From Methylacidiphilum caldifontis (GTDB taxonomy: Bacteria > Verrucomicrobiota > Verrucomicrobiia > Methylacidiphilales > CAMAQI01): a stretch of 64,000 nucleotides of DNA. The position numbers and the translations under genes were made by a program. This document shows positions 1-64,000 of this stretch, piece by piece (the stretch's first letter is position 1; every line of letters begins with the position of its first letter). Under the pieces are notes generated by a model that saw nothing but the letters and a program-made list of their open reading frames with translations, was not told the DNA's origin and ran no database searches. The stretch lies in the NCBI GenBank assembly GCA_945877805.1, contig CAMCSM010000003.1, positions 1,295 to 65,294 of the forward strand, written 5' to 3'.

Positions 1-40
1 GTCTGATACGAGCAGTGTTTAAGTAATAATAAGAGGTCTT

Positions 41-436
41 ATGAATTCGAAATTGTATGTAGGGAACCTTCCGTTCTCTGCTGATGAATCCCAAATTGAA
101 TCCGCATTTGCCGAGTTTGGCGCGGTTTCTCAAGTTCAAATCGTCCGTGATCGTGAAACGCAACGCCCTCGTGGCTTTGCCTTTGTTACCATGGGAACAG
201 CCGAAGAGGCCCAAGCAGCTATCAGTGGCTTGCACGGGAAAGACTTAGGCGGTCGTTCTATCACCGTAAATGAAGCTCGTCCTAAGGAAGATCGCCCACA
301 GCGCTCTTTTGATGGACCTCGTGGTGGTGGCGGCGGTGGTGGTTATGGCGGTGGCGAACGTCGTGGCGGCGGTGGTGGTTATGGCGGCGGCGAACGTCGT
401 GGCGGTGGTGGTGGTGGACATCGCGACCGTTACTAA
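41..436 (+). CDS. RRM-type RNA-binding protein with Gly/Arg-rich C-terminal tail
   Basis: RNP motifs (LYVGNL, RGFAFVTM) in the N-terminal ~80 aa. C-terminal GGGYGGGERR repeats. Confidence 0.9.
   Translation: MNSKLYVGNLPFSADESQIESAFAEFGAVSQVQIVRDRETQRPRGFAFVTMGTAEEAQAAISGLHGKDLGGRSITVNEARPKEDRPQRSFDGPRGGGGGGGYGGGERRGGGGGYGGGERRGGGGGGHRDRY
329..400 (+). repeat. 36-nt tandem duplication (2 units) encoding GGGGGYGGGERR
   Basis: Units 329-364 and 365-400 differ only at position 352 (t) versus 388 (c). Confidence 0.9.
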
Positions 437-475
437 AAAGACCTCTTTCGTCTGATCATTTTTAAAATCCTTTAC

Positions 476-504
476 CCCCCCATGAATCTTGAATTCATGG
501 GGGG
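476..504. terminator. Intrinsic-terminator-like hairpin between convergent genes
   Basis: 12-bp perfect stem ccccccatgaat / attcatgggggg with loop cttga. T-rich tract follows on the + strand. Confidence 0.7.
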
Positions 505-514
505 CTATTTGATT

Positions 515-898
515 TTAGAATAAATCCTTCCCGTATTTATTCACCCACTTCTTTTCTCGCTCCATTTGCTCCACCGCTTTTTTAGCCATCATCGGCTCAA
601 TCCAATGTCGCTCCCACTGTAAAAATCCAATAGTGATCATTGATCCTACCGTCAAAAGCCATGTGACCCCCGCCAGTAAAGCGGCAAATAAACGGTCTTT
701 AAATAGAAGATATCCCCAGGAGGTGGGATAACCGACCATCCGCTCGATCACTCCTTCAGGTGAACGTTGAAAACAGACTTGATCCCCTAAAAAAACAAGA
801 AAGCCGACGATCAATAGGATCAGAAGAAGAAAAAGTTTCTGCGGATCAGAAAGCCCTCCCAAGGAGGGATTGGGGATTTGGGGATTGGGGAGTTTCAT
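515..898 (-). CDS. Small integral membrane protein, possible membrane anchor partner of the upstream ATPase
   Basis: Two hydrophobic helices (LFLLLILLIVGFLVFLG, FAALLAGVTWLLTVGSMITIGFL). 4-nt overlap with the upstream gene. Confidence 0.5.
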   Translation of the reverse strand: MKLPNPQIPNPSLGGLSDPQKLFLLLILLIVGFLVFLGDQVCFQRSPEGVIERMVGYPTSWGYLLFKDRLFAALLAGVTWLLTVGSMITIGFLQWERHWIEPMMAKKAVEQMEREKKWVNKYGKDLF

Positions 899-2814
899 AA
901 ATGAATCGGATTAAAATCAAAACGAACCTGACGAACCATTAAATCTCCAAATCGAGCCGGTAACCGTAAAACTCCTTCCCCAATACGAAAAGTAACGAAT
1001 TGATCGGATGAAAAACGAGCGGCCTTCTCGTAGCTCGTCGAATACCCTCTCGATCCCCATTTCTTCTTTGAATCAATCCAATGCTCCATCGCCCCTTGGT
1101 TTTGATTTAACCGCACTTTAATCTCTGACCCTAAAGCTCGTGAGGCATAGTCGTTTGTCTTTGGATCGTCGTTTCTTAAAAAAATCTTCATCCCACAGTT
1201 TTGCATGAGCGCATCGACCTCCTGTTCTGAAAACTTTCGCAATAAACTCGGAAGTCCTTGCATCGCTAGAATACAGCTACAACGATACTCTCGCACCTTA
1301 TCTAAAAATGAGGCCTCCCCTGTCTGATCTCCAGTGGTCGCGACAGAACCGAACTCGTCACATAAATAGATGAGATTTCTTTCCTGATTCACCAGCCGGT
1401 TCTCTGGTAAAATCTTTAATCGAGATCGATTTAAGGTCGTCCTAAAAAAATCAATCTTCATTACTAAAGAGGCGAGCCGTTGCGCCACGCCATATTGAGA
1501 CGAAGGCATCTCTAAAACGACAAGGAGTCCTCGATCGATGACCTGAGTAAAATCAAAGGTTCCCTGAGGGGCAAACATCCGATCAAAAGGAGCGGTCACA
1601 AACGGCATTAAGGCATTTGAAACCACCATCGATACGGAGGCCGAGGTTTTCTCATTCGCGGGATTCAAATACTCATTTGTGAAATAGCAATAAATCCAAT
1701 CCGACTCCAAACTCTCGCCTCTCTCCCTGAGTAACGATTCATATTGAGACAACAACTCCCCAAGAGCCCCTTGTTTCTTTTTTTCTGAAAATAATTTTGC
1801 GAGCCCTCTCCAAATATCTTGAATCTCCTCTCCTTGCGCGAGAAGGGTTGATCTTTTCTCTCTTAAATTTTTACTCACTTCCCGAGGAAGAATCGCCAAT
1901 AGTCGATTCCACTCCCCTCTTGTCCCCTCAAGAGCGTTTAAGATCTCTTTTCCCCGATCGTTATCAAAACCGAGAGATCCCTCTCTCTGCATCTCACGTA
2001 TGTTTTCAGAAATTTTCCTGAGCTGTTCTCGAAAATGAATTTCTAATGAGTTCTTGAAATCAATACCCTCCCACTCCTCTTCAATTTCCATTAAACTTTT
2101 TCGTACAGACTTGAACAGTTCTCGAATCATTCGACAAGAGTCCTGCCGTTCTCGCTCTCCGGACTCTTCCTGCGGTTTATCGAGACATAAGAGATTTAAA
2201 TAGTGAAAAGAGATCGCAGGAACGGCGGCTCCAGACTTTAAAAGTCGATCGTGAAGAAGAAATAGATTCGTTAATAGTTTTTGAGAGGCCTGAGCCCAAA
2301 ACGGATCGCCCTCCTCTTTCCCGCCACTTGCCGCCTTGATGAGCTCATGAATCTTATTCGCTTTTTGGAGGGGTAACTCCGTCGGATCAGAAAAGGGATC
2401 GTAGACCCACTGGGGGTGATCCGGCCCGAAATAGACAATCGACTCTTCACGTTGATAGCGACGAGCAAGAACCTTTGTTTTTGGGGTAAAATCGCCCTTT
2501 GCCTCAATCACCAATCCTCCCACCTGATATTGATGACGCATCGAACCTTCAGAATGATAAGCAGATCGAAAGACAACTCCTTCATAAACTTGATGAAGAA
2601 CCGTGGATGTTTTCCCAGAGCCTGATCCCCCGGTAATTAACAAATGATCGTTAAAATCTTTCCAACAAAGATCAACAGAGTCCTCAGATGCTCCCCCATG
2701 GTCATCTTGGAATCGAAATCTAAACTTCCCCATCTCCTTTTGATAGGAGGAGGAGATTTCCTTTTCATCAACAGGAAGGTCGGGTGGACTGCTGAAAAAT
2801 GACCAAGGCTTCAT
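895..2814 (-). CDS. Type IV secretion coupling protein-like P-loop ATPase (TraD/TraG/VirD4 family), lacking N-terminal TM helices
   Basis: Walker A ITGGSGSGKTST and Walker B-like LIYLCDEFGS. C-terminal ILAMQGLPSL...IFLRNDDPKTNDYASRALGS resembles the TraG-D_C signature. Long coiled-coil insert. Confidence 0.65.
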   Translation of the reverse strand: MKPWSFFSSPPDLPVDEKEISSSYQKEMGKFRFRFQDDHGGASEDSVDLCWKDFNDHLLITGGSGSGKTSTVLHQVYEGVVFRSAYHSEGSMRHQYQVGGLVIEAKGDFTPKTKVLARRYQREESIVYFGPDHPQWVYDPFSDPTELPLQKANKIHELIKAASGGKEEGDPFWAQASQKLLTNLFLLHDRLLKSGAAVPAISFHYLNLLCLDKPQEESGERERQDSCRMIRELFKSVRKSLMEIEEEWEGIDFKNSLEIHFREQLRKISENIREMQREGSLGFDNDRGKEILNALEGTRGEWNRLLAILPREVSKNLREKRSTLLAQGEEIQDIWRGLAKLFSEKKKQGALGELLSQYESLLRERGESLESDWIYCYFTNEYLNPANEKTSASVSMVVSNALMPFVTAPFDRMFAPQGTFDFTQVIDRGLLVVLEMPSSQYGVAQRLASLVMKIDFFRTTLNRSRLKILPENRLVNQERNLIYLCDEFGSVATTGDQTGEASFLDKVREYRCSCILAMQGLPSLLRKFSEQEVDALMQNCGMKIFLRNDDPKTNDYASRALGSEIKVRLNQNQGAMEHWIDSKKKWGSRGYSTSYEKAARFSSDQFVTFRIGEGVLRLPARFGDLMVRQVRFDFNPIHL

Positions 2815-2847
2815 CCTTCCCTCAGTGGGAGAGGAAGGGGGGGGGCG

Positions 2848-3693
2848 TCAAGGCTCTAAAAAAATTCGCTCGATCTCTAAAAATTGGCGGTCCACTTCTT
2901 CACAAAGCTTGGAAAGAGTCTCTAATTCAAGTCCTAAGATCGACCACGCCTTCTCCTCAAAAGGAGGGGGGATATCCTCCCCAGAACTCCCGATCTCCAT
3001 CGCATGCACCAATAAGTTAGCGACATGAATCGCAGAGAGTTCAAAAGAACCGGATTTTATTTTTTTGAAATCATGATGGCCCCTCACCACATCAATCAGC
3101 GGTTGAGGCATTTTCCATTCACTTAAAATGAGCGCCCCGACCTCAGTATGATCATACCCTAATTGCCGATGCTCAACCTCATTCATCGGAGCCCCAGAAG
3201 TCGAAATCTCCTTTAAAATCGATTCAAACTGATCCGGAAGATTCATCGCAATCGGTAATTTTCCAATATCATGAACTAATCCCATGATAAAAAATTGTTC
3301 GATATTTTGTTGATTGGTAAACTGCGCAATCAGTCGAGAGGTAATCCCACAGGCAATATTATGCCGCCAAAAATGATCCAAAAAAATCGGGTCGATCTTA
3401 TTTTTTCGAAAAACCTGGATGAGCACTGTTCCAAAGCAAAGATCGCGAACCTGCTTTAATCCGATCAGTCGAACCGATTCGCTCAAACTACTCACCTGTT
3501 GAGGAAAGCCGTAAAAACTACTATTGGCTAAACGAAGCAATCGAACCGTCAAACTCGGATCCTCTCCGATAATTTCCACGATCGATTCCATATTCGCATC
3601 AGGATCATTCACCACCCTCTGAATATGATGGTAGACCATCGAGAGCGAAGGGAGTTTCGCTGAATTTTTTAAAAGTCCTTCAAGATCTTTCAT
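2848..3693 (-). CDS. HDOD domain signalling protein
   Basis: LPSLSMVYHHIQRVVNDP...EDPSLTVRLLRLANSSFYG and LVHDIGKL motifs typical of HDOD. Confidence 0.8.
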   Translation of the reverse strand: MKDLEGLLKNSAKLPSLSMVYHHIQRVVNDPDANMESIVEIIGEDPSLTVRLLRLANSSFYGFPQQVSSLSESVRLIGLKQVRDLCFGTVLIQVFRKNKIDPIFLDHFWRHNIACGITSRLIAQFTNQQNIEQFFIMGLVHDIGKLPIAMNLPDQFESILKEISTSGAPMNEVEHRQLGYDHTEVGALILSEWKMPQPLIDVVRGHHDFKKIKSGSFELSAIHVANLLVHAMEIGSSGEDIPPPFEEKAWSILGLELETLSKLCEEVDRQFLEIERIFLEP

Positions 3694-3699
3694 CGTCGT

Positions 3700-4038
3700 T
3701 TAACTTTTTGAAGTTTTGCCGTGAACGTGACGTTCCACGCAGATCTCAAATAACTGTTTAATGACTTCTGATTTTAGATCTAAATTTCTAAAACGTTTTT
3801 TTATCTGATCCACCTGTTTCAGATCGATTGAAACCGCGGGACTCTCTTTTCGATCCCCCTCTTCAGAAATTCGAACTTGATTCACTCCAAATGACTTTAA
3901 AACCTGAATGAGTCGCACATCTAAAAGCTGATCTTTCTTCGCTAAAACGATTTCTTTAGAGGATTTAACCTCCTCCCCGAGCCGTGAGCCAGGGGGTAAG
4001 TCATCAATTTTAATAAACTTTAAACGCATTACCATCAA
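3700..4038 (-). CDS. Small protein resembling the N-terminal DUF3391-type module of HD-GYP regulators
   Basis: KFIKIDDLPPGSRLGEEV...LIQVLKSFGVNQVRI pattern. 6-nt gap to the HDOD gene. Confidence 0.35.
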   Translation of the reverse strand: MMVMRLKFIKIDDLPPGSRLGEEVKSSKEIVLAKKDQLLDVRLIQVLKSFGVNQVRISEEGDRKESPAVSIDLKQVDQIKKRFRNLDLKSEVIKQLFEICVERHVHGKTSKS

Positions 4039-4044
4039 TTAGAT

Positions 4045-4083
4045 ACCTAAAATTTTATTTAAAAAAAGTTAAAAATGAACTTT
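4045..4083. promoter_or_regulatory. Perfect 16-bp inverted repeat (candidate operator) in a divergent promoter region
   Basis: ttatttaaaaaaagtt (4045-4060), 7-nt spacer aaaaatg, aactttttttaaataa (4068-4083). Lies between the start codons at 4038 (-) and 4150 (+). Confidence 0.5.
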
Positions 4084-4149
4084 TTTTAAATAAAAACTCA
4101 TTCTCCGCAATTATGTTGTTCATTAGTCAAAAAGTGATTAACTTTTTCC

Positions 4150-5460
4150 ATGGCATTTAATCCACTCGACAACGCCACCCTCTTCATCCCTCTGGAGCCC
4201 AATACTTCAGAAAAACTTGATATCAAGACCCCCATGATCGAGGGATTGATTATGAGACTTCTTTACACGCGATCGGTCCTTCAAGGCCATGAAATTGCCA
4301 CAATCGTAGCGCTCCCATTTTTTGGGATCCTTGAGCCGATCATTGAAGAGTTAAAAGAACAGAAGATGATCGAAGTCGTCAAAGGAGAAAGAAGTTCAAT
4401 CACTTACAGTTACGGAATTACCGAATTTGGAAGACAGCGAGCCGTTCAATATTTCGAACAAACGACCTATATCGGTCCCGCCCCGATCTCTCTTGAATCG
4501 TACCGACATGCGATTAAGGAACAAAGCATCCATCGAATCAGCATCAATGCAGAGAAACTCGAGGAGGTATTTGAGGGACTTATTTTTGACGGCGATATCT
4601 TACAACAGGTAGGTCCGGCGGTAAACTCGGGACGATCTATTTTCCTCTATGGCCCCCCAGGAAACGGAAAAACCTCGATCTGTGAGCGAATCGTGGCCTC
4701 ACTCGGTGGCGCAATTTTTATTCCCTATGCCATTGAGGCCCAAGGCCAGATCATTAAACTTTACGACGAATATAACCATCAAGCGTTAAATGCCTCTGAA
4801 GATATTCGGCTCCAAGCAAAATATGATCCTCGCTATAAACTGATTCGACGACCGATGATCATCGTCGGCGGCGAACTCACGTTAGAAACCCTCGATCTCA
4901 TTTGGAATCCGGACTCCCGCTATTATGAAGCCCCCCTTCAATTAAAGTCCAATGGGGGCGCCTTTATGATCGACGATTTTGGACGGCAACGAATCGAACC
5001 GAAAGTTCTTCTCAATCGATGGATCGTTCCCCTCGAAAAAAGAATCGATTATCTCACGACTCATACAGGGACAAAAATTGATGTTCCCTTTGATGAGCTG
5101 ATTGTCTTCTCCACCAATTTAAATCCCAATGATTTAGTTGATGAAGCCTTTCTCAGACGTATTCGCTATAAGATTGGAATCCATAATCCCTCCCCTGAAA
5201 ACTTCATTAAAATATGGGAATTGGTCAGTATCGCAAAAAAAGTCCCTTTCGATCACTCCGTTCCCCAATATTTTATTCAAAAACATATGACGGCTAAAAA
5301 TCGCCCCCTTCGTGGATGTATTCCACGTGATATTATCGATTATATTATCGATGTCTGTCGCTTTAAGCAGGTAGACCCGACGATGAGCGCAGAACTCCTC
5401 GATGAAGCGGCTGAAGCCTATTTTGTGACCTTTAAAAGCAACGATTACGTGATGCCATAA
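4150..5460 (+). CDS. AAA+ ATPase with N-terminal winged-helix-like region
   Basis: Walker A LYGPPGNGKTS, Walker B FMIDDFG, NRWIVPLEKRIDYL and LVDEAFLRRI motifs. Confidence 0.7.
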   Translation: MAFNPLDNATLFIPLEPNTSEKLDIKTPMIEGLIMRLLYTRSVLQGHEIATIVALPFFGILEPIIEELKEQKMIEVVKGERSSITYSYGITEFGRQRAVQYFEQTTYIGPAPISLESYRHAIKEQSIHRISINAEKLEEVFEGLIFDGDILQQVGPAVNSGRSIFLYGPPGNGKTSICERIVASLGGAIFIPYAIEAQGQIIKLYDEYNHQALNASEDIRLQAKYDPRYKLIRRPMIIVGGELTLETLDLIWNPDSRYYEAPLQLKSNGGAFMIDDFGRQRIEPKVLLNRWIVPLEKRIDYLTTHTGTKIDVPFDELIVFSTNLNPNDLVDEAFLRRIRYKIGIHNPSPENFIKIWELVSIAKKVPFDHSVPQYFIQKHMTAKNRPLRGCIPRDIIDYIIDVCRFKQVDPTMSAELLDEAAEAYFVTFKSNDYVMP

Positions 5461-5513
5461 TAAGCGAAATCTGTCTTGGCTGCCTGCTCCGAAAAATTTC
5501 GGAGGAGCCAAGG

Positions 5514-5720
5514 CCGTCCCGCATATGCGCATGAGGGTCAACTTAAGGACAACAACCAAATACAATTTTCACCGCGGGGTAAACAGAGGGTAACGGAGGA
5601 AAATTCGGTTCTTTTTTTCAAAACAAGCTCAATAAAATAAATCCCAATTTCTCGTTTCCTTATAAAACAGTATTCCCTCCGTTGTCCTCCGTTTACCCCG
5701 CGGTGAAAATTGTATTTTGG
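5514..5720. repeat. Composite intergenic repeat: family C core plus a MITE-like unit with ~28-nt terminal inverted repeats
   Basis: The core ccgtcccgcatatgcgcatgagggtcaacttaagg (5514-5548) recurs at 63611-63643 in reverse complement. Arms 5556-5584 and 5691-5720 are near-perfect inverted repeats around a ~105-nt spacer. Confidence 0.8.
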
Positions 5721-5735
5721 TTAAACCGCTCCCTT

Positions 5736-6449
5736 TTATTCTCCTAGGTAGGCTCTCCTTACCTCATCACTTTCGAGAAGATTTCTTCCTGTATCAGAAT
5801 GAACAATCTTCCCCGTGACCATCACATATCCCCGATGGGCGATCTTTAATGCCTGACGTGCATTTTGCTCGACCAATAAAATCGGAACCCCCGTTTGATT
5901 GATTTTTAAAAGGATCTCAAAAATCTTTTCGACGATCAATGGAGCTAACCCTAAAGAGGGCTCATCGAGCATTAACAACTTTGGCTCACTCATTAACGAA
6001 CGTCCAATGGCAAGCATCTGCTGCTCCCCGCCACTCAACGTTCCTCCGAGTTGCCTCTTCCGCTCCGCTAATTTCGGAAAGTAATCAAAAACCTGTTCCA
6101 ACTTCTCTCCGTTTCGTCGTGAGTCGAGGAGATAGGCACCAATTCTTAAATTCTCTTCAACGGTCATCAACGGAAAGATATGCCGAGCCTCGGGACATAA
6201 GACGATCCCTTGAGCCAAGAGTCGATCAGGACTCTCCCCCACCAAAATCCCCCCTTGCCAATAAATCGATCCCTTCTGATGGCGAATCACCGACATAATT
6301 GAGGCGAGTGTTGTTGTTTTACCCGCTCCGTTTCCTCCCAAAAGCGTGACAATTTCACCCGCATGGACCACCAAGTTGACCCCTTTTAAAACCTCCGCCG
6401 CCCCATAGCCGACATGAAGATCTTTTAACTCAAGCAAAGGAGAGTTCAT
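5736..6449 (-). CDS. livF: Branched-chain amino acid ABC transporter ATP-binding protein
   Basis: GGNGAGKTT Walker A, LSGGEQQML signature, LivF-like length and C-terminus. Confidence 0.85.
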   Translation of the reverse strand: MNSPLLELKDLHVGYGAAEVLKGVNLVVHAGEIVTLLGGNGAGKTTTLASIMSVIRHQKGSIYWQGGILVGESPDRLLAQGIVLCPEARHIFPLMTVEENLRIGAYLLDSRRNGEKLEQVFDYFPKLAERKRQLGGTLSGGEQQMLAIGRSLMSEPKLLMLDEPSLGLAPLIVEKIFEILLKINQTGVPILLVEQNARQALKIAHRGYVMVTGKIVHSDTGRNLLESDEVRRAYLGE

Positions 6450-7231
6450 GAGCCCCCTCCTTTTTCCTCTGCTCCTCCTAAATAGGCTTCAATCACCTGA
6501 GGATGTTTACGAATTTCCTCCGGAGTTCCTACCGCCAACTCCTCGCCATGATCTAAAACTAAAATTCGATCTGAAATATCCATGACCACTTTCATATGAT
6601 GCTCAATTAAAATCACCGTAACTCCAATCGTTCTCATCTTTGAAATCAAATCGATCATCCCTCCAATCTCACTTGGATTCATCCCCGCTCCTGGCTCATC
6701 CAATAAAATAACCTGAGGGTCGGTAGCCAAGGCCCGAGCAATCTCTAAACGTCTCTGATTTCCATAAGACAAATGCCCTGCCTTCATTCGAAGATCCCCT
6801 TCAATTCCGACAAACGAGAGCCATTTCATTGCCCGTTCTTTTGCTAAATGCTGAAACGTTTGGTGCGCTGTCGTTCGAAACAATATCCCCCAACTAGAGG
6901 TGCGATGATGATTGCTATCGGCGACTAAAACATTGTCCAAAAGACTTAAATGATCAAAGAGTCGTATATTCTGAAAAGTTCGCGCCATTCCCAAGCGACA
7001 GATTTGATAGGGCTTTTTTCCGACAATCGATTTTCCCCCTAAAAGAATCGCCCCTTCATCAGGCTGATAAAAACCGGATAAACAATTAAAGAGGGTCGTC
7101 TTTCCGGCTCCATTCGGACCGATCACACTTAAAATTTCCCCTTTAAAAAGTTGAAAGCAGATATTGTCGATTGCCCGCAGCCCCCCAAAGCCTTTCCCAA
7201 CATTTTGAACATCTAAAACGAGTGGCTTCAT
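6446..7231 (-). CDS. livG: Branched-chain amino acid ABC transporter ATP-binding protein
   Basis: GPNGAGKTTLFN, LSYGNQRRLEIARAL, LLDEPGAGMNP. Confidence 0.85.
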   Translation of the reverse strand: MKPLVLDVQNVGKGFGGLRAIDNICFQLFKGEILSVIGPNGAGKTTLFNCLSGFYQPDEGAILLGGKSIVGKKPYQICRLGMARTFQNIRLFDHLSLLDNVLVADSNHHRTSSWGILFRTTAHQTFQHLAKERAMKWLSFVGIEGDLRMKAGHLSYGNQRRLEIARALATDPQVILLDEPGAGMNPSEIGGMIDLISKMRTIGVTVILIEHHMKVVMDISDRILVLDHGEELAVGTPEEIRKHPQVIEAYLGGAEEKGGGS

Positions 7232-8427
7232 ACCCGATCCTTTGATCCTAAGAGCCCTTGGGGCCGTACCAACATCATCACCACCATAATCATTCCAAAA
7301 AGAAGTAATCGATACTCAGCAATCGCCGGAATATAATCGCGTAAAACCGTCGGAATATAATACAGCAAAAAACTTCCCAATAAAGCTCCCGGAATACTTC
7401 CTAATCCACCTAAAATGACCATGGCAAGAATCAAAACCGAAATCTCAAAAGCACTTGATTCAGGATTCAAAAAACCGGTGTGAACCGTATAAAGAACTCC
7501 CGCGAGAGCCGCAAATGCCGCACTTAATGAAAAGGCAATGAGTTTCATTTTAACAACAGGAACCCCCGTCGCCTCCGCTGCGATTTCATTTTCTCGTATC
7601 GCCGTCCAGGCCCTTCCAAAAGGGGAATAATAGAGCCGATGTAAAACCATCACTGTAAAAAAAAGCGCAATCAGCACCCAAAGATAGACGCTCGAAATCA
7701 CTCCTAACCCCAACATCTTTCCCACTTTGGATGAAGAATGAATACTGATCCCAATATCCCCTCCCGTAATCGAGGGCAAATTCCGAACCAACTCACGAAA
7801 AGATTCCGCAAATCCCAAAGTCACGATCGCTAAATAATCCCCCCGTAACCTCAAACAAGGAAGTCCCACAAGCCATCCCACCATTGCCCCGATACCACAG
7901 GCCACGGGAATCGCCATCCACCAAGTAAACCCAGGGATGAATTGCTGCAAAATTGCAAAAACATAACCCCCCAAAGAAAAGAATCCGGCATATCCCAAAA
8001 CCAAAAGCCCTGTCATTCCAATCGTCACGTTAAGCCCCAAGGCCAAAATCATATAAATGCCGACCATGATAAAGACATTTAATACTTTTGGCCCCGCAAT
8101 CCATGAAACCGTCGCTAAACAAAAGAAGAGAGAAATTGCATAAAAATTATTTTTTCGAATCATCCGATAGAAATGATTGATCGATACTAATTTTCGTTGG
8201 GTAAAAGAGTTGCGTTTAAAAAAATAAATTAAAAAATAAACAACCACTCCCCCTGCGAGAAGGGGAAATAAACCGCGAAAAAAAGAAAGGCCGCGATCCC
8301 ACTGGGGAAATGCCTTGAGCACCCCTGAAAGGGGCTCATAGGAAAGCTTTAACCAAATAAAAGGATAGGTCATCACGATCACGAGAAGGACCAAAAGGAG
8401 TGTTGAAAAAAATGCGCGATTCTTCAT
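7228..8427 (-). CDS. livM: Branched-chain amino acid ABC transporter permease
   Basis: Polytopic membrane protein with LivM-type core (GYAGFFSLGGYVFA...). Translationally coupled within the liv operon. Confidence 0.8.
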   Translation of the reverse strand: MKNRAFFSTLLLVLLVIVMTYPFIWLKLSYEPLSGVLKAFPQWDRGLSFFRGLFPLLAGGVVVYFLIYFFKRNSFTQRKLVSINHFYRMIRKNNFYAISLFFCLATVSWIAGPKVLNVFIMVGIYMILALGLNVTIGMTGLLVLGYAGFFSLGGYVFAILQQFIPGFTWWMAIPVACGIGAMVGWLVGLPCLRLRGDYLAIVTLGFAESFRELVRNLPSITGGDIGISIHSSSKVGKMLGLGVISSVYLWVLIALFFTVMVLHRLYYSPFGRAWTAIRENEIAAEATGVPVVKMKLIAFSLSAAFAALAGVLYTVHTGFLNPESSAFEISVLILAMVILGGLGSIPGALLGSFLLYYIPTVLRDYIPAIAEYRLLLFGMIMVVMMLVRPQGLLGSKDRV

Positions 8428-9332
8428 ACCTTATGAGCGATCCTCTCCCCCAATAATCCTCTCGGTCTCACCAAAAGCACTAACATCAAAATCATAAAGG
8501 TCGTGAGATTCTTCCAATCACTTCCAATCCCATAACTGGTTAAATCCTCAGTCAACCCCAAGATCAGCCCCCCTAAAACAGCTCCTGGGATATTTCCAAT
8601 TCCCCCGAGAACCGCAGCGGTAAAGGCCTTAAGTCCCATCAAATATCCAGAATCAAATCGAGCAACCCCTTGATACATCGAAACCATCACCCCTGCAACG
8701 GCGGCTAAAGCCGATCCTAAAACAAAGGTGGTCGTAATCGTCTTATTCACAGAGACCCCCACCAGTTGCGCCATCGTACGATCTTGAGCTACCGCTCTCA
8801 TCGCTAACCCTAATGAAGTCCGATGGATCACCCAAAATAACCCTGCCATCACCACGAGCGATGTTCCTAAGATCAAAAGTTGCAAATAGGAAATAGAAAG
8901 CCCCGCACAAACCTGCCATTGGTTCTCTGAAAAAAACCGACTCTGTGCCTGAGGAAAATCAATTTTATCCTTCGTCACACTCAGCATAATAAAATTTTGA
9001 AGAACAATCGATAATCCGATCGCACTGGTTAACGGAGCCATAATGTGGGCCCCCCGAAGTCGCCGGTAAGCAATCCGCTCATTCGAATAACCAAAAGCCG
9101 AGGCGATCAAGATCGAAATGACCACCCCGAGACAAAGCGCCATACTGATTGATCCCGGCAAGAGAGTACTCGCAATTCCAATCCCAAAAACAGTGGCGAA
9201 CATTCCAATCATAAAAACCTCGCCATGAGCAAAGTTAATCATTCCCAAAATTCCATAAACCATCGTGTAGCCTAAGGCGACTAAGGCGTAACAAGCTCCA
9301 CGAACGAGACCGTTGAGAATAATTTCTAACAT
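8424..9332 (-). CDS. livH: Branched-chain amino acid ABC transporter permease
   Basis: GLVRGACYALVALGYTMVYGILGMINFAHGE N-terminus typical of LivH. Confidence 0.85.
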   Translation of the reverse strand: MLEIILNGLVRGACYALVALGYTMVYGILGMINFAHGEVFMIGMFATVFGIGIASTLLPGSISMALCLGVVISILIASAFGYSNERIAYRRLRGAHIMAPLTSAIGLSIVLQNFIMLSVTKDKIDFPQAQSRFFSENQWQVCAGLSISYLQLLILGTSLVVMAGLFWVIHRTSLGLAMRAVAQDRTMAQLVGVSVNKTITTTFVLGSALAAVAGVMVSMYQGVARFDSGYLMGLKAFTAAVLGGIGNIPGAVLGGLILGLTEDLTSYGIGSDWKNLTTFMILMLVLLVRPRGLLGERIAHKV

Positions 9333-9390
9333 AAAATAGTTGACCGCAATTTAGTGAATCCAGTGAGAGTTAAAAGAAAAAATAACGAAC

Positions 9391-9548
9391 GCAGGTTCCT
9401 TCCTGTTTCCAGTGGAATCAAGAACTCTCTTAGGAAAGCAAGAAAGCAGGAATTTCGAAATAAAAAAACAAGAATGTATATTTCCTTTTTTCCTGTCTTC
9501 ATTAGAGAGTTCTCATTAAATTCCACTGAAAGTGGGAAGGAACCCAAA
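9391..9548. repeat. Palindromic intergenic element related to repeat family A
   Basis: Arms gcaggttccttcctgtttccagtggaatcaagaactctct and agagagttctcattaaattccactgaaagtgggaaggaacc. Core ctcttaggaaagcaagaaagcaggaattt matches copy A3. Confidence 0.6.
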
Positions 9549-9557
9549 CGCAGAACC

Positions 9558-10400
9558 TTAACGACTACTATGAAAGATATAATCCATCAGCTCTCTCAGA
9601 TGATCCACGTATCGGCTCATCCATAGATCCCCGCCCATCATCCAAACAATCGCGGCAATCGCAATAAAGGGGCCGTAAGGCATTCGCAATCCCATCGCTC
9701 TTCTTTTTTGAATAATGATCGAAATCCCAATAATCGATCCAAAGACAGAGGATAAACCGAGAACGAAACCGGCTCCCCAAGGGCCGAAAAAAGCCCCAAT
9801 CGCAGCCAGTAACTTCACATCCCCTAATCCCATCGCCTCGCGCCTAAAGACCCAAGTTCCAATTTTTGCGATCAAAAATAAAATAGCCCCTCCAACAAAG
9901 GCCCCTCTCATACTCTCGATAAAACCGTTCCAGCTATTGGATTCGCCGTGAAGTTGTGGGTAAATAAAACTGATCACAAGACCGGCAACACACCCCCCTA
10001 AAGTAAAACGATCAGGAATGATAAAGTAGTCTAAATCGATACAACTGGCGATAATCAACCCAGAGGTGATGAAAGCGTAAATGCAAAAGATCGGAGTCGC
10101 TCCCTGTTGTTGCCAAATCCACCAAAATAAAAAGGCGGTCGTTGCCTCCACCATCCAATAACGAGCATCAATCCGAGTTCCACAACAATGGGCCCGGCCT
10201 TTTAAAAAAAACCAGCCTAAGATCGGAATATTAAACCTCCATGGAATCGCTGAGCCGCAAGAGCCACAATAGGAGGACTTTGAAACAAGATCGACCTCTA
10301 TAGGAATGCGGTAAATACAAACATTTAAAAAGGAGCCGATACAGGCGCCAAATAGAGCAATAAATACCTGAAACAATGGCAGATGAAAATCCATAATCAA
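9558..10400 (-). CDS. pilD: Prepilin peptidase / N-methyltransferase (A24 family)
   Basis: N-terminal Cys cluster CGSCGSAI...CCGTRI. Conserved GLGDVKL aspartyl motif. 7-8 TM helices. Confidence 0.85.
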   Translation of the reverse strand: MIMDFHLPLFQVFIALFGACIGSFLNVCIYRIPIEVDLVSKSSYCGSCGSAIPWRFNIPILGWFFLKGRAHCCGTRIDARYWMVEATTAFLFWWIWQQQGATPIFCIYAFITSGLIIASCIDLDYFIIPDRFTLGGCVAGLVISFIYPQLHGESNSWNGFIESMRGAFVGGAILFLIAKIGTWVFRREAMGLGDVKLLAAIGAFFGPWGAGFVLGLSSVFGSIIGISIIIQKRRAMGLRMPYGPFIAIAAIVWMMGGDLWMSRYVDHLRELMDYIFHSSR

Positions 10401-10404
10401 CTAG

Positions 10405-10592
10405 GAGCAACTGTCCCTATCTAATGGGGAATGGCATAGGGGTAAGCGGATTTTTAAAACATTCAATAGGGAACTCAGGAAAAAAGGAAAAAATAATCCT
10501 GATTTCCTGCTTTCCCCATTAAAATTGTATTTTTCGTAACTATTTGATTGCAAAGTGTTTATATGTTTTAGAAAGTTTACTTCACTAAGAGA
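10405..10592. repeat. Repeat family A, copy A1 (~188 nt, hairpin-forming)
   Basis: Aligns over its full length with 42197-42384 and 45706-45897. Internal inverted repeat ggggtaagcgga...tcctgctttcccc. Confidence 0.85.
10524..10553 (-). promoter_or_regulatory. Sigma70-like promoter candidate carried inside repeat A1
   Basis: Minus strand reads TTGCAA, 18 nt, TACAAT. It points toward the pilD start at 10400. Confidence 0.3.
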
Positions 10593-10603
10593 CCTGCAAT
10601 CCC

Positions 10604-10936
10604 TCAGGCAGATCCAATCGCCAGCCAGGCGACCTCAACCGACCACATTCGAGTATTCAGCCATGTTCTCATTTGGAGTGAAAAACCCTCAGCGGTAATA
10701 TGAGCTGCATTTAAGCTCAACCGTGCATTCCGAGAGTTATCGATATCAAAACCGATGAGGGAAAGTTGGACGATCGGCTTGTCGGAAAATTTCTGATCAA
10801 ACCGAATATAACGCTCGAAAATCCGATCATGATTTTCTGAGGGAACATCGACTAATACCCAATCAGGCTCCTCGACACTTCCTACAATGGTTCCATTTAA
10901 AAATAAAGGCACTTTGCTCTTATCAGACATACTCAC
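10604..10936 (-). CDS. H-type lectin domain protein, no signal peptide
   Basis: FDQKFSDKPIVQLSLIGFDID...ITAEGFSLQMRTWLNTRMWSVEVAWLAIG resembles the H-type lectin fold signature. Confidence 0.5.
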   Translation of the reverse strand: MSMSDKSKVPLFLNGTIVGSVEEPDWVLVDVPSENHDRIFERYIRFDQKFSDKPIVQLSLIGFDIDNSRNARLSLNAAHITAEGFSLQMRTWLNTRMWSVEVAWLAIGSA

Positions 10937-10986
10937 ATCCCCTTTTTATTTAAGTTACCTCAATCAAAAAAATGGTCAAGAAACAA

Positions 10987-11020
10987 CAAAAAAACCCCGA
11001 ATAATTTCGGGGTTTTTTTT
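10987..11020. terminator. Bidirectional intrinsic terminator
   Basis: aaaaaaaa-ccccgaa-taat-ttcgggg-tttttttt. A-run and T-run flank a 7-bp GC-rich stem. Confidence 0.8.
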
Positions 11021-11034
11021 GAGTAAAATTCTTC

Positions 11035-11388
11035 CTAAACAGTCTTTGGAGTTTGACCCGATCCGTCAGACATCGGCATCTGAATACTTCCATTTAAGAT
11101 ACCGCCTTGAGAAACGATGAATCGTGGAGATTTAATATTTCCGTTCACGACCCCCGTCGGTGCAACATCGACTTTATCGCTTGATTCGATCGAACCAGAA
11201 ACTTTTCCTGAAACTTGCACATTCTTTGCAGAAACTTCAGCTTTGACCTCTCCTCCTTGAGAGACAGTCAAATTCTCTTTAATCTTGATCGTTCCTTCGA
11301 CATAACCATCAACAACGATATTCTCGTCGCCAATAACGTCCCCTTTGATTTTAATGGTCTTCCCGATGTAGGTAGGTGTAAGTGACAT
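11035..11388 (-). CDS. Bactofilin (polymer-forming cytoskeletal protein)
   Basis: Repetitive beta-helix pattern IKGDVIGDENIVVDGYVEGTIKIKENLTV...VSGKVSGSI...VNGNI. Confidence 0.8.
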   Translation of the reverse strand: MSLTPTYIGKTIKIKGDVIGDENIVVDGYVEGTIKIKENLTVSQGGEVKAEVSAKNVQVSGKVSGSIESSDKVDVAPTGVVNGNIKSPRFIVSQGGILNGSIQMPMSDGSGQTPKTV

Positions 11389-11471
11389 AGTGTTCTATTT
11401 TTAGCCTCTGTTATGACAATCGTCAACGGCAAAAGCAATTTATCCCTCAATCTTGAAATTCCTCGTAGAAT

Positions 11472-11583
11472 AAAATTGTATTTTTAAAATTTATAAATCG
11501 GAATCCAATGCGATTGATATCGGGGAGAGACTATTTTCATTGAGGAGATATCCTCGGTTTCGGTCTTTGACCGATTTATGTTT
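11472..11583 (-). repeat. Repeat family B, copy B1 (~110 nt, MITE-like)
   Basis: The reverse complement aligns with 27491-27600 and 35476-35575. Terminal inverted repeat cataaatcgg...ccgatttat. Confidence 0.85.
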
Positions 11584-13141
11584 ATTCAAAACTTTTATCT
11601 TTTTTTACTCCGAGCTGGACTGAGCGTTTATAGTGGTACTGACATTTCTCTCCCTCTCCCTCACCAAGCGCTTTTAATGTTTTTGCTAAGGCACGATGCA
11701 GATCTCCAGAATTGGGGTTTTTCGTGAGCCCCTCCTCAAGTGATTTCTTTGATTCCACGTGCCACCCACGATCATATAAAATAATCCCCAAACCGAGATA
11801 GCTCTCTGCAATTTCCGGAGATAAAGCAATGGAAACGATCGCATCATCAATCGCTTCTTCACTCCTTCCCCCTTGACTCTTCACAATAGCGAGGGTCCCG
11901 TAACTGTACCCATCATAGGGAGCGAGCTCGATTGCTTTCTCCAAATGATTAATTGAGTCTTCAAAATTGCCACAAAGATACTCAACACTTCCTAAATTTG
12001 AGAGCAGATAAAGGGAGCTTGAATCTTTCTCATAGAGCGCTTTGTAAATCGAGCGTGCCTCTTGATAGCGGGCAGAATTAAAGGCACTTGAGGCCTTTTT
12101 ACAGGAAATGAGTTCGGCTTTAGGGATCATCGGAATGAGAGAGGGGGAGGGATTGGAATGAGATTGTATCAAATCAATGACCGATTTCCTCAGTTGCTCC
12201 ACACGATGATAAATTAATCGATTCTCATTTTCTAACGATTCTTTGGCAAATTGAAACTCCCCTTCTGACTTATACCTTTGATCGCTCTCTAAAGGTCTCC
12301 AAATCTTCTCCCCCATTACTTTTTCAAATGCATCCGCAGGGACTCCTTGAGGATTCCGTGCAATTTTAACCGCTCTTTCAAGCCCCTCTTGGAGCCGACT
12401 CAAGACACGATATTGAATCTGTTCAAAATCAAACCCTTGAATCCATGAGCTCTCAAAAGGAGCTCTCGGCTTTTCCTCAGCCACCACTTCTTGAACCTCC
12501 ACGGGGGAGGGGGAATTCTCTCCAGATTTATCCACCTTGAGTTCTGGCCCTTTAGCGCTCTCTGAAGGGGTAATCGACAAATCAGGCGGAATCGTTATCG
12601 GCGTTTGAACCTCCCTCTCTTTCCGCTCTCCAAGGAGGTTAACCGTTTCATTTCGCTCTTTTTTAGGACTCACAAAAAGCTCCTTAAAACCCGAAAACTC
12701 CAGAAGAACAATCTCCCCATGAGGAAGCGCCCGGCCATTAACAATAGTCTCCCCTAAATGTCCTGTAATCCCAAAAGTCTTTTTTTGATAGGAATCAAAA
12801 ATAATCGTAAATAAGGAACCTGCGGGCATCTGGATAAAATAACGATCGATAATAAAGTTCAACTCTCTTTTCTGCGCATCATCATTACGAATAAAAATTG
12901 CATGGTCGCCGTGGATATTAAAACCGAAACTTAACAAAAAGGAATAATCAGAGTGATCGACTCGAAGTTTATAAGTCGATCGAGGAACCGTATTTCGAAC
13001 CTCCTGTTCTGGGGAGAAAAAAACAAGATTCCGTTCTCTCAGCAAAATTGTGAAGGCCTCCACAGGACGAGCTAACTCTTCGGATATCACTCCCGTTAAA
13101 AGAAAACTAAGGACAACTAAAATAGAAAGCAAACATTTCAC
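11582..13141 (-). CDS. Secreted TPR-repeat protein
   Basis: N-terminal signal peptide. C-terminal ~170 aa form TPR-like repeats (YKALYEKDSS..., LEKAIELAPYDGYSYGTLAIV...). Confidence 0.6.
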   Translation of the reverse strand: MKCLLSILVVLSFLLTGVISEELARPVEAFTILLRERNLVFFSPEQEVRNTVPRSTYKLRVDHSDYSFLLSFGFNIHGDHAIFIRNDDAQKRELNFIIDRYFIQMPAGSLFTIIFDSYQKKTFGITGHLGETIVNGRALPHGEIVLLEFSGFKELFVSPKKERNETVNLLGERKEREVQTPITIPPDLSITPSESAKGPELKVDKSGENSPSPVEVQEVVAEEKPRAPFESSWIQGFDFEQIQYRVLSRLQEGLERAVKIARNPQGVPADAFEKVMGEKIWRPLESDQRYKSEGEFQFAKESLENENRLIYHRVEQLRKSVIDLIQSHSNPSPSLIPMIPKAELISCKKASSAFNSARYQEARSIYKALYEKDSSSLYLLSNLGSVEYLCGNFEDSINHLEKAIELAPYDGYSYGTLAIVKSQGGRSEEAIDDAIVSIALSPEIAESYLGLGIILYDRGWHVESKKSLEEGLTKNPNSGDLHRALAKTLKALGEGEGEKCQYHYKRSVQLGVKKDKSFE

Positions 13142-13163
13142 AGTAATTCATTTATAAATATTT

Positions 13164-13406
13164 TTATTGGAAAAGTCCAGAGAGTTGAAGACCATTTTCT
13201 TGAATCGCCCCTTGAACACATTTAAGTTGTTCGATTTTCTCTCGATACAATTGGAGTTGCGACTCACTAATCGATCGAATCACATTCGATGAAACCCACC
13301 CCTCTCCCCTATTTGTGCTCTCGAGAGTTTCAACTAACCACCCTTGAGCGTGCCAACCAAGAACGCGGACCGAACTCCCTGCCGGGAGATTGCGAATGAG
13401 GGGGAT
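13164..13406 (-). CDS. 80-codon ATG-less ORF in frame directly after the FG-GAP gene TAA stop: SH3-like segment plus coiled coil. Either a readthrough extension, a truncation remnant, or a gene with a non-canonical start.
   Basis: Hand translation: IPLIRNLPAGSSVRVLGWHAQGWLVETLESTNRGEGWVSSNVIRSISESQLQLYREKIEQLKCVQGAIQENGLQLSGLFQ*. It fills an otherwise empty 265-nt gap. Confidence 0.35.
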   Translation of the reverse strand: MPLIRNLPAGSSVRVLGWHAQGWLVETLESTNRGEGWVSSNVIRSISESQLQLYREKIEQLKCVQGAIQENGLQLSGLFQ

Positions 13407-15137
13407 TTACTTTGGTTTTTCAACTAAAAGTACATCATCCAAGTAGAAACTTCCCTCTCCGGAAAACGTAAAAGTTAACTTAAAATCTTCACCCTCTTTT
13501 TTTTCCCCCTTCGTTTTCTCAAATCGAACCTTTCTCTTCACTTGGGACCAAGAAGAGGAGATACCAAAATCAGTTTGGGTAACCGACTCAAGCCGTTCAC
13601 TTGAATATCGCTCCTCTTTCCCACTCTTTTCTAAAGCGCTAGCGGTTGCAGTGAGACTCACTTTCGAATCGGAAAAACCATTCCCCTTCACAAAAAAGGA
13701 GAGTTCATATTCAACATTCGGTTTCAAAAAAATAGAATCAGCGTAACTCATGTTAAAAAATTTATCTTTAGGGGTATGGATAAACCGAGGCATCTCTGTG
13801 ATCATCTCCTGTTTCGGGTCGATCGGCTCAAAAAAAAGACAGCTCTGTCCCGTCGTTTCTTTGGGAAGATCTAATTCAGGCTCATATCCGACTAAATTTT
13901 TCTCCGTCTTATAACGCTCTTTCTTCGATAAAGCCTTGAGCAGAAAAAATCTCGATCCTTCGGGCGCCGAAATTCCAGAAGGGGTGTCAGCAACCCAATT
14001 GACACACTTTAAAACCGACGGGAGCACCGGCTCAACTTTAAAGCTTTCCGGTTTTTGAAATTTATTTACTTGTTTGGTCCCTTTATTGATCGACATTCGA
14101 ATAGCTCCCGAACTCGAAGAGATTAAGAGGTCAGGCAAACCATCATCATTCATATCTGCAAAACAGGGATTCGCGAGCGTTGTCGTCGCTCCTGCTGTTC
14201 CAAATTTAATTTCTATGGGCTTACTCAGCGGAAAAGTAGGTTCATTCAAACAGTAACTAATTTGGCCGTTCTCGCGCTCCCCGAAAATAAGATCCAGTTT
14301 CCCATCTCCATTCCAATCTAAAATCTGCGGAACTAAATGCTCTCTTCCTTGACTCAATAACATCGACGTTCTTGTTTCGAAGAGCGGCTTTTGATTGGTG
14401 CCGGAATTGAGAAGTAAAAAAATACTATTTGCTGAAAAAGAACCCTCGCCCATAATCAAATCGAGCTTCCCATCTCCATCCCAATCATAATAGCAAGGAG
14501 CTAGATAATTACACCAGAGCCTTCCCTTGGGATCGGTATCCACAAGGTAACTCTTTAAATCGTCAGAAACGCTAAACTTAGGCATTTTTGCACTCCCTGA
14601 ATTTGGAATAAAATAAAGATGGCCCTCAAAATCACCGACAATCAAGTCCAGCGATCCATCTCCATTAAAATCAACGAGCTGAATCTTCGGAATCTTAACA
14701 TCCAAAAGCCAAAAGGGGAGAATCTCACCGCGAGTAAATTTTGGTTCCTTAGGAGTCCCTTTATTAAAAAAAATCCAAAAATATCCAGCAGAATCGGCAA
14801 CGAATAAATCTTTCGTTCCATCGCCATTCAAATCAGCAGCTTGAATTGAAGCAGGAAAAGGATTTGTAAAAACTTGTCCTTGTGAATCCACCATCTGACT
14901 TGCCGCCGTAAAGACCCTCAAGGACCCCGAATAAATGCCATCCCAGCCGTTTGAGTCGATAGAAACGGCTTCCATATCTCCGCCACGTATCATATTAATC
15001 ACTTTAGGGGGAGGAGTCTGAGAATAAAGGGTCGATCCAAAAATAAAGCCGCAGATAAGGATCCCCTTCATTAAAGATTGAGAAAAAAGAGACTCTCTCG
15101 ACCTTAAGGGACTCGTTATGCGTGTATCAGATTTCAT
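13407..15137 (-). CDS. FG-GAP/VCBS repeat beta-propeller exoprotein with C-terminal jelly-roll (CBM-like) domain
   Basis: Repeated D(L/F/W/M)NGDG(x)DL motifs, at least 5 copies. Signal/TM segment. C-terminus ends ...GSFYLDDVLLVEK. Confidence 0.75.
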   Translation of the reverse strand: MKSDTRITSPLRSRESLFSQSLMKGILICGFIFGSTLYSQTPPPKVINMIRGGDMEAVSIDSNGWDGIYSGSLRVFTAASQMVDSQGQVFTNPFPASIQAADLNGDGTKDLFVADSAGYFWIFFNKGTPKEPKFTRGEILPFWLLDVKIPKIQLVDFNGDGSLDLIVGDFEGHLYFIPNSGSAKMPKFSVSDDLKSYLVDTDPKGRLWCNYLAPCYYDWDGDGKLDLIMGEGSFSANSIFLLLNSGTNQKPLFETRTSMLLSQGREHLVPQILDWNGDGKLDLIFGERENGQISYCLNEPTFPLSKPIEIKFGTAGATTTLANPCFADMNDDGLPDLLISSSSGAIRMSINKGTKQVNKFQKPESFKVEPVLPSVLKCVNWVADTPSGISAPEGSRFFLLKALSKKERYKTEKNLVGYEPELDLPKETTGQSCLFFEPIDPKQEMITEMPRFIHTPKDKFFNMSYADSIFLKPNVEYELSFFVKGNGFSDSKVSLTATASALEKSGKEERYSSERLESVTQTDFGISSSWSQVKRKVRFEKTKGEKKEGEDFKLTFTFSGEGSFYLDDVLLVEKPK

Positions 15138-15145
15138 AAATCTCC

Positions 15146-16465
15146 TTAGTTTCCAGACAAGAGACGCTCTTGAAAGCGAGTCAAAAGATGGATGATGACA
15201 TTAACCGAGACCTGAAAGACCTCTTCAGATCCCTCAACACTTAAATTCCTAAAATAAGTTTCTCGGGCATTCCACATTGCTGCTGGAGTAATATATTCAA
15301 TCTCTTTCCCATTAATCTTTCCCTCATGTAACTCCACTTCATTTTTGGTCGGCCTCACAGGCTCTTTATAGGCCACTCTCATCATATCGGTGTAATCGTT
15401 AGGGGTATAAAGAACGGCGATCTCATTATCAATCTTGAGCACCTCAAAAGAATCTTGCCGATAGTTCATTCCATCCGGAATCCCCTTTAATTGAAAAAAG
15501 GATTTTTCTCCGCCAAAAATCGGATGGGTGATGGGAATAACCTCAAACTGTTTGTCGGCATCGGGAATCACTCGCTTCATCTCACGACGGAAGGCGATAT
15601 CAAAACGGGAACCTACCCCTGCTAATCCACTATCTCCCCAAATACAGCCACCAGCCATTAAATAGTTCCGAATATTCTCAACTTCCGAGGCCGTAAGCTT
15701 AAAATCTTTAGCCCCCGTCATATAAACAAAGGGAGGAGCCTTCTCTAAAAGTGTCGGGCTCGACATATCGATAGGACGTGAGTCGACTTTGGATTTAATC
15801 TTTCCTTGACTCCAGCTGTTAATCATCCGAGTTAAGTTCTTGAGCGGTCCTCGTTCATTTCCTTTATCATCAAATAAAATACCTCGAGCATTCAACCCCT
15901 CTAACTTGGCAACTTTAAGAACAAATTCCGCTTGAACATTACGTCCCGTCCCCGATGGTCCGCCGCCTCCAGATCCTCCTCCTCCACTTCCCCATTGCGA
16001 TACCGTCCCTCGAATCGCAGCACTGCGCGCCCCAAAAGACTTCGCCATCGCTGCGTCATTATTTTTTGCTAACTCCTGCGTCACATTTTTAATAGCACTT
16101 GTATCAATCGTCTGAGAAATCTGCGTCGATACAGGAACGGTAAAAGAGCTTGCGTCCGAAGAGTTAACCGACAAAAGCTCCTTAGATGCCTCACTCGTGC
16201 TCGAAGGAACTTGCTCCTGTGCTTGAGCGGGAGCAGTAGTCGATTCTGGAGTCGACTCGGATTGGCTTGGGGGGGCGGCAGGCCCAGGATCTCCTCCTCC
16301 AACGATATAGGAGGCACTTTCGAACTCTTTCGTTGGAAAAACAGCATCAAAAATAACGATTCCCCCGATCAGGAGAAATAAAATGAGATGAAAAATGATC
16401 GATCCGATAAAATACGGCGATCTCTTAAATCTCTCCTTCCAGGTCTCTTCTCGTGGGGCGTGCAT
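15146..16465 (-). CDS. Membrane-anchored protein: N-terminal TM, Pro/Ser/Thr/Ala-rich linker and DUF4159-like C-terminal domain
   Basis: TM helix YFIGSIIFHLILFLLIGGIVIF. Linker GDPGPAAPPSQSESTPESTTAPAQAQEQ. PFVYMTGAKDFKLTASEVENIRNYLMAGGCIWGDSG...THPIF matches the DUF4159 pattern as I recall it. Confidence 0.5.
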   Translation of the reverse strand: MHAPREETWKERFKRSPYFIGSIIFHLILFLLIGGIVIFDAVFPTKEFESASYIVGGGDPGPAAPPSQSESTPESTTAPAQAQEQVPSSTSEASKELLSVNSSDASSFTVPVSTQISQTIDTSAIKNVTQELAKNNDAAMAKSFGARSAAIRGTVSQWGSGGGGSGGGGPSGTGRNVQAEFVLKVAKLEGLNARGILFDDKGNERGPLKNLTRMINSWSQGKIKSKVDSRPIDMSSPTLLEKAPPFVYMTGAKDFKLTASEVENIRNYLMAGGCIWGDSGLAGVGSRFDIAFRREMKRVIPDADKQFEVIPITHPIFGGEKSFFQLKGIPDGMNYRQDSFEVLKIDNEIAVLYTPNDYTDMMRVAYKEPVRPTKNEVELHEGKINGKEIEYITPAAMWNARETYFRNLSVEGSEEVFQVSVNVIIHLLTRFQERLLSGN

Positions 16466-16473
16466 TCGGTTCC

Positions 16474-16908
16474 TTACAATGAAGACGTTCCAAAAGCCAA
16501 ATTCTTAACGCCGGCAGCACTGCAGGCATTTAAAACATCGACAATTCGCTCATGTCGTGAGGCGGGAGAAGGGGCAATGATCACCGGTTGCTTCTCCCCA
16601 AATTTTGCAATCAATCCCTTGAGCTCCGCTTTCAAACCGTTCATCTCTTTACTATTCGGGGTATCCATCGGAGTCTGATTTAAAAAAACTTGTCCCTGCG
16701 TATTAATATCCAACTGCGCCGGTGGATTCAGTTCCTCAGTAGGAGATGCGTCTTTTTTTCCTCCAGGAATCTTAATCCCCAGCTCCGCCTCTTTGATCTG
16801 CGCCCCAGCGCTGGACATAAAAAAGATCAAAAGCACGAAAAGCAGATCCAAGATCGGTGCGATCTGGAGTCCGAATTCACCTTCATCTCCGCCTCCTCCT
16901 CCGCCCAT
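16474..16908 (-). CDS. exbD: ExbD/TolR family biopolymer transport protein
   Basis: ILDLLFVLLIFFM TM helix plus a periplasmic ExbD-type domain. Confidence 0.8.
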   Translation of the reverse strand: MGGGGGGDEGEFGLQIAPILDLLFVLLIFFMSSAGAQIKEAELGIKIPGGKKDASPTEELNPPAQLDINTQGQVFLNQTPMDTPNSKEMNGLKAELKGLIAKFGEKQPVIIAPSPASRHERIVDVLNACSAAGVKNLAFGTSSL

Positions 16909-16911
16909 AAT

Positions 16912-17367
16912 TTATCCTTTTTTATTCGCTTCGTTGGTTACCACTGAAAAGGTAATACTTGAAATCTGCGCCTCAGCACAGGCCTTCATCACTTGAGAGA
17001 CATAACTATACTGCGCCTCTTTATCGGCGCGGACTAAAACTCGCATTCCTGGATCGGAATCCGATTTCGTCTTCAAAAAAGCGACCGCTTCTTGAGGAGT
17101 ATTATATTGCTTTTGATCGATTTCAATCTCCCCCTTATTGGTGATTGGATCCCAACTTAAGTTCACCACAACTTGAACAACGTTCTTTGCTTTGTCTTTT
17201 CCATCTTTAGCGACAGGCAGTTCTAATCCTTTGACATTTCGAAGAATCTCGGAGGTCGTAATGCTCATGAAGAAAATCAATAAGACCAACAAGACATCGG
17301 CCATCGGTGCCACCTGAAATTCAGGATCAGCCTCTGGCTCTGCATGTTTAATCTTTCGACGTCCCAT
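16912..17367 (-). CDS. exbD: ExbD/TolR family biopolymer transport protein (second paralog)
   Basis: MADVLLVLLIFFM TM helix. LVRADKEAQYSYVSQVMKACAEA typical of ExbD. Confidence 0.8.
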   Translation of the reverse strand: MGRRKIKHAEPEADPEFQVAPMADVLLVLLIFFMSITTSEILRNVKGLELPVAKDGKDKAKNVVQVVVNLSWDPITNKGEIEIDQKQYNTPQEAVAFLKTKSDSDPGMRVLVRADKEAQYSYVSQVMKACAEAQISSITFSVVTNEANKKG

Positions 17368-17394
17368 AAATATTCTCGACGCTCGTTAAAGCAA

Positions 17395-18195
17395 TTAAGC
17401 CTGTTGTTCTTCAGTAAAAACTTCAGACCCATATTCACCAATACGAATTCCAGAAAGTTGATCGTAAGGAATATCCTCTAATAAACGATAGACCACGGAG
17501 TCCGCACGTAAACTGGCCGTTTGAGCCTTTCCTTTTAAAATATAAAAGAAAATGAAGGCAGGGATCGCCACGACGAGTCCTGCCGCGGTCGCCACTAAAA
17601 CCTCTCCAATATTTCCAGCCAGCTTAGAGGGATCACTAATCCCCGATTGTCCCAAGGTCGCAAAGGCCTTAATCATTCCGACGACGGTTCCTGTTAACCC
17701 TACCATTGGAGAGATAACTCCGATAACCGAAAGATAAGTGGTATTCGTTTTTAAAATCGTTGCTTCGACAACAGAGTTTTCCTGAATCGCAAAGTCAACC
17801 GAATCTTTGCTTCGACCAATCCGCTCCAAGCCGGCCGATAATAAAGTCGAAAGATAACAGGGGGAGGTCTGACAAAGCTGCCAAGCCTCTTGATAATTTC
17901 CGGAATGAATCAGCTCTTTAAGTGAAGCAACCAGCATCGGAGGAGCTAACTTAGCGACCCGTAACTTCACAAATCCTTCAACCGTAAAGGCGACAACGCA
18001 CATCGACATCGCCACACAAAACCACATCACCGCCCCTCCCTCATGGAAGATATCTTTTGCGCTTTTTGCCCCTTTAGTCGCCCCTTCTCCTTCGAGAGCC
18101 TCTTGAGCAACGATCGTTGATGAAAAAAGGATAGTGGCAAAGCTCACCGCAAGTAACCATTGATTGAATTGACGGAACAGAATATTGATTTTCAT
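17395..18195 (-). CDS. exbB: MotA/TolQ/ExbB proton-channel protein
   Basis: SVIGVISPMVGLTGTVVGMIKAF...IGEVLVATAAGLVVAIPA core motif. Confidence 0.8.
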   Translation of the reverse strand: MKINILFRQFNQWLLAVSFATILFSSTIVAQEALEGEGATKGAKSAKDIFHEGGAVMWFCVAMSMCVVAFTVEGFVKLRVAKLAPPMLVASLKELIHSGNYQEAWQLCQTSPCYLSTLLSAGLERIGRSKDSVDFAIQENSVVEATILKTNTTYLSVIGVISPMVGLTGTVVGMIKAFATLGQSGISDPSKLAGNIGEVLVATAAGLVVAIPAFIFFYILKGKAQTASLRADSVVYRLLEDIPYDQLSGIRIGEYGSEVFTEEQQA

Positions 18196-18197
18196 TT

Positions 18198-18941
18198 TTA
18201 ACGCACCACGAGTTGAGGGTTTTGATTGCGAAGCTTTTTTGCCAGCTCCTCGGCTTGACTGACGATATCGACATTTTGATAGAAGGAGGTCACCGTGGTC
18301 AAGTAACTTTCAAGAGCCCCCTCTAAATCGTTCTTCTTCTCTAAAATCTTTCCTTTCACCAAAAAGACCTCTCCATACAACCGACCCTCTTCAGCTGAGG
18401 GGGCGGCTGTCTTATTGGCCTCCTCGATCAAAGGATCTAAAAGTTTGAGGGCCTCATCATAACTTCCCGAGGCAAGGGCCCCTTTTGCTTTTCCTACGTT
18501 CGCCTTAATTAAATATTTAGATCCCGGGAAGAGTTGTTCGATCTGTGCATAAATAGAGTTCGAGTCAGCGATCTTCCCCGTTGCCGTATAAGCATCCGCT
18601 AAAGTCCCCATCGCATCGACAATCCAATCGGCAGGAAGCCCTTTGAATTTTTTAACTAACGGCTCTAATACCAAGATAACATTGGCAGCATCCGATCGAT
18701 TTAAATTTAATACTTCGGAGGGAGTGACCATCTCAATCTTTTGAATCGATGCAATCGGAATCGGAATTCGCCCCTTGCCAGATCCTACAGCAACCTCGAC
18801 CGATACATTCGCCCCATCAGCTCCGACAATGGTTCCGACTTGTTGTTTGTCGCTCTTTAAATAAATCGTATCCTCAGCAATGATTGCCTGAAAAGACAAC
18901 AAAGTAAGCATCGCTAAAATGATTTTAGGACAACTCATCAT
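18198..18941 (-). CDS. Secreted TPR-like protein, first gene of the ExbBD operon
   Basis: Signal peptide MMSCPKIILAMLTLLSFQAIIA. C-terminal helical repeats. 2-nt gap to exbB. Confidence 0.45.
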   Translation of the reverse strand: MMSCPKIILAMLTLLSFQAIIAEDTIYLKSDKQQVGTIVGADGANVSVEVAVGSGKGRIPIPIASIQKIEMVTPSEVLNLNRSDAANVILVLEPLVKKFKGLPADWIVDAMGTLADAYTATGKIADSNSIYAQIEQLFPGSKYLIKANVGKAKGALASGSYDEALKLLDPLIEEANKTAAPSAEEGRLYGEVFLVKGKILEKKNDLEGALESYLTTVTSFYQNVDIVSQAEELAKKLRNQNPQLVVR

Positions 18942-19102
18942 AAATATTAATAGGTCATCTTATTTGTTTTATAAAGCTTGTCAATTCATCCATTGCTATT
19001 TTTGTTGTTTAAGCAAATTTTTAAAAAAAATTAAAAATCTGACTTGTCGACTGAACTCCCATCCACTACTGCCTGTAAAATGAAACTTTCCAGAGGCCTC
19101 AT

Positions 19103-19528
19103 ATGATCCTCTCTTTTGATCCTTTTAAAAAAGGTCGAAAAAAAGGATTTACGCTTTTAGAGATCACGATCGCTCTCGCGACAGTCGTGATTATGCTCAC
19201 GGCGACACTCACCACCATCGACTCTTTTCGCACCGAACGAGGTCTCTCAGTGGGGGCTGAACTCCGAACCCTCCACTTGGCTCAGAAAAGTTTTCTCATT
19301 CAGGCCCTCGATCATCCAGGAACAATCGATTTAAGCTCCCTTTCTCTCACGGATCTTCAAACGGCGGGCTTGTCCCCGTCGAAACTCCCAGGAATCGAAA
19401 AAATCGGGGTTTCCACGCTGAGAGTCAATGTCATCCCTCCCCTCTGCACTTTAGATGGAACGCAAAAGGATCTGGCAAAAACAGGAAAAAACTCAGGAGA
19501 TCTTCTGTATGATATCGGTCCCGAATAA
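19103..19528 (+). CDS. Prepilin-type N-terminal cleavage/methylation domain protein (pseudopilin)
   Basis: KKGFTLLEITIALATVVIML class III signal. Confidence 0.7.
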   Translation: MILSFDPFKKGRKKGFTLLEITIALATVVIMLTATLTTIDSFRTERGLSVGAELRTLHLAQKSFLIQALDHPGTIDLSSLSLTDLQTAGLSPSKLPGIEKIGVSTLRVNVIPPLCTLDGTQKDLAKTGKNSGDLLYDIGPE

Positions 19529-20084
19529 ATACCGCAGAGCGGCTCCTCAACGTGCCTACTCCCTCATTGAGCTGGCGGTCGCCATCGCCTTGATTGGACT
19601 CCTCCTTCACTCCTCAACAACGCTAACCTCTTTTACAGGGCTTTTTTTTCGACGAATGAAGATTGCCTCTGATTACGAGTACCAAGTCGCCCCCCTGGAT
19701 CATCTTCAAAGAACCCAAGTACGACAGTGTCGATTGGCGGTCTATCCGGACCGAGCCACCGCGCTGACCGCTCTCGCGAGCGATCGAACGCCAACGGGAG
19801 CCGTACTTCGCTGTGATCGCTATGATGGAAATGGCTGGTTTCTTCTGGTTTGGGAGGAGGGTAGCAAAACTCTTTGGCTTGAACCGGGCAGTGACTCCTC
19901 ACTCTCGAATACGAATCACTCCTATCCGTTTGCAACCGTGAACTCCTTAACGTTTGATCTCTCTCAAGGGGTCCTTCAAACCTCAATTCAGATTCTCGCA
20001 GCAATGGATTATACGATGAAATCGAGCAACCCCTCACAACCGACTCTTATTGATTATGTCCTCGTCACGCAAAACTATTTCTAA
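19509..20084 (+). CDS. Pseudopilin-like protein
   Basis: QRAYSLIELAVAIALIGLLL. Start moved to the internal ATG at 19509, which overlaps the upstream stop. Confidence 0.55.
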   Translation: MISVPNKYRRAAPQRAYSLIELAVAIALIGLLLHSSTTLTSFTGLFFRRMKIASDYEYQVAPLDHLQRTQVRQCRLAVYPDRATALTALASDRTPTGAVLRCDRYDGNGWFLLVWEEGSKTLWLEPGSDSSLSNTNHSYPFATVNSLTFDLSQGVLQTSIQILAAMDYTMKSSNPSQPTLIDYVLVTQNYF

Positions 20085-21627
20085 AAAATCCTCGGCACTG
20101 ATGGCGACCCTGATGGTAATGCTCGGTCTCGCCGCCTTGATCGGATTTTCCTCCGAACAGGCGCTTCGATTTCTGGAAAGCCAACGAGCAGGATCTCTGG
20201 ATACGACCTTCGTTCAATTAGAGGAAACGGCCCTTCAATCGATGCAAACCGCTTACTATGAAGGATATCGATCGACGGCCTCCGACTCCACGGGATCGAA
20301 AATAATCACTTCTAGAGAGCTCGATCTGATGGTTCAAGAGGCCTTTGCTCGTTTAGGGGTCTCAGGAAGTTCCGGAACTCCGGTGACGATTCCTCATAGT
20401 TCTGGGAATTCCATTGAACTCTCCCTTCAGGCGAACTTTCCGCCCTCTGTCACCGAAATCGATACGCAAGCCTCAACCCCTTATGGCCCCATTCAAGGGA
20501 CCTATTCTTGGTTAGACGGGATCTCAGCCGTTCAAAAATCGATCGATATCACGCTCTCTCTCTCTGGAAAAAACTCTTTCTCTGGAAAAATAAGGAGCTC
20601 GATTCACACCTATCGACTGCTCCTGCTCGAAATTCCGGTCGAAAACATCTCTCTCAGCGCACTCGGCAATCTGACGCTTCCCAATATTGCGATTCAAGCT
20701 GGGAACGGCTATTTTGCTGGATCGATTCAAGGGGGAAATGGAGTCCAGTTTCAAAATCGGCTTATTTCTGGAGATCGCTCCAGCAGCGGAGTCACAGGAC
20801 CGACTGAGCCGGAGGGAAACAGAGGGGAATGGAGCGAAAGAGGCTATTCTGAAATCGTAACCACAAATACAGTCCGCAATCTCGATATCCAACGGGCTCC
20901 GGCCTTAGGAACGGCTCTCAAAACAAGCTACTATTTTCGAGAGGGCCTCGCCTCCCAATCAGGATTCAGCACGGCAGAGAAATCTCAACTCAAAGCCTTT
21001 CAGCCTTATTACCAAGTCCCGACGGCTCAACGGATCTATGGGGTTCACAATCCCGCAGCCTCCGAGGACTCTACTGCTTTGACCCTCATCTCAGGAAGTG
21101 GAGAGGAACAAAATAGTGCGACAATCCCTTCCTGGGCCTCGGTTCGTCTCGTCACCAATTCTACTCCGAAAGTTCAACTGCTCGTCGACCTCTCGCTGAT
21201 TTCTCCGGATGCCAATCAAGAGGTCAATCTCTTTATCGGAAGTCGCAATAACTCGATCACCGGACCGTTTACGCAAGCGGAGGTCGTTCTCCTTCCTTGG
21301 GAAAATATCCCCTCAGATCGAAAAATTACCGTGATCTCCCCTAATTCAATTGTGATTACAGGAAACTTTAATCAAGGAAGCGCTCCCGCTTCGGTTCATT
21401 TTTTTGCCAATCGTGTTTACTACGGAAGTGGCGCAAATAGTCAGGTTCAATTCGAAGGAACCTACTCAAACTATCAACAAAATCAAACAGGCTCCACCCT
21501 CAACTTTCAAGCGAGCGATGGCTCTATTCCGAGCAGTTCCTCAATCCAAATGAACTCCAGTGGAAATACCACAATTCATCGTCATCACCATTTTTACTAC
21601 TTAGTCCTAAAGTCAAAAATACCTTAA
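20050..21627 (+). CDS. Large minor-pilin/PilX-GspK-position protein with N-terminal TM
   Basis: N-terminal SALMATLMVMLGLAALIGF hydrophobic segment, Ser/Thr/Gly-rich body, position in the pilin gene row. Confidence 0.35.
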   Translation: MIMSSSRKTISKKSSALMATLMVMLGLAALIGFSSEQALRFLESQRAGSLDTTFVQLEETALQSMQTAYYEGYRSTASDSTGSKIITSRELDLMVQEAFARLGVSGSSGTPVTIPHSSGNSIELSLQANFPPSVTEIDTQASTPYGPIQGTYSWLDGISAVQKSIDITLSLSGKNSFSGKIRSSIHTYRLLLLEIPVENISLSALGNLTLPNIAIQAGNGYFAGSIQGGNGVQFQNRLISGDRSSSGVTGPTEPEGNRGEWSERGYSEIVTTNTVRNLDIQRAPALGTALKTSYYFREGLASQSGFSTAEKSQLKAFQPYYQVPTAQRIYGVHNPAASEDSTALTLISGSGEEQNSATIPSWASVRLVTNSTPKVQLLVDLSLISPDANQEVNLFIGSRNNSITGPFTQAEVVLLPWENIPSDRKITVISPNSIVITGNFNQGSAPASVHFFANRVYYGSGANSQVQFEGTYSNYQQNQTGSTLNFQASDGSIPSSSSIQMNSSGNTTIHRHHHFYYLVLKSKIP

Positions 21628-21724
21628 AAAAATATTATTTTTTACCCTTGTCTACTTTAATAAGAACTACTAATGGAATAGAAACAACTCAATTAAACCC
21701 AATAAAATCAACAACAAGGAGTCT

Positions 21725-22132
21725 ATGAAAATCAATCAAAATAAAAAACGCGCATTCAGTTTAATGGAACTTGCAGTTGGCATTGGGGTCGTTGGGATCC
21801 TTGCTGCAGTCGCTGCAATTCCGCTCACCCGTTACATTGAAGATGGGAAAGGAAATGCCTGTACCCAACAACTTGCAGAAATTAATCGAGCCACGATTAC
21901 CTATGTCTCGATCAATAATGTTTCTCAATCCGACTACAGTTCAACCGTCACCGCCAATGCGATTTCCGTTTATCTTGGCGGAAAGATCATGAATAGCGAT
22001 TTCAAATGCCCGATTGATGGCACTTATACTTTAGGAACATGGAGCGCAGGGGACAGTGGCCCTCAAGACCCTACTTGTAGCTGTAGTAAAAAAGATGTGA
22101 CGGCACGTCTTCATAGTCTCGGAAACCAATAA
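21725..22132 (+). CDS. Type IV pilin / major pseudopilin candidate
   Basis: KRAFSLMELAVGIGVVGILAAVAAIP. Own AAGGAG-type RBS and a 97-nt upstream gap. C-terminal Cys residues. Confidence 0.7.
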   Translation: MKINQNKKRAFSLMELAVGIGVVGILAAVAAIPLTRYIEDGKGNACTQQLAEINRATITYVSINNVSQSDYSSTVTANAISVYLGGKIMNSDFKCPIDGTYTLGTWSAGDSGPQDPTCSCSKKDVTARLHSLGNQ

Positions 22133-22184
22133 CGGTTTCTTCCTTTTTAAAGTCATTCTCCGTTTTTTCCAATAAAGACCACGC

Positions 22185-23339
22185 ATGAAAACTGTCCCCG
22201 ATGCTCAAGCGAAAGATCTCCTTCACCTCATCTTAACGGCATTAGTTGACCATGAAGGAAGTGACTTTCATCTTCGAACGTATCGGGTCCCTTTCTTGCG
22301 AATTCACGGGGAGCTTCAATCCAATCTCACCTCCAGTACGATCCCAACGGACGTATTGGAGGCAATGCTCAAGCTTCTTTTGATGATGCGATCTGCCGCT
22401 CACATGAGCGATCCTGATCTCTCCTCATTTTATGAAGATTTAAAACGACAGGGGGCCGCGAATTTCTCCTGTTCCTCTGAACTGCTCGGTGAGGATTTTC
22501 CAAAAACTCGCCTCCGGATTCATGCCTTTTTGGACTCCGAAGGGATCAGTATTGTCGGGCGAGTCCTGCGAGATGAGATCCCAACAGTCGAAAAACTTGG
22601 CTTTGATCCCGAAACGATCGAAAGAATTCAAAAACAGATTCAAAAACCGACCGGTTTAATTTTAGTCACAGGCCCCACCGGTTCAGGAAAGACAACGACC
22701 TTAGGATCCCTAATTCAATCGATCAATCTCTCTTGCCCAAAACATATTATAACCGTCGAAGATCCGATCGAAATTCATTACAGCCAATATTCTCCCCTGA
22801 TTGAAGGCTCTGAAATTTATCGCTCTCTAATCACTCAACGTGAAGTCGGTGTTCATACCGATTCCTTTCGTAACGGACTTCATGACGCGCTTCGACAAGA
22901 TCCGAATATGATCTTACTTGGTGAATTACGTTCGATGGAAACGATCGAAGCGGCCTTAAATGCCTCTGAAACAGGTCACCTTGTCTTCTCCACACTTCAC
23001 ACAAACGGGGGGTATAAAACAATTAATCGGATCGTCTCTGAGTTTCCTGCCGATCGACGGAATTTTATCTGCAACCAGCTTGCTGCGAATCTGAATTGCA
23101 TTATCAGTCAACGCCTTCTCCCGAGAATCGACCGTCCGGGACGGGTTCTTGCCTATGAATATCTTGAAATCACTGGTCCTGTTAAAGCGGCGCTGATTTC
23201 GGGGGATCCGGATCGGATTCCGAACTGTATGGATTCTAAAAATTCCTTTCGATGGAACGATAACCTTAAGGGACTTCATCAATCTCGGATCATCTCTGAG
23301 GAAGTTCTTCAAATGAATCTGATGGAGGAACAAGGATAA
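22185..23339 (+). CDS. pilT: PilT/PilU-type retraction ATPase
   Basis: GPTGSGKTTTLGSLI, MILLGELR, GHLVFSTLHTN. Confidence 0.8.
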   Translation: MKTVPDAQAKDLLHLILTALVDHEGSDFHLRTYRVPFLRIHGELQSNLTSSTIPTDVLEAMLKLLLMMRSAAHMSDPDLSSFYEDLKRQGAANFSCSSELLGEDFPKTRLRIHAFLDSEGISIVGRVLRDEIPTVEKLGFDPETIERIQKQIQKPTGLILVTGPTGSGKTTTLGSLIQSINLSCPKHIITVEDPIEIHYSQYSPLIEGSEIYRSLITQREVGVHTDSFRNGLHDALRQDPNMILLGELRSMETIEAALNASETGHLVFSTLHTNGGYKTINRIVSEFPADRRNFICNQLAANLNCIISQRLLPRIDRPGRVLAYEYLEITGPVKAALISGDPDRIPNCMDSKNSFRWNDNLKGLHQSRIISEEVLQMNLMEEQG

Positions 23340-23368
23340 AACTCACGATCCCTCTTGACGAGTAGGAG

Positions 23369-24937
23369 TTGGTCGACCACAGCAAAAATATGAGCTCGAA
23401 AAAACTGTTTCAAACTTTAAATCAGCAATCGATTCTCGATTCCAAATGTGGAATCCCCGCGGGAAAAGAGATCTCCTTTGCTCGAGATCAGGTTCGAATT
23501 GATCTCCATCCTCACGGATTTTCTTGGGGAGGCCTCCAAGGATCTCAATGGCGATCAGGGGGATTTGAGGTTGCTGATAGCTACGAAAATTCACTCCGTC
23601 TCCTTCAAGAGAAAATCGCTTCACGTTCACTCGTTTCGAATGGTCAAGTTTTGATTGCAAATCTATGGCCCACCAACATTCAAATTCAGCCGATCCATCA
23701 ACAGTTCTCACAAAAGTTTAACACGCTTGCAGAGCTTGATCTCACGGCACAAATCGCCCCCTCTCAACTCAATCTGACGCAAGGATTCATCTACCGAACG
23801 ATTGAAAAGAAAGCAGACCGGAGTATGGCGAAAAATGGGGATCTTCTCGGAATGCCCGTTGCTGGACTTGAAAGCGCCGAATCCGCCCTCCCTCGAATCA
23901 CGAAAGTCTCCCGTCACTGGGGAGCGCTTTCTGTATTACAAGTGATCATCAACCGTTTTTCAATGGAACTCCCAGAATCAGTTCTTATCGGAGTGATTGA
24001 CTCTCATCGAGTTCATTATTTTAGCATTCGCAAACTACAGCTGAGTGGATTGCGAAGCTCGGTTCGCTCGAGCCTCCGCGATACTGCCGATCTACACTCC
24101 ACGATCACGAGCTTGGGAAGTGAAACGGCCTGTCTTCTTTTTATCAATCTGACAACGGGTAGCGAAGATCTCCAACAGGTGCTCAGCGAATTGAAGAAAA
24201 ACAAAAAATGGACTGTCAGAACCATGGGGCGAACAGAACTGATTCAAGCCTTTCCTGACCTTCAAAGTTTTTCCAATGCCCCTCTTTTCCCGCTCTCTCT
24301 CTTAGTCGATCGATCGCTATCATCCGCCTCAGAAATTCAATCCCCCTCTTTCGTCACGCCCGCTGAGGCATTAGCCCCTCAGATCACCTCAGCACAGGGG
24401 AGTTTACTCAAGGCCTTTCGATTTTTTAAAATGATCGCATTTCTTTTTTCTTTCCTCTTTCTCTTAGTCGGTGGGTTCAAAATTTACAATCATCTCATCT
24501 CTCCTGAATGGACTATTCAACCGGAACAAGCGAGGGAAACGAAAATCCGTTACGATCAATTTATTCAGGACTCTCAAGAGTATCAAAAGAAATATAAGAG
24601 GCTTAAATCCTTTCCTCGATTCGATCTGATTGCTCAACCGATATTCCTTCCTGCTCCTCAGGGAATTACGTTAGAGGAAATTAAGTTTTATTCGAAACCG
24701 ATTCCTAAAAACTTAACGGATCAGATTTTTGAACTTTCGATTCAAGGAACAATGCTTAACGGAGATCTCCTTAAACTTCGTGACTATGCCACTGAACTGG
24801 AAACCAAAATCCAAGAAAACCTTTCCGAATTTACAGTCACCGTCAACGACAGCGGCCTCACCGAAAAAACAAACTCCTCCGGAGCTACTCTTCGACTCAA
24901 TGTCAAAATAGAATCAAAAAATCATGGATCCATTTAA
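23369..24937 (+). CDS. PilM/PilN-position protein: cytoplasmic domain, single TM and periplasmic domain
   Basis: TM helix MIAFLFSFLFLLVGGFKIY at about two thirds of the length. Gene order. The start could instead be 23390. Confidence 0.35.
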   Translation: MVDHSKNMSSKKLFQTLNQQSILDSKCGIPAGKEISFARDQVRIDLHPHGFSWGGLQGSQWRSGGFEVADSYENSLRLLQEKIASRSLVSNGQVLIANLWPTNIQIQPIHQQFSQKFNTLAELDLTAQIAPSQLNLTQGFIYRTIEKKADRSMAKNGDLLGMPVAGLESAESALPRITKVSRHWGALSVLQVIINRFSMELPESVLIGVIDSHRVHYFSIRKLQLSGLRSSVRSSLRDTADLHSTITSLGSETACLLFINLTTGSEDLQQVLSELKKNKKWTVRTMGRTELIQAFPDLQSFSNAPLFPLSLLVDRSLSSASEIQSPSFVTPAEALAPQITSAQGSLLKAFRFFKMIAFLFSFLFLLVGGFKIYNHLISPEWTIQPEQARETKIRYDQFIQDSQEYQKKYKRLKSFPRFDLIAQPIFLPAPQGITLEEIKFYSKPIPKNLTDQIFELSIQGTMLNGDLLKLRDYATELETKIQENLSEFTVTVNDSGLTEKTNSSGATLRLNVKIESKNHGSI

Positions 24938-25436
24938 AAAATCACTCCTTGTTCACGGCTTTCTGATCCCCCTGGTTCTCACGATCATTGTCACGATCGG
25001 AATGAATACCGTTCAAGCCGATATCCAACGACAATATCTTCGTAAGAAACTGGTTTATGATGAGATGAAAAAGCAGGAATCGATTTTACAACAGGGGGCG
25101 AAACAAAGAGAACTCCTGAATCAAGAGCTCCCAAAAATTCGCTCCTATTTTCAACCGACTCAGATCACTCAGGCAACCGCCACGATCGCTGCCCAATGCT
25201 CCGATGAAAAAGGACTCAAACTCGGAGATCTCAAGCAAAATGCGGCGAGTAGCGCCACAAAATCAATATCCCATCAATTAAAACTGTTCGGTCGCTCCTC
25301 CCCTCTTTTAGAGGTCTTGGGTGAGGCGCAGGTGATTCATCCCGCCCTCCAATTCGATCAATGGTCGATTGCGCTCCAAATCGATCAAAAAATACTCCTC
25401 TTTCAAGGAACCTTACAACTTGCGGGGAATCCATGA
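24924..25436 (+). CDS. Bitopic PilN/PilO-like pilus alignment protein
   Basis: N-terminal TM LLVHGFLIPLVLTIIVTIG followed by a coiled coil. Overlaps both neighbouring genes. Confidence 0.35.
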   Translation: MDPFKKSLLVHGFLIPLVLTIIVTIGMNTVQADIQRQYLRKKLVYDEMKKQESILQQGAKQRELLNQELPKIRSYFQPTQITQATATIAAQCSDEKGLKLGDLKQNAASSATKSISHQLKLFGRSSPLLEVLGEAQVIHPALQFDQWSIALQIDQKILLFQGTLQLAGNP

Positions 25437-25993
25437 CGAAAACCACTCTCTCCCTTCTGTTCATGGGAGTCCTCCTTCCAGCAGCGACGGCCCCCCTCAC
25501 CCCCGAAATCAATCCCCTGACTCCGCTGATGAGTTTTGAGATACCGCCGATTAAAAAACTCTCCGATCAAATCACGAATGACTCTTTTGGACTGCTCTCA
25601 CGAGGGAGTTTGACTCTTAAAAAAGAGATTGCGGCTGGGGAGAAGATCAAGCCGATGATTACCCTAGCTGAGGTGACCGCAGGATTGAAACTTTATGGAC
25701 TTTTTCCTGATCAGGAGGCGATTGTGAATTCAGTCCTCTGGAGGATAAACGACCGACTCACCGTTCGCTTTCAAAATCATGATTATCTCCTTTTTCTGAA
25801 AGAGATCACCGATCGTTCGATCAAAATTGGATGGCTCGAAGACCCCTCCCTCTTTCAGCTCTCCCTTCCAACTCCCTCATCCGACGGAATGATGGAACAG
25901 CCAGAACAAATTGAACCGCAAACCTCAGAGTCAATGCTTGTCCTTGAATCTGTAGAGAATCGTTCAACCTTAAAATTACATGAGAAAAAATAA
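25433..25993 (+). CDS. Secreted protein in the PilP position
   Basis: Signal peptide MTKTTLSLLFMGVLLPAATA. ATGA overlap with the upstream gene. Start moved from 25361. Confidence 0.3.
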   Translation: MTKTTLSLLFMGVLLPAATAPLTPEINPLTPLMSFEIPPIKKLSDQITNDSFGLLSRGSLTLKKEIAAGEKIKPMITLAEVTAGLKLYGLFPDQEAIVNSVLWRINDRLTVRFQNHDYLLFLKEITDRSIKIGWLEDPSLFQLSLPTPSSDGMMEQPEQIEPQTSESMLVLESVENRSTLKLHEKK

Positions 25994-27492
25994 TGAAAAC
26001 AACAGTCACCATTACCCTCCTCACGCTCCTCATCCTTGCTCCCCTTTCGTGGGGCGAGGAAAAACCGGGATCGAGCGAAATTAATATTATATTCGATGAG
26101 GGGTCCGACAAACCGCGAACGATTGACTTAAGTGCTAAAGTCTCTGAACCGAAAAATGCCTATCGGATCCAAAACATGCCGCTTAACGATTTTGTCATGG
26201 CGATGGCCCAAAAAGGGGGGCTCTCCTATGTGGCTAATCCTAAGGTCACGGGAAGCGTCAGCGGTCGCTTCACTCAAAATTCCCCCTTGGAAATGATCAA
26301 GGTCGCCGCTCGAGCGAACGGGTATGCGGTTCAAGAAAATAGCACCAATATCGAGCTCTTTAATGCCGATACCCTTGCGGCGCTTCCGCAGCAGGTTTAT
26401 ACACGACAGTTGAAGTATCTACGAGTTCCAGGAAAACCGGAAGATCAACAAAAGAAAATGCAGGAGCTTTTTAAAGGCTTTCTCTCCTCCGATCGCTCTC
26501 AGATTCAATTTGACTCAAAGACGAATACCCTTGTCGTACGGGATGTCGATTCCAACATCAACATCCTCGATTCGATGATTAATAAACTCGATGTCGATCG
26601 TCCGAATGTTCTCGTACGCGTCACGGCCGTTGAGGTCGACGCGAATCCTCGACGAATGTACGGAATCGATTGGCAAAACACCTTTGGAGAGTCTGGTCTG
26701 GATCTTTCGGCGACGACCGTCAACTCCCTCGCCTCGCTTCTGACGACGCAATTTGTTGCCACAACAGCGACTTCGGCACTACCGACTCACCCTGACTACG
26801 CTCTTGTGCTCCAACCGGGACAAGTGAAAGGAGTCCTCCGAGCCCTTGAAAAAAAGGGGCTTGCTGAGATTCGAGCTCAATTCTTTGTTTCAACAGAGGA
26901 TAACGAATTAGGAATGACAACGGTTGCACGACAAGAGCCGATCCCGACCTTTAGCGCGAACCAACAGACCGGAGGATTTGATATCACTGGATTTCAATAC
27001 AAACCGATTGGAGCAACGCTTCAGGTCACCCCGCAATTACTTCCGGATAACATCGTCCGACTTGCGATCAAACCGTCACTTAGCTCCTCTAATCAAACCA
27101 GAACCTTTACCTCAAATAACGGTGGGTTTACCGCCTCGGTTCCGATAATTGAAGAGCGCTCTACAGAGGTCACTGTGCGAGTTCCGTTAAATAAATCGCT
27201 GCTTCTCGGAGGCCTGCAGCAACTCTTTGGAACGGATCAATCCAATAAAGTCCCGATCCTCGGAGATATCCCGGTTCTTAAATTCTTTTTTTCGAGTCGC
27301 GATTATGAAAAAAGAACCCGCAATCTCATCCTCGTTGTCGAGCCGGGAACCCTTGATCCGCAAAACCCTGAAAATCTTCAAGAGGAAATTAATAAGATTA
27401 AGGATCAGATGAAATTTCAGCCCAAAGACTTTAATAAACCGATCTCTGATCTTTCTGCAAAAGCCTCCGATTTTAGTCCCTTTGCGCGATAA
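25993..27492 (+). CDS. Secretin (PilQ/GspD family)
   Basis: Signal peptide. C-terminal LLLGGLQQLF...NKVPILGDIPVLKFFF secretin motif. Confidence 0.85.
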   Translation: MKTTVTITLLTLLILAPLSWGEEKPGSSEINIIFDEGSDKPRTIDLSAKVSEPKNAYRIQNMPLNDFVMAMAQKGGLSYVANPKVTGSVSGRFTQNSPLEMIKVAARANGYAVQENSTNIELFNADTLAALPQQVYTRQLKYLRVPGKPEDQQKKMQELFKGFLSSDRSQIQFDSKTNTLVVRDVDSNINILDSMINKLDVDRPNVLVRVTAVEVDANPRRMYGIDWQNTFGESGLDLSATTVNSLASLLTTQFVATTATSALPTHPDYALVLQPGQVKGVLRALEKKGLAEIRAQFFVSTEDNELGMTTVARQEPIPTFSANQQTGGFDITGFQYKPIGATLQVTPQLLPDNIVRLAIKPSLSSSNQTRTFTSNNGGFTASVPIIEERSTEVTVRVPLNKSLLLGGLQQLFGTDQSNKVPILGDIPVLKFFFSSRDYEKRTRNLILVVEPGTLDPQNPENLQEEINKIKDQMKFQPKDFNKPISDLSAKASDFSPFAR

Positions 27493-27600
27493 CATAAATC
27501 GGTCAAAGACCGAAACCAAGGATATCTCCTCAATGAAAATATTCTCTATCCCATTCAAGTCCCATTGAATTCCGATTTATGAATTTTAAAATACAGTTTC
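27491..27600 (+). repeat. Repeat family B, copy B2
   Basis: aacataaatcggtcaaagaccgaaaccaaggatatctcctcaatgaaaat...cattgaattccgatttatgaattttaaaatacag. Confidence 0.85.
27565..27592 (+). promoter_or_regulatory. Sigma70-like promoter candidate inside repeat B2
   Basis: TTGAAT (27565-27570), 16 nt, TAAAAT (27587-27592). About 40 nt upstream of the ATG at 27632. Confidence 0.35.
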
Positions 27601-27631
27601 ATTTTTCGAAAGATTTCAAAGGTGAGGGACT

Positions 27632-28534
27632 ATGATACATCGCATTCTCAACCGAAAAAAAAGGACTGCGGTTTCCAAGCAGAACCCCAAAACGGAGTTC
27701 TCTTTAGGATTTTCCGCAAGTCAGTCGATGGAGTATGCAATCGATCAGATCCTCAAAGAGGCCTCGGAACTCCCCTTTTCCGAAAGCAATTTCGAGGAAT
27801 CCCCACTCGATCCTCAACCGATCCCACAAGATTGTGGATTTGAAACTCCAAATCTTCCGCTCCCTGCCTCCATTTTTGCAAAGAAAACCATATCGAAAAA
27901 CAAAACCTTTCGGGGACTTAACAATCCGTTAAAAGTACCTCACACACTTCAAAACAAACAGGCCCCTCCAGCTGTCCCTAAAAGCCCTCCATTTTCTATT
28001 CAGAAATCAACACAGCCCCCCTCCCCGATCAGCCTTCCCTCTGCTACGGCCCCCTCTTTTCCTCTTCCCCATGTTCCCCCCAGCTCCTCCCTTCAAGCGG
28101 TGAGGATTTCGATTGGAAAAGAACTCTTAAAGGCTGCTGCCGCCTGTCAAATGATCTCCATTCAAGAGGCGCATTCCATGGGCAGTAAGATCTCTCTCCC
28201 CAGCTCAGGTCTCTTAATCCCCCCTCTTGCAGAGCTCCTTCATCGTAACCCTGAGACCGTTCAAAAAAATCTTCTCTCAAAAATCGCTAAAATAAATATT
28301 CCGTTTGATTACTTTAAATCGCTGATCGGCAATCAGTCAGTCCAAAAATATCACTCTCTTTTAATTCCCTATAAAATCATTCCCCTCTTTTATCGAGGAA
28401 ACTCATTAACCGTTCTCGCAGAGCATCCCTTTCTGATTTCACTCACGGAGACCATTTTAAAGGAAAATCAGACTCCCGTTGCTTGGATTCATTTTATTCC
28501 TGCGACACTAGAAGATCTGGAGTCTCTCTCATGA
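27632..28534 (+). CDS. Pro-rich protein with C-terminal GspE-N/MshEN-like domain, no ATPase domain
   Basis: C-terminal ...SLLIPYKIIPLFYRGNSLTVLAEHPF... resembles the T2SSE_N fold signature. ATGA overlap with the ATPase gene. Confidence 0.45.
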   Translation: MIHRILNRKKRTAVSKQNPKTEFSLGFSASQSMEYAIDQILKEASELPFSESNFEESPLDPQPIPQDCGFETPNLPLPASIFAKKTISKNKTFRGLNNPLKVPHTLQNKQAPPAVPKSPPFSIQKSTQPPSPISLPSATAPSFPLPHVPPSSSLQAVRISIGKELLKAAAACQMISIQEAHSMGSKISLPSSGLLIPPLAELLHRNPETVQKNLLSKIAKINIPFDYFKSLIGNQSVQKYHSLLIPYKIIPLFYRGNSLTVLAEHPFLISLTETILKENQTPVAWIHFIPATLEDLESLS

Positions 28535-30207
28535 GCTACGCTGATACCATTCCCGTGATTCTTCGAGAACCGCTGACGGAGAAAATCGCAAAAGCGCTCT
28601 TTAAAAACCCAACGGAAATTGATCGGAATTTCGATCATCAACGGGAAGAGGATCTATTAGGGGCAGTGGCCTATCATCTTGATGCCCCTTATCTCGATCT
28701 TCAATCATCGATGATCGATCCTGAGCTTTATAAAAAATTTAATCCCGGCGATCTTCACCACCATCGATTTCTCCCCCTCTTCCAACAAGGCAAAACACTC
28801 TGGTGTGCCTCGCCAAATCCTTGGTTGATTCAAATCAAAGATACGATCCAAAATACCCTTCAATCGCCAGAGCTTCAAATCTCCTATTTTACCGTTTCAG
28901 ATAACGATCTGAGTGCTTGGATGAGACAACAAGGCCTCAATGGTCAAGGCTATGCAAAAACGGCAGAGACCCTTCAAATCACCAAAGAAAGTGTTGATCA
29001 AAGTATCTCCCTCTCCCCAGAAGCGAAACATGTCTGGGGACTCATCTCACAAATATTTATCGACTGTATTAACAAAAACGCGACCGAACTTCATTTTGAA
29101 CCGGAGGGAGAGCGCCTTCGTGTTCGCGCTGAAATCAATGGGACGCTCCAAGATCTCGACTCCCTCCCCTCCACACTCTCTGGGACGATCGATCATATCC
29201 TCTATTCCAAAACAAAAACGATGAAAGGAGATCGTTGGCGATTTCCTCAAAGCGGAAGCTTTACCTTTCCCTACCAAAATCGACAAATTAATGTCCGGAT
29301 TCAAACCGTCGGTCGCGACATTGGCAGGACCTCGCAACTCGTCCATACGACCGTTCGATTTCAAGACTCACAACGTAATAAACAGATCTCGATTGAATCC
29401 CTTCCCTTTGATCCTCAAATCCAAGAGTTGATCAAAAACTCAGTTCAAGAACCGGGTTCCCTCTCGATTATTGCCGGCCCAACAGGAAGTGGTAAAACAA
29501 CGACGCTGGGAGCGATCCTCAAGTTTCTTGCCACCGATGACAGAATGATCTACGCCGTCGAAGATCCTGTCGAAAATATCTACCCCGGAGTCATTCACGT
29601 CCTTGCCGATCGCGATTCGGGGATCACCTTTAGCTCGGTTCTCAAAGCGCTGCTTCGAAAAAAGCCTCATGTGATTATGGTGGGGGAGATGCGTGAGCGA
29701 GAGACAGGAGAGGTCGTTATCGAAGGAGCCCTCACCGGCCATATTATGTTGACGACCGTTCACTGTGATTTTGCCTGTGAAATTCCAGAACGACTGACCT
29801 ATCTCGGAATTCAGCCATTTCAAATCGCCAGCAAACTCAAGCTTTGTTCCTCGCAACGTCTCGTTAAAGAGCTCTGTCCTCATTGCTCCCGAGAGATTGA
29901 ACTCACCCCGGAATTTCAACGAACGAATCATTACCCAAAGGAGTGGATTGGAAAACAAATGAAATTCCATCACCCCTTAGGCTGTTCCCGATGTAATCAC
30001 GGCTACATTGCCAGAAGACCGATTATCGAAGTCATGCCTACCGACGCAAAACTGATTGATCTGATTTATTCAGGGGCAAGACCGCACGAACTTCAACGTT
30101 ATGCGGTCGAAAAACTTCAGATGAAAACCTTGAAACAATCGGCCTTGGAGCTGATTGAGCAGGGAATCACCGACTACGACGGCGTTAAATCAGGAATCTC
30201 AATCTAG
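28531..30207 (+). CDS. GspE/PilB-type assembly ATPase
   Basis: GPTGSGKTTTLGAIL, VIMVGEMRE, GHIMLTTVH and the tetracysteine CPHC...CSRC. Start moved to 28531. Confidence 0.9.
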   Translation: MSYADTIPVILREPLTEKIAKALFKNPTEIDRNFDHQREEDLLGAVAYHLDAPYLDLQSSMIDPELYKKFNPGDLHHHRFLPLFQQGKTLWCASPNPWLIQIKDTIQNTLQSPELQISYFTVSDNDLSAWMRQQGLNGQGYAKTAETLQITKESVDQSISLSPEAKHVWGLISQIFIDCINKNATELHFEPEGERLRVRAEINGTLQDLDSLPSTLSGTIDHILYSKTKTMKGDRWRFPQSGSFTFPYQNRQINVRIQTVGRDIGRTSQLVHTTVRFQDSQRNKQISIESLPFDPQIQELIKNSVQEPGSLSIIAGPTGSGKTTTLGAILKFLATDDRMIYAVEDPVENIYPGVIHVLADRDSGITFSSVLKALLRKKPHVIMVGEMRERETGEVVIEGALTGHIMLTTVHCDFACEIPERLTYLGIQPFQIASKLKLCSSQRLVKELCPHCSREIELTPEFQRTNHYPKEWIGKQMKFHHPLGCSRCNHGYIARRPIIEVMPTDAKLIDLIYSGARPHELQRYAVEKLQMKTLKQSALELIEQGITDYDGVKSGISI

Positions 30208-30218
30208 GCCCCCTTATT

Positions 30219-31424
30219 ATGCCCCTCTATCAAATCATCGGTTTAAATGTAAAAGGAGAAAAAGTGGTCACTCAATGGAGTGCCTCCAATGAGTCTGACC
30301 TCAAGGGAATCGCAAACAGTCAAAAGATCAGTTTACTGCACCATAAAATTCTCAATAACGATCAACCATTCACTGCCGCGAAGAGTCAGAAGCTTAAGCC
30401 GACTCAAGTCGCCATCTTTTGTGAGCGACTGGCCCCTTTGCTCGAAATGCGAGTTCCTCTCTCTCAAGCCCTTGCCTTTTTACATGAAAAATCTCCAGAT
30501 TCGATGATTCGAGGAATTGCACAAAATTTAAAAAACTCTCTAGAACAAATGCCTTTTCCTCAAGCCATTGAATCGTGCGGAAAATTTCCTCCCCTTGTTT
30601 CCGGTTCCATTAAAGCCGGAAACGACTCCGCCCTTCTTCCTGAAGTGCTTAATATTTTAGCCCGCTTCTATCGCGCCCAAGTCACGATGATCTCCTCGAT
30701 CCGAAATGCTCTTGTTCAGCCCTCCTTTGCTTTAGTCATCGTTCTCGGATATCTTCTTTTTTCGCTGATCTTTACGGTTCCCAATCTCGCTAAAATGATG
30801 GAGAGCATGAATGCAAAGCCGGGAGGGATTATGGCCCTTCAAATTTGGCTGTCGGAAATGCTTCGACAGTTTTGGCCGATCTCATTGGCCGGCTTTCTTT
30901 TCCTCATTTTTACGATTTTTACCGATAATCCGATACGACAAAAAGTATGGGAGTCGGCGATTCAGCGAATCGGCTTTTTACGCGAAGTTTTTTGGGGAAT
31001 GAGGCAGACCTCTTTACTTTATGCCATGGCGATTCTCTTTAAGGCAAATGTTCCCCATTCCCAGGTCCTTCACTATCTTATTGATGTCGCCAAAGGAACG
31101 CCGCTTGAGCTACAGCTTAAAAATGCCGAGGCTCACTTCCAAAATGAAGCAAAGCTCACTCATGCTCTCGAACTCCACGTCGATCTTGATCCCGATATTC
31201 TCTTTGCTCTCAAAGCCGGCCATGAATCCTCTCAACTCCCAGAACAAACTGAAAAGATTGCCAAACTTTACGAAAAACAGGTGATGCTCGCCTCGGAATC
31301 GATTGCGAATAAAATTACACCGATCATCATTATTCTCACGGCGGTTCTTGCCGTTAGCTCTTATCTCATGACCTTTGGCGCCACGATGTCGGTCACTATG
31401 AAACTGATGCGCGGGGGGCTCTGA
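30219..31424 (+). CDS. GspF/PilC-type platform protein
   Basis: Two T2SSF-like halves, 3-4 TM helices, 401 aa. Confidence 0.85.
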   Translation: MPLYQIIGLNVKGEKVVTQWSASNESDLKGIANSQKISLLHHKILNNDQPFTAAKSQKLKPTQVAIFCERLAPLLEMRVPLSQALAFLHEKSPDSMIRGIAQNLKNSLEQMPFPQAIESCGKFPPLVSGSIKAGNDSALLPEVLNILARFYRAQVTMISSIRNALVQPSFALVIVLGYLLFSLIFTVPNLAKMMESMNAKPGGIMALQIWLSEMLRQFWPISLAGFLFLIFTIFTDNPIRQKVWESAIQRIGFLREVFWGMRQTSLLYAMAILFKANVPHSQVLHYLIDVAKGTPLELQLKNAEAHFQNEAKLTHALELHVDLDPDILFALKAGHESSQLPEQTEKIAKLYEKQVMLASESIANKITPIIIILTAVLAVSSYLMTFGATMSVTMKLMRGGL

Positions 31425-31428
31425 TCTC

Positions 31429-31956
31429 ATGGACGGCCATTTACAGACAAGGGGAGGCTCTTCCTTTCTTTCTCAAAGAGGAGATCGATTTCGTAAAAAT
31501 CTCTCTCAAAGAGGACTTTCTCTCATTGAAACCGTTGTTGCGATGGTCGTGATGACCCTCGTTGCCGGGGCGATCACGCAAACGATGATCTCGATCGAAA
31601 AAACCCAGTTCCTTGCCGATCGACGCGCCGCTCTCATTACTGAAGCGGCGCGACAATCCGAGATCGTTCGGGGGATGCCACTGGCTCTCTTACTGACGGA
31701 ACTTCCGACTCCCGGATTAAAAACCGAACGGACAGGAACTAACGATGGAAAACTGACAGGGATCATTGTCAACGACCGTGAAAGAGCCTCCGTCTGGTGG
31801 ACCCGCACGGAAAACCGGCTTCCGATCTCAGGAGAGAAAACGCAATCGATTCAAATCGATCTCTCTTATACCCTTTGGGGAGATCAAGTGAAACTCGGCT
31901 CCACCAATCAAGTCCTTCGCCTGATGGAACGAGAAACGAGACTCGAAGCCGAATAG
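31429..31956 (+). CDS. Pseudopilin-like protein
   Basis: QRGLSLIETVVAMVVMTLVAG class III signal after a long leader. Confidence 0.55.
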   Translation: MDGHLQTRGGSSFLSQRGDRFRKNLSQRGLSLIETVVAMVVMTLVAGAITQTMISIEKTQFLADRRAALITEAARQSEIVRGMPLALLLTELPTPGLKTERTGTNDGKLTGIIVNDRERASVWWTRTENRLPISGEKTQSIQIDLSYTLWGDQVKLGSTNQVLRLMERETRLEAE

Positions 31957-32358
31957 TCCCTCACTGTTTGAATTCTTCGCAATATTTTTCGTCGAAACGA
32001 AAAATATGATCAACGATATAATATTTCATGGCAGGTCAACATTTTGAGTGTGAGGGACGCAAAATAGCGACACATTTAGAATAGTCGATATCGAGAGATT
32101 GTTTCATATTTGTGGGTTTGTAGTAAATCATAGTTGATTCGTTCGACTCCCGCCTCACTCAGGTCACGTCCTGTGACCCCCTTCGTCCGAAGGGTCATAT
32201 TTTTCGTTCCGACGAAAAATATTCGTCAAAGCCCGAAAACAAAAACAAAAGAAACTGTATTTTTAAAAATTCATAAATCGGAATTAAATGCATTTAAAAC
32301 TCTCCGCGTCTCAGCGACTCTGCGCGAGGCACTCCCCTGCCTTTTAAATGAATTTAAG
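31954..32358. repeat. Hairpin-dense intergenic block: family D units plus a family B half-copy
   Basis: Identical 11-bp-stem hairpins atatttttcgt-N4-acgaaaaatat at 31982-32007 and 32197-32222. Inverted repeat gtccctcac (31956-31964) with gtgagggac (32050-32058). B half-copy at 32252-32296. Confidence 0.8.
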
Positions 32359-33141
32359 CTAATCCCAACAGAGTGTCGTCGACGGTTTATCCGGATGGGC
32401 GCGATGGACACGGATATGATGGATTCCGGATTCCACGAGCTTACTCCGCATCACCTCTTCCGCTAATTCGGGGGAATTACAATCGGAACTCAAATGCCCT
32501 AAAAACAGATCTTCCAGTCGTTCGGTCGCGATTTCAACCGCCAAGGCGGCAGCGGCTAAGTTCGAAAGATGGCCATGACGGGAAAGAATCCGCTGCTTCA
32601 CCGACCAAGGGCGTTTTTTGTCCTCTTGAAGTTTTTGTAAATCGTAATTGGATTCCAAGACCAGGGCTCTCGCTTGACGAACCCGTTCGACGACAAGCTT
32701 CGTGGCATAGCCGAGATCGGTCAGAAATCCAATCGGCCCCTCTTTAAGATGAAAAAGAAATCCAACGGGATCATAGGCATCATGAGGAACGGAAAAGGTC
32801 TCGACTTGCATCTCCTCAACTAAAAGAACACTCCCGGTTTCAAAATAGTGCCATCCGGAAAATTCGCTCATCTTGGGACGGATCTGATCAGCGGTTAGTC
32901 GATTGCAATAGACAGGGATCTGATACTTCCGACTGATCACAGGCAAACCACAGATGTGATCATCATGCTCATGAGTGACAAAAATACCATTCACTTGATC
33001 GAGTCGTGCCCCAATCATCTCTAATCTCAACTCCACCTGCTTCGCACTGATCCCCGCATCGATGAGGTAGCGCCCTTTCTCGGTCTCCAAATAGGAGCAG
33101 TTCCCGCTACTTCCACTGGCAAGGATCGTAAAACGAGTCAT
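32359..33141 (-). CDS. MBL-fold metallo-hydrolase
   Basis: THEHDDH motif. ILASGSSGNCSYLE N-terminus typical of the YycJ-like MBL subfamily. Confidence 0.8.
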   Translation of the reverse strand: MTRFTILASGSSGNCSYLETEKGRYLIDAGISAKQVELRLEMIGARLDQVNGIFVTHEHDDHICGLPVISRKYQIPVYCNRLTADQIRPKMSEFSGWHYFETGSVLLVEEMQVETFSVPHDAYDPVGFLFHLKEGPIGFLTDLGYATKLVVERVRQARALVLESNYDLQKLQEDKKRPWSVKQRILSRHGHLSNLAAAALAVEIATERLEDLFLGHLSSDCNSPELAEEVMRSKLVESGIHHIRVHRAHPDKPSTTLCWD

Positions 33142-33195
33142 TGTCTTTTGCTTCCTGAAAAACGAGGGATAAAATAAACAATCACAAGAATCCCT

Positions 33196-33795
33196 TTAAG
33201 CCGATTTGGAGCGCCAACAACGCCCGAGAAGCCAGCCCGCTATTCCTCCGCCGATATGGGCGGTATGGGCGATAAAGGAGAGCCACCCCATTTTCCAACA
33301 GAGAACCTCGACCGCAAGAGAGCCCCAGAAAAACCAACGAATCTCCCCGCGAAGCGGAATCACGAACATCACCAACACTTTCACATAGCGCCGCGGATCG
33401 AAAGAGGCCCAGGCTCCAAAAATCGCAAAGACAGCCCCGCTCGCCCCAGCTAATACCTCAATATTTTGGGTGACCCCTTTTTCTGTTACAAACCATAGAA
33501 CGACGGCCCCGACAAGTCCGGCAAGATAAAGTACGGCATAGCGTTTACTCCCCAGCTCCCATTCCAACTCTCGGCCCATGTAATGAATGGTTAAAAGATT
33601 AAAAAGAATATGAATCGGCATCTCCACAGAATGAATCCATCCGTAAGTCAAAATTTGCCACCATGAGCCGGATTTAAAACTCTCAAGTTGAAAGGCGAGG
33701 AGAATGGCGATGAGATCGGTCTTGAAGACATACATCGACAAAACTTGTAACAGATAGGTGGTGATTGCTGAGGTAATAATCAGGGTGGTGATCAT
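33196..33795 (-). CDS. Rhomboid family intramembrane serine protease
   Basis: HILFNLL and GASGAVFAIFG motifs, plus a histidine in a later helix (AHIGG). Confidence 0.8.
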   Translation of the reverse strand: MITTLIITSAITTYLLQVLSMYVFKTDLIAILLAFQLESFKSGSWWQILTYGWIHSVEMPIHILFNLLTIHYMGRELEWELGSKRYAVLYLAGLVGAVVLWFVTEKGVTQNIEVLAGASGAVFAIFGAWASFDPRRYVKVLVMFVIPLRGEIRWFFWGSLAVEVLCWKMGWLSFIAHTAHIGGGIAGWLLGRCWRSKSA

Positions 33796-34667
33796 GAGAG
33801 CACCTCCAGTGAAAAATCGATCGCTTTCACACTATGGGTTAACGCCCCCACGGAAATAAAATCGACCCCACATGCCGCAACCTCCGGTAATCGCTCTAAG
33901 GTCATCCCTCCGGAGGCCTCGGTTTCACACCGTCCGGCAATCCAATCGACCGATTCCTTCATTTGAGCCACTGTCATATTATCCAAGAGAATGCGATCGA
34001 TCTTTAAGTCGACAATCCATTTCACTTGATCGACGGTATCGGCCTCAATCACAATTTTGAGGGGGGGATCCCATTGACGAGCTTTGGCGACAACCGCTTT
34101 CATCTCCTCTGGATTTTTAAAAAAGGCGAGATGATTGTCTTTAAATAAAAACATATCATAAAGACCAATGCGATGGTTCATCCCTCCCCCACACGCGACA
34201 GCATATTTCTCTAAGATTCTTAATCCGGGAGTTGTTTTACGGGTATCCAAAATGCGCGTCTTTGTCCCCCGAACTCTCTCCACATAGCGATCGGTCTGAG
34301 TCGCAATTCCAGAAAGATGTTGGAGATAATTTAAAGCACTCCGTTCGGCCGTGAGAATCGAACGAAGCGACCCTTCGACCTCTAAAATCACCTCCCCGGC
34401 TTGAATCCGGCTCGAATCCCCCTTCAAAGGAGTTAATTTCAACGCAGGATCAGTCTCGATAAAAACACGTTCTGCAACCGGGAGACCGGAAAGTACCGCC
34501 ACCTCCCGAGTCACAATCCGCGCCCGCGCAGTGGCTCCTTCAGGAATTGAGATCCAGCTGGTAACATCGAGCGGACCTCGATCCTCTCCGAGGGCACGAC
34601 AAGCAGCCTCTCGTAAAATCGGCCCCTCTAAAACAGGAAGCCCAGAATTAAGAAAGTCGGCCTTCAT
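33792..34667 (-). CDS. nadC: Nicotinate-nucleotide pyrophosphorylase (carboxylating)
   Basis: ALGEDRGPLDVTS, TRKTTPGLR, GGGMNHR and LLDNM motifs. Start moved to 34667. Confidence 0.85.
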   Translation of the reverse strand: MKADFLNSGLPVLEGPILREAACRALGEDRGPLDVTSWISIPEGATARARIVTREVAVLSGLPVAERVFIETDPALKLTPLKGDSSRIQAGEVILEVEGSLRSILTAERSALNYLQHLSGIATQTDRYVERVRGTKTRILDTRKTTPGLRILEKYAVACGGGMNHRIGLYDMFLFKDNHLAFFKNPEEMKAVVAKARQWDPPLKIVIEADTVDQVKWIVDLKIDRILLDNMTVAQMKESVDWIAGRCETEASGGMTLERLPEVAACGVDFISVGALTHSVKAIDFSLEVLS

Positions 34668-35433
34668 CGAGATCAATGAGATCGAAATAAGTCTCAATTT
34701 TTCGTTTTGCAGGAGCCATGAGCTTTACCTTCTTTTGAAAATCAGCGACCTTCTCCGGAGAATCCGGAGCACGACGCATCAGCCGTTCGTTGATCTCTTG
34801 AATCGCATTTTGAGTCGGCCAACAGCTCCCTAGAGTTCCCTTTAACCAGTTCAAAATCTCCTCATCGGTTTTCATCGTTTGAGCTGCCGCTTCAAACTCC
34901 TTGGCATCGATACAGATGAAATCTAAAATCGTCTTATCAAATCCAACTGTGAGATAATTATATCCCGCCAACTTTCCTGCCGGATAAAGACGACATTTAT
35001 CAATCAATCGAGGAAGATAAACCAATCCCCCCAGACGATCTAAAGGACTCCGCGGACAAAACTCAGGTGCATGACTGACAGGAAGCCCCGCGGCTATCCA
35101 CGATTTAAAGCCCCCCGCAACAGACTTCACTTGGGTGTACCCCATCTTCTGGAGATTATCGACAACCAATGCAGAGCGAAAACCGCCACTACAATAACAA
35201 AGGATCACTGAATCGAAATCCGGAATTCTCGCTTCGATATCCCGCTCGATAACTCCCTTCGAAAGAAAAATTGCTCCAGGGGCATGTCCCTCATTCCATT
35301 CGGACTGCTCACGAACATCGATTAAATAAGTCCCCATCGATTTTTTGAGCGCTTGAGCCTCCTGAACAGAAATATCCCGAATTCTCGTTTTCGCCGACTC
35401 CACTAATTTTAAAAAACCTGAAGAATGCTGCAT
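34648..35433 (-). CDS. Rhodanese domain protein with DUF5069-like C-terminal domain
   Basis: Active-site loop CYCSGGFRSA. C-terminal YLPRLIDKCR...FDKTILDF. Start moved to 35433 because the longer N-terminus is translated repeat B3. Confidence 0.7.
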   Translation of the reverse strand: MQHSSGFLKLVESAKTRIRDISVQEAQALKKSMGTYLIDVREQSEWNEGHAPGAIFLSKGVIERDIEARIPDFDSVILCYCSGGFRSALVVDNLQKMGYTQVKSVAGGFKSWIAAGLPVSHAPEFCPRSPLDRLGGLVYLPRLIDKCRLYPAGKLAGYNYLTVGFDKTILDFICIDAKEFEAAAQTMKTDEEILNWLKGTLGSCWPTQNAIQEINERLMRRAPDSPEKVADFQKKVKLMAPAKRKIETYFDLIDLDEGRLS

Positions 35434-35475
35434 CTCAAGATTTATGAATTCAAAATCCCTCCATGGCAAACTATT

Positions 35476-35575
35476 AAACATAAATCGGTTAAAGACCGAA
35501 ACCAAGGATATCTCCTCAATAAAATATTCTCTACCCCGTTCCAGTCGCATTGAATTCCGATTTGTGAATAAGATC
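35476..35575 (+). repeat. Repeat family B, copy B3
   Basis: aacataaatcggttaaagaccgaaaccaaggatatctcctcaataaaat...cattgaattccgatttgtgaat. A B 3'-end fragment also lies at 35440-35457. Confidence 0.85.
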
Positions 35576-35615
35576 ACTGACTTGCAAAATCGAGTCTTAG
35601 GGCTATCTCTTTCCC

Positions 35616-36368
35616 ATGCGCCTTCACTCTTTTCAACATATCCCCTTTGAAGATCCGGCGGGAATTGCCCGTTGGGCGGCGATGCAAAAAATTCCGATGA
35701 CCCATACCCACTGGTATAAAGGGGAGAGCCCCCCTCCCATGGACTCTTTTGATGCCCTGATTATTATGGGGGGACCGATGAATATCTACGAGGATCACCT
35801 CCACCCTTGGCTCGCAGAGGAGCGGAAATTTATCAATCAAGCCGTCGCCTCCGGAAAGAAGGCGATCGGAGTCTGTCTCGGTGCCCAGTTTCTAGCCGAT
35901 GCTCTCGGGGGACGGGTCACTCAGAACGCACAAAAAGAACTCGGCTGGTTTCCGGTGGAGTTTACACCCGAATTTCAAAAAGTAAGTTGGCTCGCTCCCG
36001 TTCCTCAGGAACTCACCGTTTGTCATTGGCATGGGGATACTTTTTCACTTCCCCAAGAGGCGATCCTGATGGGCTCCAGTAAAGCCTGCGTGCATCAAGG
36101 GTTTGTCTGGAGAAAACAGGTTCTCGGATTTCAATTTCATATCGAACTGAGCGCCGGAGATCTCGCCCGTATCCCTGAGGATTTCATTAGCGAATTCCCT
36201 GCCGGCCCTTGGGTTCAACCGGTCAGGCAAATCATCTCCGATGCCATCCTTTACGAATGCGATTGCCAAAAATTCCTTTTTCAGACCCTGGATAAATTTT
36301 TCGACCTTGCCTCGAATCACACTCCTGTAGAGGGGAGTTTGAGGAGTGGCAAGGTATCTACTGCTTAA
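35616..36368 (+). CDS. Class I glutamine amidotransferase-like protein
   Basis: Nucleophile elbow GVCLGAQ. HWHGDTF and FQFHIE motifs. Confidence 0.75.
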   Translation: MRLHSFQHIPFEDPAGIARWAAMQKIPMTHTHWYKGESPPPMDSFDALIIMGGPMNIYEDHLHPWLAEERKFINQAVASGKKAIGVCLGAQFLADALGGRVTQNAQKELGWFPVEFTPEFQKVSWLAPVPQELTVCHWHGDTFSLPQEAILMGSSKACVHQGFVWRKQVLGFQFHIELSAGDLARIPEDFISEFPAGPWVQPVRQIISDAILYECDCQKFLFQTLDKFFDLASNHTPVEGSLRSGKVSTA

Positions 36369-36782
36369 AATGAATCTCACACAAAGACACTAAAACACAA
36401 AGTTTAATACAAATTTTTAATTCTTTATCCAAAAAGCAGCGGGCCCCTTCGTCAGTCTTCGTGTTTTCGTGGCTTAGTGTGAGAATGGTTTTAAATCATT
36501 ACCCTAACCCGCTATCAACCTCTCAAAACAGAGTCTATTTTGGACTTGAAAGTCGATTCATATATTTTTCTCTTTACATTTTTTCGTTTTACAGCATCTT
36601 TGTAATCGCTTGGTACTTTCTTTTAAAGATCTCCCCTAGAGGAGGCCGGAAAGTCCTCGCTTTGAAGCCGCTCCCTGTCTGATTCATTGAATCGTTGCTC
36701 TTTTTAAGGGTTTTTCGAAAATCGTGAGGGTTGATAAGGGACGGAATTTAAAAAAAATAACCATTATTACACTATTTGAATT

Positions 36783-38324
36783 ATGATTGATGTTTCTTAC
36801 GAAAAACTTTTAGAACTAGTCGACCTTTCCAAAACCGGGCGTTTAAATCCCCGTCAAGAACAAGAGGCACTTCAAACCGTTAAAGGCTTAATGCTTACCG
36901 GTCCCGAAGGAGTCGCTTCCGCTGTCGAAGGAATGGTCTCCCTCCCTTGGTCGGTCGGGGTCAATGCCATTATGGACTCATGGCCCACTTTAAATGACGG
37001 AATTAAAAAACTACTTTTAAGCGGAATTACCACCGATGCCTTTCAGACCGATAACGGTAAACGTTTTCGTCTGAGCCTCGGCCGCGCATTTCTCCGAACG
37101 GATGCCCCCCTCGGATGCAAAATCATTGTTGCCGTCGCTCACGAAATCATGGTCGGAGCCGACCCACTGCCCCAACAAAAACATCTTCAAACTTTTTTTC
37201 ATATCATGATCGGAAAAGGTCGTCCTTGGGTCACCAACCTCAATGCCGAGTCCTTAGAGAAAAATGATTTAGCGGCACTTCTCTTCTGTAGTGTTGCGGC
37301 GACCTTTACAAGGGCCTCATTCCTTCCTCCCTCCCCCCCTTTTACCCAACTCCAATTGTTGAAGTGGGCCGCCCCTTCCGGGCAACTGGAGCTCCTCCCG
37401 CAACCGGTTCTTGATTTAATTCTTGAAGCGGTTCGCAGTTGGAACGGTCGCTGGCAAGCCTCTCTGAAAAGAGAATGCACCCCACTTCCAGAAGTCATCG
37501 CAGCGATCATCCCTCAAATCTTAGAGGAACCGGCAGGAATCGAGCCCGCAATCGAAGGAGATCTTCCACTCGCAGTCAATGGACCGCGCCGAGATCGATT
37601 TGAACGACGGGATCCCCGTGATTCACGCGAGATTCGTAATCCCCGCGAAGGACGCGAGATTCGAGAGGTCAGAGATCTCCGCGATCCCCGAGATAGTCGC
37701 GACTCCCGTTTTCCTCGTCGTCGTGATTTCGATCGCTCCCCTGTTGTCGAAATGCCAGCTGAATTTAGCTTTCCAAAATCGGTTGAACAGATTCAACTCT
37801 ACGTCCAAAAGATCGAAGCCGATCTTGAAACAGTTCGTGCCTCCCTCCAACAAAAGGAGGCAGCCCTCCAAAATGCGCTTAGCCGAACAGCAAACTTAAT
37901 CGCTGAAGAATCAAGTGCGAAACCGAAAAAAGGCCGCAAAACGAAAAAAGAGGAACCGGCAGATTTAGAATCCCTCAAACAACATAATGATCAACTCCAA
38001 GATACGGTCAATGAACTCCAAAAACGGATTGAAGAGTTCACCGGTGAACATGAGGACATTGCCACCAGTCGTGATGCTCATTCCCGCGACGGGAAAACGG
38101 TAGAACCGGCAGATGAATTCCGAAATTTAGTTTCGATCAAGCTGGCCCCCGAACTTGAGGAATATCAAGCACTCGCGAAGGAACCGATGACCACCGCTCT
38201 CGGAGAGCATTGCCGAAATCGTTGGGGAGATCTTTTTGAGGAGCTCCGCAAACTAGGAGTCGAACTTCAATCCAAGCCAGCCCCGAAAAAACGTCCCTCA
38301 AGGGCTAAAGTAGCCGCTGAATAA
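36783..38324 (+). CDS. Hypothetical protein: N-terminal globular region, Arg/Asp/Glu/Pro repeat linker, coiled coil and Lys-rich tail
   Basis: RRDRFERRDPRDSREIRNPREGREIREVRDLRDPRDSRDSRFPRRRDFDR low-complexity tract. No family recognised. Confidence 0.5.
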   Translation: MIDVSYEKLLELVDLSKTGRLNPRQEQEALQTVKGLMLTGPEGVASAVEGMVSLPWSVGVNAIMDSWPTLNDGIKKLLLSGITTDAFQTDNGKRFRLSLGRAFLRTDAPLGCKIIVAVAHEIMVGADPLPQQKHLQTFFHIMIGKGRPWVTNLNAESLEKNDLAALLFCSVAATFTRASFLPPSPPFTQLQLLKWAAPSGQLELLPQPVLDLILEAVRSWNGRWQASLKRECTPLPEVIAAIIPQILEEPAGIEPAIEGDLPLAVNGPRRDRFERRDPRDSREIRNPREGREIREVRDLRDPRDSRDSRFPRRRDFDRSPVVEMPAEFSFPKSVEQIQLYVQKIEADLETVRASLQQKEAALQNALSRTANLIAEESSAKPKKGRKTKKEEPADLESLKQHNDQLQDTVNELQKRIEEFTGEHEDIATSRDAHSRDGKTVEPADEFRNLVSIKLAPELEEYQALAKEPMTTALGEHCRNRWGDLFEELRKLGVELQSKPAPKKRPSRAKVAAE

Positions 38325-38339
38325 AATTTAACGATTCAA

Positions 38340-38359
38340 GGGCGATCACTCGATCGCCC
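38340..38359 (+). terminator. Hairpin after the hypothetical gene
   Basis: gggcgatc-actc-gatcgccc followed by tatttcttctc. Confidence 0.45.
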
Positions 38360-38371
38360 TATTTCTTCTCT

Positions 38372-39208
38372 ATGAATCCCTCTTCTAAAATCAGCACCCC
38401 GAGAGCGAAAAACGAGATCGCCACTGCAACCTTAAAATTGCTTTGTACCGATTTTGACGGCACCTTGATCGATCACGATGAAGGAGGCTCAGCTCCTCCC
38501 GCGGAGTTTTTTGAGATGCTCTACGCAGCGCGAGAGATATCTCCAGTCACTTGGGTGATTAATACAGGACGGGGTTGGATCGATTTAAAGCATGACCTCA
38601 TCGCAAAAGCCTTTCCGGTTTGGCCCGATTGGGTGGTTCTCACCGAGCGCCATATCTATCAAGTTGTTGATCGTGAAATTATTGACCACCCTGAATGGAA
38701 TGATCCCTGTAAGGCGATTCATCAAGATCTTTTTCATAAATCAAAAAATCTCTTTACTGAGATTCGTCATCATCTTTCTGAAACCACCGAAGCCGATTTA
38801 ATTGACGACTCCGCCTCTCCGTTAGGGATTGTCGCCAAAACACCAGAAGAAGCAGATCGGATCGCTCTCTATCTCGATGATTTACTCTCGGAATGGCCAG
38901 AACTGGTTTATGTCCGGAATGCGATCTGGTTTCGATTCTCCCATATCGATTACAATAAAGGGACTTGCCTTCGCGAAATTGCCAAAAAATTTGAAATTCA
39001 TTCTGATGATATCCTCTCCGCAGGAGATCATTGCAACGATCTCCCGATGCTCGACTCTCAATTTGCAAGAGGCATCGTTTGTCCCTCGAATTCGGTCGAG
39101 GTCGTCAAATCCAAGGTCAAAAAACATTCCGGCTACATCGCCCAAGGGAAAGCGGGACACGGGGTGGTTGAGGGTTGGAAACACTTTTTTCCTGAAAAAA
39201 GCTCTTAG
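38372..39208 (+). CDS. HAD-IIB family hydrolase (sugar-phosphate phosphatase-like)
   Basis: LLCTDFDGTLI (DxDGT motif). SAGDHCNDLPML late motif. Confidence 0.7.
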   Translation: MNPSSKISTPRAKNEIATATLKLLCTDFDGTLIDHDEGGSAPPAEFFEMLYAAREISPVTWVINTGRGWIDLKHDLIAKAFPVWPDWVVLTERHIYQVVDREIIDHPEWNDPCKAIHQDLFHKSKNLFTEIRHHLSETTEADLIDDSASPLGIVAKTPEEADRIALYLDDLLSEWPELVYVRNAIWFRFSHIDYNKGTCLREIAKKFEIHSDDILSAGDHCNDLPMLDSQFARGIVCPSNSVEVVKSKVKKHSGYIAQGKAGHGVVEGWKHFFPEKSS

Positions 39209-39225
39209 TGAAGTGAAATCCTCTC

Positions 39226-40017
39226 ATGCTTTTCGACTATCACAATCATACCCCCCTTTGTCATCATGCCAAAGGACTCCCCCGTGACTATGTCCTTGCC
39301 GCTCAAAGAATCGGATTATCAGAGATCGGTTTCTCCGATCATAACCCGATGCCGACACAATTTGATGATTGGCGAATGGCCCTTTCCGATCTCCCCCAAT
39401 ATTTTTCTTGGATCGAAGAGGCACGGAAAGAGTTTTCCCCCTTTCCGATTCGTTTAGGGTTAGAATGTGACTATCTCCCTGGCTATGAGAGCCATCTGCG
39501 CTCCCTGAGCACACTTGCGGAATGGGATTACCTCATCGGAGCCGTTCATTATATCTCTCCCCGCTGGGATGTCGATAACCCCGCCCATCTCTCGAAATGG
39601 AAAGAGCAATCGGTAGATGAGATTTGGGATTGGTATTTTAAATCGGTCGTTCGCATGATCGAGTCAAGGCTTTTTGATTTCTTTGCCCACATCGATCTTG
39701 TCAAAAAATTTGGTTTTAAGCCGAAAGGAGAACTCACTCGATTCTACGCCGAGACCATTGAAGCCCTTGCCGATCACCACGGGGTGATTGAGATTAGCAC
39801 CGCGGGACTTCGTAAAGAGGTGAATGAAATCTATCCGAGCAAAGAGTTTCTGACCCTCGCCCATCGCAAGGGGATCCGCATTCTGATTAACTCCGACTCC
39901 CACTCCCCCGAGGAGGTCGGATATCGGTTCGATCTCGCACTTCAAATGGCAAAAGAGATCGGTTACTCCGAACTCATGCGCTTCGAAAAACGCAGAGCCA
40001 TTGCCGTTAAAATTTAG
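39226..40017 (+). CDS. hisJ: Histidinol-phosphatase, PHP family (HisJ-type)
   Basis: MLFDYHNHTPLCHHA, GFSDHNP, ...INSDSHSPEEVG. Confidence 0.8.
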   Translation: MLFDYHNHTPLCHHAKGLPRDYVLAAQRIGLSEIGFSDHNPMPTQFDDWRMALSDLPQYFSWIEEARKEFSPFPIRLGLECDYLPGYESHLRSLSTLAEWDYLIGAVHYISPRWDVDNPAHLSKWKEQSVDEIWDWYFKSVVRMIESRLFDFFAHIDLVKKFGFKPKGELTRFYAETIEALADHHGVIEISTAGLRKEVNEIYPSKEFLTLAHRKGIRILINSDSHSPEEVGYRFDLALQMAKEIGYSELMRFEKRRAIAVKI

Positions 40018-40077
40018 AATAGTTTATTTCGGGGGGGCTTGATCCCGCTCTTTGATCCACGCATCAAGGAGCCGTAG

Positions 40078-40125
40078 GGTGAACGAAAAATATGACCCTG
40101 CTCATTCAAGAGTGAGGGACTAAGA
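40078..40125 (-). repeat. Repeat family D unit
   Basis: The reverse complement ctcttagtccctcactcttgaatgagcagggtcatatttttcgttcaccc matches 31954-31992 and 32191-32207. Confidence 0.7.
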
Positions 40126-40168
40126 GATTTTTGTTTTGATGCCTCCCTGCTCATGCTAGGGTCGATCG

Positions 40169-40708
40169 ATGGACTTGAGCCAATTTGATTCTAAGAGCTT
40201 TGACCGTGGTGCTAATCGAGTCACAGAGATCCTCTGGGTCTTGGTCCGCTCGCTTATCTTTTTATCCCCCCTCCCCTTTCCCTCTTTTTTGAAAGTCTTT
40301 CTCTTGCGACTCTTCGGTGCTCAAATCGGGAAACAGGTCGTCATCCGCTCTCGGGTCATGATTTGGATGCCCTGGCGTCTCCAGATCCAAGATCATGTCT
40401 GGATCGGTGAAGAGGCCTTTCTCCTGAATCTCGCTCCGATTGTGATTGAGTCTCACTGCTGTATCTCTCAACGAGCCTTCCTCTGCACCGGTTCTCATGA
40501 CCACGAAAAAATCGATTTCCCCTTTAAAAACGGCCCGATTACGTTACGCCAAGGAAGCTGGATCGCCGCTCAAGCATTTGTCGGAGCAGGAGTCGAAATC
40601 GGTAAAAATTCGATTGTGAGCGCAGGCAGTATTGCTCTCCATTCCGTCCCGGAAAATACGATCGTTCGAGGCAATCCCGCAACCCCTTGCGGAAACCGCT
40701 ACCCCTGA
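40169..40708 (+). CDS. WcaF-like hexapeptide-repeat O-acetyltransferase
   Basis: LRLFGAQIGKQVVIRSRV...PWRLQIQDHVWIGEEAFLLNL...SQRAFLCTGSHD pattern. Confidence 0.75.
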   Translation: MDLSQFDSKSFDRGANRVTEILWVLVRSLIFLSPLPFPSFLKVFLLRLFGAQIGKQVVIRSRVMIWMPWRLQIQDHVWIGEEAFLLNLAPIVIESHCCISQRAFLCTGSHDHEKIDFPFKNGPITLRQGSWIAAQAFVGAGVEIGKNSIVSAGSIALHSVPENTIVRGNPATPCGNRYP

Positions 40709-41844
40709 TGATTCTGATTCTTAATCAATTCCCGGAAAAAGACCCTGCCCCGACGAGTCGCTATTTAAAAGAGTGGGGAGAAGATCTTCGTCAACAGGGA
40801 GAATCGATACAATGGATCTCCGGAACTCCCTCCTATAGGCTCCGAAGCCCCCTCTTTATTTTCAGGGCTCTCCAAGATCTGCAAACCGTGTTTCTCATTT
40901 TATGGGAGGGAATTTGGTCCCCCACTCCCCATCTGATCATTGCCAGTAGCTCCCCTCCCGGAATTCTTCTCGTCGCAACCGTTTTAAAGCTCTGGCATCG
41001 CGTCCCCTTGATCCACTGGGCGATGGATCTTCATCCCGATCTCTCCGAAGCTCTTGGAGAAAATAAGTTCTTACGAGGAATCTTCCAGTTTTTCGTGAAG
41101 CGATGCTATCCGCTCTGCGATGTTCTCTTGACGTTGGATGCCGACATGCAAAAAAAACTTCGAACCACTTACCAGGTCGATTCGATCATCACTCGCTTAT
41201 GGCCTCTGAATCTGGCTGCAATTCCGGACTCCCGATCGGTTCAATCCCCCCCTCGCTGGATTTATTCCGGAAATTTAGGCAAGGCTCATGAATGGAAAAC
41301 GGTTTTAGAAACACAATCGAGGCTCGAACAACAGGGCTCCCCGTTTCAGTTACGACTGCAAGGCAATGCCTCTCAACGACTCCCCTCCAACCTCTCTCTT
41401 CCGCAACAGATCGAGCTCTCTGATTACGTCGCTGAAGAAAACCTCGTATCCACCCTACTCTCCTGCCATCTTTTGATTGCGACTCAAAATCCATTGACCA
41501 CAGGACTTCTTTGGCCCTGTAAACTGGCACTGCTTTCGGTGCTCCCTCGACCGCTTCTTTGGATTGGATCGAAAAACTCTTCGACCGCTACAGAATTCAA
41601 GCAACGTCCCCATACCGGAATCTTTGAGCCGGGGGAAAGCGAAAAAATCGCTCAATGGATAAAACAGTACGAAACGATTCCGAACCAAAATGATTTTAAA
41701 AAATGGATCGAGAAACAGCCGACTCAATCGGCTTTTCTTGAGCAAGTCCGAAAAGTAACTTTGCCTCTGAGGCCAAAAGCGGCATCACGGAAAGACGAGA
41801 CTGACGAATCAGCGGGATCTCTTTTAAAAGAGGATGAGATTTAA
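40708..41844 (+). CDS. Glycosyltransferase, GT-B (GT4/WbuB-like)
   Basis: N-terminal MILILNQFPEKDPAPTSRYLKEWGEDL. TGATG coupling to wcaF-like. The C-terminal ~50 aa lie antisense to the EVE gene. Confidence 0.5.
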   Translation: MILILNQFPEKDPAPTSRYLKEWGEDLRQQGESIQWISGTPSYRLRSPLFIFRALQDLQTVFLILWEGIWSPTPHLIIASSSPPGILLVATVLKLWHRVPLIHWAMDLHPDLSEALGENKFLRGIFQFFVKRCYPLCDVLLTLDADMQKKLRTTYQVDSIITRLWPLNLAAIPDSRSVQSPPRWIYSGNLGKAHEWKTVLETQSRLEQQGSPFQLRLQGNASQRLPSNLSLPQQIELSDYVAEENLVSTLLSCHLLIATQNPLTTGLLWPCKLALLSVLPRPLLWIGSKNSSTATEFKQRPHTGIFEPGESEKIAQWIKQYETIPNQNDFKKWIEKQPTQSAFLEQVRKVTLPLRPKAASRKDETDESAGSLLKEDEI

Positions 41845-42139
41845 TCATCTCTAAAGTCACCGGAACTTTAAAAGAACGGACCGGCTTGATCTCCACACAG
41901 CTCCAATCCCCCTCCTCCGCCGTTTTATCAGCAAAGGCCTCTTTGCTAATCTGAGCGATTCCGACGACCGATTTCTCGGTCACGCTATGGTAGAGAAAAA
42001 CAAGATCCCCTTTTTTCATCGCTCGAAGGTGATTCCGAGCCTGATAATTGCGTACCCCAGTCCAATCGGTTTTTCCCTCCCGAATCAGGTCACTCATGGA
42101 GTAGGCCTCAGGCTCCGATTTAACTAACCAATAACTCAT
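41696..42139 (-). CDS. EVE (PUA-like) domain protein
   Basis: MSYWLVKSEPEAYSMSDL...WTGVRNYQARNHLRAMKKGDLVFLYHS. Start moved to 42139. Confidence 0.8.
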   Translation of the reverse strand: MSYWLVKSEPEAYSMSDLIREGKTDWTGVRNYQARNHLRAMKKGDLVFLYHSVTEKSVVGIAQISKEAFADKTAEEGDWSCVEIKPVRSFKVPVTLEMIKSHPLLKEIPLIRQSRLSVMPLLASEAKLLFGLAQEKPIESAVSRSIF

Positions 42140-42196
42140 CTTTGATGCCTTTGATCCTGAATGGTGAAATTGAGATAAGTATTCTTTTTCACGCGA

Positions 42197-42384
42197 AGCA
42201 ACTGTCCCCATGGAATGGGGAATGGCACAGTTGTGAAGCGGATTTTTAAAACATTCAATAGGGAACTCAGGAAAAAAGGAAAAAAATAATCCTGCTTTCC
42301 TGCTTTCCTTATTAAATTGAATTTTTTCATAATCTCTTGGACGATAGATGTTTATATATTTTAGGAAGTTTACTTCACTAGGAG
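42197..42384. repeat. Repeat family A, copy A2
   Basis: Near full-length alignment with 10405-10592. Confidence 0.85.
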
Positions 42385-42388
42385 CGAA

Positions 42389-43351
42389 TTAAGATCCGAC
42401 TTCCTTGCGAGCCTCTTCAGCGAGCGCGGTACTTAAATAGCGTTCTCCCGTGCTACAGGCGATGGTAACAATCAATTTCCCCTTATTCTCAGGACGTTTC
42501 GCAACCTCAAGGGCGGCCACGACATTGGCACCCGTAGAAATTCCGACTAAAAGACCCTCCTCTTTGGCCAGCCGACGGGCCATCGCAAAAGCATCATCAT
42601 TACTTACGGTGATCACATCATCAACGATCGCAAGGTTTAAATTCTTAGGAACGAATCCTGCACCTGTCCCTTGTATTTTATGAGGTCCTGGCTTCACTGG
42701 CTCCCCATTGCGAGTTTGGGTAATGACCGGGGAGTCCTTCGGTTCGACGGCAATCGACTGGAAGCTCGGCTTACGTGCCTTACAGACCTCAGAAACTCCC
42801 GTAATCGTTCCCCCTGTTCCTACTGAGGCGACAAAAATATCGATTTTCCCATCGGTATCACGCCAGATCTCCTCTGCCGTTGTCTTACGATGAATCTCTG
42901 GATTCGCTGGATTTTCAAACTGTTGCGGGATAAAAGAACCAGGAATCTCAAGTTGAAGAGCGACGGCTTTATTGATCGCCCCACGCATTCCTTCTGCGGC
43001 AGGGGTCAAAACGAGTTTCGCCCCTAACATCGCTAAAAGCGTCCGACGTTCCAAGCTCATGCTCTCAGGCATCGTAAGGATTAATTTATACCCTTTAGCG
43101 GCAGCCACAAAGGCCAAGGCGATTCCGGTATTGCCAGAGGTCGGTTCAATCAAAGTAGTATTTGCTGTAATCAAACCGGCCTTTTCAGCCGATTCAATCA
43201 TCGCCATTCCGATTCGATCTTTAACACTTCCGAGCGGATTGAAAAATTCACATTTCAAAGCGATCGTTGCATCGATCCCAGCGGTAATTCGATTCAATTT
43301 TACCAAGGGGGTATTTCCGATGGTTCCAACGACATTGTGAATAAGGGGCAT
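42389..43351 (-). CDS. cysK: Cysteine synthase A (O-acetylserine sulfhydrylase)
   Basis: [36 protein letters not shown]. Confidence 0.9.
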
Positions 43352-43421
43352 AATTCGATCTCTCCGTAGTATTTGAGTTTCCCTCTAATCTTGAGGGGGT
43401 TTCTCAGAAATCAATCAAAAA

Positions 43422-43910
43422 CTATTCCGAAGGGAGATCCGTCCCGGTTTTTCCCCATTTTTCGAGGCAATAATCCAAAGAGATCTTCCCTGGTCCAAAA
43501 AAGAGGATAACAAGGGTCACAATCAGATAGGTCGAGGGAGTCGCACTTAAAAACTCCGAAGGATCAGAAAAAAATTGCAGGAGTTTTTCATGGTCGGCGG
43601 TGTAATAAGCAACCATCATGGTAAAAGCGAGAGGGAGACTAACCACTCTTGAAAATAACCCTAAAATTAAAAACAATCCGCCGAAGCATTCAACAGAGGC
43701 CGCAACCAAGGCATTCATCTGGGGAAAGGGGATATTTAAACCGGTAAAAAATTCCGTGACTTGATCAAGATTTTTTAATTTCCCATATCCAGTGACCATA
43801 AAGAGCCAGCCCCAATAGAGCCTCAGTCCCAATAAAAAGGGGGTCTGAAATAAATTCATGAGTTTATTACACAAAGAGACAGCGGAGAGATAATTCATCT
43901 TGATATTCAT
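43422..43910 (-). CDS. DoxX family membrane protein, last gene of the MNIO cluster
   Basis: LLGLRLYWGWLFMVTGYGKL...ECFGGLFLILGLFSR. Start moved to 43910 to remove the overlap. Confidence 0.75.
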   Translation of the reverse strand: MNIKMNYLSAVSLCNKLMNLFQTPFLLGLRLYWGWLFMVTGYGKLKNLDQVTEFFTGLNIPFPQMNALVAASVECFGGLFLILGLFSRVVSLPLAFTMMVAYYTADHEKLLQFFSDPSEFLSATPSTYLIVTLVILFFGPGKISLDYCLEKWGKTGTDLPSE

Positions 43911-43935
43911 ATTTTTAGATTCACTTGTTTTAGAT

Positions 43936-44814
43936 TCATTTTTTTGATTTTCGTAGAGAGATCCACCCCATCGCCGACCACTCTTGAAACTGGGTTTGCA
44001 CGGAGGCGGCACTCACCGCATCCTTAAATTTATTTTGCTTCATTACTTTTTCAATCGCTGCACCAAGGGAAATTCCTTGATCAAATGCGGTGAGAAGTTC
44101 AAAAGCCCATGGCTCGATTCGTTTAAAATAGACTTTAAATTGATAGCGATGAACGGCTAAATAGATCCTCTCTTTTTTAATCGCTCCGACGAGAGCACGG
44201 CATTTCGACTTTAAACGACGATCTAAAACACCGTTACTCAACTGCTCACGTACCCCCCCTTGATTCAGCTTCAACTGCCATTCATCCAACGGATAATCGA
44301 GTGCCATCAGTCGAACATGGGGAGAGATTCTCAATCGACAAAGGAGGGGGCGAGCCCCCAAATGTTTTGCCGTCAGGGGAGATTCCTCTTTTTCATCATA
44401 AACATGAAGTTGAGCGAGCTCCATCGTCGCCATCTGATAGAAAAGAGCGCTTTTATCCTTGTAGGCTCTCTTTTCTTTGAGAATAAAAGGGGGCAAACGG
44501 GTTCCAAAATCACGTAGGGTATAAGATCGTGAGGGAAATTTCTCGATGTAACGACGAATCAGTCGTTCAAATTCCTGATCCCCCATGAGGGCTCTTAATC
44601 CAGGGAAATCATCATACAATGACTCTAAAATCCGAAACCAATACTGTCGGGCATAAATTTCAATTCGATCGACTGCCGTAAGACGTGAATTCGGTTTGAT
44701 TTCCGATTTTATCCATCGACCGCCGATTCGACTCGGTTGAAGCCGATCTTTTGAGTTTAAAGGGGCTTGAAGGCAGCTTAAGAAATCCTTTTGAAGTTGC
44801 GCAAGAGAGCTCAT
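43936..44814 (-). CDS. DUF2063 family protein (BufC/HvfC-like MNIO partner)
   Basis: IEIYARQYWFRILESLYDDFPGLRALMGDQEFERLIRRYIEKFPS. 4-nt overlap with the DUF692 gene. Confidence 0.75.
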   Translation of the reverse strand: MSSLAQLQKDFLSCLQAPLNSKDRLQPSRIGGRWIKSEIKPNSRLTAVDRIEIYARQYWFRILESLYDDFPGLRALMGDQEFERLIRRYIEKFPSRSYTLRDFGTRLPPFILKEKRAYKDKSALFYQMATMELAQLHVYDEKEESPLTAKHLGARPLLCRLRISPHVRLMALDYPLDEWQLKLNQGGVREQLSNGVLDRRLKSKCRALVGAIKKERIYLAVHRYQFKVYFKRIEPWAFELLTAFDQGISLGAAIEKVMKQNKFKDAVSAASVQTQFQEWSAMGWISLRKSKK

Positions 44815-45680
44815 TTTTTAGCCCTCTTTTTTTTCTGAGCCGCTTTGTCTTTATCTTTCCAATAGCGAGTCGCTTTCTTTGCTTCATCATGAACCTCTTG
44901 AAAAGAGGGGATACTGGCATCCCACTCCAAAAGGGTTGCGGTAGGCCCCACCTTTTGAATCGCTAAGTCATAAAGTTCCCAGACCGGATCAATCACGGGG
45001 TGGTCATGGGTATCAATAATAAATCGTTCATATTTCGAATGACCTGCGATATGCATTTGAGCCACGCGATGATGGGGAACCCCTAAAATATAATCTCGGG
45101 GATCAAAGGTATGATTCTGGGAGGAAACATAAATATTATTTACGTCGAGAAGGATCCCACAGTCGGCCCGTTCGACGACCTCTGTCAAAAACTCCCATTC
45201 CGTCATCTCTGAGGAATGAAATTCGGCGTAGCTACTCACATTCTCGACGGCAATGGGGATCTCTAAATAATCACGAACTTCACGAATTTTCTTCGCCGCA
45301 TTTTTCGCCGCATCTAATGTGTACGGAAGCGGGAGTAAATCATGAGAATAGGTTCCATCGACACTTCCCCAACATAAATGATCGGAGAGCCATGGAGTCT
45401 TCGTGCGTTTGACTAAATCTTTCAGTTTTTTTAGATGAGTTCGATTGAGTCGTTCTTTGGAGCCAAAATAAAGGGAGACCCCATGTTGAACGACTTGATA
45501 TTGCTCTAAAATTTGATCGAGGATATGCAGTGCCCGTCCCCCCTCCTGCATATAATTTTCTGAAATAATCTCGAACCAATCAACGGTCGGTTTTTCCGTC
45601 AAAATATGATCGTAATGAGGGACTCTCAATCCGATTCCAATCCCATAATTCGTGAAATTATTAAAGCGATTTGCAGGCAT
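44811..45680 (-). CDS. DUF692 / MbnB-family multinuclear non-heme iron oxidative enzyme (MNIO)
   Basis: GIGLRVPHY...VDWFEIISENYM...HGVSLYFGS...PWLSDHLCW...VENVSSY...LLDVNNIYVS...MHIAGH...IDTHDHPV...LEWD. Confidence 0.9.
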   Translation of the reverse strand: MPANRFNNFTNYGIGIGLRVPHYDHILTEKPTVDWFEIISENYMQEGGRALHILDQILEQYQVVQHGVSLYFGSKERLNRTHLKKLKDLVKRTKTPWLSDHLCWGSVDGTYSHDLLPLPYTLDAAKNAAKKIREVRDYLEIPIAVENVSSYAEFHSSEMTEWEFLTEVVERADCGILLDVNNIYVSSQNHTFDPRDYILGVPHHRVAQMHIAGHSKYERFIIDTHDHPVIDPVWELYDLAIQKVGPTATLLEWDASIPSFQEVHDEAKKATRYWKDKDKAAQKKKRAKK

Positions 45681-45705
45681 AATGAGTCAGAGAAAATAAA
45701 ACAAA

Positions 45706-45897
45706 TCTCTTAGGAATGCTGGAAGGCAGGAATTTAAAAACATTTTAAATAGGGAAATCAGGAAAAAAGGAATTAAAACAAAAAATTCGGCGGTCTTTTT
45801 CCTATTTTCCTGCTTTCCCCATTAAAACTGTATTTTTCATAACGACCTTATTACAAGATATTCATATATCTTTCGGAAGTTTGCTTCACTAAGAGAG
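45706..45897. repeat. Repeat family A, copy A3, lying between the precursor and MNIO genes
   Basis: tctcttaggaatgctggaaggcaggaattt...ttttcctgctttccccattaaaactgtatttttcat...cttcactaagagag. Confidence 0.85.
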
Positions 45898-45968
45898 CAC
45901 TGAGTTTTTCTTAAGGGAACTTTCCGATTATAAGTCGGAAAGCTCCCTTTTGATCTTAAACTAAATAA

Positions 45969-46244
45969 TTATTTCTTTTCCTTCTTTGCGGGACATCCAT
46001 CTTTACCGCTACAAGAGGCCTTTTCTTTGCTCTCTTTATCTTTTTTACCCTTGCAGCCATCTTTACCACTGCATTTATCTTTTTCCTTCTTTGCAGGGCA
46101 GCCATCCTTACCAGAACAAGTGGCCTTTTCTTCAGCTAAAACAGCGCTCGCAAGAACACCTGCGTTTGCGGCTTGGAGTGAGGTTCCTGTCAAAATTCCA
46201 GCAACTGCGGCTGCTGCGATCATCGTGCGTGTAACTTTAGTCAT
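45969..46244 (-). CDS. Secreted Cys-repeat peptide, candidate RiPP precursor (bufferin/HvfA-like position)
   Basis: Sec signal MTKVTRTMIAAAAVAGILTGTSLQAANA. Core has 3x CSGKDGC separated by Lys-rich linkers. aagga RBS 8 nt upstream of the ATG. Confidence 0.7.
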   Translation of the reverse strand: MTKVTRTMIAAAAVAGILTGTSLQAANAGVLASAVLAEEKATCSGKDGCPAKKEKDKCSGKDGCKGKKDKESKEKASCSGKDGCPAKKEKK

Positions 46245-46326
46245 TGTTTTATCCTTTTTTTTTATTTTTTTGTTTTGAAGCGATCGGAAATTCCGAACAG
46301 CTATTATTAAGAGTCCCAGAAAAAAA

Positions 46327-46342
46327 GTTTATTCCCAGAAAT
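46327..46342 (-). promoter_or_regulatory. Candidate ECF-type promoter element upstream of the precursor gene
   Basis: Minus strand reads ATTTCTGGGAATAAAC, then 13 nt, then CTCTTA. The same GGGAATAAAC 10-mer recurs upstream of the sigma gene. Confidence 0.4.
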
Positions 46343-47094
46343 TAAAATAATTTTTTAAGCTCATCGAGCGTCACTCCTCCCGTCAAGATATACCCGTGAC
46401 TTTCATCAGTCCAACTGGCCACCGCATTCCCTTGTCTCTCGTGAAAATCAGGAACTCCAAAGGAGGGAAGATTTTGCAGATCGGCTTTATCGATGACAAA
46501 AAGATGAACCTCTTTTTTAACTCCTTCGATCTGAAAACAGATCATCGAGGAGCGAATTCCAAAAAATTCGACCTGACGACAGCCAAATTGAGAGAGTCCC
46601 TCCACATGAAAGGGGATCTGGAATGAATGGGGAGTCCCACGGCTCTTGAGCCACTCCCGCGCTTCACTTAATTGGGGGGTTTTCTTCGAAAGCATGAAAA
46701 CGCTCTGAGTGAAATCAACGGCTCTCCCCTCGAATTGAGCAAAGTCATTCGATTTCGAGTTCTCCCAGAAGGAGAAGGTCGTCAAACTCAAAATCAGCAG
46801 CGCAGCGGCCGCTAACGGAATCCATAAATAGCGAGGGAATGAAATGATCTTCGCCGATTTCTGCTGCTGCTCTTGATTTTGAGCTAAAATCTTCCGTTTA
46901 AGATCCTCAGGAATCGAAATTGAATGGATCGATTTTTTAATTTTTGAATCCCACTGATATTGCTGCTCCCAAACCCTTTTCAAGGAGGGATCACGCTCCA
47001 TCTCCGCAAAGGCGGCCTCAATCTGTGGATCCCCCTCCCCCTCTTGAGGCGAGCGAACAGACAAGAGGATCTCTAAGATTTGCTCTCTTTTCAT
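46342..47094 (-). CDS. Single-pass anti-sigma factor
   Basis: ATGA overlap with the ECF sigma gene. Cytoplasmic N-terminus, TM helix LWIPLAAAALLILSLTTFSFW, periplasmic C-terminal domain. Confidence 0.6.
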   Translation of the reverse strand: MKREQILEILLSVRSPQEGEGDPQIEAAFAEMERDPSLKRVWEQQYQWDSKIKKSIHSISIPEDLKRKILAQNQEQQQKSAKIISFPRYLWIPLAAAALLILSLTTFSFWENSKSNDFAQFEGRAVDFTQSVFMLSKKTPQLSEAREWLKSRGTPHSFQIPFHVEGLSQFGCRQVEFFGIRSSMICFQIEGVKKEVHLFVIDKADLQNLPSFGVPDFHERQGNAVASWTDESHGYILTGGVTLDELKKLF

Positions 47095-47606
47095 GCTCTT
47101 ACCTCCGCAAAATATTTTTCTAATCGTTTCCTCATGATTCCCTTCCCTCGTGCGAGACGGGACATCACGGTTCCGATCGGAATCTCTAAAATATCGGCGA
47201 TTTCTTTATAAGATAGATCCTCCAAATAAAAGAGGGTCAACGGCTCACGATAAACAAGATCGAGCCCCTTTAAAACCTCGACCACCTTCTCTCCATCCAT
47301 CTCTAAAGGGACCGGTGGGGCCTCATCGGCTAACTCAATCGTCATCTCCTCGAAACTTTCGCTGGGATGATTTTTCTCCCGTCGTCTCGACCGGAGAAAC
47401 TCCCGATAGAGAGTCGTAAAGAGCCAAGTCTTGACCTTGGAGGGATCGCGCAATTGATCCCCTTTGCTCGCCCAGATAAAAAAGGTTTGCTGAGTCAAAT
47501 CGGAGGCATCCGCCTCGCTGCCGGAGAGGCTGATACCAAAACGAAAAAGGGATGAATAATAGGTCTCGACCACGACTTCAAACTCCATTGGGTGATTGTT
47601 ATTCAT
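47091..47606 (-). CDS. ECF (group IV) sigma-70 factor
   Basis: Region 2 DASDLTQQTFFIWA...WLFTTLYREFL. Region 4 LSYKEIADILEIPIGTVMSRLARGK. Confidence 0.85.
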   Translation of the reverse strand: MNNNHPMEFEVVVETYYSSLFRFGISLSGSEADASDLTQQTFFIWASKGDQLRDPSKVKTWLFTTLYREFLRSRRREKNHPSESFEEMTIELADEAPPVPLEMDGEKVVEVLKGLDLVYREPLTLFYLEDLSYKEIADILEIPIGTVMSRLARGKGIMRKRLEKYFAEVRA

Positions 47607-47625
47607 GTGAGACAGAAGGACTTTG

Positions 47626-47640
47626 GTTTATTCCCGAAAT
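47626..47640 (-). promoter_or_regulatory. Candidate autoregulatory ECF promoter element
   Basis: Minus strand reads ATTTCGGGAATAAAC, then 14 nt, then CTCAC, directly before the annotated ATG at 47606. Confidence 0.35.
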
Positions 47641-47852
47641 AAATCCAGCCCAAAAATCATAAACAAAGCCAACTCCTTCTTCTCTTTCAAACCACCATGA
47701 GAAAAGGACATCTCTAGTGGTGCGCTTCTAAAGACAGAGATAATCCAATTCCTTTCTTTCGGAAGGATTCGTAATAAATTTTTAAGACATTCTCCAGGGG
47801 GTGTCTCCCAATTAAGAGAGGGCTTCCAACTGTCAAGAAACTCGTTTTGCAT
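47628..47852 (-). CDS. Hypothetical small protein (74 aa)
   Basis: ORF only. 20-nt overlap with the upstream small ORF. No family recognised. Confidence 0.25.
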   Translation of the reverse strand: MQNEFLDSWKPSLNWETPPGECLKNLLRILPKERNWIISVFRSAPLEMSFSHGGLKEKKELALFMIFGLDLFRE

Positions 47853-48078
47853 GTTGTCGATATTTCAAGTAATCAACCCCTTGAGAGATGAGTCTACTTT
47901 CAATTTCAGAATCAATAACCAACTTGGAAATCAACTCTTTGTCTCTTTTCGAAAATGCTGCGTCAGGACGCAAAAGCAACCTTGCGGCAATCCTATTTTT
48001 TCTCCAAATTGAACATTGCTTCTTCACTTCTACAAATATAATTAGTTTCAAAAAAAAAGTCAAAACCCTAAGCAGCAA
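47833..48078 (-). CDS. Hypothetical small protein (up to 81 aa)
   Basis: ORF only. The N-terminus may be spurious. Confidence 0.2.
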   Translation of the reverse strand: MLLRVLTFFLKLIIFVEVKKQCSIWRKNRIAARLLLRPDAAFSKRDKELISKLVIDSEIESRLISQGVDYLKYRQHAKRVS

Positions 48079-48151
48079 TTCCGAAAACTAAAGTTTTCGA
48101 AATTACTGAAAAGAGGTTGAATCAGTAGGTTGATAAGGGTATTATGGGTTT

Positions 48152-48388
48152 ATGCCTGAAATTTTTCGAAAAGAAGGGTTTGTCGTTAGTTTTTATTCTG
48201 GGGATGGGCACGAGCCGATCCATGTTCATGTTCGTAAAGCGGGGGGAGAGGCAAAGATTTGGGTCGAGCCTATCCAAGTTGAATATGGCAAACGAATGGA
48301 ATGGCAGGACTTAAAAAGAGCAGAAGAGCTGGTCGCAGAAAATATCGATCTTATCAAAATGAGGTGGCATGAATACTTTGGAAGTTGA
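48152..48388 (+). CDS. DUF4160 family protein
   Basis: FYSGDGHEPIHVHVRKAGGEAKIWVEP signature. Confidence 0.8.
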   Translation: MPEIFRKEGFVVSFYSGDGHEPIHVHVRKAGGEAKIWVEPIQVEYGKRMEWQDLKRAEELVAENIDLIKMRWHEYFGS

Positions 48389-48635
48389 TTTGGATTTATT
48401 AGAGCCTATAAAGGTTCGTTACGACAATGGATCGATTATCATCACCTTAAGTGATGGACGCGAAGTCACCTTTCCGTGTGCGGTGAACGAATATCTCTCC
48501 GTAGCCACCGAAGCAGAAATTTCAAAAATGGAAATTTCTCCCTGCGGTATTCATTGGCCTCTTCTCAACGAAGATTTATCGATCAAAGGTATTTTAGAGG
48601 GACGCTTTGGACGTACTCCACGATCGCCTAAATAA
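48369..48635 (+). CDS. DUF2442 family protein
   Basis: IIITLSDGREVTFP...ISPCGIHWPLLNEDLSIKGILEG. 20-nt overlap with the DUF4160 gene. Confidence 0.8.
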   Translation: MNTLEVDLDLLEPIKVRYDNGSIIITLSDGREVTFPCAVNEYLSVATEAEISKMEISPCGIHWPLLNEDLSIKGILEGRFGRTPRSPK

Positions 48636-48750
48636 TAAATCCGTTTAATTCATTTTTCCGGTATTACCCTGATACAAGGCGACCCAGAATACCTCCAAAC
48701 GGAGGATTTCTATGGAGTTTCTTCGACGCCGATTAAACCGATTATTTTTC

Positions 48751-48779
48751 CTTAAGTTGACGCTAATGCGCACGTGCGT
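48751..48779 (-). repeat. Repeat family C core, degenerate copy C4
   Basis: cttaagttgacgctaatgcgcacgtgcg versus ttaagttgacgcctatgcgcatatgcg at 63611. Confidence 0.6.
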
Positions 48780-48903
48780 GATCGCTCCCGATAGAGAGAT
48801 GACCTGCCAATGCAAGATCTGGAGTTAAACAACTTCAGTTTTTAAACTTTTTCCTAAAACCTAGAGTTGTCATTCCTCAGGACTCTCGCTAATTCTCTCC
48901 TTT

Positions 48904-49926
48904 ATGATTCAAGAAAAACTAGAGAGTTTGAAGAGTGAGATTTTATCTGCCTTAGAGGCCGTCGGCAATGCCGAGGAGCTGGAAAAGGCTCGCCTCCTCT
49001 ATTTTTCCCGTCAAGGGGCCGTGACGATGATGATGGAGTCGATGAAAACGGCGACTCCAGAGGAGCGTCCTGTTCTCGGAAAACTTTTAAATGGTTGGAA
49101 AAACACCCTCCAAGAGTCCTTTGAGGCTAAAAAAAGTGCTCTGGAAGCGCTCGATTTTGGACCCGCTATCGATCTCACCTTACCGGGTCGTCCCTCCCCC
49201 ATCGGTTCGCTTCATCCGATTTATCAAGTACGCGATCATGCTCTCGATATTTTTAAACGACTAGGGTTTGCTTTGGCAGAGGGTCCCGATGTTGAGTTTG
49301 AGTTTTTTAATTTTGATGCCCTCAACACCCCGGCGGATCACCCGGCCCGAAATGAACAGGACACTTTTTATATCAAGGGGGATCACCCTCATGCGGATTG
49401 GGGACGTCGGCTCCTCCGTACTCAAACCTCACCGGTTCAGGTTCGTGTCATGCAAAATCAAAAGCCGCCGATTCGAATCATTGCCCCCGGTCGCTGTTAT
49501 CGTCGCGATGAGATTGATGCCACTCACGGACTCTCTTTCCATCAAGTGGAGGCTCTTGTCGTTGATGAAGGAATCACTCTAGCGGATATGAAAGGGACGA
49601 TGGAGACCTTTTTCCGAGAATTACTCGGGAAAGATCTTATTTTCCGCTTTCGTCCCCATTTCTTTCCTTTTACAGAGCCGAGTTTCGAGGTCGATTGTCG
49701 TCGTCCAGGGACGACAATCAAAGGAAAAGAATGGCTTGAGATTTGTGGTTGCGGAATGGTTCATCCCCAGGTCTTGAAACGAAGTGGAATCGATCCTGAG
49801 GTTTATAGCGGATTTGCTTTAGGATTTGGAGTCGAGCGAATCGCGATGATGCGCTACGGGGTGAATGACTTGCGACTTTTTGGCGAAAACGATCAACGTA
49901 TGTTACGTCAACTCAGTCTCGTTTGA
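48904..49926 (+). CDS. pheS: Phenylalanine--tRNA ligase alpha subunit
   Basis: HPARNEQDTFY, LLRTQTSPVQ, FRFRPHFFPFTEPS, GCGMVHP, AFGFGVERIAMM. Confidence 0.95.
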   Translation: MIQEKLESLKSEILSALEAVGNAEELEKARLLYFSRQGAVTMMMESMKTATPEERPVLGKLLNGWKNTLQESFEAKKSALEALDFGPAIDLTLPGRPSPIGSLHPIYQVRDHALDIFKRLGFALAEGPDVEFEFFNFDALNTPADHPARNEQDTFYIKGDHPHADWGRRLLRTQTSPVQVRVMQNQKPPIRIIAPGRCYRRDEIDATHGLSFHQVEALVVDEGITLADMKGTMETFFRELLGKDLIFRFRPHFFPFTEPSFEVDCRRPGTTIKGKEWLEICGCGMVHPQVLKRSGIDPEVYSGFALGFGVERIAMMRYGVNDLRLFGENDQRMLRQLSLV

Positions 49927-50085
49927 TTTTCTCCAAAGCTCCCGAGAGAGGTAGAGAACAATTAAAAGATTGAGCAGGAAGATCCCGAATACCGTCCACG
50001 TAAATCCCTTAAGCAATCCGAGAACTTCAAAGGGAAGATAATTTAACCTATTTCTTGCATGAAGAATAAATCGGGTTCGTGATAC

Positions 50086-50149
50086 GCTGCATCGGCGTCA
50101 ACTTAAGAATAACAAGCAAAATACAATTTTACGCAGAGGAAACGGAGGA
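50086..50149 (+). repeat. Repeat family C, copy C2
   Basis: gcatcggcgtcaacttaagaataacaagcaaaatacaattttacgcagaggaaacggagga parallels 5530-5600. Confidence 0.7.
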
Positions 50150-50221
50150 TCACGTCACAAGACGAAACCGCCGCACTTCAAGAAAATCGATCGATGTCGC
50201 AGGCTGTAGAATGAGTGATGA

Positions 50222-51664
50222 TTAACTCCAATGCAGCCCCTCTTCATAAAACCATTCCAATTTCAGCGGCTTTCCAGGCTCTATTCGAGAAAAACCGTCA
50301 CCGAATCCATCTAAATCCGGATATCGCTCGAGAAAGGAGTGAATCGACTGAACCCCTTCTACCGAGGCAGAAGAGAGCTCTGAAATGATAATTAACTGAA
50401 ACAGATCGATCGCACATCGCTCAACGGTTCCCTCTCTGAACTGCGGAGCCAACTTTTTCAGCGCCACTCTCAGAGGAGCGACCTCCTTAGTTCCCGATCT
50501 CCAATCTTGAAGCAATCGAATCAATGTAAGACTCCATTTATTCGCTTTCTGAAATCGATCCGGAAAATGAACCGCTGCATAAAGCCACGAGGCGGTATGA
50601 CGAGGGTGAGAGAAAAGAGCCCAATCGATCTCCCCCTCATTTCCAAGCTGGTAGTCGGCAAGCCCCCTCCAAACAGCCGCTCTCTCTCCATGAATTTCCG
50701 GATAAAAAGTATTGTAAAACTGAGGCGGTTTTTCGGAGGAAACCTCAAGACTCTTCGACTCTACGAACACCGCGTCCCAACGCCGTTCCCTGACCGCTTG
50801 TTGGAGTAAGAAAAACTGAGCTGCTATTTGATCGGGATAAAACCTCAAGAGTTCCTGAGCCAGTGCCTCCCCTTGTTTATTTTCGCCGTTCCTTGAGAAA
50901 AACAACAAAACATTCGTACTATTATCCTGCCAGTAATGAGCGTAAGGCCCCCGATATCGTTCCTCCTCAGAATAAAGAGATTTTTTATTCCAATAACTCC
51001 AGAAATCCTCTCGTTGATCTCCAATCAATAATACCGAAAGCAACTCACACCAGCGCTGAAAGGGCGGTTTCTCCCCTTGACAGAGCGGCTCTAAATGAGA
51101 GCGCATATGCTCCGCTTTCCGCTTACGAGATTCAGGGGTCCATTGATATCCTTCATGACGCAAAATCCCCTTTAAGGCCCCAATCTCCGGCCGAAAAGAG
51201 AGCTGAGGATGGATCGGACCTTCGAAGGTAAGATCAACCCGTCGCCGTGCAAATCTCAACATCGGCGTTAAACTGGTGGATCCCCCTTGATAAATATTCC
51301 GCATCACCACCGAAAGGGTTTGAATTCGTCGGTTTGCATTTAAAAGCGGAAGTTCTCTCAATATCGACTCCACCAACTCGTCGTCCGCAATTTCATCGGC
51401 ATCGACCCAAAACAGCCATTCTCCGGTCGCATTTTTGAGAGAGATATTCCGAGCCGCCGCCTCATCTCCGTTCCATGGAAAATGAAAGATCTTCGCTCCA
51501 AAGGAGTCGGCAATCGCCACCGTCCCATCGGTAGAACCGGTATCAGTCACCACCAACTCACAGCCCGCTCTGCGCAAAGGCTCCAACGCTCTCGCTAACC
51601 GCTTCTCCTCATTTTTCACGATCAGAATCGCGCTTAGAAGCGGAGAAGATTGATCCATATTCAT
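50222..51664 (-). CDS. Family 2 glycosyltransferase with a long helical C-terminal extension
   Basis: LSAILIVKNEEKRL...VVTDTGSTDGT...WLFWVDADE. Confidence 0.8.
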   Translation of the reverse strand: MNMDQSSPLLSAILIVKNEEKRLARALEPLRRAGCELVVTDTGSTDGTVAIADSFGAKIFHFPWNGDEAAARNISLKNATGEWLFWVDADEIADDELVESILRELPLLNANRRIQTLSVVMRNIYQGGSTSLTPMLRFARRRVDLTFEGPIHPQLSFRPEIGALKGILRHEGYQWTPESRKRKAEHMRSHLEPLCQGEKPPFQRWCELLSVLLIGDQREDFWSYWNKKSLYSEEERYRGPYAHYWQDNSTNVLLFFSRNGENKQGEALAQELLRFYPDQIAAQFFLLQQAVRERRWDAVFVESKSLEVSSEKPPQFYNTFYPEIHGERAAVWRGLADYQLGNEGEIDWALFSHPRHTASWLYAAVHFPDRFQKANKWSLTLIRLLQDWRSGTKEVAPLRVALKKLAPQFREGTVERCAIDLFQLIIISELSSASVEGVQSIHSFLERYPDLDGFGDGFSRIEPGKPLKLEWFYEEGLHWS

Positions 51665-51783
51665 TTCAAAAACCGATCAAAAACAAAAAAGTTCCTAAAA
51701 TAATAAATCGGAATCCAATGCAATCTGAAATCGAAAATAAAGGAATAGTCATAAAAATAAATTAAATTCGCTCTTTCACCGAT

Positions 51784-52689
51784 TTATGGATTGACCCGTT
51801 GCATCAGTGCGAGCGCCGTCTGCTCGGCGATCTCCGCCCCCGTCACCCGCTTCATCTGCCGACGTTTCTGATCTCCATTGCGACGATTGAAGCCAAACAA
51901 GCTATCGGAATTCACTTGGGCTAATTTCACCCCATCCTTCAGCCTCATTAAGGTCACGGTAAATTGAGGGCGATCCTCGATTCGATCCGCTCCAGAGGCC
52001 ATTAAAATTTTAACGGGGCGGATCTCGGTCATGATCTCCATCACCCAATCGGCCGATTTCTTGAGAGAGTCGATCTCCTCTTTTTCACGACTCTCACTCA
52101 AGGCAGTTAAAAAAGAGCCGTCCGCTGGGGAAAAAATCTTATTGGAAATTTGAGCGACCCGTTGATCGACAAGTAAAACTCCGGCCTCCATCAACGGCTC
52201 CTGAAAAGATTCCTCAATCTCTCTCGCCTCACGATCATTCACCGCACGCACTCCCTTCAGTCCCTCCTCGACAATCCGCTCTGATTTCTGAACCGACTCA
52301 AGGCGCTCCCCCCCTTTTCCACTGACTCCCTTTGCCCCCTCCTCAATTTTATTTCCGGAACCAATTTGAACAGAGCCTCCACTTCCAATCGAAACAGGAT
52401 CCCCTTTGGTTTTGATCGAATTTGAGCTTTCTGAAGTTAAAACGATCTCCCCTCGATCGCGAACGAGTCGACGGTTAATATAAACCAATACCTTCGGTTT
52501 CCCTAAAGATTGATAGACCTGACGAAAGGTTTGAATCACCGCCCCTGGATTCGAAATAGGGAGAGCCCCCTCTCCCGAAGAGTGATCCCACGGTTTGAGG
52601 GGTTGCTTAAATTCGACCCCTTGATCGGCAGGGATGATCTGGAACAGGAAAGCCAGCGTCAGCAACGTTTTTAAAAAGATTATCTTCAT
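51784..52689 (-). CDS. Secreted hypothetical protein
   Basis: Signal peptide MKIIFLKTLLTLAFLFQIIPA. 8-nt gap to the upstream lipoprotein gene. Confidence 0.4.
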   Translation of the reverse strand: MKIIFLKTLLTLAFLFQIIPADQGVEFKQPLKPWDHSSGEGALPISNPGAVIQTFRQVYQSLGKPKVLVYINRRLVRDRGEIVLTSESSNSIKTKGDPVSIGSGGSVQIGSGNKIEEGAKGVSGKGGERLESVQKSERIVEEGLKGVRAVNDREAREIEESFQEPLMEAGVLLVDQRVAQISNKIFSPADGSFLTALSESREKEEIDSLKKSADWVMEIMTEIRPVKILMASGADRIEDRPQFTVTLMRLKDGVKLAQVNSDSLFGFNRRNGDQKRRQMKRVTGAEIAEQTALALMQRVNP

Positions 52690-52697
52690 TTCTTTAA

Positions 52698-53129
52698 TTA
52701 GTTTTGGGGACGATTCATTAACCGCACCCGAATAATAAACTGAGTCGCCTCAGGAGTCATCGCGTTTTGAGAAAAAGATTTCGTTTCATTGGCACTCAAC
52801 ACCATCGACTGCCAAGCCACCTCATTACCCAGATCGTTATAAAGAATCATTCCCTTCGCATCTTTAAAAAGAGTCTGAACTTGAATGGGAACCGTTTTCG
52901 AGGAACGATTTCGAAGAGAGGCCTGAACGGTTAAATAATTTTGGGCATTTCTTTTTGCAATCGGAGGAAGATCGACGGCAATCATCTCCTCAAGATCTTC
53001 ATCAAAAAGAACCACTTTTTTCCCTGCGGCCTCAGGAGATTTTGGATCGGCCTCTGGCAAATAAGGGCCTGAGGAGCAACCGATCCACAAAAAGGGAAGA
53101 ACCAATCCAATCCATAACATTTTTTTCAT
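52698..53129 (-). CDS. Lipoprotein, YcfL/DUF1425-like
   Basis: Lipobox LWIGCSS. LTVQASLRNRSSKTVPIQVQTLFKDAKG pattern. Confidence 0.5.
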   Translation of the reverse strand: MKKMLWIGLVLPFLWIGCSSGPYLPEADPKSPEAAGKKVVLFDEDLEEMIAVDLPPIAKRNAQNYLTVQASLRNRSSKTVPIQVQTLFKDAKGMILYNDLGNEVAWQSMVLSANETKSFSQNAMTPEATQFIIRVRLMNRPQN

Positions 53130-53347
53130 GTAAGAATCAATTTGGCATAAAAATTAGATCTGTCATCGTAAAACTAAAAGTTTTCGTTTACCTATGAAAA
53201 TAGGGCTAAATGGAGCCGTGAAGAGGGACCCCCTAAAAAAAGCCCTTTACGTCTGCAATTCGTATGCTATCAAACACAACCCTATTTCCGGTATGAAACC
53301 TGTGCCGCGATGGCAGCGGAAGCGAAGTAGTGAAGAAGGAGTATCTT

Positions 53348-53725
53348 ATGTCAATGAATGTGCAATTGCTCGAAAAGATTGAAGCGGAACAATTCCGTAA
53401 AGTTTCCCCATTTAAAGTGGGTGATTCTGTGAAGGTTCACACCCGAGTTAAAGAGGGTGAAAAAGAACGAACTCAAATTTATGCGGGTGTCGTGATCGGT
53501 CGTAAAGGCCGTGGATTAAACGAAAACTTTACCGTTCGCCGAATCAGCTTCGGTGAAGGGGTCGAGCGTGTTTTCCCAATCAACTCTCCCCTCGTTGAAA
53601 AAGTAGTCGTTGATCGTTCAGGCCAAGTCCGCCGTGCGAAACTTTACTTTCTCCGCGGTCGTAAGGGTAAAGAGGCTTTGTCTGTAAAAGCAGAAAAGAC
53701 CGATAAAAACAAAAAGAAGAAATAA
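53348..53725 (+). CDS. rplS: 50S ribosomal protein L19
   Basis: FKVGDSVKVHTRVKEGEKERTQIYAGVVI...VRRAKLYFLRGRKGK. GAAGGAG RBS 7 nt upstream of the ATG at 53348. Confidence 0.95.
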   Translation: MSMNVQLLEKIEAEQFRKVSPFKVGDSVKVHTRVKEGEKERTQIYAGVVIGRKGRGLNENFTVRRISFGEGVERVFPINSPLVEKVVVDRSGQVRRAKLYFLRGRKGKEALSVKAEKTDKNKKKK

Positions 53726-53748
53726 AACTCTTTTTTCGTTTCAGATTT

Positions 53749-55017
53749 TTAAAGCCCCGTGGTTCGCCACGGGGTTTTTTGTTTCTCAATCATCTCGCAG
53801 GCTCTCTGCACTCCATTCTCCGATCGGACCTTAACTCCAATCTCCCGTGCTCTTTCAAAGGCTCCGATTCGCTCTAATTTCCTAAAGGCATTCCGAAAAT
53901 CGTTTGCCGTTCTTCGGTTTCTCTTCAGAACCACCGCAATCCCCAATCCCTCTAATCTCATCGCATTATTCGGCTGATCAAAAGCATAAGGACAAGCGAC
54001 ACTCGGAATCCCCGCTCGCATCGCCTGACCGACTCCCCCTATCCCACATTGATGAATTACTCCCTTGCAATAAGGCATCAGCTTTTCATGGGGGGCATAA
54101 AGAACCGCAATCAGATTTTTAGGTAAATTCTCCGGTCGATTCTCCTCTCGACCGATCAAAAGCACCGCCCGCTCTGAACTCCCTGCAACCGAAGCGACAG
54201 CCTCTCGATAAAAATCGCCGGCTTCATAAATTGCAACGGTCCCTAAGGTAAATAACCACGGTTTCTCACCAGAGCTTAAAAAAAAACTCAATTCAGAACT
54301 CAAAGCGGCCTCCTCCTCTTTAAAACAAAATCCAGTCTGATGAAAATGTGGGGGATAGTCAGAGGGATTTGAGGCAAAATGCTCGCTGTATAACTGGAGA
54401 ACGAGTTGATCCGACCAGGCTCCAAAAAGATAGTTAGAATGAGGGGGCAATCCCTGACGTTGATAAAAAAGATCAAGGGTCGGGCGAACCGTTTTTTGAC
54501 ACCATTTCTCTCCCCATTTCCAGAAGAAATTGTTAAGCCACTCCCCGATTGTTCCAGAAAACGGCTGATGATAGGCTCCCGCGGGAGCGGTATAACGGGA
54601 TCGGATCACCCCTGGGGCCAGGGTCACGGTCACAAAGGGAATCGCGGTTTTAGCAACCACCACGGGAGCCGCTAAAACGAAGTGATGGGCAATCAATAGA
54701 TCATGCTGTTGTGCCTCCCTTGAAAGAACCTCGACGGTCAGATCAAGTTGAGGGGCAAAAAAATGTTTCACGAAAAGATCCAGGGCCGTCACCCCCATTT
54801 TTTGATGGCTCAAGATCTCAGGAAAATCAAAGATCACCTCAGGACTCACAAAGGTCTCTGTTGCCACAAAACGAATTCCCCTCTGCTGACACTCCTGCGC
54901 CCAATAAGGATTTGCCCCCATCGTCACCTGGTGCCCTCGCTTTTGGAGCTCAAGAGCTAAGGAAAGAAAAGGATGAAAGTCCCCTCTTGATCCCCATGTG
55001 GCTAGTAAAACTTTCAT
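53749..55017 (-). CDS. GT1-family (MGT/UDP-glycosyltransferase-like) glycosyltransferase
   Basis: MKVLLATWGSRGDFHPFLSLALELQKRGHQV. C-terminal HQCGIGGVGQAMRAGIP...DQPNNA. Confidence 0.75.
   Translation of the reverse strand: MKVLLATWGSRGDFHPFLSLALELQKRGHQVTMGANPYWAQECQQRGIRFVATETFVSPEVIFDFPEILSHQKMGVTALDLFVKHFFAPQLDLTVEVLSREAQQHDLLIAHHFVLAAPVVVAKTAIPFVTVTLAPGVIRSRYTAPAGAYHQPFSGTIGEWLNNFFWKWGEKWCQKTVRPTLDLFYQRQGLPPHSNYLFGAWSDQLVLQLYSEHFASNPSDYPPHFHQTGFCFKEEEAALSSELSFFLSSGEKPWLFTLGTVAIYEAGDFYREAVASVAGSSERAVLLIGREENRPENLPKNLIAVLYAPHEKLMPYCKGVIHQCGIGGVGQAMRAGIPSVACPYAFDQPNNAMRLEGLGIAVVLKRNRRTANDFRNAFRKLERIGAFERAREIGVKVRSENGVQRACEMIEKQKTPWRTTGL
53751..53780 (+). terminator. Intrinsic terminator after rplS
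   Basis: ccccgtgg-ttcg-ccacgggg followed by tttttt. An A-run upstream makes it potentially bidirectional. Confidence 0.8.
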
Positions 55018-55089
55018 GTAAACTCAAGTGCTCCACTTATAATCGATCGGTCGAGACTCCGCTTATCCCCCTTTTTCAGAGGAAGTGAG

Positions 55090-55944
55090 TTACTTCCCTG
55101 AATGATCAGCGGGAGGGGTTACGATCAACAGTTTCTGCCCTTGAGACAACCGCGCTCTCTTGACACTTCCCTCCAACGATTGTCCCCCTTGTACCATCAC
55201 GAGACCATCGGCTCCAGATTGTAATGCGGGACGGCCTTGGGGAGAGGATCGATAGTCAGCTTGATTCTGCAGGACTCCAGAGGCAGAGATACGACTGTAA
55301 CGATAGTAGCCCTGTCCTTTAGGATGAAGAACATGAAGATCACCTTGGGAATCAAATTTCGATTCAGGAGTAATAAAAGAGACCATATCCCCGAGACTAT
55401 AAGTCGCATAAACTTTGTTTTCGGTCGGCTCTTCGATTCGCACAAAAACCTGCGTATTCGACGATGACGGGGAAAATCGAAGGAGGGAATAGATTCGTTG
55501 AACGCCATTGATCGGCCTTGATTCACTCCAAACCGAGACCCCATTGGCGACATTTACGATCGAGATAGGGGTTACGTACTGAGTCCCATTCACATCGACG
55601 ACCCCTTGAATATGGTAGGCCCCTAACTCTCGAATGGAATAAAGAGGAGTGATATTGATCGAGATTGTTTTTCGACTCCCGGATTCCAATTCAAGAGGCT
55701 CTATCGTTAATTTATTATCCGGTCGGATACTCGTCCCACTGCGATCGGTGACGATAAAACTCACCCAATCTCCAGAAACCTTTAAGGGAGATCCACTATT
55801 ATTGAGGATCGTTAATTTAACAGGAATTGGCTCATAAAGTAGAAATTGATCTCGATCAATCTGAACCCCGATCTGAATTTGAGCAGGGAGGAGGATCAAA
55901 GTCGCCATCAAAGAGAACGCCATCCAAAATTGCCGCATCATCAT
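55090..55944 (-). CDS. Secreted hypothetical protein
   Basis: Signal peptide. Beta-rich sequence with no recognised family. Confidence 0.4.
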   Translation of the reverse strand: MMMRQFWMAFSLMATLILLPAQIQIGVQIDRDQFLLYEPIPVKLTILNNSGSPLKVSGDWVSFIVTDRSGTSIRPDNKLTIEPLELESGSRKTISINITPLYSIRELGAYHIQGVVDVNGTQYVTPISIVNVANGVSVWSESRPINGVQRIYSLLRFSPSSSNTQVFVRIEEPTENKVYATYSLGDMVSFITPESKFDSQGDLHVLHPKGQGYYRYSRISASGVLQNQADYRSSPQGRPALQSGADGLVMVQGGQSLEGSVKRARLSQGQKLLIVTPPADHSGK

Positions 55945-55996
55945 AGTCTATCGGAACAGAGGAAGGAAAACAAAGTCAATTTTAGGAAAAAAAACA

Positions 55997-56722
55997 TTAT
56001 CTTAAATTCCATCCCCCACTGACCACGATATTCGACCCATTCACATAGTTTGATTCAGGCTTCAATAAAAACTCGATCACATTCCAAATATCTTCAAACG
56101 TTCCATACCGTCCGGCAGGAATCTTCTTCTTTGAAAGCTTCCCGACACTATTTTCCAGCCACCCAGGAGAAACCATATTCACGGTAGTTCCAAAAGAGGC
56201 CTCTGATTGAGCAAACGATTTCGTCAACATCAGAACCCCCGTTTTCCCAATATGGTAGCTCATCGCTAAATCTCGAGCCCCGATTCGATCACAACTCGAA
56301 TCTCCGATATTAATCACTCTTCCGTGTTGAGAATTTCGAATTAAGGGAAGGAGGGCCTGGGTCGTTAAAAAGGTCGCCGAGGCGGTCGAATTTAACCCCT
56401 CAAACCACTCTTGAGTCGATAGATCGATCAACTCTTTGGCACAATAAACTCCGGCATTATTCACCAAACAATCCAAGACACCAAAACGTTTTTTAATTTC
56501 TTGAGCCATTTTCAAACTCGTTGACGGTACCGCCAAATCCCCCTGAAAAACCGCAATCGCATTGATTCGTCGTGCTAACTTCAGCGCCTCCGATTGACGA
56601 GTCCGATAATGAAGAATCACTTGATACCCTTCCTTCGAAAACGATTCCGCCAAAAAAGCCCCCAATCCATGTCCGGATCCGGTAATCAATGCAATCGGTG
56701 CGGTCGCTTTCTTCCTCTTCAT
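55997..56722 (-). CDS. Short-chain dehydrogenase/reductase
   Basis: ITGSGHGLG, NNAG and Y...K (YHIGK) catalytic motifs. Confidence 0.85.
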   Translation of the reverse strand: MKRKKATAPIALITGSGHGLGAFLAESFSKEGYQVILHYRTRQSEALKLARRINAIAVFQGDLAVPSTSLKMAQEIKKRFGVLDCLVNNAGVYCAKELIDLSTQEWFEGLNSTASATFLTTQALLPLIRNSQHGRVINIGDSSCDRIGARDLAMSYHIGKTGVLMLTKSFAQSEASFGTTVNMVSPGWLENSVGKLSKKKIPAGRYGTFEDIWNVIEFLLKPESNYVNGSNIVVSGGWNLR

Positions 56723-56965
56723 CGTTAAAAAATATCAAAGATCAAGAGCATTTGCATCAAAAGATTTTTACCAATCGATCTTCGAGTTTGGATCACAACA
56801 TCCCGCCTCATGGGGAACAGGGGTAGGCGATGGAGTGGGATCACAACAGGACATAAAAGGAAAAATAGAGAAATGACGCCCCATTGCAAGAGTAGCGAAA
56901 TCCATTCTCATCCCCAGTATCCATGCACACGAGAGATCCCGCACGTTTTTTCTTCTAATTTTAAC

Positions 56966-58066
56966 TTAATAGACCCGAATGACTTTAATCTTTTTAAGAT
57001 CCCCCTCCCCTAATCCAGCAGCGGCACAAGAATTGAGATGTCGCGCCTGCTCATTGACCGGAACCACTTTAAAAATTTTTCGACCCTTCTGAATTTGCTC
57101 CAAAACTAAGGTGTCAATCGCCACAGGATCCTGTCCCATCATCAATAATCCAAGCGGCTTTGCAAAGTGAGGGGTAAAATTCGGCCCCCCGGCAAATTGA
57201 GCGACCATTCCATCCATGACATGCAGAACGACTTTCTTACGAAAAAGATCTCGATCTAATATCTCAGAGACCGCTGGATCACCCGCATTCGCGAGATTCG
57301 TGAAACGACGGGTATTATCAACACTTGAAATGGCAAGGGAACTATTACATCCCCAAATCCCTAACGTATCGTGATCGATGAAGCTGGCGAGATTCACAAT
57401 TTTTTGACACCGCTTCGTGAGAACTGTTGTGAAATAAGACTTGTTGCTCAGTTGATCCTCTGTCCCCACAGATTCCTCTCCCTTCTCTCGTGCCGCTTTC
57501 TCCGCCATTTTTAAAAGATCCTCCTTTTCGATCCGCTTTTTAAAAAACAGATCTCCCCAAATTAAACTCCCCAGATATTCATTCACATAAAACAGCTCCT
57601 CACTAAATCCAGCCCCAGGGATAACCGATTCTAAACGATAATACTTACTCTCTCCCGATCGATAACCGGATCGTTGCATCTCCTCTTGATACTTATCCCA
57701 AACAACCACCTCTTTCGCCCCCGCTTGAAGAAGCCCTACCGAAATCTCCTCAACAAGAGATTGACGACTTGCAATCACCGAACCGCCGGCGGTATTAATC
57801 TTGATCCCCACGACCTCCCCTTGCTTAATCCCGAGAGATCTCCACGCACGAGCGGAGTCACTTTCTCCCGTCCATTGAAGAAGCATTCTTTTAAAAAGCT
57901 CTCGCATCTCATCATCATCGACACGGAATTCAGTCACCCACTCGGGACGTTCTGAAACTAAAACGGTCCCTTTTCTAGGAACAACGGTCTCGGCAATAAG
58001 AAATCCGCTAAGAAAAAAGAAAAAGAGAATCCTCCAGTGAAGATGATTATTTTGAATGCAGGTCAT
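56966..58066 (-). CDS. DUF362-like protein with N-terminal signal/anchor
   Basis: VGIKINTAGG...DPVAIDTLV...HLNSCAAAGLGEGDLKKIKV resembles DUF362. Confidence 0.45.
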   Translation of the reverse strand: MTCIQNNHLHWRILFFFFLSGFLIAETVVPRKGTVLVSERPEWVTEFRVDDDEMRELFKRMLLQWTGESDSARAWRSLGIKQGEVVGIKINTAGGSVIASRQSLVEEISVGLLQAGAKEVVVWDKYQEEMQRSGYRSGESKYYRLESVIPGAGFSEELFYVNEYLGSLIWGDLFFKKRIEKEDLLKMAEKAAREKGEESVGTEDQLSNKSYFTTVLTKRCQKIVNLASFIDHDTLGIWGCNSSLAISSVDNTRRFTNLANAGDPAVSEILDRDLFRKKVVLHVMDGMVAQFAGGPNFTPHFAKPLGLLMMGQDPVAIDTLVLEQIQKGRKIFKVVPVNEQARHLNSCAAAGLGEGDLKKIKVIRVY

Positions 58067-58072
58067 TTCCGT

Positions 58073-58876
58073 TTATCCCAAAGTGATCCGCTCAAGATGT
58101 CCAATGGAACGCTTCAAAAATCTCTCAGCCAACGCTTGAAAGCGAGGAGAGAAATCGGTCACATAGATCTGTGTCGTGCCCATTTCATGACTCTGATTTA
58201 ATAATTGATGACTCTCTAATGTTCGCTGAAGCGCAATCGCCATGTTTTCCGCAGAGTCCACGAGCTTCATTCGCCCTTGAACGATCTCTTGAAGACGCCG
58301 TTTCAAAAGAGGATAATGAGTACAGCCCAAGACCAAGGTATCGACCTGCTCTTGAATCATGACTTTAAGGTACTCCTTTAAAATAAGATCGGTCGCAGGA
58401 TGCTCTAACCAATCCTCTTCCACAAGCGGAACCAGTAACGGGGTCGCCAAGGCCTGAATTTTTAAATCGGGCTTTGCCTTTAATAAAGCGTTTTGATAGG
58501 CGTGACTTTGAATCGTCCCCACAGTTCCAATGATTCCAATCGTTCCCCCGCGACTCGCCTCCAGTGCCGCCCCGACCCCAGGCTCAATCACTCCTAACAG
58601 CGGAAGCGCAAAAAGCTCCCTCAATCGGACTAAACTATAAGCCGTCGCTGTATTACAGGCAACCACCACTGCTTTGACTTTTTTCGAAACCAGAAACTGC
58701 GTGATCTGAATCGCATACTCTTGGATCGTTTCAGGGGATTTATTTCCGTAAGGAACTCTTGCGGTATCCCCAAGATAAATAATCGACTCATGCGGAAGGA
58801 GATCTTGAATCTCCTTCACAACCGTCAATCCCCCGACACCAGAATCAAAGACCCCGATCGGAAGCTCCGCACTCAT
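58073..58876 (-). CDS. murI: Glutamate racemase
   Basis: IGVFDSGVGGLTV, VVACNTA, LGCTHYP. Confidence 0.9.
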   Translation of the reverse strand: MSAELPIGVFDSGVGGLTVVKEIQDLLPHESIIYLGDTARVPYGNKSPETIQEYAIQITQFLVSKKVKAVVVACNTATAYSLVRLRELFALPLLGVIEPGVGAALEASRGGTIGIIGTVGTIQSHAYQNALLKAKPDLKIQALATPLLVPLVEEDWLEHPATDLILKEYLKVMIQEQVDTLVLGCTHYPLLKRRLQEIVQGRMKLVDSAENMAIALQRTLESHQLLNQSHEMGTTQIYVTDFSPRFQALAERFLKRSIGHLERITLG

Positions 58877-60465
58877 GGCTTAACCTCAGAGGAGGCGGGA
58901 GCTCGATTTTTCTCAACCTCCATCGGTCGAATATTGACCTCAGGAATACGAACGGAAGAGGGGCTTTGCATGTAAATCTCCACTTCTGGAGTCGACTGCG
59001 AAGATTCAAAATCCTCTTTGGCCTCTGATCTCGGCTTTAAAGGAGACTCTATTTTAGGAGGAACCTCCTCCTCACTCTTTTCCAAAGCCGGTTTTACTTT
59101 CGGAATTTCAATCCCCTCATTTGTACTTGGAATCGCCGCTGGCTCCGGATTGAAAACAAAGGGCTGATCATAGAGGTTCGGCTGCGAAGAGGAATTCGTC
59201 ATGGAATGATAAAGCGATAAAGGAGATTGAACTGAATTCGTATTGAGCGTCGCTCTTCTAATCGGCGGGAGTTCAATCACACGATTCGTCACCGCATTCA
59301 CCACCGCATTCGTACTTTTTGCAGGAGGAAGCTTGCTCACGCTATTCGTGACCGCTTTCACAGGAACCGAATTCGTTAAAGGAGGAACCTTCACGGGAAC
59401 AAGAGGAGGTTTAGCGGGGGTCACAGGAAGCGCCGTTGGAGGAACCACCGCTGGCTTTGTGGGGGTCGACCCGCGGTTATAATAGTATTCAATTCCGTTC
59501 GCAATTTTTTCAGCCAATGATTGACGATAATCGGAGGAACTAATCCGAGAAGACTCGGTTCGATTGGAGAGAAAACCGCCTTCCACTAAGACGGCTGGAA
59601 TAGAGTTCTCTTTAAGGACCACAAATCGGGCCCGCTTTACTCCCCGATCCGCCTCTTCATCTTTAGGATTTAACTGGATGATTTCTTTGTGAATCGAAGT
59701 CGCTAAAAAAATATTTAAAAGATCCGATTTGTTTCCAGGCATTGTCACCGAATCTCTTTTAAAAATTCGTCCCTCATACTCCGTAGAGCTGGCTCCGAGA
59801 GGGGGAAAGCAGTAGGTTTCAATTCCGCGCGCACTTCCGGAGGCATCATTGAAATGAAGACTCACAAAAATATAGTCCGGATATCGCGCTGCAATATTTG
59901 CCCGTTCCTCTAACTCAATAAAAACATCTTTACGACGAGTCATCACCGTTGCAATCCCCCGAGATTTAAGGATCTTCTCTAAGCGAAAAGCGGTATCCAA
60001 GGTCATCTCCTTCTCTCGAATACCCTTACGACTGACCGCTCCGCGATCATCTCCCCCATGTCCCGGATCAATGACGACCCCCTTTGTTTCCGAATTAATT
60101 TCAAGATTCACCGGCCTTAAAAGGGGCTCAAAAAACTTTGAAACATCTTTACGGGAGATTAACCAATCGGAATCGGTTTGAACAATATTATAAGTCGACC
60201 AAATACGTGCTCCATTCAGAAAACAGTTTCGGCTCCCTTTACGAATTTTTAACTGAAAAGAGGGGCTTTTTAACGTGATCTCCTCTTGATCTAAAGAGTT
60301 TTCAGGGTAATTAAATTTGTAGAACTTACAAAAGGACCGTAAAGAGACGTACTCTCCTCTCTCATGCTTAATAATTTCCCAATCGGAACGGAGAAACCCT
60401 ACACTGAAAAGAAGCAGTAAGAGAGATGCTTGAAAAAGTGAGTAAATGCAGTTCATAACGATCAT
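58873..60465 (-). CDS. N-acetylmuramoyl-L-alanine amidase (Amidase_3) with Pro-rich C-terminal region
   Basis: VVIDPGHGGDDRGA, FVSLHFNDA, AVLVEGGFLSN. Confidence 0.85.
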   Translation of the reverse strand: MIVMNCIYSLFQASLLLLLFSVGFLRSDWEIIKHERGEYVSLRSFCKFYKFNYPENSLDQEEITLKSPSFQLKIRKGSRNCFLNGARIWSTYNIVQTDSDWLISRKDVSKFFEPLLRPVNLEINSETKGVVIDPGHGGDDRGAVSRKGIREKEMTLDTAFRLEKILKSRGIATVMTRRKDVFIELEERANIAARYPDYIFVSLHFNDASGSARGIETYCFPPLGASSTEYEGRIFKRDSVTMPGNKSDLLNIFLATSIHKEIIQLNPKDEEADRGVKRARFVVLKENSIPAVLVEGGFLSNRTESSRISSSDYRQSLAEKIANGIEYYYNRGSTPTKPAVVPPTALPVTPAKPPLVPVKVPPLTNSVPVKAVTNSVSKLPPAKSTNAVVNAVTNRVIELPPIRRATLNTNSVQSPLSLYHSMTNSSSQPNLYDQPFVFNPEPAAIPSTNEGIEIPKVKPALEKSEEEVPPKIESPLKPRSEAKEDFESSQSTPEVEIYMQSPSSVRIPEVNIRPMEVEKNRAPASSEVKP

Positions 60466-61241
60466 TTGAGAGAGATTGGCCAGTTATCGAGAAGCCGGGT
60501 TTTTCCGACCCAAGCAGCAACGCAAAGTCGCCCTTGAGATTCCTCGACATAATCAAGTTTAATTCCTTTAATTTTTGAGAGATTTTGAGTCAGCCATTTT
60601 TTACGATCCCGCCGTCCGGCCGCGACCTGAAGCAATAAGGGGATCGCCAAGGCACGATCTCGTTCCTGAGCAGAGAGATAAACATTACGGGAGCTGAAGG
60701 CCAAGCCATCACGATCACGAACAATCTCTACAGGCTCAATTTTCACCGGAATATTTAAATCACTTACCACCCGCTGAATGACCTCCACTTGCTGAGCATC
60801 TTTCCAGCCAAAAAAAGCTCGATCCGGTTGCACGAGATTTAAGAGCTTTGTAACCACTGTAGCAACTCCTTGAAAATGAGCCGGACGAGTCACTCCACAA
60901 CGTCCTTGGGAAAGTTCTTTTTCCAGAACGATCGTCGTCCCCTCAGGATGATAAAGATTTTGCGGACGATAGATCAAATCCACTCCGTTTTTTTGACAAA
61001 GCGCTCGATCTTTCACCCATGGTCGTGGATAGCGAAGATAATCCTCTTCGGGAGCAAACTGGGTCGGATTCACATAAATACTTAAAATCACCCGATCACA
61101 AAGCCGTTGCGCCGCCTCAACGAGTCGGAGGTGCCCTTGATGAAGGGCTCCCATCGTCGGAACAAACCCGAGGGTTTCCCCTTGGGATCTCCAAATTTTA
61201 ACCTGCGCACGAAGCAATTTTTCTGTTTCTACGACCTTCAC
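60462..61241 (-). CDS. panC: Pantoate--beta-alanine ligase
   Basis: GFVPTMGALHQGHLRLV, SIYVNPTQF, FGWKDAQQ. Confidence 0.9.
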   Translation of the reverse strand: MKVVETEKLLRAQVKIWRSQGETLGFVPTMGALHQGHLRLVEAAQRLCDRVILSIYVNPTQFAPEEDYLRYPRPWVKDRALCQKNGVDLIYRPQNLYHPEGTTIVLEKELSQGRCGVTRPAHFQGVATVVTKLLNLVQPDRAFFGWKDAQQVEVIQRVVSDLNIPVKIEPVEIVRDRDGLAFSSRNVYLSAQERDRALAIPLLLQVAAGRRDRKKWLTQNLSKIKGIKLDYVEESQGRLCVAAWVGKTRLLDNWPISLK

Positions 61242-61394
61242 ATCATTTCTTTCACTGTTCAGTTCCGTAGCCCCTCTCTGTCGGGAGGGAGAAACCGTCC
61301 CTCTGTTTTAGACTCAGATTTAAAAAACTCCACTCAAAATTCCTGTTTTTCTGTTGCCACAAGATCTAAGCTCTTCCATCGTTCCCGACTGACC

Positions 61395-63383
61395 ATGATC
61401 GCCCCCCGTGAACAACTCGCCTCAGCCCTTGCTTTAGAGGTCGAAAAGCTCTTTTCGATCGATGGAGTCATGTCTGAAGCAAAAAAATTTGAATATCGGG
61501 AGTCTCAACAACAAATGGCGGTCGCAGTCGCCGAATCGTTGGAAAATAAGCATGCCTTGATTGTTGAGGCAGGCACCGGGGTCGGTAAAAGCCTCGGCTA
61601 TCTCATTCCCTCCATCCTCTATGCCCGCCGCCAAAATAAAAAAGCGGTCATCTCCACGCATACCATCAATCTTCAAGAGCAACTCCTTCATAAAGATATC
61701 CCGCTTGCGCGAAAAATCCTCAAAGAGGATTTCGCTGCCGTTATTCTTAAAGGCAGACAAAACTACCTCTGTCCACGTCGGCTCGAAAGAGCAATGAGGA
61801 ATCCTGGGGATCTCTTCCTCAAAGCAGAGGCAGAGGAACTCAAACGAATCTGGGAATGGTCCAAACAGACCAAAGATGGAACCCTCTCCGATTTCCGGCT
61901 CCCCCCAGATCCTAAAGTCTGGCATCAGGTCTGTAGCGAGGCGCACGTCTGCACCGCCCGAACCTGTGGCAATAACGCTCACTGTTTCTTTCAAAATGCT
62001 CGTGTCCAAGCCCAACTCGCCCCCGTCGTCATCGTCAATCACTCTCTTTTCTTTTCTCTCGTCAGCGGATTTGATCCTGAAGATTCTCTTAACGAGAAAG
62101 GCTACCTTTTTGCCAACGACTTTGTCGTTTTTGATGAGGCCCATACCCTTGAAAATGTCGCCTCGAAACATCTCGGGTTTACCCTCTCAAAAAATGGGAT
62201 TCGGGGACTCCTCCAACGCCTCTTTCATCCCAAAAATCAAAAGGGAATTCTCCAGATGCTTCGGCAAAGTGATTCAATCCGAACCGCGGTTGAGCTCATG
62301 GATCAATTTGAACTCTTTTTCGGCGGAATCGAAAATCAGATCGAATTCAAAAAATCGAACGAAATTCGAATCCGAAAACCGGATCTTGTTGAAGACTCCG
62401 TCGCCCTCCCCTTAATCAAACTCCACCGACAACTGCTCGATCTCGCTGAGGATCAGGAGGATGAAAGCCTTAAAATGGAACTTCAAGATTACGCCCGACG
62501 TCTTGAGGCGATCAAACTCGAGATCAGCGACTTTCTCACTCAAGGAGATGAAGGGATGGTCTATTGGGTCGAAAAAACCGGGAAAGCCGGTCAAGATCTT
62601 CAACTCTGCGCGGCCCCGATCGATGTCGCCCCTCGTCTTGAAAAGATCCTCTTTCGCAATGAGCAAACCGCGATCTTTACCAGTGCCACTCTCTCCGTAG
62701 GCAAGGGACTCACCTATTTCCAAAAGCGCGTCGGAGGAACGAAAGCCCCCTGCCTTCAGCTCTCCTCACCCTTTGACTACGCAAAACAGATGACCGTTTA
62801 CGTTCCGAAATCGATCCCCGATCCGACACAAACCTTCGACTATGAAAATGCCCTCTCTCGCTGGATCAAACACTTTACCGAGATGACTGGAGGGAAAGCC
62901 CTGGTGCTCTTCACAAGTTACAAAACCTTAAAAAGCCTTACCGAAAAACTTCGCCCTTATTTCATCCAAAAACGAATTCAACTTTTCTCTCAAGCCGACC
63001 CCATTCCTCGACACCAACTGCTTCAAGATTTCCGTGAAAATATCGATTCCGTCCTCTTAGGAACCGAGAGCTTTTGGCAAGGAGTCGATGTTCCCGGAGA
63101 ATCGTTAAGCAACGTCATCATCACCCGACTCCCCTTTCAAGTCCCCGATCATCCGTTGATCGAAGCGAAACTGGAACATATTCGATCCCAGGGGGGAGAT
63201 CCCTTTCGTGAATATTCATTACCCGAGGCCATTCTCAAATTTCGCCAAGGGATCGGCCGGCTGATTCGCTCCAAACACGATACCGGAATCGTTGCGATTC
63301 TCGACAATCGAATCATTACAAAACCGTACGGAAAAGCCTTTCTCTCCATCCTTCCCGATTGTCCCGTCAAAATTCTCGAATAA
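61395..63383 (+). CDS. dinG: DinG/Rad3-type ATP-dependent DNA helicase (Fe-S family)
   Basis: EAGTGVGKSLGYL, Cys cluster C..C..C...C, FDEAHTLE, TSATL, SFWQGVDVPG, FRQGIGRLIR. Start moved to 61395. Confidence 0.85.
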   Translation: MIAPREQLASALALEVEKLFSIDGVMSEAKKFEYRESQQQMAVAVAESLENKHALIVEAGTGVGKSLGYLIPSILYARRQNKKAVISTHTINLQEQLLHKDIPLARKILKEDFAAVILKGRQNYLCPRRLERAMRNPGDLFLKAEAEELKRIWEWSKQTKDGTLSDFRLPPDPKVWHQVCSEAHVCTARTCGNNAHCFFQNARVQAQLAPVVIVNHSLFFSLVSGFDPEDSLNEKGYLFANDFVVFDEAHTLENVASKHLGFTLSKNGIRGLLQRLFHPKNQKGILQMLRQSDSIRTAVELMDQFELFFGGIENQIEFKKSNEIRIRKPDLVEDSVALPLIKLHRQLLDLAEDQEDESLKMELQDYARRLEAIKLEISDFLTQGDEGMVYWVEKTGKAGQDLQLCAAPIDVAPRLEKILFRNEQTAIFTSATLSVGKGLTYFQKRVGGTKAPCLQLSSPFDYAKQMTVYVPKSIPDPTQTFDYENALSRWIKHFTEMTGGKALVLFTSYKTLKSLTEKLRPYFIQKRIQLFSQADPIPRHQLLQDFRENIDSVLLGTESFWQGVDVPGESLSNVIITRLPFQVPDHPLIEAKLEHIRSQGGDPFREYSLPEAILKFRQGIGRLIRSKHDTGIVAILDNRIITKPYGKAFLSILPDCPVKILE

Positions 63384-63404
63384 GAAATTATTTGCATCTC
63401 AAAA

Positions 63405-63426
63405 GAGATCACCAAAAGGTGATCTC
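63405..63426 (+). terminator. Hairpin after dinG
   Basis: gagatcacc-aaaa-ggtgatctc. A second palindrome ccccgaaagctttcgggg lies at 63441-63458. Confidence 0.5.
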
Positions 63427-63568
63427 ATTCTCGGGAGCGACCCCGAAAGCTTTCGGGGGAAAGTCGTTTATTTCATTGTTTGAATTCCGATTCTGATCGG
63501 AATTTGCCTTGTTTTGAGGCTTCCTATTAGCGTGGATGAGTGAAGATAAGCGGTTTAAAATTCTTGGC

Positions 63569-63643
63569 GAATTTTGTATTTAACTTGGCGGTTAAACCTC
63601 TTTTGGTCTGTTAAGTTGACGCCTATGCGCATATGCGGGACGG
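63569..63643 (-). repeat. Repeat family C, copy C3
   Basis: ttaagttgacgcctatgcgcatatgcgggacgg is the near-exact reverse complement of 5514-5548. An aattttgtattt module lies at 63570-63581. Confidence 0.8.
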
Positions 63644-63691
63644 AGATGTGGCAAATTTTGGAATAAAGGGGGTCTATTACAAAATTTGGGT

Positions 63692-64000
63692 TTAACGTCG
63701 TAATTGGAGAAGCGCCTGAGGAATCGCCTGAACGATATCAGAAGCGACTAAAGACTCTTCAGCTCCTACAATCTGCAACGCCTCGTCTGCCGCTTTCCCA
63801 TGCAGCCAGACCCCTAATCGAGCGGCATTCCAGGAATCGAGCCCTTGGGCCATCAGCGCGACGATGATCCCGGTCAAAACATCCCCACTTCCTCCTTTTG
63901 AGAGTCCTGGATTTCCTGAGGAGTTATAATCGATTCTCCCCTCCGGACTGACCACCATCGTCCTCGTTCCCTTTAAAACCAAAATCACACTCTTCTCTCG
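63692..64000 (-). CDS. nnr: ADP-dependent NAD(P)H-hydrate dehydratase domain (Nnr/YjeF C-terminus), partial; runs off the window
   Basis: GNPGLSKGGSGDVLTGII...WLHGKAAD. The frame stays open to position 64000. Confidence 0.8.
   Translation of the reverse strand, partial: REKSVILVLKGTRTMVVSPEGRIDYNSSGNPGLSKGGSGDVLTGIIVALMAQGLDSWNAARLGVWLHGKAADEALQIVGAEESLVASDIVQAIPQALLQLRR

Follow-up and report, generated by a model that had tools for sequence, protein, structure and literature searches.

The 64-kb window analysed here (the whole stretch of DNA) contains two copies of a bipartite motif, one upstream of a gene for an ECF sigma factor and the other upstream of the gene for a small cysteine-rich precursor peptide. 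Both very probably correspond to promoters of the adjacent sigma factor, which would thus regulate its own synthesis and also drive expression of the precursor directly. The 10-mer GGGAATAAAC occurs exactly twice in the 64 kb, each time on the minus strand (47635-47626 and 46336-46327), and a CTC triplet lies at an ECF-like spacing behind both copies. The precursor-side site is ATTTCTGGGAATAAAC (46342-46327, minus strand) with CTCTTA 13 nt further on (46313-46308); the precursor ATG at 46244 is located 82 nt past the 16-mer ATTTCTGGGAATAAAC and 63 nt past CTCTTA. The sigma-side site is ATTTCGGGAATAAAC (47640-47626, minus strand) with CTCAC 14 nt further on (47611-47607), and the sigma gene exhibits two ATG codons, the annotated one at 47606 and a second at 47588. 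Re-reading of the minus-strand sequence showed that the coordinates and spacings reported for both sites in the initial annotation are all right. The sigma-side and precursor-side sites are called P_sig and P_pre, respectively (Table 1).

Table 1. Features of the sigma/anti-sigma and precursor region, in the order of the minus strand
Feature	Position	Strand	Basis or remark
T-rich run	47640-47636	-	upstream of the P_sig -35 element
P_sig -35 element, GGAATAA	47628..47634	-	within the 47640-47626 motif; whole site 28.0 bits (matrix)
P_sig -10 element, CTCACA	47606..47611	-	16 nt after GGAATAA; family consensus CTCyyA
Predicted transcription start, sigma operon	47599..47600	-	from SigH open-complex geometry and the family start-codon peak
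ECF sigma CDS	47091..47588	-	probable start at codon 7; annotated start 47606
Putative anti-sigma factor, single membrane span	46342..47094	-	ATG overlaps the sigma stop (ATGA)
P_pre -35 element, GGAATAA	46329..46335	-	6 nt past the anti-sigma stop codon; whole site 25.3 bits
P_pre -10 element, CTCTTA	46308..46313	-	15 nt after GGAATAA
Predicted start, precursor mRNA	46301..46302	-	same geometry as P_sig
Hairpin, 5' end of predicted precursor mRNA	46279..46302	-	separate folding of orthologous 5' UTRs
Precursor peptide, 91 aa	45969..46244	-	translation; three C-SGKDG-C repeats (6 Cys)
Strong hairpin after precursor stop	45913..45949	-	-26.2 kcal/mol, z = -5.2
MNIO (DUF692) bufferin-type maturase	44811..45680	-	NCBIfam MNIO_BufB, 350.3 bits (cut-off 310)
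DUF2063 / HvfC-like partner protein	43936..44814	-	Pfam DUF2063, 61.6 bits (cut-off 27.2)
DoxX / HvfX-family membrane protein	43422..44012	-	Pfam DoxX, 76.7; NCBIfam HvfX, 81.6 (cut-off 80)

The two-site motif is not a product of chance. Exact copies of GGGAATAAAC number 2 in the window for 0.18 expected, a count reached by 2 of 100 shuffles, and the composite pattern GGAATAAAC-N12-16-CTC is present twice for 0.11 expected, which none of 100 shuffles attained. With up to one mismatch, the bare 10-mer turns up in the window no more often than expected (6 matches, 5.8 expected), indicating that the signal resides in the two exact bipartite sites and not in a dispersed repeat. The latter was rejected on this ground and because a search of the window for repeats yielded these two sites and nothing more.

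In 69 of 80 loci from other Verrucomicrobiota, the orthologous sigma gene is preceded, at a distance of no more than 140 nt, by a sequence of the form GGAAYAA-N15/16-CTCyyA (equivalent to GGAAT-N17/18-CTC), and these 69 loci, without the window, served to construct a two-block weight matrix. Its -35 half was seeded by GGAA[TC]A as a regular expression, which leaves the -10 half and the spacing as the only independent evidence. The -10 counts over the 69 family sites are C 61, T 69, C 69, y, y and A 68, in a search that left this block free except for a required TC. The two best matrix matches of the window are the sigma site at 28.0 bits and the precursor site at 25.3 bits; the third reaches only 14.3 bits (128 kb scanned). 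The top scores of 200 first-order Markov windows have a median of 14.7 and a 95th percentile of 19.8 bits and go no higher than 22.1 bits. The third match (29208-29181, 14.3 bits) was rejected as a further regulon site: it is at noise level and lies antisense inside a GspE/PilB-like ATPase ORF. The matrix scan of this genome covers 64 kb.

The initial annotation had likened the motif to the -35 and -10 elements of ECF promoters, a reading that gains support from the near-fixed spacing and from the conservation upstream of the sigma gene. In all likelihood, judged from sequence comparison, the motif is a genuine promoter of the adjacent stress sigma factor, conserved throughout the phylum. The family sites use both 15- and 16-nt spacers, a point against a simple ECF promoter model, since ECF sigma factors as a rule tolerate little variation in spacing. 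The shared sequence could also be an operator for a DNA-binding regulator such as a metal-responsive repressor, given that metal-homeostasis operons are often repressor-controlled and that the motif overlaps a likely repressor region. However, the motif has no dyad symmetry and is composed of two short invariant blocks 15 or 16 nt apart, its distance to the start codon is fixed as in promoter geometry, and the sigma and anti-sigma genes are the only regulator genes conserved in the loci, all of which makes an operator extremely improbable.

The identity of the sigma factor that reads the promoter is a separate question. Verrucomicrobiota are rich in ECF sigma factors (7764 ECF-like proteins at E <= 1e-10), GGAAT-type -35 elements are common to other ECF groups, e.g. 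SigH, and Caulobacter sigF is itself partly under another, unidentified regulator (PMC3511200). A paralogous ECF factor encoded elsewhere in the genome might therefore act on these sites, in a cascade rather than by autoregulation. However, the motif co-segregates with this sigma orthologue in 69 of the 80 genomes, tighter than expected for the target of a foreign sigma factor, and the GGAAC variant of the -35 element tracks a single sigma subclade. Such a cascade is thus very unlikely, and the confinement of GGAAC to one subclade fits co-evolution of the adjacent sigma factor with its sites. R22Q and R120Q were considered as residues specifying GGAAT versus GGAAC. Their co-segregation is perfect or nearly so, but all GGAAC loci form a single clade, which makes specificity inseparable from shared ancestry, and they were rejected.

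The sigma protein matches Pfam Sigma70_r2 (39.4 bits) and Sigma70_r4_2 (52.1 bits), carries no other domain, and scores 64.3 against the NCBIfam sigma70-ECF profile TIGR02937 (cut-off 42.9). Its closest solved homologue is M. tuberculosis SigH (E = 2.8e-13). It is 93% identical to the sigma factor of a Methylacidiphilum sp. MAG. The putative anti-sigma gene is found directly behind the sigma gene in 72 of 81 loci. Its product has one hydrophobic span (about residues 88-110) followed by a periplasmic domain of about 140 aa. There is no cysteine in the 87 N-terminal cytoplasmic residues. The only two, Cys172 and Cys186, lie in the C-terminal periplasmic domain, and both are conserved in 67 of 72 sequences. 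Family matches are below threshold (DUF3379, 24.4 versus 33.2; LIMLP_03685 anti-sigma, 19.4 versus 200 bits). The AlphaFold model is poor (mean pLDDT 57.8, six homologues reached), and a Foldseek search with the model of the sensor domain returned nothing at E <= 0.001; the top weak matches, RseB/MucB at E = 0.009-0.06, are treated as uninformative. The main text of the ECF classification paper names neither Verrucomicrobia nor DUF692 nor DUF3379, and a literature search found no paper combining DUF3379 with ECF factors.

When the region upstream of the sigma gene is compared among the window and loci L001 and L002, similarity reaches back no more than about 12 nt from the -35 element. Both loci retain the block CTGGATTTatttyGGGAATAAA, and homology is lost further upstream, a phylogenetic footprint that fits P_sig. 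In the open complex of M. tuberculosis SigH, GGAACA is separated by a 17-bp spacer from GTT at -11 to -9 (PMC6411747). The start codons of the family peak at 5-7 nt past the -10 hexamer (26 loci), the position at which an ECF factor would be expected to begin transcription, and the sigma genes of most other members exhibit such a leaderless geometry. In the window, the final A of CTCACA is the A of the annotated ATG at 47606, and this codon cannot be on the P_sig transcript since its A is the last base of the -10 element. Of the two possibilities initially put forward, a leaderless mRNA or an internal methionine, the family geometry favours the latter: translation from 47606 on a leaderless mRNA is not retained, and the true start is probably codon 7 (ATG 47588), reached through a leader of about 12 nt. 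Codon 7 is ATG, TTG or GTG in all close relatives. The gene callers of the relatives also choose a start matching GTG 47573. Fifteen loci, the window among them, have an in-frame ATG that shares bases with the end of the -10 hexamer. In L021, L070, L035, L030, L075 and L062, the sole canonical in-frame start before the conserved Phe9 lies inside or against the predicted promoter, which the simple model leaves unexplained and which points to a further promoter upstream or to non-standard start codons.

P_pre is conserved in L001, L002, L081, L083, L085, L086 and the distant L032 (20.1-28.4 bits), including a Verrucomicrobium MAG whose sigma factor is only 57% identical. It is kept in every relative for which the region is available (seven or eight) while the surrounding intergenic sequence diverges, and in six further close relatives both promoters are present wherever the sequence extends far enough. 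A separate precursor promoter, predicted to be sigma-dependent, is therefore a conserved feature. The presence of the motif at both places in relatives also lends weight to the earlier proposal of an autoregulated sigma factor that would drive the precursor separately. No terminator was found between the anti-sigma and precursor genes, so that a separate promoter is not strictly required. The precursor might be expressed by read-through from P_sig alone, the second copy of the motif, whose score is slightly lower (25.3 bits), being a relic or a chance match. However, this score exceeds those of all 200 random windows, the site is retained amid diverging sequence, and in L032 it immediately precedes the precursor gene although a DoxX gene intervenes between the anti-sigma and precursor genes. 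A non-functional second site is accordingly very improbable, and the reading with two working promoters is followed below.

From the predicted start, the precursor 5' UTR would be about 57 nt long, with AAGGA 8 nt before the ATG. When each orthologue is folded separately, a hairpin is found at this position of the 5' UTR in 8 of 8, with differing sequences; RNAalifold gave no consensus fold for these 5' UTRs, the hairpins being out of register in the alignment. The precursor starts with a signal-peptide-like segment and matches no Pfam (DUF2282 included) or NCBIfam family. It fits the description of unclassified small cysteine-containing peptides with a signal peptide encoded before MNIO genes (PMC12452194), from a study that also has Buf2, EGKCG and CxxxxC precursor profiles. 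The strong hairpin after the precursor stop is conserved in L001, and its equivalent in L002 is a hairpin with a T-run directly before the MNIO ATG. It is probably an attenuator or terminator preceding the enzyme genes. The maturase gives an E-value of 3e-108 with Pfam MbnB_TglH_ChrH, and the true start of the DoxX gene is probably downstream of 44012. Together, the precursor, MNIO, DUF2063 and DoxX genes most likely constitute a bufferin-like peptide cluster, with thiooxazole formation and copper binding both putative. A literature search found no paper connecting Methylacidiphilum to MNIO enzymes or bufferins.

Outside the position upstream of the sigma gene, the 80 loci include 27 further sites of at least 16 bits (2.0 expected). 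The genes behind them form a coherent set. They encode bufferin-like precursors in L001, L002 and L032, other small Cys-rich peptides in L019 and L044, DoxX in L041 and L055, and cupredoxin-like proteins in L012 and L064 (the latter by similarity to L012), as well as AhpC/TSA (L052), DinB (L023) and Rieske (L027) proteins.

The closest parallel is SigF-NrsF/buf1 of Caulobacter crescentus/vibrioides (CC3254-3257), where an ECF sigma/anti-sigma pair likewise lies beside a precursor-MNIO(DUF692)-DUF2063-DoxX operon. There, sigF and the precursor gene are each preceded by a promoter, the two being near-identical, and it is from these that SigF/NrsF drives the bufferin operon (PMC3511200, PMC11626156). 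NrsF carries two functionally important conserved cysteines and takes part in the metal-stress response (PMC3511200, PMC11626156), and the putative anti-sigma factor of the window also has a conserved Cys pair. However, the parts differ. The Caulobacter promoter is GTAACC-N16-CGAA versus GGAATAA-N15/16-CTCyyA in the window, and the SigF motif was rejected as the window motif, GTAACC-N15-17-CGAA having no match in the window. NrsF is a six-span DUF1109 protein (PMC3511200) whereas the anti-sigma factor described here has a single span and no DUF1109/NrsF match in a profile search. The Caulobacter precursor belongs to DUF2282 while that of the window has no Pfam or NCBIfam family. In bufferin surveys, Buf1 clusters are accompanied only by NrsF-type anti-sigma factors.

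M. tuberculosis SigH and Streptomyces SigR promoters (GGAA[C/T]-N17-18-GTT) share with the window the GGAAY core of the -35 element and the overall spacing, but have GTT instead of CTCyyA as the -10 element. The genes sigR and sigH are autoregulated, and the corresponding anti-sigma factors, RsrA and RshA, are soluble zinc-binding proteins. Unlike the SigR/SigH-RsrA switch, the anti-sigma factor of the window is membrane-bound and has no HxxxCxxC zinc motif. For SigH promoters, 17 bp is the optimal spacer length between GGAACA and GTT (PMC6411747). The general arrangement corresponds to that of autoregulated ECF sigma/anti-sigma modules (PMC7776599). The verrucomicrobial family differs from generic RpoE/SigW modules in that most of its sigma genes are leaderless in geometry, with start codons 5-7 nt behind the -10 hexamer. 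Modules of the RpoE/SigW type have stringent -35 and -10 elements and a small regulon that includes neighbouring genes, and in E. coli RpoE-RseA and B. subtilis SigW-RsiW both genes of the pair are transcribed together from a promoter that their own sigma factor recognises. A survey of ECF promoters describes leaderless transcripts in Actinobacteria and not in Firmicutes; Verrucomicrobia are absent from its main text (PMC7776599).

These elements suggest the following circuit. A signal in the periplasm, for which copper or thiol-oxidative stress is the likeliest candidate, would be sensed through the anti-sigma Cys pair and would release the sigma factor. The latter would then raise its own synthesis from P_sig, which would serve a translationally coupled sigma/anti-sigma operon under positive autoregulation and whose read-through would add to precursor expression. 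Sigma-dependent transcripts would begin near 47600 and be translated from ATG 47588, as the annotated ATG overlaps the -10 hexamer. The same sigma factor would fire P_pre, giving an abundant precursor mRNA with a 5' hairpin, and partial arrest at the hairpin after the gene may keep the precursor in excess of the modifying enzyme.

More broadly, the sigma factor might represent an undescribed ECF group present throughout Verrucomicrobiota, whose single-pass anti-sigma factor senses periplasmic copper or thiol oxidation via its Cys pair and whose regulon is built mainly around Cys-rich secreted peptides together with DoxX, cupredoxins and peroxiredoxins. The target of such a sigma factor in Methylacidiphilum would be a bufferin-like metallophore managing the copper of methane oxidation, a metal both needed by and toxic to the methane-oxidising machinery. 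This extended proposal is speculative and rather doubtful as a whole; if true, it would provide a functional counterpart of methanobactin control, made of unrelated regulatory parts.

The circuit is of an ordinary bacterial kind in a version not described before: a well-supported case of a standard arrangement that does not overturn current understanding. For a sigma/anti-sigma family that occurs across Verrucomicrobiota, it provides a testable promoter consensus, GGAAYAA-N15/16-CTCyyA, which allows regulon prediction in uncultured members of the phylum. It also revises the probable translation start of the sigma gene and indicates that leaderless sigma mRNAs may be widespread in the phylum. 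Since the logic resembles that of Caulobacter while the anti-sigma factor and the motif are unrelated, comparison of the two systems suggests that ECF control of bufferin-like peptides was recruited more than once. For this Methylacidiphilum-like methanotroph, the putative promoters would link a bufferin-like copper-peptide cluster to a dedicated envelope-stress switch.

The ECF-like motif that the initial annotation placed before both the sigma and the precursor genes is found on the minus strand at exactly the claimed positions and spacings (see table). The exact 10-mer GGGAATAAAC is not common in the 64-kb window: it occurs twice, at these sites only (0.18 copies expected). The bipartite form GGAATAAAC-N12-16-CTC likewise gives these two matches alone against 0.11 expected, a number reached in 0 of 100 shuffles. 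The bare 10-mer with one mismatch is at chance level, and the sites are therefore not copies of a dispersed repeat.

The genes concerned run from the sigma side to a DoxX/HvfX protein and constitute a bufferin-like RiPP cluster. No membership of the precursor in any described family was found. A cysteine synthase (PALP/CysK) gene follows DoxX in the window and in the metagenomic relative L081 (73% sigma identity). It may have to do with cysteine supply for the Cys-rich peptide or reflect mere local synteny.

Features of the sigma-precursor region in the window and in related loci
Feature	Position	Strand	Remarks
ECF sigma factor		minus	regions 2 and 4 only; NCBIfam sigma70-ECF exceeds cut-off
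Annotated sigma ATG	47606	minus	
Second in-frame sigma ATG	47588	minus	
Sigma-side site ATTTCGGGAATAAAC	47640-47626	minus	14 nt, then CTCAC (47611-47607)
Sigma-side matrix match	47634-47606	minus	28.0 bits
250-aa single-span protein		minus	ATG overlaps sigma stop codon
Cys172; Cys186	46581-46579; 46539-46537	minus	in ~140-aa C-terminal domain
Precursor-side site ATTTCTGGGAATAAAC	46342-46327	minus	13 nt, then CTCTTA (46313-46308)
Precursor-side matrix match	46335-46308	minus	25.3 bits
5' UTR hairpin	46302-46279	minus	also in L001, L002, L081, L083, L085, L086, L032
Precursor ATG	46244	minus	from strand reading
91-aa precursor peptide		minus	signal-peptide-like N-terminus; three C-SGKDG-C repeats
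Precursor-MNIO spacer	45968-45681	minus	~288 nt; L001 ~440 nt (5620-6056); L002 ~60 nt
Hairpin just past precursor stop codon	45949-45913	minus	-26.2 kcal/mol, z = -5.2
Equivalent hairpins	L001 5638-5676; L002 5491-5530		
MNIO/DUF692 enzyme		minus	NCBIfam MNIO_BufB, 350 bits (cut-off 310)
DUF2063 partner protein		minus	next after MNIO/DUF692 enzyme
DoxX/HvfX protein		minus	last of the gene order
Cysteine synthase	43351-42389; L081 6525-7487	minus (window)	after DoxX
DUF4160/DUF2442 pair	48152-48635	plus	just upstream of sigma promoter
RelE/MqsA-like pair	L087 5260-5918		matching place; also L088
ORFs of 74 and 81 aa	47628-48078	minus	between DUF4160 gene and sigma promoter
TTGACT-17-TATATT	48063-48035		sigma-70-like; within the ORF region
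Cys-rich peptide genes upstream of sigma	L019 2188-2400; L044 3499-3700; L060		
Extra sites before small Cys-rich secreted peptides	L019, L044		
Extra sites before DoxX proteins	L041, L055		
Extra sites before cupredoxin-like proteins	L012; L064		divergent from sigma; L064 by similarity to L012
Extra site before AhpC/TSA peroxiredoxin	L052		
Extra sites before DinB, Rieske and DUF5069 proteins			

An ortholog scan with one genome per species gave 80 Verrucomicrobiota loci (sigma identity 50-93%), the nearest genome being a Methylacidiphilum sp. MAG (93%). Alignment of upstream regions by the conserved sigma N-terminus shows GGAAYAA in 70 of 81 sequences, window included, with a T-rich tract upstream and the hexamer CTCyyA 15 or 16 nt downstream. 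Of 69 sites, 61 have the first C of this hexamer and 68 its last A, two positions that the search left free. Aligned upstream of sigma, the window, L001 and L002 show no similarity until CTGGATTT, some 12 nt ahead of the -35 element. Eight loci (L012, L013, L030, L059, L061, L064, L068 and L072) carry GGAAC instead of GGAAT in this element; they form one sigma subclade, marked by R22Q (8/8 versus 0/62) and R120Q (6/8 versus 0/62).

A two-block weight matrix was built from 69 family sites, window excluded. In 200 Markov-simulated windows the median of its maximum score is 14.7 bits and the highest value 22.1. Both window sites lie beyond this ceiling. This marks the motif as a genuine signal at the family level, with these two as its sole instances in the window. 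The third-best match on either strand (14.3 bits) was rejected as a further instance: it is antisense within an ATPase gene and near the simulated median.

The predicted precursor promoter, P_pre, is conserved among relatives. L001 and L002 each have a matrix site in the stretch that separates the precursor gene from the anti-sigma gene (21.2 and 20.1 bits, respectively). When the precursor intergenic regions are aligned, the conserved blocks include GGAATAAA and the -10 hexamer. In the Verrucomicrobium sp. MAG locus L032 (sigma identity 57%), a DoxX gene is inserted between the anti-sigma and precursor genes, and a 28.4-bit site lies directly before the precursor gene. Six more metagenomic relatives were retrieved by exact-protein look-up; all those reaching far enough (L081, L083, L085, L086) have both promoters.

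The closest solved homologue of the sigma factor is M. tuberculosis SigH, in whose open complex 17 bp separate GGAACA from GTT, the latter at -11 to -9 (PMC6411747). Equating CTC with GTT would place +1 six nt past the A of CTCyyA. The first in-frame start codon is 5 nt past the hexamer in 8 loci, 6 nt in 13 and 7 nt in 5; most such sigma genes would therefore be leaderless or have a one-nt leader in geometry. In a second class (15 loci, including the window), the final A of the hexamer is also the first base of an in-frame ATG (CTCAC-ATG). Transcription from the predicted sigma promoter, P_sig, is predicted to start at A47600 or A47599, and ATG 47606 cannot be on that transcript. The initial annotation had offered a leaderless mRNA or use of the internal Met; the former fails for this promoter, since ATG 47606 overlaps the hexamer, while the latter is likely. 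Public sigma start calls conflict (47606, 47588 and 47573), with versions of 171, 176, 166 and 160 aa, the last from a GTG 9 nt after GGAG. We favour 47588, at slightly better than even confidence, because codon 7 is kept as a start codon, the upstream ATG drifts and Phe9 is conserved. All close relatives have a start triplet at codon 7 (ATG in the window, L083/L084 and L086; TTG in L001, L002, L081 and L082; GTG in L085), whereas the upstream in-frame ATG drifts in position relative to the promoter among them. The predicted leader of about 12 nt has no Shine-Dalgarno sequence ahead of ATG 47588. GTG 47573, the choice of some gene callers, is disfavoured because Phe9 is conserved family-wide and M-E/D-F-E/D is the exact beginning of several distant members. 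A few loci whose sole canonical start falls inside the predicted promoter (L021, L070, L035 and others) would need a further promoter upstream or unusual start codons.

Upstream of the sigma promoter, small toxin-antitoxin-like modules seem recurrent at the boundary (DUF4160/DUF2442 in the window, RelE/MqsA-like in L087/L088). The two intervening window ORFs have no Pfam match, nucleotide similarity to L001 is gone there, and they are probably non-coding. The sigma-70-like element in this region could provide basal read-through into sigma.

The MNIO cluster is absent beside sigma in most of the 80 loci. The 80 loci contain 27 extra sites with scores of 16 bits or more, where 2.0 would be expected (0.0 at 20 bits or more), and the genes behind them form a coherent redox and copper-flavoured set. 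In Prosthecobacter-like loci a gene for a Cys-rich lipoprotein-like peptide (41-48 aa, 7-9 Cys) lies immediately ahead of sigma. It is this gene, not sigma, that the motif precedes in L019 and L044; the scan of L060 gave no match of at least 16 bits.

In 72 of 81 loci, the gene directly after sigma is the one for the 250-aa protein. A single hydrophobic span covers about residues 88-110, and the absence of Cys from the N-terminal region rules out a zinc anti-sigma factor. Anti-sigma family matches are only sub-threshold, and a fold search from a poor structure model gave only weak RseB/MucB-like matches. Cys172 and Cys186 are each kept in 67 of 72 sequences, and Gly171, His197 and Trp228 are conserved too. 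The pair is a plausible periplasmic redox or copper sensor; NrsF of Caulobacter likewise relies on two conserved Cys (PMC3511200).

The predicted precursor mRNA has a 5' hairpin in 8/8 orthologues, starting no more than a few nt from the predicted transcription start, with stem sequences that differ between lineages; it is probably an mRNA stabiliser. The hairpin past the precursor stop codon, to which a canonical hairpin and T-run right before the MNIO ATG correspond in L002, suggests attenuation tuning the precursor-to-enzyme ratio. The final ~110 nt ahead of the MNIO ATG, conserved between the window and L001, could house a separate enzyme-gene promoter.

The conserved motif before both genes is strong comparative evidence for the annotation's proposal of an autoregulated ECF sigma that also drives the precursor, and supports, at the sequence level, an autoregulated sigma/anti-sigma pair that has a single target promoter next to it. 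Stress would inactivate the anti-sigma factor; the sigma thus freed would act at P_sig, transcribing its own operon in a positive feedback loop, and at P_pre, transcribing the precursor. No terminator divides the precursor gene from the anti-sigma gene, and P_sig read-through would therefore add to precursor expression. Hairpins and promoters together would yield a stable, abundant precursor message and lower enzyme-gene expression.

The arrangement corresponds to that of Caulobacter SigF/NrsF, with similar promoters before sigma and before the bufferin precursor; those of sigF and the buf1 precursor operon are highly similar and verified by 5'-RACE and reporter (PMC3511200; PMC11626156). However, the SigF motif GTAACC-N16-CGAA has 0 matches in the window, the anti-sigma factor is not NrsF/DUF1109 and the precursor is not DUF2282. 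NrsF-type proteins are the only anti-sigma factors mentioned in bufferin surveys. SigH/SigR-type promoters share the -35 core and spacing but differ in the -10 element, and their anti-sigma factor differs too. In an incomplete coverage of the literature, no publication was found on this ECF group, its motif or Methylacidiphilum MNIO clusters. The value of the comparison lies in a phylum-wide consensus with its predicted leaderless geometry, and in a copper-peptide cluster that would be tied to a dedicated switch in a methanotroph lineage.
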